A stretch of 20,038 nucleotides of DNA from an uncultured Thermotogae bacterium (GTDB taxonomy: Bacteria; Bipolaricaulota; Bipolaricaulia; UBA7950; UBA9294). Location: NCBI GenBank assembly GCA_964554715.1, contig CAZKPU010000022.1, positions 1-20,038 of the forward strand, written 5' to 3'. Positions within the stretch are counted from its first letter, which is position 1; every line of letters starts with the position of its first letter. Positions 1-20,038 of the stretch are shown here, piece by piece. The notes beneath the pieces are model-generated. The model was not told the origin of the DNA. It saw nothing but the letters and a program-made list of their open reading frames with translations, and made no database searches. A program made the translations under genes and the position numbers.

Positions 1-693
1 CGAACCATCTGCATTCAGAACCAGTGTCCCATGGGTCACATCCGAGAGCAGTGACACCGATTCGCCGCCGTCGGGGACGGAGTCGTTGGCGATCACCCCC
101 GGGATGTTGACTGTGAGCGTTGTGTCTTCGGGGGTGGAGTAGTTGTCATTCACGGCATCCACCGGATCGTCGTCCGTGATGATCCGGCAGCTTGGACCAT
201 CCAGTGGGAAGCCTGAAATTCCACCGGATCCAGCTTTCGCACCGACCGAGACATCGCCGACGTCGTACCATTGATCCAACGTCAGCGTCACCGTCCGGAC
301 TTCTCCATCACTGTAGCCGGTGTCGAACTTGACGCCGTACACGCCTGTGAACTTGTCATCGGCAAGGATGTACGCTTCCGATGCGCTGACGATCTGGTCG
401 CCATTCATCGGGAAACATGACTTCGGCAAGCCCAACACCCAATGACTCAGTCCCGGCTGAGTCCCGGATTCTACGCGATAGCGCCACGTAGACGTGCCAT
501 CACTGTTGTACGTCACCGAAAGGAACGTGAAAGTGTGAGTGTCGACGACAAGGCTCGTCCCGGACAATGCCGGAAACGCCACAAACGCAGTCAACACAAC
601 CACAAAAAAAACGTAAGAAACATAATGAGGTAGATTGCGGTGAAATGAGGTAGTAGGTGAAGGTGCAAGATTCCCGAAGACCTTCGTATTCAT
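1..693 (-). CDS. Secreted/cell-surface protein with a cadherin-like (VCBS-type) repeat. N-terminal part only; the gene continues past the window start.
   Basis: The minus-strand reading frame is open from 693 to position 1 with no stop. ATG is at 691-693 (rc), with SD GGGGAGG 5 nt upstream. The N-terminus MNTKVFGNLAPSPTTSFHRNLPHYVSYVFFVVVLTAFVAFPALSGTS looks like a signal peptide. Downstream, ...DDDPVDAVNDNYSTPEDTTLTVNIPGVIANDSVPDGG matches the bacterial cadherin-like/VCBS repeat pattern. It is absent from the ORF track only because it lacks a stop inside the window. Confidence 0.7.
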   Translation of the reverse strand, partial: MNTKVFGNLAPSPTTSFHRNLPHYVSYVFFVVVLTAFVAFPALSGTSLVVDTHTFTFLSVTYNSDGTSTWRYRVESGTQPGLSHWVLGLPKSCFPMNGDQIVSASEAYILADDKFTGVYGVKFDTGYSDGEVRTVTLTLDQWYDVGDVSVGAKAGSGGISGFPLDGPSCRIITDDDPVDAVNDNYSTPEDTTLTVNIPGVIANDSVPDGGESVSLLSDVTHGTLVLNADGS

Positions 694-699
694 TATGCC

Positions 700-800
700 T
701 CCCCGACGGAACTACCAAGGCCTTGGCAGCTCGGCCACCTCAGGGAGGCCCGTAGCTTTGCGCCCCACTCTCGCGAGTGGTTTGCCGTTGTCAAGCCTGA
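700..800 (-). ncRNA. c-di-GMP-I (GEMM) riboswitch, copy 2, in the 5' leader of the cadherin-like protein gene. Its expression platform sequesters the SD.
   Basis: Minus-strand reading: cGGCAAACC-ACUCG-CGA-GAGUGGG-GCGCAAAGC-UACGGGCCU... The Vc2 riboswitch reads GGGCAAACC-AUUCG-AAA-GAGUGGG-ACGCAAAGC-CUCCGGCCU. Hairpin CCACUC-GCGA-GAGUGG (GNRA loop) is at 765-780. A 3' conserved block GGUGGCCGaGcUGCCA is shared with copy 1. Anti-SD CCUCCC (rc of 743-748) lies inside the aptamer and is complementary to SD GGGAGG (rc of 698-704). Confidence 0.7.
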
Positions 801-862
801 CGCGAGCTTCAAGCAGTTTGCCTTTCTCAGCGAGATAGTGGCGCTCTAGGTGTTGTCCTCCC

Positions 863-1186
863 TCACTTGTCCTCCGCGTTTCTCCCCTGAATGATCAGCG
901 CGCGCTCAATCGCGTCCGAGCTTGTCAGGGATTCCTCCAGAAGGATGTCGCCGAGGAGCTTATCGGTGAACTTGCTTTCTTGAAGCGTCAAACCCTTGGC
1001 GAGGTCGGCATGTGTCACCGCGCCAAGATCCAGGAGGATCTCACCCAGTCTCTTGTTGCGTTCGAAGTGCTCTTCCAGAATGGACAAGATGACGGCGCTG
1101 CGACTCTTCCTTTCCCGACGGCCTTTTTGGTCGACCTGCTCCATCAGATAGGCATCGTCCTGCGCGTAGTAGATCGTCGTTTGCAT
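863..1186 (-). CDS. Small regulator (107 aa). A ribbon-helix-helix (CopG/Arc/MetJ-like) DNA-binding domain is fused to a T2SSE_N/MshEN-like tandem c-di-GMP-binding motif.
   Basis: Likely start MQTTIYY... at 1184-1186 (rc). The upstream M at 1216 would lie inside the riboswitch terminator. RHH pattern: beta-strand TTIYYAQ, helix DDAYLMEQVDQKG, helix SRSAVILSILEEHF (cf. CopG SKSAMISVALENY). This is followed by RLGEILLDLGAVTHADLAKGLTLQ and LLGDILLEESLTSSDAIERALIIQ. Both fit the 24-aa MshEN motif RLGxx(L/V/I)(L/V/I)xxG(L/V/I)(L/V/I)xxxxLxxxLxxQ. Confidence 0.65.
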   Translation of the reverse strand: MQTTIYYAQDDAYLMEQVDQKGRRERKSRSAVILSILEEHFERNKRLGEILLDLGAVTHADLAKGLTLQESKFTDKLLGDILLEESLTSSDAIERALIIQGRNAEDK

Positions 1187-1206
1187 GCTACACACCCCTA
1201 TTCCTG

Positions 1207-1250
1207 CAAAACACAAGCGACCGCGTTGCCTCTCCTGGCAACCCGGCCAC
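1207..1250 (-). terminator. Intrinsic terminator/antiterminator switch forming the expression platform of riboswitch copy 1.
   Basis: Minus-strand sequence: GUGGCCGGGUUGCC-AGGAGA-GGCAACGCGGUCGC. The stem is about 14 bp (one mismatch, two G.U pairs) and is immediately followed by UUGUGUUUUG (rc of 1207-1216). The 5' arm is the conserved GGUGGCCGGGUUGCC segment of the aptamer. Confidence 0.5.
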
Positions 1251-1305
1251 CATCATAGGTCCGTAGCTTTGCGTCCCTACCTTCCGATAGGTTTGCCTTT
1301 TTCAG
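1207..1305 (-). ncRNA. c-di-GMP-I (GEMM) riboswitch, copy 1, in the 5' leader of the RHH-MshEN regulator gene. Its expression platform is an intrinsic terminator.
   Basis: Minus-strand reading: aGGCAAACC-UAUCG-GAA-GGUAGGG-ACGCAAAGC-UACGGACCU...GGUGGCCGGGUUGCC. Hairpin CCUAUC-GGAA-GGUAGG (GNRA loop; G.U wobble compensating relative to copy 2) is at 1276-1291. GGCAAACC is the rc of 1290-1297. The aptamer 3' strand overlaps the 5' arm of a terminator hairpin. Confidence 0.75.
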
Positions 1306-1326
1306 GTCCCGCTTCTAAGTGCCACC

Positions 1327-1355
1327 ATCATATACGAAACACTTAGAATCGTCAA
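1327..1355 (-). promoter_or_regulatory. Sigma70-like promoter driving riboswitch copy 1 and the RHH-MshEN gene.
   Basis: On the minus strand: TTGACG (rc of 1350-1355), a 17-bp spacer, then TATGAT (rc of 1327-1332). The predicted TSS at ~1320 is ~22 nt upstream of the aptamer GGCAAACC. Confidence 0.55.
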
Positions 1356-1461
1356 GTCTTTCATCATCGCTTGAGATTCTCTATTGTTAGCGGCGACAAG
1401 AGAGACGATCCCAACGATCTTTGCGGCATTCAGGTCGCGCCTCTATACTGAGCACCTGAAG

Positions 1462-4026
1462 ATGAACGACACAAGCCCGATGATGGAGCAGTACTGGAGA
1501 CTGAAATCGCAGCATCCTGGCGCGATCCTGTTCTTTCACCTCGGCGACTTCTACGAGACGTTCTTCGACGACGCAAAGACGGTCGCTTCGGAGCTGGACG
1601 TTGTGCTGACGGCACGAAACGGCAATCCCATGGCTGGTGTCCCTGTGCGAAGGGGGGAAGCCTACATCAACCGCCTGTTGAAGAAGGGCTACAAGGTCGC
1701 GATCTGTCAACAGGTAGAGAACCCGAAGAACGCGAAGGGACTGGTGAAACGCAGGATTGTCCGGGTTGCCACACCGGGAACGGTTCTTGACGAGGACGTG
1801 CTGGACGCCGGGACCAACAACTACTTGGTCGGGATCTTCTCGCAGGAAAAGCACGCACTGGCGGTTGCCGACCTCTCAACCGGCGAGTTTCGATGCACGA
1901 CAGGTCTTGACGAATCGGCGCTGGATGGCGAGCTGCATCGGCTGTCGCCGTCCGAGATCCTCGTTCCGGCTTCCTGGAGCCCAGAGAAGCTGCGGAAGCT
2001 CGACGATCTTCACGCCTCGACGAGCACCATTGAAGTAGATAAGTACGAAGCCCGAGAGATGCCGGCGCCCACAGAGGAGTTCCCGCGTGCTGCGCTTCGG
2101 GCGGCGGCGGCCGTGTACAACTACATCGTTGAGACGCAGAAGGAAGCAGCGCAACATCTCCGTCCGCTTCAGCTCTACTCCGTTGCCGACCACATGGATC
2201 TCGACCCATTCACGGTGCGCAGCATGGAGCTGATCCATCCGCTCCGGGACGGCGGCAAGAGGGGAACGATTCTCGGGGTCGTTGATCAAACCTGTACGAG
2301 CATGGGGCGTCGGCTGCTCCGGCGCCGCCTTCTTTCCCCGATGGTCGATCTACGAAAGATCACCCGGCGTCTGGATGCAGTGGAAGCGCTCGTGGGCGCG
2401 GAAATCCCGCGGCAGCAGCTGCGGGAGAGCATGAAGTCGGTTCGGGATCTGGAACGGTTGACGGGAAGGTTGGGATCCCATCGGATCCGGCCGATGGATG
2501 TCCTCCTCATCCAACGAACCCTCGAGCGAGTCCCCGAGATTGCCGGCCGGATTCCGGGCATTGACGCATGTGAAAAGACAGATGGGAAGACCACTCATTC
2601 GCGTGATGGGGAAGGTCGAGCATCGGAGAACCTCGCGGACGTGCACCGACGGTTGACGAGTTCGGCTGTCGGCGATCTCAGCGCTCTGCTGAAGAACATG
2701 CTGGTCGATCAGCCGCCGCAACACATCGGCGAGGGAGGGGTCGTCCGTGATGGCCATGATTCGACGCTCGACGGGCTACGAGCGGCGATTGCCAACACCA
2801 AAGAGAAGATCGCTGCGGTTGAAGGACGTGAGCGCGAGAAGACGGGGATCGGAACACTCAAAGTCGGCTACAACAAGGTGTTTGGCTACTACCTCGAGGT
2901 GACGCGCACGCATCTGGAGAAGGTGCCTCCGCGCTACCATCGTCGGCAAACCCTGTCCAACGCGGAACGCTTCACCATCGACGAACTCCATGGATTGGAG
3001 CAGGACATCGAGGAAAAGCAGGCGGCGGCGGTCGCACGTGAGAAGGAAATCTACGATGCGGCGGTGAACGAACTCACGCGGTCGATCCCCGAGCTCCAAA
3101 GCATCAGCGATGCACTCGCCGAGCTTGATGTTGCCTTGTCGCTGGCGCAGATCGCAGCTCGAGACGGCTACTCGAGGCCGACCTTCAACGATCGGGGCGA
3201 GATTCGGATTCGAGATGGACGACATCCTGTAGTGGAGCAAGTCGAGGAGTTCGTCCCTAACGATCTTGAGATGGACCGGAAGACCTCGCTTGTTGTTCTG
3301 ACCGGTCCCAACATGGCTGGCAAGTCCGTCTTCTTGAGACAGGCTGCAGTCATCTGTCTGCTGGCACAAGTCGGGTCGTTCGTACCGGCGCGGGAGGCGT
3401 CCGTACCGATCGTCGATCAGGTGTTTGCCCGCGTCGGCGCAAGCGACGCTCTTGCCGAGGGAATCAGCACGTTCATGATGGAGATGCTCGAAGTATCAAC
3501 GATCCTCGAGCGCGCTACATCGCACAGCTTGATCATTCTCGACGAGATGGGACGTGGGACAAGCACGTTTGACGGGATGGCGATCGCATGGGCGATTGCT
3601 CATGAGCTAGCCTCGCGGACCCAGGCGAAGACGCTCTTTGCCACGCACTATCACGAACTCACACAGCTCGCCGATGAACTCCCTTCGGTGAAGAACCTGC
3701 ACGTGACCGTGAAGGAACTCGGGGACCATGTGGTTTTCCTGCATCACGTCGAAGAAGGGATTGCCGAAGGAAGCTACGGAGTTCACGTCGCCCGGCTTGC
3801 GGGACTCCCCGTCAGGGTCACCGAAGAGGCGGACCGCATTCTCGGTTCCTTAAGGGATGAGGAGCCGCTCACTCGGTTCCAGCAGAACCGGACGCCGAAG
3901 CAGCCTCTTCCTTTGTTCGGCGCCGAAGACCACCCGGTTGTCAAAGAGATCCGCAGCATCGACACGGATCGTCTCACTCCGCTGGAAGCGCTGAACCTCC
4001 TTGTGCGGTGGAAGGAAACCCTGTAG
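1462..4026 (+). CDS. mutS: DNA mismatch repair protein MutS (MutS1).
   Basis: N-terminus MNDTSPMMEQYWRLKSQHPGAILFFHLGDFYETFFDDA aligns with E. coli MutS HTPMMQQYLRLKAQHP..FYRMGDFYELFYDDA. Walker A GPNMAGKS and ILDEMGRGTSTFDG are present. The C-terminal LEALNLLVRWKE is MutS-like. The ORF opens at 1384 (TTG), but homology places the start at ATG 1462. Confidence 0.95.
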   Translation: MNDTSPMMEQYWRLKSQHPGAILFFHLGDFYETFFDDAKTVASELDVVLTARNGNPMAGVPVRRGEAYINRLLKKGYKVAICQQVENPKNAKGLVKRRIVRVATPGTVLDEDVLDAGTNNYLVGIFSQEKHALAVADLSTGEFRCTTGLDESALDGELHRLSPSEILVPASWSPEKLRKLDDLHASTSTIEVDKYEAREMPAPTEEFPRAALRAAAAVYNYIVETQKEAAQHLRPLQLYSVADHMDLDPFTVRSMELIHPLRDGGKRGTILGVVDQTCTSMGRRLLRRRLLSPMVDLRKITRRLDAVEALVGAEIPRQQLRESMKSVRDLERLTGRLGSHRIRPMDVLLIQRTLERVPEIAGRIPGIDACEKTDGKTTHSRDGEGRASENLADVHRRLTSSAVGDLSALLKNMLVDQPPQHIGEGGVVRDGHDSTLDGLRAAIANTKEKIAAVEGREREKTGIGTLKVGYNKVFGYYLEVTRTHLEKVPPRYHRRQTLSNAERFTIDELHGLEQDIEEKQAAAVAREKEIYDAAVNELTRSIPELQSISDALAELDVALSLAQIAARDGYSRPTFNDRGEIRIRDGRHPVVEQVEEFVPNDLEMDRKTSLVVLTGPNMAGKSVFLRQAAVICLLAQVGSFVPAREASVPIVDQVFARVGASDALAEGISTFMMEMLEVSTILERATSHSLIILDEMGRGTSTFDGMAIAWAIAHELASRTQAKTLFATHYHELTQLADELPSVKNLHVTVKELGDHVVFLHHVEEGIAEGSYGVHVARLAGLPVRVTEEADRILGSLRDEEPLTRFQQNRTPKQPLPLFGAEDHPVVKEIRSIDTDRLTPLEALNLLVRWKETL

Positions 4027-4031
4027 GCGTC

Positions 4032-5072
4032 ATGAGTCAGCAACAAGCTTCGCAACAACAGAACGAGCCCTCGATTCAGCCGGCTGACGGTGCCGGGCAC
4101 ACTCCCGTGCTTGTCGATGCGGTCGTCCGCTACATGAACCCGCATCCCGGGGGGATCTACGTCGATGGAACCATCGGATTGGGGGGGCACTCTCGGGCGC
4201 TTCTGCGCGCGGAGCGGGATATCCGGATTCTTGGGATCGATCGCGACCAGGCTGCACTGGACTACGCCGCCAGGTGTCTTGAGGAGTGGAGGGATCGAGT
4301 CTCGTTCCATCACGAACGGTTCTCCGAGTTGTTGAACGTCCTGCAGGCGGAAAGCGTTCCATCGGTCGACGGTGTCCTGCTGGATGTGGGGGTTTCCTCG
4401 ATGCAGCTCGATACCGCAGAGCGCGGGTTCAGCTTCCGGCGCAATGGCCCTCTTGACATGAGAATGAACGAGCAAGACGAGGCAACGGCGGCGGAACTCA
4501 TCTGTTCCGCGAGTGAAGCAGAGCTTGCGCGTATCTTCCGCGATTTCGGCGAGGAACGGTTTGCCGCGAGAATCGCCCGTCACGTAGTCCGGGTTCGGCA
4601 AGAGAGAGCGATCGAATCGACCGCGGCGCTGGCGGAAACGATCAGCGATGCCGTCCCGAAACGGTTCCACGTTCCCGGGTTCCACCCGGCGACACGCTGT
4701 TTTCAAGCGCTTCGGATCGCCGTAAACGACGAGCTGTCGCAGCTGTCGGCGGGGCTCGAAGCCGCCTTCAACGCGCTCCATCCGGGCGGCGTCCTCGTGG
4801 TGATCTCGTTTCACTCGCTGGAGGATCGGCTTGTGAAGCAGTTCTTGCGTCACAAGGAGGCTTCATGCATCTGTCCGCCGGAGCTTCCTGTGTGCATGTG
4901 CAGCAAGCAGCAAGAGATGAAGCAGCTAACCCGCCGTCCGGTTGTGGCGGATGCTGCCGAGAAGGAGCGCAATCCAAGAGCTCGCAGCGCGAAGCTCCGA
5001 GCTGGCATCAAGCTGGCGGTTACCAACGATCCAAACGGAACCGACATGTGTCATCCTCCGGTGTGTCCGTAG
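4032..5072 (+). CDS. rsmH: 16S rRNA (cytosine1402-N4)-methyltransferase RsmH (MraW).
   Basis: HTPVLVDAVVRYMNPHPGGIYVDGTIGLGGHSRALL matches the RsmH N-terminal SAM-binding region (HxxVLLxE...GxYxDxTxGxGGHS). Typical RsmH length. The start could be ATG 4032 or GTG 4008, 6 nt after or overlapping the mutS stop (4024-4026). Confidence 0.9.
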   Translation: MSQQQASQQQNEPSIQPADGAGHTPVLVDAVVRYMNPHPGGIYVDGTIGLGGHSRALLRAERDIRILGIDRDQAALDYAARCLEEWRDRVSFHHERFSELLNVLQAESVPSVDGVLLDVGVSSMQLDTAERGFSFRRNGPLDMRMNEQDEATAAELICSASEAELARIFRDFGEERFAARIARHVVRVRQERAIESTAALAETISDAVPKRFHVPGFHPATRCFQALRIAVNDELSQLSAGLEAAFNALHPGGVLVVISFHSLEDRLVKQFLRHKEASCICPPELPVCMCSKQQEMKQLTRRPVVADAAEKERNPRARSAKLRAGIKLAVTNDPNGTDMCHPPVCP

Positions 5073-5091
5073 CTGCTAGGGTGGGGAAGCC

Positions 5092-5457
5092 ATGATGCAC
5101 TCTCGGAGAACAAACGGCCTTGACCGGAACGCTCGTCGCAACGTGCGCAGCCGGCGGCGCAGCACGCTGGACGTACGACGGTCGATCCCCGTTGTCCTTG
5201 TCGTGGCGGGGCTGGTGGTCGCACTGGGCTTGGCGTTCATCTACGTTCGGCAGAGTTCGGCGCTTCTTGCCCTGACCGCCGAGCGAGAAGAACTGCGTGA
5301 CACCTTGGATGCAACCCTGGAGCTAAGCAACGTGTTCGCCGATGAGCTGGCCCATCGTCATGCGTTACCGATCATCTCGGAGATTGCGCGGGATCGGCTG
5401 GGAATGGTGGAACCGGAAACCGTCCTGTATATCGTCCTCCAAGATGACCAACCCTAG
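5092..5457 (+). CDS. ftsL: Cell division protein FtsL (septum-formation initiator family).
   Basis: 121 aa. It has a basic N-terminus, a single TM (IPVVLVVAGLVVALGLAFIYV), a coiled-coil segment and C-terminal IARDRLGMVEPETVLYIV typical of FtsL/FtsB/DivIC. It sits between rsmH and a class B PBP. Confidence 0.7.
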   Translation: MMHSRRTNGLDRNARRNVRSRRRSTLDVRRSIPVVLVVAGLVVALGLAFIYVRQSSALLALTAEREELRDTLDATLELSNVFADELAHRHALPIISEIARDRLGMVEPETVLYIVLQDDQP

Positions 5458-7138
5458 GTCCAGGATCCCACTGCCGTTGCGTCCGAGGCTTGTCGCCGTG
5501 TTCTTTGCTTTCCTAGGGCTCGTTCTTGTGGGGCGACTCGTGCAGCTTCAGATCGTCCAACACGACGAATGGTTCAGCGTCGCTGCAGATATCCAAGAAG
5601 TCACCGTCGAACTTGCTCCGCAACGAGGAACGATCCATGACCGAAACGGTCTTGTCCTTGCCGAAGACATCAAGGCGATGGCGATCGCCGTGGACAGCTT
5701 CAACATGACGCGCCCGGAGACGCTGGTTGAGATTCTCGCCGCACACCTCTCTCTTGGCGCCGATGAACTGCGCGATCTTGTGTATCGGCCCAGCTACTTC
5801 ACATGGATCGACCGATCGGTGGACCTTGACGATGCTGTCTTGATCCGAGAAGCGGCGGCGGAAGCCGGCGTCTACGGACTGATCTTCTTCGACACCTGGA
5901 AGCGTTCGTATCCGCAGGGGAACCTTGCCTCGAACGTTCTCGGATTCGTCGGAACCGACGGTGTAGGGCTCGAAGGGATCGAACTCTCGTTTGACGAATG
6001 GCTTACGGGGGAGTCGACGGTTTTGAAACTTGTGACCGGGAGGGACGGCCGCACATACGGATCGACGATCGTGTCCCAGGGGATGCAAGGGCGGGATCTT
6101 ACACTGTCGATCGACGCCGCGATCCAGCTCGCCTGCGAGGAGGAAATCGATCGGGGAACGGACCGGTTCCGAGCAAACTTCGGCCTGATCCTCGTCATGG
6201 ATCCGGATAACGGGAAGGTTCTGGCGATGGCGCAGAGCCGCCGCTACGATCCGAACCACTTCTCCGACTCGACCGCCGAGGATCGACGCAATCTTGCGGT
6301 CACTCATCTGTTTGAGCCGGGCTCCTCGTTCAAGGCGTTCAGCGCGGCGGCGGCGCTCGATGCGCGTACGGTCGATCTTGACGACCGGTTCAACGGAAAT
6401 GACGCGATCGTTGTCGGCGGGCACACCATCCACAATGCGGACTTCGAATCCTTCGGCCAGGTGACGCTTGCAGAGATCATCGAGTCCTCGATCAACACAG
6501 GGATGGTCCAGGTTGCGCTCGATCTCGGCGCCGAGCCGCTGCACGCGAAACTTGTGGAGCTCGGCTTTGGTCGTGAGACGGGGATCGAGCTTCCGGGAGA
6601 AGAACAGGGGATCCTGCGCGATCCCGAGCGGTGGGTCCCGCTGGATCTTGCTTCGACATCCATCGGGCAATCCGTTGCGGTTACGGCGATTCAGCTTGTG
6701 AGCGCGATGGCTTCGATCGCAAACGGGGGGCTGTCGATCCCTTGCAGCATCGTGGAAGCGAACCCCGATCGTGAGGACATCGAGGAGCCGATTCGGGTCC
6801 TCAGCGCGTCGACGTGTTCCACGATGAGGTCCTTGCTGTATCAGGTGGTCGAGTCGGGGACGGGGCAGTGGGCGAAGGTTCGAGACTACGAGATTGCCGG
6901 AAAGACAGGAACGGCCCAGAAGGCGGTTCCCGGCGAAGGATATGTCGAAGGGCTCTACACGTCCTTGTTTGCCGGATTCTTCCCGGCGTTTGATCCGCAG
7001 CTGGTAACCCTGGTTGTGTTCGATGAGGTCCAGACAACCCCGGTCGGGGGAGGCTATACAGCGGGACAGGTGTTCAGTCAGGCGGTTTCCCGCATTGTTC
7101 AGCTCGAACGAATCCCGCCTTCTTCCGCGGGGATGTAG
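5444..7138 (+). CDS. ftsI: Peptidoglycan D,D-transpeptidase, class B penicillin-binding protein (FtsI-like).
   Basis: Motifs SXXK (GSSFKAF), SXN (SSINTG) and KTG (AGKTGTA) are present. An N-terminal TM and a PBP dimerisation region are also present. Start ATG 5444 overlaps the ftsL stop by 14 nt. The ORF opens at 5342. Confidence 0.9.
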   Translation: MTNPRSRIPLPLRPRLVAVFFAFLGLVLVGRLVQLQIVQHDEWFSVAADIQEVTVELAPQRGTIHDRNGLVLAEDIKAMAIAVDSFNMTRPETLVEILAAHLSLGADELRDLVYRPSYFTWIDRSVDLDDAVLIREAAAEAGVYGLIFFDTWKRSYPQGNLASNVLGFVGTDGVGLEGIELSFDEWLTGESTVLKLVTGRDGRTYGSTIVSQGMQGRDLTLSIDAAIQLACEEEIDRGTDRFRANFGLILVMDPDNGKVLAMAQSRRYDPNHFSDSTAEDRRNLAVTHLFEPGSSFKAFSAAAALDARTVDLDDRFNGNDAIVVGGHTIHNADFESFGQVTLAEIIESSINTGMVQVALDLGAEPLHAKLVELGFGRETGIELPGEEQGILRDPERWVPLDLASTSIGQSVAVTAIQLVSAMASIANGGLSIPCSIVEANPDREDIEEPIRVLSASTCSTMRSLLYQVVESGTGQWAKVRDYEIAGKTGTAQKAVPGEGYVEGLYTSLFAGFFPAFDPQLVTLVVFDEVQTTPVGGGYTAGQVFSQAVSRIVQLERIPPSSAGM

Positions 7139-8985
7139 CTGCGAACCGCAACGGCAAGCATCGCCAGATCCGCATGAGACACGCCGGGCACCCGGCTGGC
7201 CTGTCCCAGAGAGCGAGGCCGCGCGTGGGAAAGGAGGTCTCGCCCTTCGGCAGACAGGTTGCGCACATCGATGTAGTCAAACGTTTCGGGAATGTTCAGA
7301 TCCTCCCATCGCTTGAGACGTGCGATTTCCCGATCCTGCTGCTCCAGGTAGCCTTGATACTTGGCGTGCACCTCGACTTCCGACCGCACGGCTTCGGGAA
7401 CCCCGGTTACATCCACCAGATCCTCGAGGCGGATCTCGGGACGACGAAGCAGTTCGTACAGGCTGGATCCGTTGCTTTGCAGCGGACGGGTTCCCCTGTC
7501 GATCAGAACTTCGTTGCGAGGATCACTCGGTCCGATACGCTCCGTTTGAAGCCGCTTCAGCATCTTGTTGATCCGGATCTCGCGTGACCTCACAGATGCG
7601 AGTTGCTCGTCGTTCAACAGTCCGATCTCGTGCCCCAGGCTGGCCAAGCGGAGATCGGCGTTCTGCTCGCGGAGAACGATCCGGTACTCGGCTCGTGATG
7701 GAAGCATCCGATAGGGTTCACGGACTCCTTTGGCTGTGAGATCGTCGGTCATCACTCCGAGGAACGCCTGGTGCCGCCCAAGGACGATCGGCGACATGCC
7801 GGAGACAAGCCGTGCTGAGTTGATACCGGCGAGAAGCCCCTGACCTGCGGCCTCTTCATACCCGGTGGTTCCGTTGACCTGACCGGCAAGGAAGAGCCCC
7901 TTCAATCCGGCGACCGACATGGTGGGAGCAAGCTGCATCGGATCCACGTAGTCGTACTCAATCTTGTATCCGAACCGCTGGATGGCCGCGTGCTCGAGAC
8001 CGGGGATGCTGTGAATGAGCTTCTCCTGCACGGCGGGAGGCAGCGATACGTAAACACCTTGAACGTAGACCTCCTGCGTGTTCCGCCCTTCGCGTTCTAA
8101 GAACACCTTGTGGCTGGTGCGTTCAGGGAACTTCACGATCTTCGTCTCCAGGGACGGACAGTGCCGCGGTCCCTCGCTGTCGACGTCCCCGCTGTAGCCC
8201 GGGCTCAGGTGAAGGTTCTGTTGGATGATGCGATGCGTCTCCGCGGTCGTTCTTGTGACGGCAACGGGAAACCCGGGCGGGCAGATGCGCGGCTCCGACC
8301 AGAACGAGAACGCGGAAGGCTGCTCGCGCGTCTGCTGCAGCTCAAGGCCGGTGTAATCGATGGTTCTGGCGTTCAGCCGCGGTGTGGTTCCGGTGTTGAG
8401 CCGTCCCATCGACAGCCCGAGCCGCTCCAAGGATCTCGCAAGTCCGATGGAGGGCGGCTCCCCCGACCGACCGGCGTCGTAGGATGTTTGGCCGATCAGA
8501 ACACGGCCACGCAGGAACGTCCCGGCAGCAATCACCACGGCCTGCCCCGCGATCTCGAACCCCTCGAGCAGCCGGACACCGCGAACGGTGCGTCCGCCGC
8601 CGGAGAAGAGGATCTCATCGACCGTCCCCTCGATCAGGTCAAGCCTGTCGAGCGATTCCAGCCGTGCCTTCCAAGCGGCCTGATACTGGAATCGGTCGAC
8701 TTGGGCCCGCTGCACCTGCATGGCGGATCCCTTGCTGGTGTTCAAGAGACGCAGCGTCAGAGAACAGGTGTCGGTCAGCCGCGCCATCTCGCCGCCCAAT
8801 GCATCGATCTCACGGACGAGTTGAGATTTTCCCGGTCCACCGATCGCCGGATTGCAGGGCATCTTTCCCAATCGAGACAGGGAGATGCTCACCAGTGCGG
8901 TTGCACAACCAAGCCGGGCGGCCGCGGACGCCGCTTCACAACCGGCGTGCCCTCCCCCCACAACAATGACGTCGTACTTGCGCAT
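7099..8985 (-). CDS. mnmG: tRNA uridine-5-carboxymethylaminomethyl modification enzyme MnmG (GidA).
   Basis: MRKYDVIVVGGGHAGCEAASAAARLG is an FAD Rossmann N-terminus. The sequence is GidA-like throughout (…GQVNGTTGYEEAAGQGLLAGINSA…). ATG at 8983-8985 (rc) with AAGGA SD. The ORF opens at 9120. The 3' end overlaps the ftsI 3' end convergently by 40 nt. Confidence 0.95.
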   Translation of the reverse strand: MRKYDVIVVGGGHAGCEAASAAARLGCATALVSISLSRLGKMPCNPAIGGPGKSQLVREIDALGGEMARLTDTCSLTLRLLNTSKGSAMQVQRAQVDRFQYQAAWKARLESLDRLDLIEGTVDEILFSGGGRTVRGVRLLEGFEIAGQAVVIAAGTFLRGRVLIGQTSYDAGRSGEPPSIGLARSLERLGLSMGRLNTGTTPRLNARTIDYTGLELQQTREQPSAFSFWSEPRICPPGFPVAVTRTTAETHRIIQQNLHLSPGYSGDVDSEGPRHCPSLETKIVKFPERTSHKVFLEREGRNTQEVYVQGVYVSLPPAVQEKLIHSIPGLEHAAIQRFGYKIEYDYVDPMQLAPTMSVAGLKGLFLAGQVNGTTGYEEAAGQGLLAGINSARLVSGMSPIVLGRHQAFLGVMTDDLTAKGVREPYRMLPSRAEYRIVLREQNADLRLASLGHEIGLLNDEQLASVRSREIRINKMLKRLQTERIGPSDPRNEVLIDRGTRPLQSNGSSLYELLRRPEIRLEDLVDVTGVPEAVRSEVEVHAKYQGYLEQQDREIARLKRWEDLNIPETFDYIDVRNLSAEGRDLLSHARPRSLGQASRVPGVSHADLAMLAVAVRSYIPAEEGGIRSS

Positions 8986-9031
8986 ATCCTTAAGGGTTGC
9001 TCCCGACTTGTGCGAACGCCAACCTGGAACG

Positions 9032-9781
9032 CTACTTGTCCTCGCTCCGGGAGAAGATCCGGAACAGCTCGATCGGAACCGGGAAGACGATCGTCGATGC
9101 GTTCTCTGCCGATATATCACTCAATGTCTGCAAGTATCGCAGCTGAAGGGATGACGGATGAGCTGCCATGATCGACGCTGCCTCACTCAGTTTCGTTGCT
9201 GCCTGCAACTCACCCTCCGCGTTAATGATCTTCGCGCGCCGATCCCGCTCCGCCTCGGCCTGGCGTGCGATCGCTCGCTGCATATCGGCGGGGATCTTCA
9301 CATCTTTGATCTCGACATTCTTCACTTTGATCCCCCACGGATCGGTTTGCTCGTCGACGATCTGCTGCAGTTGAAGATTGATCCGCTCTCGTTCTCCGAG
9401 AACCTGGTCGAGTTCGAACCCGCCCAGCACGCTTCGAAGTGTGGTCATCGCGATCTGACGTGTCGCCTCAACATAGTTCTGAACCTCCACGACCGCTGCG
9501 TTCGGATCGACGACACGGAAGAACAGCACGGCGTTCACAACGGTTGTCACGTTGTCTTTGGTGATCACTTCCTGTGGTGGGACATCGAGTGTCACTGTTC
9601 GCAGGCTGACCCGGACCATCTTGTCGACGATCGGAATGATCAGGAAGATCCCCGGTCCTTTGGCACCGACAAGCCGACCAAGACGGAAGATCACGCCGCG
9701 TTCGTATTCACGGACAACCCGGATCGCACTGACTAGGAAAAGGATCACGATCAACGAAACGGCAGCTATGATGATCTCCAC
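9032..9781 (-). CDS. SPFH/band-7 (stomatin/prohibitin-like) membrane protein.
   Basis: N-terminal TM ([18 protein letters not shown]) followed by an SPFH core ([17 protein letters not shown]…[26 protein letters not shown]…) and a coiled-coil ([22 protein letters not shown]). GTG start at 9779-9781 (rc) with SD AGGAGGG. Confidence 0.85.
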
Positions 9782-9817
9782 TGGGTCCCTCCTTCGCTTT
9801 TCTCTTCGAACGGTTCG

Positions 9818-9846
9818 ATGGTAGAGTTGGTCCGTTTCAATGTCAA
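9818..9846 (-). promoter_or_regulatory. Sigma70-like promoter for the SPFH gene.
   Basis: On the minus strand: TTGACA (rc of 9841-9846), a 17-bp spacer, then TACCAT (rc of 9818-9823). Confidence 0.45.
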
Positions 9847-9863
9847 CAAGTCCAGGAACACGC

Positions 9864-9869
9864 TATAAT
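9864..9869 (+). promoter_or_regulatory. -10 hexamer TATAAT for the tpiA operon. The -35 is poor or ambiguous.
   Basis: Perfect TATAAT lies 27 nt upstream of the tpiA ATG. The only -35 candidate at 17-bp spacing is TGTCAA, which is the reverse complement of the SPFH -35. Confidence 0.4.
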
Positions 9870-9895
9870 CCGCCCGAAATGAACGGAGATCAGTC

Positions 9896-10738
9896 ATGAG
9901 GAATCGAATCGTTGCCGGAAACTGGAAGATGAACCTGACCCCCACCGAGACCGAAGAGTACATTCGTGCATTTCTACCGCAGGTTGCCGATCGATTCCCG
10001 ATGCGGCCGGCGACCGAACTGGCGGATTCGGAAGGAGCTGAGCGTTTGCGCTCGGACTTCAAGATCGTTCTGATCCCGCCGTTCACGAGTCTTGATCGGG
10101 CGGGACGCCTTCTCACGGGAAGGCCCTCGATCGCTTTGGGCGCCCAGGATGTGCACTTCGAAGCCAGCGGCGCGTTCACCGGAGCGATCTCGGCGTCGAT
10201 GTTGCTGAACTGCGGGTGTCAGTATGTGCTGATCGGGCATTCGGAACGGCGGCATGTCTTTGGCGAATCCGATGCGCTTGTCGCGTCCAAGCTGCGGGCG
10301 GCGCTTGCGGCCGGCCTCGCTCCGATTCTATGTGTCGGCGAAACGCTCGACGAGCGCCGGCAAGGGGCGACGCTCGATGTCCTAGTTCGGCAGCTCTCTT
10401 CCGCGCTGACCAGTCCGGAGATGCGTGACGCTGATCCTGGCCTCGTGGTCGTTGCGTATGAGCCTGTTTGGGCGATCGGAACCGGCGAGACAGCGTCCAG
10501 TGAGCAGGCCGAGGAGACGATCGGCGAGATCCGCGGTTGGATCGAGTCGTCGATCGGACCGGAGCCGGCGGAAAACACAGAGATCTTGTACGGTGGAAGC
10601 GTGAAGCCGGCGAATACGGCCGAACTCCTCTCTCAGCCGAACATCGACGGCGTCCTTGTGGGAGGTGCGTCCCTCAAGCCGGATTCATTCGCATCGATCG
10701 TCAGCGAAGCGTTTGCAGGCAACACCGAGCGTGGCTGA
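9896..10738 (+). CDS. tpiA: Triosephosphate isomerase.
   Basis: Signature motifs AGNWKMN, GHSERR, AYEPVWAIGTG and YGGSV are all present. Confidence 0.95.
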   Translation: MRNRIVAGNWKMNLTPTETEEYIRAFLPQVADRFPMRPATELADSEGAERLRSDFKIVLIPPFTSLDRAGRLLTGRPSIALGAQDVHFEASGAFTGAISASMLLNCGCQYVLIGHSERRHVFGESDALVASKLRAALAAGLAPILCVGETLDERRQGATLDVLVRQLSSALTSPEMRDADPGLVVVAYEPVWAIGTGETASSEQAEETIGEIRGWIESSIGPEPAENTEILYGGSVKPANTAELLSQPNIDGVLVGGASLKPDSFASIVSEAFAGNTERG

Positions 10739-10755
10739 TGGAGGCCTAAGGACGA

Positions 10756-11313
10756 ATGTTTCATACCATCCCCAATCAAATCACCCTTGCGAGGATCGCC
10801 AGCGTTCCGCTGCTGATGTTCCTCATCCTTTGGGGATCGACATCACGGGTTTCGACCATCCTTGCGATCGCCCTGTTTGTCCTCGCAGCGATCTCCGATG
10901 CGGTTGACGGGTACATCGCCCGTAGCCTTGATCAAACCACGCTCTTCGGGAAATTCGCCGATCCGATCGCCGACAAGCTGATGATCACGGCCGCCTTGGT
11001 CTCGTTCGTCCAACTCGGTGAGCTGGGTGCGGCCCCTGTTGTGGTCATCATCGCACGCGAGTTCCTTGTCACGGCGTTGCGGATTCTGGCGATCGCCGAA
11101 GGGAAGGTCATCGCCGCGAGTCCGATGGGGAAGCTCAAAACTGTGACGCACATCTGGCTGGTCCTGGCTATCCTGGTCAATCGATCGTTCGACACCGGGG
11201 CCGCCGGGGGGTTGGGGAAGGAAATCGTCCTGTGGGTTGCCGTTGCGATGGCGGTGATCTCAGGTGGGGAGTACTTCTACCGGAACCGTGAAGTCTTCCG
11301 CCAGGGAACCTAG
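10756..11313 (+). CDS. pgsA: CDP-diacylglycerol--glycerol-3-phosphate 3-phosphatidyltransferase (CDP-alcohol phosphatidyltransferase family).
   Basis: CDP-OH transferase motif DAVDGYIARSLDQTTLFGKFADPIADK (D-x2-DG-x2-AR…G…D-x3-D). Multi-TM protein of about 185 aa. Confidence 0.85.
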   Translation: MFHTIPNQITLARIASVPLLMFLILWGSTSRVSTILAIALFVLAAISDAVDGYIARSLDQTTLFGKFADPIADKLMITAALVSFVQLGELGAAPVVVIIAREFLVTALRILAIAEGKVIAASPMGKLKTVTHIWLVLAILVNRSFDTGAAGGLGKEIVLWVAVAMAVISGGEYFYRNREVFRQGT

Positions 11314-12307
11314 CGGAGACGCCGGATCGGGGGGCGGCTCGATCAAGTCACTGACGGAGAGGGTGCGAGCGAGCTGTGCCTATGTAGCGCAGCAGGCGCG
11401 GCTTGTGCGGATCTGCGACGAACGAATCGCGTCCTATGCGAGAGAACTCCCTGTCGAGCAAGAACCATCCGGCCTCCTGCTGCCGTTCCAGCCCGATTCC
11501 CCGCGTGACATGGAAGCGATTGCAGCGTACGTCCTCACTCTCGACTCGATCAATTTCGGCTCCGGCTACTTCCCGCAGCTGCGAAAGCGGCCAGGATGTA
11601 GCGGCTACCGGACGATTGAGGCGGCGCTTCTTGATCGATTCCGAACACATGGCCCTCTCTCCGTTCGTGAACTCCGTACGGCCGACGAACAGGTTACGGC
11701 ATCGATCTTCGACCAGGATCCGGATCATTCGGAGCAGTCGGCTCTGATGAAGCTGTTTGCCCGGGCGTGGAATGACCTCGGCGTTTTCCTGACGGAGTCG
11801 TTCTCCGGGAGTTGGTCAGCCGTCATTCAGCGCGCCGATCAATCGGCCGTGAGGCTTGCTGAATGCTTGACGAGGATGCCGCTGTTTCGGGATGAGGTCA
11901 TGTATCGGGGCGAACGGATCGCTTTCTACAAGCGTGCACAGATTGCTCCCGCGGACCTGGCGCTCGCGTTCTCGGGCAAGGGGCTGGGAGCGTTCGAAGA
12001 TCTCGATCAGCTCACCTCGTTCGCGGACAACCTTGTCCCGCATGTCCTCCGGATGGATGGAGTTCTCGAGTATGCGGATTCCCTGGCTGAGTCGATCCGC
12101 CGTGGCGAATTGATTCCTTCCGGATCGGAGGCCGAGGTGGAGATCCGCGCGTGTGCCGTACACGCGATCGAGCGGATGGTCGGTGAACGACTCCGGCAAG
12201 GGGTGCGGACGACGGCGACGAGAATCGACCACCTGCTGTGGAACCGGGGGCAAGGGCGTTCGTATAAGAGCTATCCGCGTCACCGGACGCGTACGGTTTT
12301 CTACTAG
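11264..12307 (+). CDS. Probable DUF2419/Qng1-family protein (queuosine-salvage-like hydrolase). The start codon is uncertain.
   Basis: Segments FYKRAQIAPADL, LTSFADNLVPHVLRMDGVLEY and SEAEVEIRACAV resemble motifs I recall for DUF2419 (Qng1/C9orf64). Candidate GTG starts are at 11264, 11288, 11354 and 11396. The first overlaps the pgsA 3' end. Confidence 0.5.
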   Translation: MGSTSTGTVKSSAREPSGDAGSGGGSIKSLTERVRASCAYVAQQARLVRICDERIASYARELPVEQEPSGLLLPFQPDSPRDMEAIAAYVLTLDSINFGSGYFPQLRKRPGCSGYRTIEAALLDRFRTHGPLSVRELRTADEQVTASIFDQDPDHSEQSALMKLFARAWNDLGVFLTESFSGSWSAVIQRADQSAVRLAECLTRMPLFRDEVMYRGERIAFYKRAQIAPADLALAFSGKGLGAFEDLDQLTSFADNLVPHVLRMDGVLEYADSLAESIRRGELIPSGSEAEVEIRACAVHAIERMVGERLRQGVRTTATRIDHLLWNRGQGRSYKSYPRHRTRTVFY

Positions 12308-12309
12308 CG

Positions 12310-12732
12310 TTAGCTGCCGGAGCCGGCGGCTTGCTGTGGTGGAGGAAGCTCCACCGTCACCTCGGCGCGGATCGCCTCGATCAGTACCGGACCGATCCCC
12401 GACACGCCAGCAAGGTCTTCGACCGTGCTGAACGATCCATGTGTCTCCCGGTAGACGACGATTCTTGCTGCCAAGACCTCGCCGATTCCCGGTAGACGGG
12501 TAAGTTCCTGTTCATCGGCTGTATTCAGATTGACAAGGCTCGGACCATCTTGGAAGGTGGGTGACAGCACGATAACGTCTAGGGAAACGGCTGTTGGGCA
12601 GGAAGAATCCATGCCTTGAGGGGTGAGGTCCGCCTTGACAGCGGCGTGATCGACGATGAGAACCACCGCGCCGGCCAGCAGCAAACCACCGATGACAAGA
12701 AGCACGCCACGTTGCTGCAACGAGGTTGGCAC
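12310..12732 (-). CDS. comEA: ComEA-family competence protein (helix-hairpin-helix DNA-binding).
   Basis: N-terminal TM, then VNLNTADEQELTRLPGIGEVLAARIVVYRETHGSFSTVEDLAGVSGIGPVLIEAI. This is the ComEA HhH signature. Confidence 0.8.
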   Translation of the reverse strand: MPTSLQQRGVLLVIGGLLLAGAVVLIVDHAAVKADLTPQGMDSSCPTAVSLDVIVLSPTFQDGPSLVNLNTADEQELTRLPGIGEVLAARIVVYRETHGSFSTVEDLAGVSGIGPVLIEAIRAEVTVELPPPQQAAGSGS

Positions 12733-12826
12733 GGTCTCCCTCCCAGGGTTGTTGAACGATCAAGGATATGGCCGGACAATCTCTGCGCCAAATCGCAAAT
12801 CCGACGACACGTTGACAGGAGGAACC

Positions 12827-13102
12827 ATGTGGAAGGTCGCGTTCTCTGCGTTTGCGCTTGTATTTCTTGCCGAACTGGGTGACAAGACACAACTTGCTGC
12901 CTTGGCCCTTTCGGCCGACTCGAACCGGCCTTGGGCGGTCTTCCTCGGAGCGTCCGCGGCGCTGATCCTATCGAGCGGGATCGCAGTCATCTTGGGCACC
13001 GTGCTTCACCGGGCGATGCCCGAAGGGATGACCAAGATCATCCAATATGCTGCGGGAGCGTTGTTTCTCGTTGCCGGCGTCGTGACGATCGTCAGGGCGT
13101 AG
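12827..13102 (+). CDS. UPF0016 (GDT1/TMEM165) family single-domain membrane protein, 91 aa.
   Basis: MWKVAFSAFALVFLAELGDKTQLAALALSA carries the E-x-G-D-K-T motif. SD AGGAGG lies 4 nt before ATG 12827. The longer ORF from 12656 is antisense to comEA and was discounted. Confidence 0.8.
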   Translation: MWKVAFSAFALVFLAELGDKTQLAALALSADSNRPWAVFLGASAALILSSGIAVILGTVLHRAMPEGMTKIIQYAAGALFLVAGVVTIVRA

Positions 13103-13910
13103 CCGGTTCGTCGAACCATGCGGTTGTTTCTAGCTTCCGGAGCGGCGTAAGCAGGGATTTCTCCGTCATATCGAGGTGAACGGGCGTAATGGAGATGCAT
13201 CCGTTCGTCACAGCGCCGATGTCGGTATCCTCCTCTTCCCGCGGGACTTCCGTAAGAGGATCGCCGGTGATCCAGTAGTAGTTTCTTCCTCGAGGATCCT
13301 TGCCAACGACCAAGTAGTTGTCGTACGCAAGTCCCCCCAACTTGGTCACGCGAACGGGAACGGCGCGCCCAGCTCCGGCAGGAGGGGCGGGAACGTTGAC
13401 GTTGAGGAGAACGCCCGGAGGGAGGGACCCTTCTTCCAGCAAGCGGGACACGAGCCTCGCGGCGAAGTAAGCGGCGTGTGCGTAGTCAGACGGACCACCT
13501 TCGCCGCCGCGCATGTCTTGAGATAGAGCAACGGCGGGAACACCGCCACGGGCGCCTTCCATCGCTCCGGCGACGGTTCCCGAATAGGTGATGTCTTGCC
13601 CCACGTTGAGTCCGGCGTTGATTCCGGAGACCACAAGATCCGGACGTCGCTCGATCAGACCGAGAAGCGCCAACGAGACACAGTCGGACGGTGTACCGCT
13701 GCACGCGTAGGCAACGGATCCGTCGAGCAGTTGGACCTGGTCGACACGAAGGGGCTTATGGAACGTCATCGTCCGGCCGGCGGCGGACCAGTTCCGGTCC
13801 GGAGCGTAGACATGGACTTCGGCCACCTTGTCCAGTTCCTGCTTCAGTGCCATCAAGCCGGGGGCGTTGACGCCGTCATCGTTTGTCAGCAACACCGTCC
13901 ACTTCTTCAC
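13092..13910 (-). CDS. surE: 5'/3'-nucleotidase SurE.
   Basis: N-terminus MKKWTVLLTNDDGVNAPGL is the SurE DDG motif. GTG start with SD GGGGAGGG. Confidence 0.9.
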   Translation of the reverse strand: MKKWTVLLTNDDGVNAPGLMALKQELDKVAEVHVYAPDRNWSAAGRTMTFHKPLRVDQVQLLDGSVAYACSGTPSDCVSLALLGLIERRPDLVVSGINAGLNVGQDITYSGTVAGAMEGARGGVPAVALSQDMRGGEGGPSDYAHAAYFAARLVSRLLEEGSLPPGVLLNVNVPAPPAGAGRAVPVRVTKLGGLAYDNYLVVGKDPRGRNYYWITGDPLTEVPREEEDTDIGAVTNGCISITPVHLDMTEKSLLTPLRKLETTAWFDEPATP

Positions 13911-13934
13911 ATGTATCCCTCCCCTTGACGTTCG

Positions 13935-14486
13935 TCAAACCCATCGGTAGAAGTGCAGCTCGTTGTCGCCGTACTTCCTGAGATCAACACGGCTCAGATT
14001 CCCCACCTGTCCGGGGAGCGGTTCCCGGCGTCGAACCTCGGCAACCACGACAGGGTCGGGACCGAGCAGCTTCCCCACGGAGATCTTGCCCACAGCAGCC
14101 GCGGCCAACCCCCGTCCGTACGGAGGACCGACAAACACGAGATCGAACCGACGGCCACGGCGCACCAAATGATCGATCGCATCGGCGTAGTCCATGCACA
14201 GGACCTGGCTCTGTTCGATCAGCTCGAGGAGATCGAGGTTTCGCCTGACGATTCCACATGCATAGTCCGACGCGTCGACGAACACGCAGGAGTCCGCGCC
14301 CCGCGACAGCGCCTCGAGCCCCACGCTGCCCGTACCGGCGAACAGGTCGAGGAAGCGGGCCTCGGGAACGAATTCGAGGAGGATGTTGTACAGAGCACTG
14401 CGAACGAAGTCTCTCATCGGCCGGATCCCCGTGTCTTCCCACGGAACCAGCTTGCGTCCCTTTCGGCTGCCTCCGATGATGCGCAT
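13935..14486 (-). CDS. rsmD: 16S rRNA (guanine966-N2)-methyltransferase RsmD.
   Basis: MRIIGGSRKGRKL…RPMRDFVRSALYNIL…FLDLFAGTGSVGLEALSRGA…DLVFVGPPY. SD GGAGGGGAG. It ends 24 nt upstream of surE. Confidence 0.85.
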   Translation of the reverse strand: MRIIGGSRKGRKLVPWEDTGIRPMRDFVRSALYNILLEFVPEARFLDLFAGTGSVGLEALSRGADSCVFVDASDYACGIVRRNLDLLELIEQSQVLCMDYADAIDHLVRRGRRFDLVFVGPPYGRGLAAAAVGKISVGKLLGPDPVVVAEVRRREPLPGQVGNLSRVDLRKYGDNELHFYRWV

Positions 14487-14512
14487 GCCTGCTCTCCCCT
14501 CCGTCTCTTGCC

Positions 14513-14541
14513 TTGACAGTCCTGAAGGGCCTATCTATGAT
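14513..14541 (+). promoter_or_regulatory. Strong sigma70-like promoter for the HAD/FAD-oxidoreductase/C39 operon.
   Basis: TTGACA (14513-14518), a 17-bp spacer, then TATGAT (14536-14541). The predicted leader to GTG 14673 is ~125 nt. Confidence 0.55.
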
Positions 14542-14672
14542 GTTCGACCGGCGGCGCTCTTCGCACAGGGTGGCGACCGAAAGGCCGGCCGGGGAACGTA
14601 GGCGGCTTCAAATGCGAGCCATCTCATCGCCTGTTTGACTTTGATTATGCACGAGAAGGAGCGGTTAGGCCC

Positions 14673-15371
14673 GTGAAGCGTTCGGATCTTCGAGGGATCG
14701 TTTTCGATCTGGATGGAACCTTGTGTCACTACGAGGTCGGTATCGCGGAAGCGCTGTCGGATTCTCTGATGCGCACCGGGAACCCTCGCGACATGTTCGG
14801 TGTGCTCGAAAGCGCCGCGGACCGTTTCGACGACCTATGGCGTAAGTACGAATCCCGACGCGGCAGTGCTACTGAGATTTGCTTCCGCTCCTTTCGAGAG
14901 CTTCTCATTGAGGCCGGATCGCCCAACGAGCCGTTGGCCGGCAAGCTGTCGGAGATCTACACGCGGATCCGGCTTGCGTCCGTTGCTCTGTACCCCGGAG
15001 CGCATGAATCGCTTGCCGCTCTCCGGCCGTGTTACCGCATGGGCTTGCTGACAAACGGGCCGTCTGATCTTCAGTGGGGCAAAATCCGCCGGCTCTCGAT
15101 CGAGCCGCTGTTCGATACGATCGTCGTTGCCGGAGACGTGGGGCGCTACAAGCCGGATGCCCGGGCGTTCCGGCTGACGGCGAGGCAACTGGGACTTCGC
15201 AGCGAAGAGATCATCTTTGTCGGCGATTCCCCGTCCGCCGACATCGCCGGAGCGCGTGCGGCAGGTTTCTATTCGGCATGGATCCGTCATCCAAGGGTGG
15301 AAATCGCTCCGGAAACCACCGCCGATCTCGTGATCGATGACCTCCGTGAGCTACGAAAGGTGCTGCTATGA
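14673..15371 (+). CDS. HAD-superfamily hydrolase (subfamily IA-like phosphatase).
   Basis: Motif I FDLDGTL. A lysine lies in RYKPDARAF. Motif IV is FVGDSPSADIAGARAAG. GTG start with SD GAAGGAG. Confidence 0.8.
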   Translation: MKRSDLRGIVFDLDGTLCHYEVGIAEALSDSLMRTGNPRDMFGVLESAADRFDDLWRKYESRRGSATEICFRSFRELLIEAGSPNEPLAGKLSEIYTRIRLASVALYPGAHESLAALRPCYRMGLLTNGPSDLQWGKIRRLSIEPLFDTIVVAGDVGRYKPDARAFRLTARQLGLRSEEIIFVGDSPSADIAGARAAGFYSAWIRHPRVEIAPETTADLVIDDLRELRKVLL

Positions 15372-16702
15372 GAACCGTTGATGTAGCCATCCTTGGCGCG
15401 GGCCCGGCGGGCCTGTTCGCTGCGAACGCTCTTTCTGGTTCGGGGCTGCGCGTCGTGCTGATCGATCGAGGGGCGGAGCCCTCTCAGCGAACACATATCA
15501 GCTACGGCGTCGGGGGTGCGGGGGCGTTCTCGGATGGGAAGCTGAACCTGACTCCGGACATCGGCGGGGAACCGGAGACGTTCGGCCGTTCGACCGGAGA
15601 ACTGCAGGCGTACATCAATCATGTGGACGAAACGTTCACCCGCTTCGGTGCTCCGCAGAAGTACTCCGGAGAGAACGAGGACGCCCTTCGCCGGTTGAAG
15701 GAGACGGCGACGCGGGCGGGGATCGAGTTCATCAGCGGACGGCAGCGTCACATGGGGACACTGCACGTTCGGGATGCGATCGACTCCTTCTACCGAAATC
15801 TGCTTGGCGAAGGGATCGAACCTGCGCTCGGTTGTAGGATCGAGAAGATCGAGCGAACTTCCGCCGGGTTTGCCCTTTCCGGAGGGGATCTGCAGTGGGA
15901 AGCCCGCTACCTTATCGCCGCCCCCGGCCGGGCTGGCGCCTACTGGTTCCGGGAGCAGGCTGCGGCGCTTGGGATTGAGACCGCGTACGGGCCGATCGAC
16001 GTGGGCGTGCGTGTCGAGTTTCCCGCAGAAGTCTACACCTCCGTGGAGAAGGTCATGTACGATGCGAAGCTGCGAGTGCGGACGAACTCCTACGATGACA
16101 TGGTGCGAACGTTCTGCACCAACCCCCGCGGTTTTGTGGTGCGAGAAACCTACGACGATTTCTCTCTTGTGAACGGGCATGCGGAGAACGATCGAAAAAC
16201 AGACAACACGAACTTCGCGCTGCTCTCTCACATCGAGCTAACGGATCCGGTGGAGGATACAACCGAGTACGGTCGCGCGATCGCCAAGCTGGCGACCACC
16301 ATCGGCGGCGGTCGGCCGATCTTGCAGCGACTGAAGGATCTTCGCAGCGGGCGGCGATCCACTGTGGAACGGCTCGCAAGAGCGACGATCCGGCCCACGC
16401 TCGAAGATGCGACCCCCGGCGATATCTCGATGGCGTTGCCGCATCGAGTGGTCGGCAACCTCTTGGAGGCGTTGGATCAGCTGAATCACATCCTGCCCGG
16501 ACTGACATCGGACAACACGCTTCTATACGCCCCGGAGATCAAGTTCTACGACACACGGTACCCGGTCAGTCACGACATGGAGACCCCGGTGGCCGGGTTG
16601 TACGTCACCGGCGATGCCTCCGGACACTGCCGGGGAATTGTGTATTCGGCCGTCAGTGGGAGCATCGCCGCCGAAGCGATCCGCCGGCGTGAGGGTCGGT
16701 AG
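15368..16702 (+). CDS. FAD-dependent oxidoreductase of the uncharacterised COG2509-like family.
   Basis: N-terminal dinucleotide fold VAILGAGPAGLFAANAL…VVLIDRG. C-terminal GLYVTGDASGHCRGIVYSAVSGSIAAEAI. The ATGA junction overlaps the HAD gene stop. Confidence 0.7.
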   Translation: MRTVDVAILGAGPAGLFAANALSGSGLRVVLIDRGAEPSQRTHISYGVGGAGAFSDGKLNLTPDIGGEPETFGRSTGELQAYINHVDETFTRFGAPQKYSGENEDALRRLKETATRAGIEFISGRQRHMGTLHVRDAIDSFYRNLLGEGIEPALGCRIEKIERTSAGFALSGGDLQWEARYLIAAPGRAGAYWFREQAAALGIETAYGPIDVGVRVEFPAEVYTSVEKVMYDAKLRVRTNSYDDMVRTFCTNPRGFVVRETYDDFSLVNGHAENDRKTDNTNFALLSHIELTDPVEDTTEYGRAIAKLATTIGGGRPILQRLKDLRSGRRSTVERLARATIRPTLEDATPGDISMALPHRVVGNLLEALDQLNHILPGLTSDNTLLYAPEIKFYDTRYPVSHDMETPVAGLYVTGDASGHCRGIVYSAVSGSIAAEAIRRREGR

Positions 16703-16705
16703 CGC

Positions 16706-17896
16706 GTGGGGATGAGGTTGCACCGCCGGATTGCGAAGACGGTCGCGCTGACGATGCTCGTGCTTGTTCTGTTTGCGGTGACTCTGCCGATCGTGGCCGT
16801 TGGGGAGACTGCGGCCCTTCCATATCAAACCCGGGGCTACAGTCAGGCGTTTCAGGGATCCCCGGGCGCATGGGGCGATGATCGCCTCGGAACAGCCGGG
16901 TGTCCGGACAGTCTCGCAACCACCGGGTGCCTCGTGACCGCGATTGCCTGTGTGCTCGAGTACTACGGAATGGAGGTCGCACTTCCGGCAAGCGGAGGAC
17001 GGATCACGGGGTCGGATCCGGGGGCGCTGAATGCATGGCTCAAGGAGAACGGCGGCTTCGGTCATTGTGCGAGTGACGCCTTCGGGAACTGCTGTCTCGA
17101 ATGGTCCCATCTTCCACCGGAACTTCTGCTTCACACCTACTACAACACGAGCGAGATGGGAATGGACGTTCAGGCAACGGCAAGGATCACTCGCGCTCTT
17201 GAGCAAGGCCAGCCGGTTCTCGCCGGGGTTCACTGGGGGGTCCCGTGCGGTGCCGACCCCGACCGCAGCGAAGACTGCCACTGGATCGTGATTACCGCGC
17301 AGGCTCACGGCACGACCGTCATCCTTGACACGTACAACCCCGACTTCTCGTCTCCGTATGCCGTGCGAACCACGTTGGATCGAGGCGTGCACGGCAGCTA
17401 CATTATCGATCGGTATGTCGTGGTGGACGCGCCGGAGCTGGTTCCGGCATCCACAGCGGTTGTTGTCTCGCTTGCTCCGGGAAGTTGGACCTCACCCGGA
17501 AGCCCGGCGCAGTTGGTTGTTCAGACATCGGATGTGGGCATCGACTCCTCGTTGTTCGTCACCGCGATCGATCCTCAGGGCGTCTCGTGGTCGCTTGCTC
17601 CGGACAGCGCAGCGGCGGACGGACGTTGGATTCGCACCGCGACTCCTGCCGGATGGGACGTGGAGCCCCACGACGTGCGGGTGTGGAGCATTCCGTTGCC
17701 GCTGGGGATCGATCCCGCGGAATGGACATGGAATGCATGGTTGAGCGATCCGCTACTGCCGGGGATCCCGCTGGCTCAAGGAACGCAGGGTCGAGCGGCC
17801 GCCGTGGACTCGCCCATCTCCGCGTTGGGAGTCCTTGCAGCGCTTGCGCTTCTTGCAGCGACGGTCACGTTCATGGTCTGGGTGCTGAACGAGTAG
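16706..17896 (+). CDS. Membrane-anchored protein with a peptidase C39-like (papain-fold, PF13529-type) domain. It has an N-terminal signal/TM, a beta-rich middle region and a C-terminal TM tail.
   Basis: LPYQTRGYSQ…TGCLVTAIACVLEYYG places a Cys in the C39_2-like position (cf. pyxSQ…CGPTSLAMVLsYYG). The His lies in CHWIVITAQAHGTTVILDTYNPD. N-terminal hydrophobic region LTMLVLVLFAVTLPIVAV. C-terminal LGVLAALALLAATVTFMVWVLNE. Starts 3 nt after the upstream gene. Confidence 0.6.
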   Translation: MGMRLHRRIAKTVALTMLVLVLFAVTLPIVAVGETAALPYQTRGYSQAFQGSPGAWGDDRLGTAGCPDSLATTGCLVTAIACVLEYYGMEVALPASGGRITGSDPGALNAWLKENGGFGHCASDAFGNCCLEWSHLPPELLLHTYYNTSEMGMDVQATARITRALEQGQPVLAGVHWGVPCGADPDRSEDCHWIVITAQAHGTTVILDTYNPDFSSPYAVRTTLDRGVHGSYIIDRYVVVDAPELVPASTAVVVSLAPGSWTSPGSPAQLVVQTSDVGIDSSLFVTAIDPQGVSWSLAPDSAAADGRWIRTATPAGWDVEPHDVRVWSIPLPLGIDPAEWTWNAWLSDPLLPGIPLAQGTQGRAAAVDSPISALGVLAALALLAATVTFMVWVLNE

Positions 17897-17930
17897 TCGC
17901 CGTAGGTGCTCTCAAGACCCTCAAGCTCCG

Positions 17931-18752
17931 TTATGCGGCGCCCGATCCCGCCCCAACCCCGGTCACGAGGGAGACGATGATCGCCGCGAGTCCGAGCAGA
18001 CCGCAGTAGCCTCCGAACCACGCCAACTGCCTACGACGGACAACGGTGAGGAGTGTGTGGATGGCCAGCCAACCGACAACGGCGGCGATGACACCGCCGA
18101 CTGCGAGATCTGCGACACCTGCGGCGGATCCGGCGCTCCTTGCCTCTACAGAAAACAGTTCCACCGCCGCGGCGCCGAGAACCGCGGGGACGGATAGAAG
18201 GAACGAGAAGCGGATCGCCTGATCTTGTCGCACCCCGGAGAGCAACCCCGCCGACAGCGTTGCGCCCGATCGTGACACCCCGGGAAGGATGGCGGCGGCC
18301 TGAGCCACGCCGATCCAGATCGCATCCCGAACGCGTGGTTCCTCCCTGCGGTTTCCGCTTCGCTGATCCGCCGCATGCGCCAGGAAGAGGAGCCCCGCCG
18401 TGATCAACAGGCAGATGCCGACGACGAGCGTGGAGTCGAACGCATCTCGAATGACCGATGCTCCGAACCATCCCGTGATGCCGATCGGGATCGATGCGAT
18501 GATGAGCTTGGCCACCCATCGCCGGCCTTCGGGATCGTCGGAACGGAAGATCGAACGGAGCAAGCGCCATATATCCCGTCGGAAGACGACCAAGATGGAG
18601 ACGACGGTTCCCAGATGGAGAACGGCCCCGAGCAACGTGGCCGGTTCCTCGACGTGAAGAAGCTGCTGGGCGAGAACGAGATGACCGGAGCTGGAGACGG
18701 GAAGGAACTCCGTGAGCCCTTGGACAACACCGAGGAGAGCGGTTCTAAGCAC
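17931..18752 (-). CDS. uppP: Undecaprenyl-diphosphatase UppP (BacA).
   Basis: GLTEFLPVSSSGH and PGVSRSGATLSAGL motifs, 8-TM layout. GTG start with SD AGGAGA. Its start overlaps the stop of the upstream gene by 8 nt. Confidence 0.9.
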   Translation of the reverse strand: MLRTALLGVVQGLTEFLPVSSSGHLVLAQQLLHVEEPATLLGAVLHLGTVVSILVVFRRDIWRLLRSIFRSDDPEGRRWVAKLIIASIPIGITGWFGASVIRDAFDSTLVVGICLLITAGLLFLAHAADQRSGNRREEPRVRDAIWIGVAQAAAILPGVSRSGATLSAGLLSGVRQDQAIRFSFLLSVPAVLGAAAVELFSVEARSAGSAAGVADLAVGGVIAAVVGWLAIHTLLTVVRRRQLAWFGGYCGLLGLAAIIVSLVTGVGAGSGAA

Positions 18753-19491
18753 GCTTTCTCCTGAAGGACAGCGTCAGCTTCAACGCTCCGGTGGGGCAAG
18801 AGGTTGCGCACAAGCCGCACTTGATACAGTTGTGGTTGTCGTGCTCGAGGTGAGGTTCGAGCCCCATCGGGCAGCTTGCAGCGCAGGTTCCGCAGCCTGT
18901 GCACTCGCCTTCTCGGAAGCGCAGGCGCAGGAAGCTCACGCGGTTGAACAACGACAGCAACGCCCCCATCGGGCACAGATAGCGGCACCAGAAACGGGCG
19001 ATCAGAACCATCCCCACCAGGGTCACGCCCAGCGATGCCATGTGGATCAGAAACGGGCGGTTGACCGTGGCCACTCCCATGAAAAGATAGGGGATCGATG
19101 CCTCCAAGGAGGCCGCGGGGCAGATCTTGCAGAACAGGGTGTCGGTCATGGCCCATGCCGCGATCAACGTTCCGGCGAGCACGGCGTACTTCCCGAAGGA
19201 AGCGCTCCGGAGGATCCGCACTTTGCGGAACGAGAGCAGGTCGTTCAGCGTTCCGAAAGGGCAGAACCATCCACAGAATCCACGTCCGGCAAACAGGCCG
19301 TAGGCGGCGATCGCCCCGAGCCAGAAATACGGCACCGTGCCGAACACGATCAGATTCTGGATCAGTCCGATCGGACACACGGTGACGGCGAGCGGGCAGG
19401 CGTAGCAGTGCAGTCCGGGGAAGATGATGTGAGTCATCCCGATGCCGGTTGCCCCGAACAACCCGAACACGATGCCCAGCGACTGGACCAT
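18745..19491 (-). CDS. NapH/MauN/CcoG-type membrane polyferredoxin (two CX3CP motifs plus two 4Fe-4S ferredoxin motifs).
   Basis: CGWFCPFG and CRYLCPMG (CX3CP). CTGCGTCAASCP and CIKCGLCATSCP (CxxCxxCxxxCP). Multiple TM segments. The ORF opens at 19770, but the first ~90 aa are Arg/Gly-rich with no homology-like features. The start is therefore called at ATG 19489-19491 (MVQSLGIVFGLF…). Confidence 0.7.
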   Translation of the reverse strand: MVQSLGIVFGLFGATGIGMTHIIFPGLHCYACPLAVTVCPIGLIQNLIVFGTVPYFWLGAIAAYGLFAGRGFCGWFCPFGTLNDLLSFRKVRILRSASFGKYAVLAGTLIAAWAMTDTLFCKICPAASLEASIPYLFMGVATVNRPFLIHMASLGVTLVGMVLIARFWCRYLCPMGALLSLFNRVSFLRLRFREGECTGCGTCAASCPMGLEPHLEHDNHNCIKCGLCATSCPTGALKLTLSFRRKRA

Positions 19492-19529
19492 GCGCCGCGT
19501 TGTCTGAAGACGAAGCCGCGACAGCCACC

Positions 19530-20033
19530 TCACGGCAGGCTCCTCAACGCGTCCAGCAATCTTCCCTCGAGGTGTTCGACCCCGAATAGGACGACACCCG
19601 TTGCCGGAAGAACCGTCGCCGGCACCACCGTTCGGTTGGACCGGATCACGTTGTAGCGTGCGGCCAGCTCGGGCTCCGCCTCCACGTCGATGAAGCGATA
19701 GGTGATCCGCTCGGTCTCGGCTGCGAACGCTTGGACCATCGCTTCGGCGAAGGGGCAGGAGTGGCACCACACGGCGTAGAACACGAGGATCTCCACGGGC
19801 TCAAGGACGTCGAACGAGGCAAGCTCCGATCGGGTCTCGGGAGAAAGCTCCGGATCTCCGTGCGAGGACTCTTCGATTCCCACGCAGGACGTGCATAGCA
19901 CGGCTCCGATCCCCTGTGCCTGTTCGTGCTGCGAGGTGAGAACGCCATAGGCCAATGCGCCAACGGCGATGAGTGCCACGGCGGCCACCACGACGACCAT
20001 CTTTCGCACGAAGGCAAACACGACCAGCGCCAC
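19530..20033 (-). CDS. Membrane-anchored thioredoxin-fold protein with a CxxC motif. The N-terminus may extend beyond the window.
   Basis: N-terminal TM MVVVVAAVALIAVGALAYGVL. Thioredoxin-like core ILVFYAVWCHSCPFAEAM…ITYRFIDVEAEPELAARYNV…RTVVPATVLP…GVVLFG. There is an additional CTSC pair near the membrane. The ORF is open to the window edge. Confidence 0.6.
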   Translation of the reverse strand: MALVVFAFVRKMVVVVAAVALIAVGALAYGVLTSQHEQAQGIGAVLCTSCVGIEESSHGDPELSPETRSELASFDVLEPVEILVFYAVWCHSCPFAEAMVQAFAAETERITYRFIDVEAEPELAARYNVIRSNRTVVPATVLPATGVVLFGVEHLEGRLLDALRSLP

Positions 20034-20038
20034 GGCAA

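Follow-up and report, generated by a model that had tools for sequence, protein, structure and literature searches.

How is a surface protein controlled when its gene lies behind two riboswitches for the same second messenger, with a gene for a small, putatively DNA-binding protein between them? This question is raised by a Bipolaricaulota locus at one end of the 20,038-nucleotide stretch of DNA analysed here (the window). The initial annotation described a c-di-GMP module at this site, in the order riboswitch, gene for a c-di-GMP-binding ribbon-helix-helix (RHH) regulator carrying an MshEN domain, riboswitch, gene for a cadherin-like secreted protein. To our knowledge, Bipolaricaulota have no cultured members, and for this reason signalling in the phylum is known from sequence alone.

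Results

Layout of the locus and its recurrence among relatives

All elements of the proposed module were found in that order, on the minus strand and where the annotation had placed them. The features of the locus are as follows.

1355..1327, minus strand: sigma-70-type promoter (consensus scan)
1306..1233, minus strand: RS1, 5'-leader aptamer (c-di-GMP-I type) of the regulator gene (Rfam RF03167)
1251..1208, minus strand: expression platform of RS1, a predicted intrinsic terminator (RNAfold)
1186..863, minus strand: gene for a 107-aa RHH + MshEN_N-like protein (translation, NCBIfam NF053729)
831..813, minus strand: relic of an older downstream aptamer (exact match to the start of the aptamer in the related locus L001)
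795..721, minus strand: RS2, second c-di-GMP-I-type aptamer, between the regulator and adhesin genes (Rfam RF03167)
749..697, minus strand: expression platform of RS2 (inverted repeat, folds)
693..<1, minus strand: 5' part (231 codons) of the surface-protein gene, which runs off the window (translation, Pfam)
1310..1351: inverted repeat over the −10 element, a candidate operator only (repeat search)
1462..4026, plus strand: mutS, conserved divergent neighbour, listed as context only (ORF)

The annotation had also placed the module next to mutS and otherwise among housekeeping genes, in agreement with the open reading frames: the other large ones in the window encode RsmH, a PBP transpeptidase, MnmG, TIM, a CDP-alcohol phosphatidyltransferase, a queuosine-salvage protein, SurE and a HAD hydrolase. 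In 45 related loci, tblastn likewise places MutS upstream of the regulator gene, encoded by the other strand.

The linkage of regulator, riboswitches and adhesin had been named as the point on which the module could fail. We compared 85 related loci from Bipolaricaulota MAGs and metagenomes, five of them from a single-protein scan of genome contigs and the others the best 80 of 143 from a metagenome profile scan, so that the sample favours close homologs. Nearly all of the related Bipolaricaulota genomes show this layout. Among homologs at least 65% identical to the regulator, an aptamer lies upstream of the gene in 65 of 66 copies and downstream in 60 of 64, but most of the more distant homologs lack the riboswitches (upstream aptamer in 3/12, downstream in 2/11). 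At or above 65% identity, the regulator is thus flanked by aptamers as proposed; conservation does not extend to the cadherin-like gene as a partner. All 159 aptamer matches in the related loci are on the gene strand, and the linkage was confirmed independently by Rfam on 21 loci. In six related loci, a true tandem pair of aptamers precedes the regulator gene.

Both window aptamers matched RF03167 above its gathering score of 59 (RS1, 68.1 bits, E = 1.7e-14; RS2, 70.6 bits, E = 3.3e-15); the family belongs to clan CL00126, and at each site a lower-scoring match to another clan member was set aside. With our own covariance model, R1, the scores were 84.1 bits for RS1 and 86.3 bits for RS2, and the first hairpin carries a GNRA loop in each (GGAA and GCGA, respectively). 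Across 135 distinct related aptamers, 95.5% of the cells of the aptamer fold are paired, with compensatory changes in 16 of 21 pairs; in a control with slid partners, pairing stayed below 48%.

RS1 is coupled to a promoter and a predicted terminator

The promoter upstream of RS1 consists of a −35 element TTGACG (1355..1350), a 17-nt spacer and a −10 element TATGAT (1332..1327). It matches the consensus at 10 of 12 positions and is the sole promoter-like site within positions 600–1500 by consensus scan. A TTGACA-17-TATAAT site with at most two mismatches is found at an equal distance upstream of 58 of 65 distinct upstream aptamers.

RS1 is followed by a hairpin (1251..1216) that takes the aptamer's 3' strand (GGUGGCCGGGUUGCC) as its 5' arm, and by the tail UGUGUUUU (1215..1208); a simple terminator scan misses this hairpin because of an internal mismatch. 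An overlapping hairpin with a U-rich tail, its stem showing compensatory changes, follows 72 of the 75 distinct upstream aptamers. Hence, the terminator and the ligand-bound aptamer are mutually exclusive at RS1, and because the two share a strand in nearly all relatives, RS1 is predicted to be a transcriptional ON switch. The same search after the downstream aptamers returned loose matches in 9 of 64 cases; these are mostly spurious, and a terminator after RS2 was rejected.

The regulator is a predicted c-di-GMP-responsive DNA-binding protein

The 107-aa product of the regulator gene matches NCBIfam NF053729 ('c-di-GMP_motif, MshE-related') with 51.8 bits against a cut-off of 38. A profile search of PDB sequences retrieved the third MshEN domain of Thermus PilF (E = 8e-12). 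The MshEN domain consists of two tandem 24-residue motifs, RLGxx(L/V/I)(L/V/I)xxG(L/V/I)(L/V/I)xxxxLxxxLxxQ (PMC5013675). In the regulator, these are residues 46-RLGEILLDLGAVTHADLAKGLTLQ-69 and 77-LLGDILLEESLTSSDAIERALIIQ-100, separated by a linker of 7 residues rather than 5. Motif I fits the relaxed motif of the original authors both here and in 115 of 121 family members. Motif II keeps LG, LL, the spaced L residues and Q; its position 1 is Leu as against the published Arg/Lys/Pro/Asn, and the first Arg is missing throughout, KLLG being invariant across the family. At position 10 of the same motif, the window protein has Ser and most relatives have Glu, compared to Gly/Ala/Ser in the published motif. 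Of the 12 key contact positions, 11 are kept (R46, L47, G48, L62, L66, Q69, L78, G79, I93, L97 and Q100), and most of these positions are invariant in the family.

The AF2 model (pLDDT 81) contains the four-helix bundle of the MshEN_N subdomain, with predicted helices 47–54, 59–71, 78–84 and 90–100. Foldseek aligned it with c-di-GMP-bound PilF-GSPIIB and MshE at an rmsd of 1.1–1.5 Å over 53–59 residues with 33–41% identity (probability 1.00; E = 0.015–0.17, as high as this because the match is short). In the N-terminal half, the modelled monomer has helices 9–25 and 29–43; residues 1–8 (QTTIYY) carry no assigned structure, as expected of a strand that forms only in an RHH dimer. This half matched CopG with a target-normalised TM score of 0.78 (probability 0.82, E > 1), and CdbA and Arc with probabilities of 0.5–0.7 (E > 1); Pfam RHH_1 reached E = 0.02 and 15.2 bits, under the cut-off of 20.5. 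We collected 377 homologs, 70–80% identical, of which the named ones belong to Bipolaricaulota and one is labelled 'CopG/Arc/MetJ family transcriptional regulator' by one source. Across the phylum, its sequence is better conserved than that of the neighbouring MutS (in L002, for example, 74% compared to 57%). From sequence and model together, we predict a c-di-GMP-responsive DNA-binding protein.

A different view of this protein is that it is a plain RHH autorepressor with an MshEN-like tail that serves oligomerisation or as a scaffold and no longer binds c-di-GMP, in which case sensing would be left to the RNA. Autoregulation is common among RHH proteins, and in the window an inverted repeat with 12-nt arms 18 nt apart (CGCTTCTAAGTG and CACTTAGAATCG, 92% complementary) spans the −10 element. 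This repeat is partly kept in L001 and L006, the closest relatives, and absent from the other loci; therefore, it does not belong to the conserved parts of the module, and the comparison of the related loci yielded no conserved operator at the promoter of the operon. The deviations of motif II at positions 1 and 10 fit a loss of binding, which has occurred in some MshEN homologs such as XpsE (PMC5013675). Against such a loss stand the nearly complete and mostly invariant set of contacts, the NCBIfam score above cut-off and the close superposition of the model on nucleotide-bound PilF and MshE. Altogether, we consider the autorepressor unlikely.

RS2 probably acts on translation of a co-transcribed gene

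At RS2, GCCUCCCUGA (749..740), which comprises the 5' strand and loop of P3, is complementary over 10 nt (90%) to UCGGGGAGGC (706..697), which contains the Shine-Dalgarno (SD) sequence; the AUG at 693 follows after 4 nt. In the minimum-free-energy fold of the window sequence, all five SD bases are paired with the P3 5' strand. Enforcing the aptamer leaves two of the five paired, and under the nearest-neighbour model this fold loses about 20 kcal/mol in stability relative to the alternative. This arrangement suggests that the window RS2 is a translational ON switch, with the SD sequestered when the ligand is not bound. No U-tract terminator was detected 3' of RS2. In most loci, the start codon is 13–35 nt downstream of the RS2 aptamer and is preceded by GGAGG.

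A uniform anti-SD mechanism for RS2 was rejected, as it is clear in only 12 of 43 loci, those in which the free fold pairs the SD with the P3 5' strand. Consequently, the direction of RS2 across the family is not fixed. This leaves room for RS2 as an OFF switch, in which the ligand stabilises P1 and occludes the ribosome-binding site, so that rising c-di-GMP would turn transcription on and adhesin translation off, an incoherent arrangement that would yield a pulse or band-pass behaviour. The SD of many loci is merely 5–10 nt from the 3' strand of P1, and in 18 of the 43 folds it is still paired with the aptamer enforced; furthermore, c-di-GMP-I riboswitches of both the ON and the OFF type are known (PMC11218506). 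In the window and 11 other loci, however, the SD pairs in the free fold with the 5' strand of P3, a strand that the folded aptamer itself would sequester, and this argues for the ON direction. The latter also accords with the general rule that high c-di-GMP favours adhesin expression, of which the Bc2-cap pair is an ON example. We thus regard the OFF direction as quite unlikely.

Promoters or terminators between the regulator gene and RS2 are usually absent. The best promoter match upstream of the true downstream aptamers mostly has 4–7 mismatches out of 12, and an internal RS2 promoter is lacking in the window and in most loci; the exception is one subgroup (L028, L039, L045, L047 and L065) with a plausible promoter 42 nt upstream of RS2. 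The gap from the stop codon of the regulator gene to RS2 has a median of 45 nt and is at most 24 nt in 23 of 59 distinct gaps, none of which contains a hairpin with a U-tract. Because RS2 usually lacks a promoter or terminator of its own and lies 14–30 nt from a start codon, it is predicted to control translation of a co-transcribed gene.

The downstream gene appears to be exchanged with its riboswitch

The surface protein of the window, a signal-peptide protein that is secreted or anchored, has a hydrophobic segment at about residues 23–45 and an N-terminal domain without assigned function; a cadherin-like domain starts at residue 173 (Cadherin_4, E = 1.3e-11; Big_9, E = 1.3e-4). Across the related loci, the cargo of RS2 comprises 30 large signal-peptide proteins with DUF11, DUF7507, Big, cadherin-like, HYR, PKD or VWA domains, 15 small secreted proteins and 6 secreted proteins of about 200 aa, and it differs even between close relatives. 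RS1 of the window is 95% identical to its counterpart in L001 and 92% identical to that in L006; the nearest relatives of RS2 are the RS2 elements of the distant loci L053 and L040 (79–81%), not that of L001. Moreover, 17 nt before RS2, the relic GCUGAGAAAGGCAAACUGC, a direct repeat (D1 in the repeat search) of the RS2 5' core, matches exactly the first 19 nt of the downstream aptamer of L001 (L001:4371-4389), with zero such matches expected by chance in the window. The RS2 of the window came with its gene by replacement, and in general the downstream cargo appears to be exchanged as riboswitch+gene cassettes.

Such mobility could also mean that two independent riboswitch-gene units merely stand side by side, RS2 and the adhesin gene forming a cassette with its own transcription start at an insertion hotspot, functionally untied from the regulator. 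Apart from the variable cargo and the relic, this reading draws on a homolog of the surface protein (P0272; 43% identity, 79% coverage) in L087, where an aptamer lies 22 nt before the start codon and there is no RHH gene nearby, and on the promoter-like site of the one subgroup. It is countered by the poor promoter matches before RS2 in most loci, by gaps to the stop codon that are often 0–24 nt and never hold a terminator, by the short distance between relic and RS2, and by the retention of the downstream aptamer, whatever the cargo, in 60 of 64 of the closer regulator homologs. Independence of the two units accordingly seems improbable to us, and we retain the single operon.

The ligand pocket

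The G20, A47 and C92 nucleotides of Vc2 contact the ligand (PMC4744006). Both RS1 and RS2 carry the equivalents of all three, as do nearly all distinct relatives (G20, 132/135; A47, 134/135; C92, 134/134). RF03167 is the top-scoring Rfam family for both window aptamers and most relatives, and several relatives score best with RF01051 itself. The name of the 'c-di-GMP-I-GGC' class we take, from the Rfam consensus and the class as reportedly defined by Weinberg et al. 2017, to give the nucleotides at positions 20, 47 and 92. The RF03167 consensus CGCGAAgC has G at the defining position, where both window aptamers have A (CGCAAAGC), seen as a mismatch in the cmscan alignment; with A at position 47, they were not filed as GGC variants despite the best score. 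That the aptamers belong to this orphan class and sense something other than c-di-GMP, as the best-scoring family would have it, is highly improbable given A in place of the consensus G in both of them and in 134 of 135 relatives, the canonical G20 and C92, and the relatives that fit RF01051 best. As judged by these residues, the pockets of RS1 and RS2 are canonical and of the c-di-GMP type, in line with the assignment of both to c-di-GMP-I in the initial annotation, and from the canonical pocket we infer c-di-GMP as the ligand.

Discussion

Taken together, the results translate into a model that we favour with moderate confidence: a bicistronic, c-di-GMP-gated operon conserved in Bipolaricaulota, in which RS1 is a transcription gate, RS2 a translation gate and the RHH-MshEN protein a c-di-GMP relay. 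Under this model, the near-consensus promoter, probably constitutive, would transcribe RS1. When c-di-GMP is scarce, the 3' strand of RS1 would be given up to the terminator and transcription would end before the first gene; when it is bound, the aptamer would keep this strand and RNA polymerase would read through (ON) into the regulator gene, RS2 and the surface-protein gene, in this order. RS2 would then gate translation, probably also in the ON direction: its P3 5' strand would pair with the SD of the adhesin gene unless the ligand-bound aptamer retains it. The adhesin would thus need two successive c-di-GMP binding events, one co-transcriptional and the other reversible over the lifetime of the mRNA, and therefore a sharper threshold is expected. 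Synthesis of the regulator would be confined to high c-di-GMP; the protein is predicted to recognise c-di-GMP with its MshEN bundle and DNA as an RHH dimer, potentially relaying the signal to further promoters. Both activities of the protein, like its putative regulatory link to the adhesin and the thresholding or feed-forward logic proposed for the circuit, are presumed here from the parts of the system.

If this logic holds, the locus is a natural and compact way to set a steep but reversible threshold for the expression of a surface protein. It offers a predicted c-di-GMP receptor and transcription factor with a new domain pairing, RHH with MshEN, and a natural circuit in which one messenger would be read twice by RNA, through different mechanisms, and probably once by a protein the synthesis of which depends on the first RNA reading. 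The locus also provides evidence that riboswitch+adhesin units move as cassettes. Furthermore, all the RNAs and the 107-aa protein are of a size that can be made in vitro without the organism.

A bolder extension, which we put forward tentatively and consider rather unlikely, is that the RHH-MshEN proteins are a new, riboswitch-gated class of c-di-GMP-responsive transcription factors and the central regulator of the Bipolaricaulota surface and biofilm, with RS2 doubling as a landing pad for cassettes. If so, RS1 gating the synthesis of the regulator would amount to a riboswitch-to-transcription-factor cascade, the cassettes would be exchanged by recombination within the conserved aptamer core of RS2, and an incoming surface-protein gene would be wired at once into two-gate c-di-GMP control.

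Comparison with known systems

We found no description of the riboswitch-regulator-riboswitch-adhesin layout in the searchable literature, and nothing there that joins a c-di-GMP riboswitch with CopG in a relevant manner or a riboswitch with Acetothermia. Bipolaricaulota and c-di-GMP come together there in one paper, a general essay on the origins of biofilms. The individual parts have precedents. In Bacillus thuringiensis, the ON riboswitch Bc2 precedes cap, a collagen-adhesion gene (Tang et al. 2016 via PMC11218506); this class I aptamer is reported to turn on an adhesin gene with rising c-di-GMP by transcription read-through, as predicted for RS1. However, Bc2 is one riboswitch before one gene, whereas the present locus has a regulator gene enclosed by two riboswitches, of which the one next to the adhesin gene is predicted to be translational. 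Tandem c-di-GMP riboswitches are reported to be enriched (PMC12452182), an example being the triple-tandem Bc3-5 (Zhou et al. 2016). As in these arrays, at least two independent aptamers for one ligand are arranged in series on one transcript, and a steeper response is expected. In the present case, by contrast, the predicted mechanisms differ (termination, then translation), and a coding sequence separates the sensors, so that the first gene sees one gate and the second gene two.

Known MshEN receptors include V. cholerae MshE, the GSPII domains of Thermus PilF, and NfrB (PMC5013675; PDB 5HTL, 8PDK). The regulator shares with them the tandem 24-residue motif and the four-helix bundle, and its 7-residue linker is like that of the third PilF domain; their MshEN domains, however, are attached to ATPases, glycosyltransferases or signalling domains, in contrast to the RHH fusion and the motif II without Arg seen here. 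An MshEN domain fused to a ribbon-helix-helix domain was not found in that paper, in its supplement, which has no RHH, CopG or HTH entry, or in the searchable literature. CdbA of Myxococcus xanthus is an RHH c-di-GMP receptor and nucleoid-associated protein (PMC7156744; PDB 6SBW). It resembles the regulator, for which c-di-GMP binding is a prediction, in being a small RHH DNA-binding protein and is among the Foldseek matches to its N-terminal half, but it lacks an MshEN domain, the nucleotide being bound by the RHH protein itself. We know of no riboswitch control of cdbA.

Detection of one molecule by both RNA and protein is familiar from c-di-AMP, with the ydaO/kimA riboswitch and the KtrA and KimA proteins, and from Mn2+, with MntR and the yybP-ykoY riboswitch at mntP. 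For c-di-GMP, tfoY of V. cholerae is reported to combine the Vc2 riboswitch with a c-di-GMP-dependent transcription factor (Pursley et al. 2018 via PMC11218506). In all these cases, as in the model proposed here, RNA and protein sensors of one molecule converge on one function; in those cases, however, the protein sensor is encoded elsewhere, whereas in this locus the gene for the predicted sensor is itself under riboswitch control and lies between the two RNA sensors.

Layout of the module

The order described in the initial annotation at the left end of the window, that is, a riboswitch, a regulator gene, a second riboswitch and a surface-protein gene beside mutS, was borne out as stated by Rfam matches (E ~1e-14 for both aptamers) and by the open reading frames found.

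Features of the module and its neighbour
1355..1327, minus strand: sigma-70-type promoter, TTGACG-17-TATGAT
1306..1233, minus strand: RS1, class I c-di-GMP aptamer (Rfam, 68.1 bits, above the gathering score)
1186..863, minus strand: regulator ORF, 107 codons
795..721, minus strand: RS2, second aptamer (Rfam, 70.6 bits, above the gathering score)
693..<1, minus strand: surface-protein ORF, starting at 693 and running off the window's left end
1462-4026, divergent from the module: mutS

The rest of the window's large ORFs encode housekeeping proteins (RsmH, PBP, MnmG, TIM, SurE and others). Amid these well-annotated genes lies a 396-aa ORF (16706-17896, plus strand) without a Pfam match at E <= 1e-5.

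Conservation of the arrangement

We gathered 85 related loci by the protein alone, blind to the RNA, and searched them for aptamers with a covariance model derived from 11 aptamers that Rfam had confirmed. Because only the best 80 of 143 metagenome matches were retained among these loci, close homologs are over-represented; within this set, all 159 aptamer matches lie on the gene strand, and a divergent mutS is located upstream of the regulator gene in 45 loci. Among homologs that are at least 65% identical, an aptamer is found within 120 nt upstream in 65 of 66 distinct copies and within 130 nt past the stop codon in 60 of 64, with three more farther off, so that the linkage proposed in the initial annotation is not refuted by the homologous loci. 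Below 65% identity, an aptamer is present within the same distances upstream in 3 of 12 copies and downstream in 2 of 11, and one distant homolog without aptamers (L081) has a subtilase gene on one side and an RNase H gene on the other. Judging from these sequence comparisons, the sandwich is a stable trait of the main clade, but the protein family as a whole does not share it.

Two upstream aptamers in tandem are present in six of the closer copies (L034, L035, L037, L040, L042 and L048). In L037, for example, two complete riboswitches (2678-2781 and 2826-2947) precede the regulator gene, and the tandem loci with folded leaders (L037 and L042) show one terminator per aptamer. Another locus, L007, contains the RS1-regulator-RS2 unit twice on one contig (2431-2994 and 4897-5456), the copies being separated by a frameshifted transposase-like ORF pair (3160-4288, minus strand; IS256-type by eye); in the first copy, RS2 is weak (45 bits) and the cargo, that is, the gene behind RS2, is absent.

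Aptamer class and fold

The top Rfam family for both window aptamers is RF03167, the 'c-di-GMP-I-GGC' variant, whose consensus CGCGAAgC reads G at the position of A47 in ordinary class I aptamers. The window aptamers read CGCAAAGC, and their cmscan alignment is mismatched at precisely the A47-equivalent position; given an A at this position in both of them and in 134 of 135 relatives, we rejected the GGC-variant identity. The nucleotides that contact c-di-GMP in the Vc2 aptamer are G20, A47 and C92 (PMC4744006), and among 135 distinct related aptamers these are present in 132, 134 and 134, respectively. Because, in addition, RF01051 itself is the best-scoring family for some relatives, we conclude that, by their sequence, the window aptamers and their relatives have canonical c-di-GMP-type pockets, the GGC label apparently reflecting mere overall similarity. 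Comparative support for the fold is extensive, with 95.5% of the alignment cells paired and compensatory changes in 16 of 21 pairs, figures somewhat favoured by an alignment that had been fitted to the model; in a slid-partner control, pairing falls to 47% or less. In 3 of the 135 distinct aptamers (alignment A3), A replaces G at the G20 position. A G20-to-A change marks the cGAMP-sensing GEMM-Ib riboswitches of Geobacter.

The regulator

The C-terminal half of the regulator (residues 46-100) matches the NCBIfam MshE-related c-di-GMP motif above the cut-off and the third MshEN domain of Thermus PilF with E of 8e-12. Its AlphaFold model (pLDDT 81) begins with two helices and continues with a four-helix bundle; the bundle superimposes at 1.1-1.5 A on the c-di-GMP-bound forms of PilF-GSPIIB and MshE, the sequence identity being 33-41%. 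Motif I, RLGEILLDLGAVTHADLAKGLTLQ, agrees with the relaxed form of the motif published in PMC5013675; in motif II, LLGDILLEESLTSSDAIERALIIQ, the Leu, Gly and Gln contacts are retained and the first Arg is missing. The inter-motif linker has 7 residues rather than 5, as it also does in the PilF domain. The MshEN assignment is good, and c-di-GMP binding is predicted. The N-terminal half of the model weakly matched CopG, CdbA and Arc, and the Pfam RHH_1 score is under the threshold; the RHH assignment is probable.

For the regulator family, 377 members were detected at 70-80% identity, those named being Bipolaricaulota, and the full-length profile matches form about 40 clusters at 50% identity. 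The regulator's conservation exceeds that of MutS from the same loci. At L068, the gene behind RS2 (3602-3991) codes for another small protein, which has an MshEN-like motif, PLGEILVELGTLDRAGLQQG, and shares about 35% identity with the C-terminal half of the regulator.

Two different predicted expression platforms

A near-consensus promoter, TTGACA-17-TATAAT, is located at a fixed distance upstream of 58 of 65 upstream aptamers in the related loci. In 72 of 75 cases, the 3' strand of the aptamer (GCCGGGUUGCCAGG) doubles as the 5' arm of a strong hairpin with a U-rich tract behind it, and the stem is kept intact by compensatory changes; in the window, the hairpin occupies 1251..1216 and is followed by UGUGUUUU. 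Because the aptamer and the terminator are mutually exclusive structures, ligand binding should block termination, and we infer from structure that RS1 is a transcriptional ON switch, a reading that is well supported and well replicated across loci.

The same region contains a perfect 12-nt direct repeat, TATGATGGTGGC (minus strand), at 1321-1332 in the promoter -10 region and at 1246-1257 in the P3 loop and 3' strand of RS1, with an estimated 0.02 such repeats expected by chance in this 781-nt stretch. Just past the -10 element, about where transcription is expected to start, there is a CA(C/A)TTAG motif (1313-1319, minus strand, in the window); most loci have it ~20-27 nt ahead of RS1, and it is conserved despite divergent leaders.

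For true downstream aptamers, a promoter-like site is mostly absent (4-7 mismatches out of 12), no hairpin with a U-tract was detected in any stop-to-RS2 gap checked, and no terminator was found past the aptamer. The gap between the regulator stop codon and RS2 has a median of 45 nt and is often 0-24 nt, and GGAGG with a start codon follows the aptamer by ~13-35 nt in most loci. Mostly lacking a promoter-like site, lacking a separate terminator, and having a Shine-Dalgarno (SD) sequence and start codon close by, RS2 is most simply interpreted as an intercistronic translational riboswitch on the transcript from the RS1 promoter. In the window, a stretch of helix P3 (GCCUCCCUGA, 749..740) is complementary to the SD-containing UCGGGGAGGC (706..697); all five SD bases pair with this stretch in the unconstrained fold, and three are freed when the aptamer is enforced, which indicates an ON direction. 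Across the family the pattern is mixed, the P3 anti-SD being clear in 12 of 43 loci and some others having a weak local SD hairpin next to helix P1. We consider it plausible, with moderate confidence based on predicted folds, that RS2 of the window acts as an ON switch.

Cargo and apparent cassette exchange

The genes behind RS2 encode, most commonly, large signal-peptide proteins (30 cases; DUF11, DUF7507, Big, cadherin-like, HYR, PKD or VWA domains). The second commonest group comprises 15 small secreted proteins, which carry the motif FNVLLSDEDTGYL...VRIYSIDP and whose mature form has ~125 aa (for example, L002:4549-4929, L015:3612-3974 and L022:3628-4005); the one representative searched, from L002, has no Pfam match. 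A third group includes six secreted proteins of ~180-210 aa, without a Pfam match, behind a further aptamer past the RHH-RS2 region (L019:1844-1921, L021:1966-2043, L043:895-972, L046:996-1073, L055:596-673 and L074:894-969), which scores best with RF01051 itself in the three loci scanned with Rfam; such loci carry three or four c-di-GMP aptamers in ~1 kb. The idea of an adhesin under c-di-GMP control holds in general, but the cadherin-like protein is peculiar to the window.

Between three closely related loci, whose regulators are 96-97% identical, the content of the RS2 position differs: the window has a cadherin-like gene, L001 another surface protein, and L006, the closest relative (97%), a half-degenerate aptamer fused with a Dak2-DegV gene. 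The L006 aptamer (3359-3433, 46 bits) has an intact 5' half and a diverged 3' half, and the Dak2-DegV housekeeping gene (3456-5360) stands where its relatives would lead one to expect a surface protein; the aptamer thus resembles a riboswitch in decay since its cargo was lost. In the window, positions 831..813 (minus strand) are an exact 19-nt copy of the 5' end of the L001 downstream aptamer (L001:4371-4389), and 17 nt past this relic begins the complete, different RS2, with its nearest relatives in distant loci. The relic beside an intact RS2 suggests that an older riboswitch-plus-gene unit was replaced by recombination within the aptamer core. Furthermore, a homolog of the window surface protein (L087:811-1755; 43% identity; an N-terminal domain of unknown function and cadherin-like repeats in common) has its own c-di-GMP-I-type aptamer (697-788) 22 nt upstream and no adjoining RHH-MshEN gene. 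Taking into account the differing cargo, the relic, the RS2 with its relatives in distant loci and this homolog, riboswitch-plus-adhesin units appear to be exchanged at the RS2 site.

Comparison with known systems

The testable parts of the initial interpretation, namely the elements, their order and their linkage in homologous loci, are supported. With both switches ON, the regulator would be synthesized after one c-di-GMP-dependent decision and the adhesin after two, one during transcription and one still reversible on the finished mRNA. If the regulator binds c-di-GMP, its output would be doubly messenger-dependent, via abundance and via activity. No operator at the regulator's own promoter was conserved among the related loci compared, and the regulator's mechanism is only predicted.

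Several components are already known: tandem c-di-GMP riboswitches (PMC12452182), MshEN receptors (PMC5013675), an RHH c-di-GMP receptor, CdbA (PMC7156744), and, in PMC11218506, a c-di-GMP riboswitch that turns on an adhesin (Bc2-cap) and the tfoY case, in which both an RNA and a protein sense the ligand. Three aspects are undescribed in the literature searched, itself incomplete, and appear to be new: that an RHH and an MshEN domain are fused, that the gene for this fusion lies between two aptamers, and that the sandwich is conserved phylum-wide with exchangeable cargo. The two-gate operon is similar to tandem riboswitches, for which sharpened responses are expected (PMC12452182), and differs from them in that here a gene lies between the two sensors.

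Follow-up and report, generated by a model that had tools for sequence, protein, structure and literature searches.

Cyclic di-GMP-I (GEMM-I) riboswitches (RF01051), reportedly described by Sudarsan et al. in 2008, are well known, as is the sequestration of Shine-Dalgarno (SD) sequences, and a further aptamer of this kind is in itself unsurprising. Vc2, the best-studied member of the class, has been described with both switching directions. Its ligand-contacting bases are G20, A47 and C92 (PMC4744006), and a type II subtype is recognised, by the definition quoted in PMC11218506, from a GYRA loop without a receptor. Known c-di-GMP riboswitches before surface and adhesion genes include the Vc1 aptamer upstream of gbpA in Vibrio cholerae, which belongs to the c-di-GMP-I class and precedes an adhesin and colonisation factor whose expression is raised by c-di-GMP (PMC4744006), and the Bc2 aptamer upstream of cap, the gene for a collagen adhesion protein of Bacillus thuringiensis, a c-di-GMP-I ON switch according to Tang et al. 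2016 as cited in PMC11218506. In C. difficile, by the summary given in PMC4744006, a class II switch lies before a pilin gene and the surface protein CD2831 is riboswitch-regulated. Furthermore, c-di-GMP-I aptamers occur as doublets and triplets in Bacillota (PMC12452182). Our search of a limited literature collection returned nothing on riboswitches in Acetothermia or on intercistronic c-di-GMP riboswitches, and for c-di-GMP in Bipolaricaulota nothing relevant beyond a general review.

Here we describe a predicted operon with two such aptamers in the window, that is, in the whole 20,038-nt stretch of DNA that was analysed. Along the minus strand, a promoter-like site is followed by aptamer 1, a 107-codon ORF, a 67-nt spacer, aptamer 2, the linker CCUUGGUAGUUCCGUC, the SD sequence GGGGAGG (704..698), CAUA and the AUG (693..691) of a surface-protein gene (Table 1). 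What is less usual here is that a single operon holds two same-ligand aptamers, separated by a gene and with termination as one predicted read-out and translation as the other. Most of the interest lies in this conserved arrangement of two switches and in the MshEN-like gene at its centre rather than in the aptamer. The locus also provides sequence-based evidence that c-di-GMP riboswitches may control surface proteins of the Bipolaricaulota (Acetothermia/OP1), a phylum without a cultured model.

Table 1. Features of the double-aptamer locus, in the order in which the minus strand is read; L-numbers are loci of relatives, and the 90 family copies are those flanking the regulator gene in relatives.
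Feature	Position	Strand	Details and basis
Promoter-like site TTGACG-17-TATGAT	1327..1355	-	sole one on this strand in 500-1500; conserved in L082
Aptamer 1 (c-di-GMP-I, GGAA loop)	1233..1306	-	Rfam cmscan, 68.1 bits; own covariance model
Terminator-like platform of aptamer 1	1208..1248	-	GGCCGGGUUGCC (1248..1237, aptamer 3' strand) / GGCAACGCGGUC (1230..1219), then GCUUGUGUUUU; missed by the consensus terminator scan
Upstream gene, 107 aa, RHH-like N-terminal half and MshEN-like, putatively c-di-GMP-binding C-terminal half	863..1186	-	profile search against PDB sequences, predicted fold
Aptamer stub	810..834	-	TCGCTGAGAAAGGCAAACTGC (834..814, 21 nt), identical to how the downstream aptamer begins in L002 and L091, the closest relatives
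Aptamer 2, complete c-di-GMP-I (GEMM-I), type II scaffold	721..795	-	RF03167, 70.6 bits, E 3.3e-15; own model, 88.9 bits
P1 of aptamer 2	CUUG 795..792 with CAAG 725..722	-	possible extension AGG 798..796 / CCU 720..718 around bulged G721
G equivalent to Vc2 G20 (ligand contact)	786	-	model alignment; G in 88/90 family copies
Tetraloop hairpin CCACUC-GCGA-GAGUGG	765..780	-	GYRA loop 774..771; closed by G785-C760 and C784-G761
A equivalent to Vc2 A47 (intercalating base)	759	-	A in 90/90 family copies; RF03167 consensus has G there
Second hairpin	728..757	-	AGCUACGGGCC (757..747), loop UCCCUGA (746..740), GGUGGCCGAGCU (739..728); short, without tetraloop receptor
Anti-SD strand GCCUCCCUGA	740..749	-	top of the second hairpin's 5' strand plus loop; MFE and ensemble folds, RNAalifold with L082
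C equivalent to Vc2 C92 (ligand contact)	726	-	C in all family copies except one truncated
Switching hairpin	709..732	-	GAGCUGCCAA (732..723) / UUGGUAGUUC (718..709), loop GGCC; folds; no U tract after
SD-containing strand UCGGGGAGGC	697..706	-	SD core GGAGG 702..698; pairs with 749..740 in the predicted ligand-free fold
Surface-protein gene, 5' part	1..693	-	ATG 693..691, 4 nt after GGAGG; ORF exits the window

That a second GEMM aptamer lies before the surface-protein gene had been proposed in the first-pass annotation of this DNA, and covariance models bear this out with a full-length clan match. Rfam cmscan of the 20-kb window returned exactly two matches, each over the full model (RF03167, model 1-80), and at each site another member of clan CL00126 also exceeded its gathering score and was masked by clan competition. 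Aptamer 2, with its 70.6 bits, stands clear of the RF03167 gathering score of 59. The annotation had named RF01051 as the model to be used; membership of the GEMM-I clan holds, and the top Rfam model is RF03167 instead. Our own covariance model, built from 21 copies, recovers 105 aptamers in 75 related sources. In the resulting family alignment 96.0% of cells are paired and double changes are found in 20 of the 23 pairs (103 distinct copies among the 105), including each of the six pairs of the tetraloop hairpin, a large signal even though the alignment was fitted to our own model, which favours the structure somewhat. None of 500 shuffles did as well, and slid alignments were 22-52% paired. 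The two copies in the window vary in the same manner: as first noticed from the letters, the P1b stem reads CCACUC/GAGUGG in copy 2 and CCUAUC/GGUAGG in copy 1, two pairs being fully compensated (A-U to U-A and C-G to A-U) and a third going from U-A to U-G, and the loops are indeed GCGA and GGAA, respectively.

The genes that the aptamers flank have likewise become clearer. The downstream gene, originally described as adhesin-like and as coding for a cadherin-like protein, encodes a protein with a hydrophobic N-terminal segment and, from residue 173, a bacterial cadherin-like domain (Cadherin_4, E 1.3e-11). The gene between the copies had been called a regulator; this is refined, as its 107-residue product appears to be an RHH-like plus MshEN-like putative c-di-GMP-binding protein. 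Pfam gave a weak RHH_1 match as its best result (E = 0.02) and none above threshold, and the MshEN-like half was seen by the profile search of PDB sequences and in the predicted fold. On the other strand from the riboswitch operon lies mutS.

Hundreds of metagenomic proteins match the 107-residue protein at 70-79% identity, and most of the named ones bear the label Candidatus Bipolaricaulota. With it as query we fetched 80 genomic loci, and 65 of these, with tblastn E <= 1e-24, are clearly related; Bipolaricaulota or Acetothermia is the label of most and 'uncultured Thermotogae' that of many others. The layout of the locus is conserved among them. An aptamer precedes the gene at 46 of the 50 loci with at least 200 nt of upstream sequence and follows it at 40 of the 44 that cover the gene with 150 nt or more beyond its end; the same four loci are without either aptamer, and five loci carry two upstream aptamers in tandem.

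The first-pass annotation had assigned a different expression platform to copy 2, and this dichotomy proved to be family-wide. Behind the aptamer 3' strand (CCGGGUUGCCAG) of upstream copies come its complement and then a U-rich stretch. A density of 5 U per 8 nt or higher is reached in 44/44 gene-proximal upstream platforms (6 or more in 36/44), whereas only 3/39 downstream platforms attain it. In downstream copies the distance from the aptamer to GGAGG is 2-9 nt at about 23 loci and 12-29 nt at about 10 others, including the window with its 18 nt. The same aptamer strand serves as the switching element in both copies of the window, its complement preceding the SD strand in copy 2 and the U's in copy 1. 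That the terminator scan overlooked the platform of aptamer 1 is due to its interrupted U tail. Since this terminator uses the aptamer's own 3' strand, antitermination, and thus an ON response, is predicted with ligand. For aptamer 2, the reported lack of a U tract was confirmed between 720 and 693, and the scan detected no terminator-like site on this strand.

What aptamer 2 has instead is complementarity to the SD. It had been pointed out that CCUCCC (748..743) inside the aptamer can pair with the GGGAGG contained in GGGGAGG, and this pairing extends to 10 bp: GCCUCCCUGA and UCGGGGAGGC form a helix with one U.G pair, which encloses the equally long GAGCUGCCAA/UUGGUAGUUC hairpin. The strand GAGCUGCCAA comprises the 3' strands of the second hairpin and of P1 together with the C92 equivalent. 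Unconstrained folding in contexts of 120-200 nt yielded the identical sequestered structure each time, with a minimum free energy of -50.5 kcal/mol versus -36.3 kcal/mol when the aptamer was enforced, and enforcement raised the probability that the SD is unpaired from 0.00 to 0.52. Because both helices consume aptamer strands, the sequestered fold and the ligand-bound aptamer exclude each other. The sequence CCUC in the second hairpin could have a structural role only. Another GGGAGG is found at 862..857, directly after the stop codon of the upstream gene, and is a potential competitor for the anti-SD strand; we treat it as a coincidence because it is absent from L082 and leaves the minimum free energy unchanged in long contexts.

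Folding energies need to be read with some care. When the 18-nt linker was shuffled with GGAGG kept, the SD was still at most 2% unpaired in 23% of shuffles and the energy gap was equal or larger in 15%; burial of the SD is thus frequent enough that thermodynamics alone is no proof of design. Furthermore, with a sequestered fold that is about 10-14 kcal/mol stabler than the secondary structure of the aptamer (ensemble energy gap in the window, 9.7-13 kcal/mol), switching would need tight ligand binding, co-transcriptional kinetic control or both. A gap of this size is comparable to what tertiary contacts and the binding of a picomolar-to-nanomolar ligand would contribute together, and co-transcriptional folding would favour the aptamer first.

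The closest relative sharing the cassette, the metagenome contig Ga0272443_10001264 (L082), has an adhesin N-terminus that is 70% identical and an upstream protein that matches at 101/107 residues. About a third of the bases in its platform differ, neighbouring linker bases included, and the 10-bp helix is intact: the changes within it, U.G to C-G and G-C to G.U, are two one-sided ones that preserve pairing, and seven pairs of the inner hairpin are kept. The RNAalifold consensus of the two sequences is the sequestered fold, and in L082 the unpaired probability of the SD goes from 0.00 to 0.88 when the aptamer is enforced. L030, a distantly related locus whose downstream gene encodes a DUF11 protein, has CCUCCUUGA/UCAAGGAGG in place of the window's helix, with C-G replaced by U-A, which is one compensatory double change, and U.G by U-A; its SD moves from 0.04 to 0.82 unpaired. 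Ortholog support for the long helix hence consists of three sequences with mostly one-sided changes. A metagenome scan with the adhesin N-terminus found L082 as the only close relative, the aptamer of L083 being divergent (27.7 bits), and a protein search for further orthologs gave one match, P0121, whose locus L092 is without an aptamer.

Across the family the picture is broader and less specific. With the aptamer enforced, the SD became more accessible by over 0.2 at 15 of 34 loci and less accessible at two. A search for family-wide co-adaptation of the anti-SD helix at 32 loci gave duplex energies of -8.49 kcal/mol for own and -8.77 kcal/mol for swapped strands (permutation p = 0.85), and given this lack of a family-wide signal we confine the claim of a 10-bp helix to the window and the loci L082 and L030. 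Most relatives are limited to CCUC/GAGG or to a small GCCUC...GAGGC hairpin directly after or overlapping P1, and in two (L007 and L014) the SD is sequestered by a stand-alone hairpin, which aptamer enforcement does not open in the model. Masking of the SD is thus well supported as a theme of the family, and the specific switch of 10+10 bp is supported in the subgroup of the window. The translational control by SD sequestering that was first suggested from the sequence gains support from the folds, from the release of the SD upon aptamer enforcement and from the consensus fold with L082.

Taken together, we consider it probable that aptamer 2 is a translational ON switch, a canonical-pocket aptamer within an operon, co-transcribed with the upstream gene and masking the SD when c-di-GMP is missing. 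Without c-di-GMP, UUGGUAGUUC would invade the aptamer 3' strand GAGCUGCCAA, and the freed GCCUCCCUGA would pair with UCGGGGAGGC and bury the SD. Bound c-di-GMP would lock P1 and the second hairpin and thereby block the invasion, so that the SD and the AUG would be accessible and the surface protein would be made. Aptamer 1 would act as an ON switch via transcription termination, which would place the first gene under one switch (termination) and the second under two (termination and translation). As aptamer 1 is also predicted to be ON, the surface protein would need c-di-GMP twice, and such a double-switch design should make the response of the adhesin steeper and later than that of the small c-di-GMP-binding protein.

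The ON direction is, on these models, our best-supported inference, and it has to be weighed against the opposite sign. Vc2 has been reported to repress translation of tfoY, and a translational OFF switch is conceivable here too, in which the bound aptamer, or a pseudoknot between the loop UCCC and the SD, would hinder the 30S subunit and c-di-GMP would lower the amount of surface protein. The SD lies only 2-9 nt after P1 in many relatives, which would allow steric effects, and the loop UCCC is single-stranded in the folded aptamer and could touch GGGA. In the window, however, the SD is 18 nt away from the aptamer and the strong alternative helix requires the aptamer to be unfolded. The accessibility shift, moreover, is towards a more accessible SD in the bound state in 15/34 loci and the reverse in 2/34, aptamer 1 of the same operon is predicted to be ON, and adhesins are usually promoted by c-di-GMP. 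An OFF switch is on this evidence improbable.

The reading that we prefer also includes a transcript that enters from the upstream gene. It had been stated that no convincing promoter precedes copy 2, and the only promoter-like site that we detected on this strand in 500-1500 is indeed the one upstream of copy 1 (1355..1327). A scan of 863..795 on this strand revealed no promoter-like site, and TTGACA (794..789), which lies within P1 and the joiner, is not matched by a -10 element. No terminator-like element was found by the scan between the upstream gene and aptamer 2, and in relatives the gap from the stop codon to the aptamer is 9-20 nt in 12/41 loci and at most 60 nt in 32/41. With short gaps and neither a promoter-like nor a terminator-like site, read-through from the upstream gene, already deemed plausible in the first-pass annotation, is the simplest explanation, and co-transcription is what we would expect.

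One might argue instead that a promoter within the upstream gene, or immediately behind it, starts a separate transcript with aptamer 2 in its leader, which would make this an ordinary 5'-UTR riboswitch and not an intercistronic one. The 67-nt gap after the stop codon would leave some room for this, our promoter scan was for sigma-70-like sites and the rules of this phylum may differ, and the stub at 834..810, which looks like a trace of cassette-like replacement, shows that aptamer and gene are movable as a block. Against such an arrangement speak the 12/41 loci in which the aptamer begins no more than 20 nt after the stop codon, the absence from this strand in 500-1500 of any sigma-70-like site besides 1355..1327 and the lack of a terminator-like element between the gene and the aptamer, and we regard it as unlikely.

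The next question is what the preferred ON switch would sense. Both window copies carry CGCAAAGC, and a comparison with the consensus lines (CGCGAAgC in RF03167, CGCAAAgC in RF01051) gives the A of the latter at the position equivalent to A47. All three ligand-contacting bases of Vc2 have their counterparts in aptamer 2, and C726 sits inside the switching hairpin in the alternative fold. At the columns of the interhelical pair (Vc2 C44-G83), C762 and G735 are present, with C in 103/105 and G in 101/105 copies, and the two may form the corresponding tertiary pair. The 7-nt loop of the second hairpin has no CUAAG..UAUG-like receptor, which together with the GCGA loop indicates type II; a GYGA loop is found in 39/41 downstream copies. 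By these features, aptamer 2 would thus be a canonical c-di-GMP-I aptamer of type II that stands outside the GGC variant, and from its canonical G, A and C contact bases c-di-GMP is the expected ligand, which aptamer 2 would presumably bind.

The variant deserves a comment, as it supplies the top Rfam model. It was reportedly first described by Weinberg et al. in PNAS in 2017, and we take 'GGC' to stand for G20/G47/C92, that is, for a G replacing A47, in agreement with the consensus of the RF03167 model. Membership of this variant was considered and rejected, as the G that presumably defines it is missing at the A47 equivalent. RF03167 probably scores best because this shorter model is a better fit to the short type II scaffold. 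Among relatives the best model alternates between RF01051 and RF03167 at similar scores, with RF03167 on top for most, which suggests that the scaffold, not the pocket, drives model assignment. For annotation this is a warning: a variant pocket does not follow from a top match to the 'GGC' variant model. A ligand other than c-di-GMP, be it that of c-di-GMP-I-GGC (RF03167) or of a cGAMP-type GEMM-Ib aptamer, could be argued for from the top Rfam model of both window copies and most relatives. This is very unlikely in view of the alternation just described, of the canonical A, in place of RF03167's conserved G, in 90/90 copies including both in the window, and of a G at the G20 equivalent rather than the A typical of cGAMP-selective GEMM-Ib. 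Slimmer still is the chance that the main output is Rho-dependent termination or mRNA decay following an untranslated leader. The regulated gene is very long, so that polarity would matter, and coupling to Rho or RNases is known from many translational riboswitches (PMC11218506), but nothing sequence-specific speaks for it and it would be secondary to SD masking.

Beyond the switch itself, the relatives invite a more speculative reading of the locus as a whole. The genes downstream of the second aptamer are large and vary by locus, encoding DUF11, DUF7507, PKD, Ig-like, cadherin-like, Big_9, CARDB and VWA domains; the downstream protein of L082 has Cadherin_4/5 and Big_9 repeats. Contigs often end inside these giant genes. 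We tentatively put forward, as a possibility that we rate below an even chance by some distance, that the locus represents a conserved Bipolaricaulota module which reads c-di-GMP three times, through a terminator riboswitch, an RHH/MshEN-like protein and an SD riboswitch, and whose output is a swappable giant-adhesin cassette. If this were true, each cassette would carry its own aptamer, adhesins could be exchanged between close relatives with c-di-GMP control kept, and one such event would have left the 21-nt stub at 834..814 as its scar.

Set beside the known systems, aptamer 2 resembles type II c-di-GMP-I riboswitches in its three-helix architecture, in its GGCAAAC and CGCAAAGC cores, in its G20/A47/C92 equivalents and interhelical C-G, in a GYRA loop without a receptor and in its position upstream of a surface or adhesion gene. 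It departs from the usual members of the class by its Bipolaricaulota host, by its location between two genes of a predicted operon instead of in a first 5' UTR, by a very short second hairpin with a 7-nt loop and by receiving its top Rfam score from a sister model. With RF03167, the best-scoring model, it shares the same short scaffold and differs in having A, not G, at the A47 equivalent in 90/90 related copies.

The c-di-GMP ON switches before adhesins, namely Vc1/gbpA, Bc2/cap and those of C. difficile, fit the biology proposed here by analogy, and the proposed mode of action is also that of translational riboswitches at large. Vc1 has a monocistronic 5' UTR without a simple mapped SD sequester, and its scaffold and platform are unrelated to those of aptamer 2. 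Bc2, by the account cited in PMC11218506, works through a terminator and antiterminator, that is, at the level of transcription, and so resembles aptamer 1 of our locus, not aptamer 2. Tandem arrangements, such as the c-di-GMP-I doublets and triplets or the glycine riboswitch, are alike in placing two sensors of the same ligand on one gene for a sharper response. Unlike these tandems, the present locus has a coding gene between its aptamers, and the predicted read-outs differ, with termination first and translation second.

The regulator encoded between the two aptamers at window 863-1186 on the minus strand, a 107-residue protein, looks like a c-di-GMP receptor itself, judging by its sequence and predicted fold. 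Residues ~41-103 match the MshEN/GSPII c-di-GMP-binding domain of PilF (6f8l, E 7e-12) and MshE (5htl, E 2.6e-3), as well as that of PilB, and in a superposition with c-di-GMP-bound PilF-GSPIIB the predicted fold deviates by 1.1-1.2 A across 57 residues. The 24-residue MshEN motif is matched by RLGEILLDLGAVTHADLAKGLTLQ; the second motif, LLGDILLEESLTSSDAIERALIIQ, is missing its first Arg, and the spacer has 7 residues instead of 5. The N-terminal half bears a weak likeness to RHH proteins (RHH_1, E 0.02; CopG/Arc folds, probability 0.4-0.75), and we found no description of an RHH-MshEN fusion in the literature searched.

Upstream of this gene, a terminator-like stem with a U-rich tail is present in aptamer 1 and in all 44 gene-proximal upstream copies of the related loci (L002-L053). 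Because the 5' strand of these stems is the 3' strand of the aptamer itself, a transcriptional ON switch is predicted; the stem of aptamer 1 was missed by a scan for consensus terminators. Five related loci carry a tandem pair of aptamers upstream of the regulator gene, bringing their operons to three c-di-GMP-I aptamers each, two upstream and one downstream.

Features in the window and in related loci (L-numbers).
Feature	Location	Strand	Details
Terminator-like stem of aptamer 1	window 1208-1248	-	U-rich tail after stem
Second GGGAGG	window 857-862	-	directly 3' of regulator stop codon
Aptamer stub	window 810-834	-	TCGCTGAGAAAGGCAAACTGC at 834..814
Tandem upstream aptamers	L022, L026, L030, L035, L040: about 3670-3950		
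Seemingly truncated downstream aptamer	L027:4369-4417		37.7 bits
Aptamer with second-hairpin insertion	L017:4378-4545		
Aptamers with A for G at G20-equivalent	L038:4383-4457; L023:3851-3948		AAGAGCAAACC
Weak aptamer match	L061:267-340		27 bits, CGCGAAGC

The region between the regulator and adhesin genes appears to record an exchange. In the closest relatives, L002 and L091, the downstream aptamer begins at its 5' end with the stub sequence, identical at all 21 nt; their regulators share 96% and 98% identity with that of the window, respectively, and their surface-protein gene is a different one. Among all loci the stub occurs in this contig only, and it looks like a scar left where a cassette of the L082 type (the closest relative sharing the adhesin cassette) replaced an 'aptamer plus adhesin' unit. 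The second GGGAGG, like the SD, can pair with the anti-SD strand CCUCCC of aptamer 2; it is not kept in L082 and leaves the predicted fold unchanged.

The second hairpin of the aptamers varies elsewhere, the SD occupying its expected closing position in the downstream aptamer of L027, and insertions of 42-67 nt, some with internal repeats, extending its tip in six other loci (L017, L019, L032, L036, L003, L034). As for the ligand pocket, the only candidate among the loci for a true 'GGC' pocket (variant model RF03167) is the L061 match, where CGCGAAGC places a G at the A47-equivalent position within an otherwise degenerate aptamer. An A at the G20-equivalent position marks the cGAMP-selective GEMM-Ib riboswitches of Geobacter, and the L038 and L023 aptamers, which share this base, could be cGAMP sensors in Bipolaricaulota.

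Follow-up and report, generated by a model that had tools for sequence, protein, structure and literature searches.

A predicted transcriptional c-di-GMP riboswitch upstream of a small gene in Bipolaricaulota and the conserved gene layout around it

Near one end of a 20,038-nt stretch of DNA (the window) from the phylum Bipolaricaulota, for which we know of no cultured representatives, a short gene on the minus strand is preceded by a structured leader. The locus raises the question of whether this leader is a riboswitch, which ligand it would read, and which genes lie under its control. An earlier note, made from the letters of the sequence, had read positions 1355-1207 as a promoter, a GEMM (c-di-GMP-I) aptamer, and a terminator platform upstream of a small regulator gene; every element that it listed is present on the minus strand where it had been placed. 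The region is here regarded, with considerable confidence, as the promoter and leader of an operon under a canonical class-I c-di-GMP transcriptional ON riboswitch. The features of the leader and of the gene that follows are:

1355-1207, minus strand: promoter and leader region, comprising promoter, aptamer, hairpin, and U-run
1355-1350, minus strand: -35 hexamer TTGACG, identified by sequence, with a TTGACA-like hexamer in the same place in relatives
1332-1327, minus strand: -10 hexamer TATGAT, separated by 17 nt from the -35, with its end 20 nt upstream of the aptamer
1306-1233, minus strand: aptamer 1, a 74-nt GEMM-I/c-di-GMP-I fold, identified by Rfam cmscan and covariation
1251-1216, minus strand: predicted terminator hairpin from the minimum free energy (MFE) fold, with 14 pairs and one G-G mismatch
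1215-1207, minus strand: U-run UGUGUUUUG, directly past the hairpin and interrupted
863..1186, minus strand: small gene of 107 aa, with its ATG at 1186-1184 and its stop at 863

The string of aptamer 1 within 1306-1233 is GGCAAACC-UAUCG-GAA-GGUAGGG-ACGCAAAGC-UACGGACCU, and its core can also be written GGCAAACC-UAUCG-GAA-GGUAGGG-ACGCAAAGC-UACGGACC. A cmscan of the whole window returns a full-length Rfam match of 68.1 bits (E 1.7e-14, gathering score 59), which is far beyond chance. In the aptamer, 20 of the 21 model pairs form, a GGAA tetraloop caps the first hairpin, and the second hairpin is short, with a loop of 6-7 nt as in the other aptamer of the window described below. The assignment to the GEMM/c-di-GMP-I class made in the earlier note is upheld by this clan match above the gathering score, by the ligand-contact bases, and by conservation in relatives. 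The significant match that it had predicted was found as well, although the top model is RF03167 (c-di-GMP-I-GGC), which is the best-scoring model for both window aptamers, and not RF01051 as had been expected. The Rfam scan reports only the best member of the clan (CL00126) and suppresses the others, and each window aptamer has one further match to a model of the same clan, above that model's own threshold, which was suppressed by clan competition.

Relatives of the locus were collected through the 107-aa protein, which has 377 homologues at ~70-79% identity, those with names belonging to Candidatus Bipolaricaulota or 'Thermotogota' MAGs. Five loci from reference genomes, identified by a single-protein scan, and 80 loci from metagenomes, identified by an alignment-based scan, were compared, and a covariance model built from 11 aptamers, with which aptamer 1 scores 84.1 bits, was run against all of them. 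All 151 aptamer matches in the loci lie on the strand of the small gene. Of the gene copies that could be tested, 67 of 82 have an upstream aptamer, with ~45-70 nt between it and the start codon, and 60 of 83 have a downstream aptamer no more than ~100 nt past the stop; the aptamer-gene-aptamer layout is nearly universal among orthologues of >65% identity, indicating an operon layout that is conserved, as judged from these sequences, across the uncultivated phylum Bipolaricaulota. Some leaders (L030, L031, L034, and L036) carry back-to-back aptamer doublets. Covariation was assessed on 134 distinct aptamers in an alignment fitted to the model, which favours structure; 95.3% of cells form standard pairs and both sides change in 18 of the 21 pairs. 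None of 500 column shuffles matches any observed covariation measure, and sliding the 3' partners by 1-3 columns reduces pairing to 24-49%. Given this effect size and the slide controls, chance or kinship alone is an unlikely source of the covariation, which supports P1 and two hairpins at a three-way junction across the 134 homologues.

The promoter proposed in the earlier note, TTGACG-17-TATGAT, is the sole sigma-70-like site found in the first 2.5 kb, and its match to consensus is accompanied by strong conservation in relatives. A TTGACA-(16-18)-TATAnT pair scoring 10-12 of 12 occurs in 57 of 60 leaders under promoter and terminator rules assumed to be as in model bacteria, which may not be those of Bipolaricaulota, and control stretches 600 nt upstream reach a promoter score of at most 8. 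In 48 of these 57 leaders, the end of the -10 hexamer lies exactly 20 nt upstream of the aptamer.

The identity of the ligand turns on the bases of the binding pocket. The ligand contacts are G20, A47, and C92 in Vc2 and G12, A39, and C104 in Vc1, and in both aptamers the contact A lies 27 nt past the contact G and the C of the interhelical pair 24 nt past it (PMC4744006). The equivalents of G20, A47, and C92 in aptamer 1 are G 1297, A 1270, and C 1238, with the same G-to-A spacing of 27 nt, and aptamer 2 likewise has G, A, and C at these places; in the indexed cmscan alignment, model positions 10, 37, 34, and 75 (75 being C92) read G, A, C, and C in the window. The G and C whose absence, like that of a significant covariance-model match, had been named beforehand as telling against the class are thus both present alongside a significant match. 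All three contact bases are G/A/C in 125 of the 134 distinct homologues, the A47 equivalent being A in 133 and G in none. The interhelical C, 24 nt after the G20 equivalent, occurs in 129 and a candidate partner G in the internal loop of the 3' strand in 118, so placed that the bases for an interhelical Watson-Crick C-G tertiary pair would be available, and a GNRA loop caps the first hairpin in 122, the window copies having GGAA and GCGA.

The GGC variant was reportedly defined by Weinberg et al. (PNAS, 2017), and we know of no established ligand for it; literature mentions of 'c-di-GMP-I-GGC' that were found give the name alone, without the defining bases. The consensus of RF03167 (G/G/C) suggests that 'GGC' stands for G20/G47/C92, and it differs from the canonical class at one conserved contact, model position 37 (G in the model), the unpaired base that directly follows the G-C pair closing the first hairpin. 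That the aptamers belong to this variant and bind something other than c-di-GMP would agree with RF03167 being the top model for both window copies and most homologues, but it is very unlikely, as the one conserved pocket departure of the window from the RF03167 consensus is the A at position 37, which is shared by 133 of the 134 homologues. In addition, at homologous operon positions where RF03167 scores less than 59 bits, the family returned is RF01051, with 36-60 bits for a cut-off of 35, and every RF03167 match in the homologues came with a suppressed same-clan match above its own threshold. The variant label was rejected, and the window aptamers are filed under the parent class, since they lack the variant's G at the A47 equivalent and homologous copies switch to RF01051. 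Sensing of 3',3'-cGAMP, as by the GEMM-Ib variants of Geobacter, would agree with the shared fold and with an A at the G20 position in three of the 134 homologues, all of them elsewhere than in the window; however, both window copies carry G there instead of the A that marks GEMM-Ib, as do 131 of the 134 homologues, and this ligand is extremely unlikely. The canonical G20/A47/C92 contacts, together with the flips to RF01051, make c-di-GMP the most likely ligand.

With c-di-GMP as the probable signal, the direction of the response depends on the platform downstream. The 5' arm of the hairpin, GGUGGCCGGGUUGCC (1251-1237), pairs with the 3' arm, GGCAACGCGGUCGCU (1230-1216), around the loop AGGAGA (1236-1231), and the whole of this 5' arm is the P2/P1 3' strand of aptamer 1; because of this, aptamer 1 and the terminator are mutually exclusive. 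The folding comparison suggested in the earlier note bears this out. The unconstrained leader folds at -40.9 kcal/mol with the long hairpin of about 14 bp in place of the aptamer's second helix, whereas with the aptamer pairs imposed the energy is -27.6 kcal/mol and the hairpin no longer forms. An equivalent hairpin from the aptamer 3' strand followed by a U-rich run, defined as at least 5 U in the 8-nt window right after the hairpin, is present in 58 of 62 distinct leaders at other loci, and lineages differ in the sequence of the arms, which co-vary. The overlap of terminator and antiterminator claimed previously is therefore confirmed by the shared strand, the exclusive folds, and its recurrence in these leaders. 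A 3' strand shared between aptamer and terminator is the classic ON architecture, and the hairpin and U-run fit a predicted intrinsic (Rho-independent) terminator. The opposite reading, in which aptamer 1 works as an OFF switch, or the hairpin serves some purpose other than termination, for example processing or stability, such that the ligand lowers expression or does not gate transcription, can point to the interruption of UGUGUUUUG, to a simple terminator scan that made no call at the hairpin recovered by folding, and to a polarity that is read from the architecture. The missed call is attributed to the internal G-G mismatch. This reading is highly improbable, as a ligand-stabilised aptamer would exclude a hairpin whose 5' arm is an aptamer strand, and hairpin and U-run have been kept in 58 of 62 leaders despite the change in arm sequence. 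The exclusive folds and the conservation of the platform thus support the ON polarity of the earlier note, with aptamer 1 predicted to act in vivo as an anti-termination switch. The terminator fold is favoured over the aptamer fold by 13 kcal/mol for aptamer 1, and the corresponding gap is 20 for aptamer 2; such large gaps imply that switching would be co-transcriptional and kinetic, or would depend on energy from tertiary contacts and ligand, which the folding model leaves out. Ligand kinetics in the c-di-GMP-I class are slow, which would fit a co-transcriptional choice.

The gene that this switch would control was described in the earlier note as a small regulator gene, of which one part is clear and the other tentative: the C-terminus of the protein is an MshEN c-di-GMP-binding module, and the ribbon-helix-helix DNA-binding part is less certain. 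Homologues of the 107-aa protein carry no Pfam annotation, and a Pfam search of the family gave no T2SSE_N match. The MshEN c-di-GMP-binding motif comprises 24 residues (PMC5013675), and the form used here consists of two tandem copies of RLGxx(L/V/I)(L/V/I)xxG(L/V/I)(L/V/I)xxxxLxxxLxxQ in a four-helix module. Residues 46-69 of the small protein (RLGEILLDLGAVTHADLAKGLTLQ, R46-Q69) fit this motif everywhere it is specified except at A56, which a relaxed motif allows. In the second copy (L77-Q100), Leu, Gly, Leu-Leu, the hydrophobic residue, Leu, and Gln are retained, Arg is replaced by Leu, and the central Gly is missing; a Leu likewise opens the second motif of PilF GSPII-B, which at 6 nM is the tightest binder known (PMC11731258). 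Across 31 family members the key MshEN residues show little or no variation, and the family profile matches the solved structures of PilF (E 5.8e-12), PilB, and MshE (E 1.4e-3). It aligns without gaps to PilF residues 299-360, which by the published domain boundaries is GSPII-C, a domain that spans residues 304-476 and binds c-di-GMP at about 0.5 uM (PMC11731258). An AlphaFold (AF2) model of the protein has a pLDDT of 81.5, and in Foldseek it superposes on c-di-GMP-bound PilF GSPII-B and MshEN (8pdk, 5htl) at 1.1-1.5 A over 56-59 residues. Residues ~41-102 are clearly a GSPII/MshEN module, and on the strength of the motif and the modelled structure this module very probably binds c-di-GMP.

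The N-terminus, residues ~1-43, is tentatively a ribbon-helix-helix DNA-binding head. The protein matches RHH_1 in Pfam at an E of 0.02, below the cut-off, with weak hits in 3 of the 31 members, and the AF2 model shows an extended N-terminus followed by helices at 9-25 and 29-43. The N-terminal half gives Foldseek matches to CopG, Arc, and CdbA with E >1 and a probability of 0.3-0.8, and one source annotation calls a family member a CopG/Arc/MetJ regulator. A literature search for an RHH-MshEN fusion found nothing relevant; should the 107-aa protein bind DNA as well as c-di-GMP, it would, as far as could be found, be the first transcription factor of MshEN type to be described.

The earlier note had treated the locus as a single switch, and it was right about aptamer 1 and missed a second aptamer beyond the small gene, at 795-721. 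The features on that side are:

813-831, minus strand: orphan 5' aptamer fragment GCUGAGAAAGGCAAACUGC, identified by alignment
795-721, minus strand: aptamer 2, of the same class, with a GCGA tetraloop, identified by cmscan; 21/21 pairs form
741-750, minus strand: GGCCUCCCUG, the 5' strand and loop of the second hairpin of aptamer 2
698-704, minus strand: Shine-Dalgarno (SD) sequence GGGGAGG of the surface-protein gene, identified by sequence and fold
1..693, minus strand: 5' part of the surface-protein gene, with its ATG at 693-691, running off the window

Aptamer 2 is a full-length RF03167 match at 70.6 bits (E 3.3e-15, gathering score 59). In its ligand-free fold, GCCUCCCU (within 750-741) pairs with the SD at 704-698, with 5 of 5 SD bases pairing inside the aptamer, and the formed aptamer would release the SD, suggesting a translational ON switch that acts through SD masking. 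A crude MFE test on 60 downstream-type copies, with a filter that passed some upstream copies, gave a mixed picture, with complete pairing of the SD in 12. Downstream aptamers are not followed by a U-run; within ~15-25 nt of them come a strong SD, often AAGGAGG, and the start codon. The stretch before them has a promoter score of 0-8 in 48 of 52 cases, a U-run is usually lacking there too, and a median of 54 nt separates the stop codon from the downstream aptamer. As promoter and U-run are usually absent before downstream aptamers and the gap is short, aptamer 2 and the adhesin gene are likely to be co-transcribed with the small gene.

The surface protein carries a hydrophobic segment at its N-terminus and, in addition, a cadherin-like domain (Cadherin_4, E 1.3e-11); the one exact-match contig (ENA ERZ23495300, 8.3 kb) stops just past the small gene and does not supply the rest of the surface-protein gene. 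Equivalent genes in relatives encode DUF11, Big_1, Ig, HYR, VWA, LTD, and CHU_C domains, and the products are often longer than 600-1,600 aa, a few being small secreted proteins with no Pfam match. Three near-identical strains have three different genes after the downstream aptamer, and the orphan fragment GCUGAGAAAGGCAAACUGC agrees letter for letter with the opening 19 nt of the downstream aptamer in a close relative (L002).

From these elements, a sequence of events can be proposed. Transcription would start a few bases past the -10 hexamer, and the 74-nt aptamer would be made first. With c-di-GMP bound, GGUGGCCGGGUUGCC would be held in P2 and P1, no terminator would form, and polymerase would read through into the 107-aa gene; with no ligand, GGUGGCCGGGUUGCC would pair with GGCAACGCGGUCGCU, and the hairpin and U-run would halt transcription. 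This first step, in which aptamer 1 prevents termination, is well supported, and the steps that follow are inferred from anatomy and conservation. Once the mRNA is made, the small receptor-regulator would be translated, and the transcript probably runs on through aptamer 2, which has no terminator and abuts the SD of the adhesin gene. In ligand-free aptamer 2 the GCCUCCC strand would mask the SD, and the loaded aptamer would expose it. The adhesin would then need the signal twice on the RNA, and the small protein, which might plausibly act on the conserved promoter region, would add a third reading at the level of protein, such that the same signal may be read at up to three levels before the adhesin is produced. 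A broader and more tentative reading, somewhat less likely to be right than wrong, is that of a phylum-wide three-layer cassette, in which a transcriptional c-di-GMP riboswitch controls a new RHH-MshEN transcription factor and, further along the mRNA, a translational one controls an exchangeable adhesin gene, the downstream aptamer being a recombination junction at which strains swap adhesin cassettes. The adhesin-swap part is suggested by the different downstream genes of the three strains and by the orphan 19-nt fragment at the junction.

Aptamer 1 is an ordinary further member of the c-di-GMP-I class, and since thousands of such aptamers are known, the riboswitch by itself adds little. The more interesting part is the conserved cassette of riboswitch, putative receptor-regulator, riboswitch, and adhesin, of which no description was found; a literature search for this system in Bipolaricaulota/Acetothermia returned nothing relevant. 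Its unusual aspects are a conserved coding gene between the switches, the two types of platform, and the nature of the gene's product. The operon would provide a directly readable c-di-GMP output pathway in Bipolaricaulota, with the aptamer marking the adhesin regulon of the phylum. It would also arrange two receptors for one second messenger in series, one of RNA and one of protein, which are expected to differ in affinity and kinetics; such a locus lends itself to studying how cells combine riboswitches with protein receptors. The aptamers also illustrate that a 'variant' assignment in Rfam may be an artefact of scoring, and that a new ligand should be proposed only after inspection of the ligand-contact bases.

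Among known systems, the window aptamers resemble Vc2 and Vc1 of Vibrio cholerae (RF01051) in the three-helix junction, the GNRA-capped first hairpin, the AAA/ACGCAAAGC core, and the G20/A47/C92 contacts with their spacing (27 nt from G to A and 24 nt from G to C44), and they share with the c-di-GMP-I class an association with surface and adhesion genes. They differ from Vc2 and Vc1 in a short second hairpin (median 11 nt beyond the conserved stem) and in a G, not an A, before the C92 equivalent, and from RF01051 systems in that the GGC-variant model outscores the parent and the host phylum is the uncultivated Bipolaricaulota. RF03167 gives the top covariance score (68-71 bits) and shares the compact architecture, whereas the window aptamers and 133 of 134 homologues have A where the variant has its conserved G, at the A47 equivalent, leaving a parent-class pocket. 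The small protein shares the 24-residue motif RLGxxLLxxGhhxxxxLxxxLxxQ with MshE of V. cholerae and with GSPII-B and GSPII-C of PilF from T. thermophilus; its second motif is Leu-first as in GSPII-B, and its motif spacing is that of GSPII-C. Unlike MshE and PilF, it has the ~55-residue four-helix module alone, with Gly 10 of the second motif replaced, and unlike other MshEN proteins it carries a putative ribbon-helix-helix head and no secretion ATPase or glycosyltransferase. CdbA of Myxococcus xanthus is likewise a small protein of DNA-binding type and a c-di-GMP receptor, with a weak match to the N-terminal fold, but has no MshEN motif and no reported riboswitch control (PMC7156744). Tandem c-di-GMP-I riboswitches, of which 347 doublets and 12 triplets are described, among them Bc1/Bc2 before a collagen-adhesion gene in Bacillus thuringiensis, similarly place several aptamers for the same ligand before one adhesin-type output, with a sharper response expected (PMC9481103, PMC11218506). 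True back-to-back leader doublets of this kind occur in relatives (L030, L031, L034, and L036), whereas in the window a conserved coding gene lies between the switches, the first of which has a terminator and the second an SD-proximal platform.

A second aptamer, aptamer 2, lies between the small 107-aa gene and the surface-protein gene of the minus-strand operon, and the features that bear on it and on its flanks are as follows:

721-795, minus strand: aptamer 2, a complete c-di-GMP-I aptamer (70.6 bits)
813-831, minus strand: orphan 19-nt fragment, GCUGAGAAAGGCAAACUGC, just upstream of aptamer 2
1384-4026, plus strand: mutS
4008-5072, plus strand: rsmH, after mutS

Aptamer 2 begins 68 nt past the stop codon of the small gene and ends 27 nt ahead of the ATG of the gene for a cadherin-like surface protein. 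It lacks a terminator, and the Shine-Dalgarno sequence at 698-704 can be masked by the GCCUCCC strand of the aptamer. The orphan fragment matches, base for base, the 5' end of the aptamer downstream of the small gene in L002 (L002:4371-4389), a 96%-identical relative. The gene that follows the small gene differs in each of three near-identical strains (the window, L002 and L007), the L007 aptamer (L007:5359-5433) is degenerate at its 3' end, and contig breaks are frequent here. Taken together, these observations suggest that the downstream aptamer is a recombination junction at which surface-protein genes are exchanged. The riboswitch-controlled surface proteins of the window (1-693) and of the downstream genes of L011, L014 and L071 share an N-terminal module with the conserved pattern (I/A)SHW(V/I/T)LG(L/V)P ... 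TG(V/I)xG(I/V/M)K(F/Y) ... AxVKAG, an uncharacterised module for which no Pfam match was found.

The 107-aa product of the small gene (863-1186, minus strand) is one of a Bipolaricaulota protein family that is tightly conserved, counts 377 homologues and has no Pfam annotation. Its N-terminal head is probably a ribbon-helix-helix, and its C-terminal part is a predicted minimal GSPII/MshEN c-di-GMP-binding four-helix module; no published description of such a fusion was found. The interval between the -10 hexamer and the first aptamer is fixed at 20 nt (window 1307-1326 and its equivalents in L002-L080) and contains a conserved GCA(C/A)TTAG element, with partial conservation also in the promoter spacer, e.g. 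CGAAyAyA. Such elements may serve as operators bound by the small protein, or they may belong to the RNA leader.

The operon is adjoined by divergently oriented mutS (1384-5072, plus strand, with rsmH). The mutS-side neighbourhood recurs in the related contig L001, the one locus compared, where a called gene with PBP_dimer and Transpeptidase domains (a penicillin-binding protein) lies two genes past rsmH. Some relatives carry back-to-back aptamer pairs in the leader or behind the small gene, so that their operons hold three or four aptamers in all (L030:1986-2281, L031:4716-4949, L034:4692-4947, L036:2284-2537; L017:1586-1921, L019, L040 and L046), and L008 carries the whole cassette in two complete copies 2.5 kb apart.

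At the position equivalent to the ligand-contacting G20 of Vc2, A replaces G in three of the 134 homologous aptamers (L020:5384-5459, L023:1-96 and L031:4863-4949). This base is the sole difference between the L023 aptamer and its twins in L006 and L022, and so the A of L023 could reflect either natural variation or a sequencing error. In Geobacter, the same G-to-A change turns GEMM-I aptamers to 3',3'-cGAMP.
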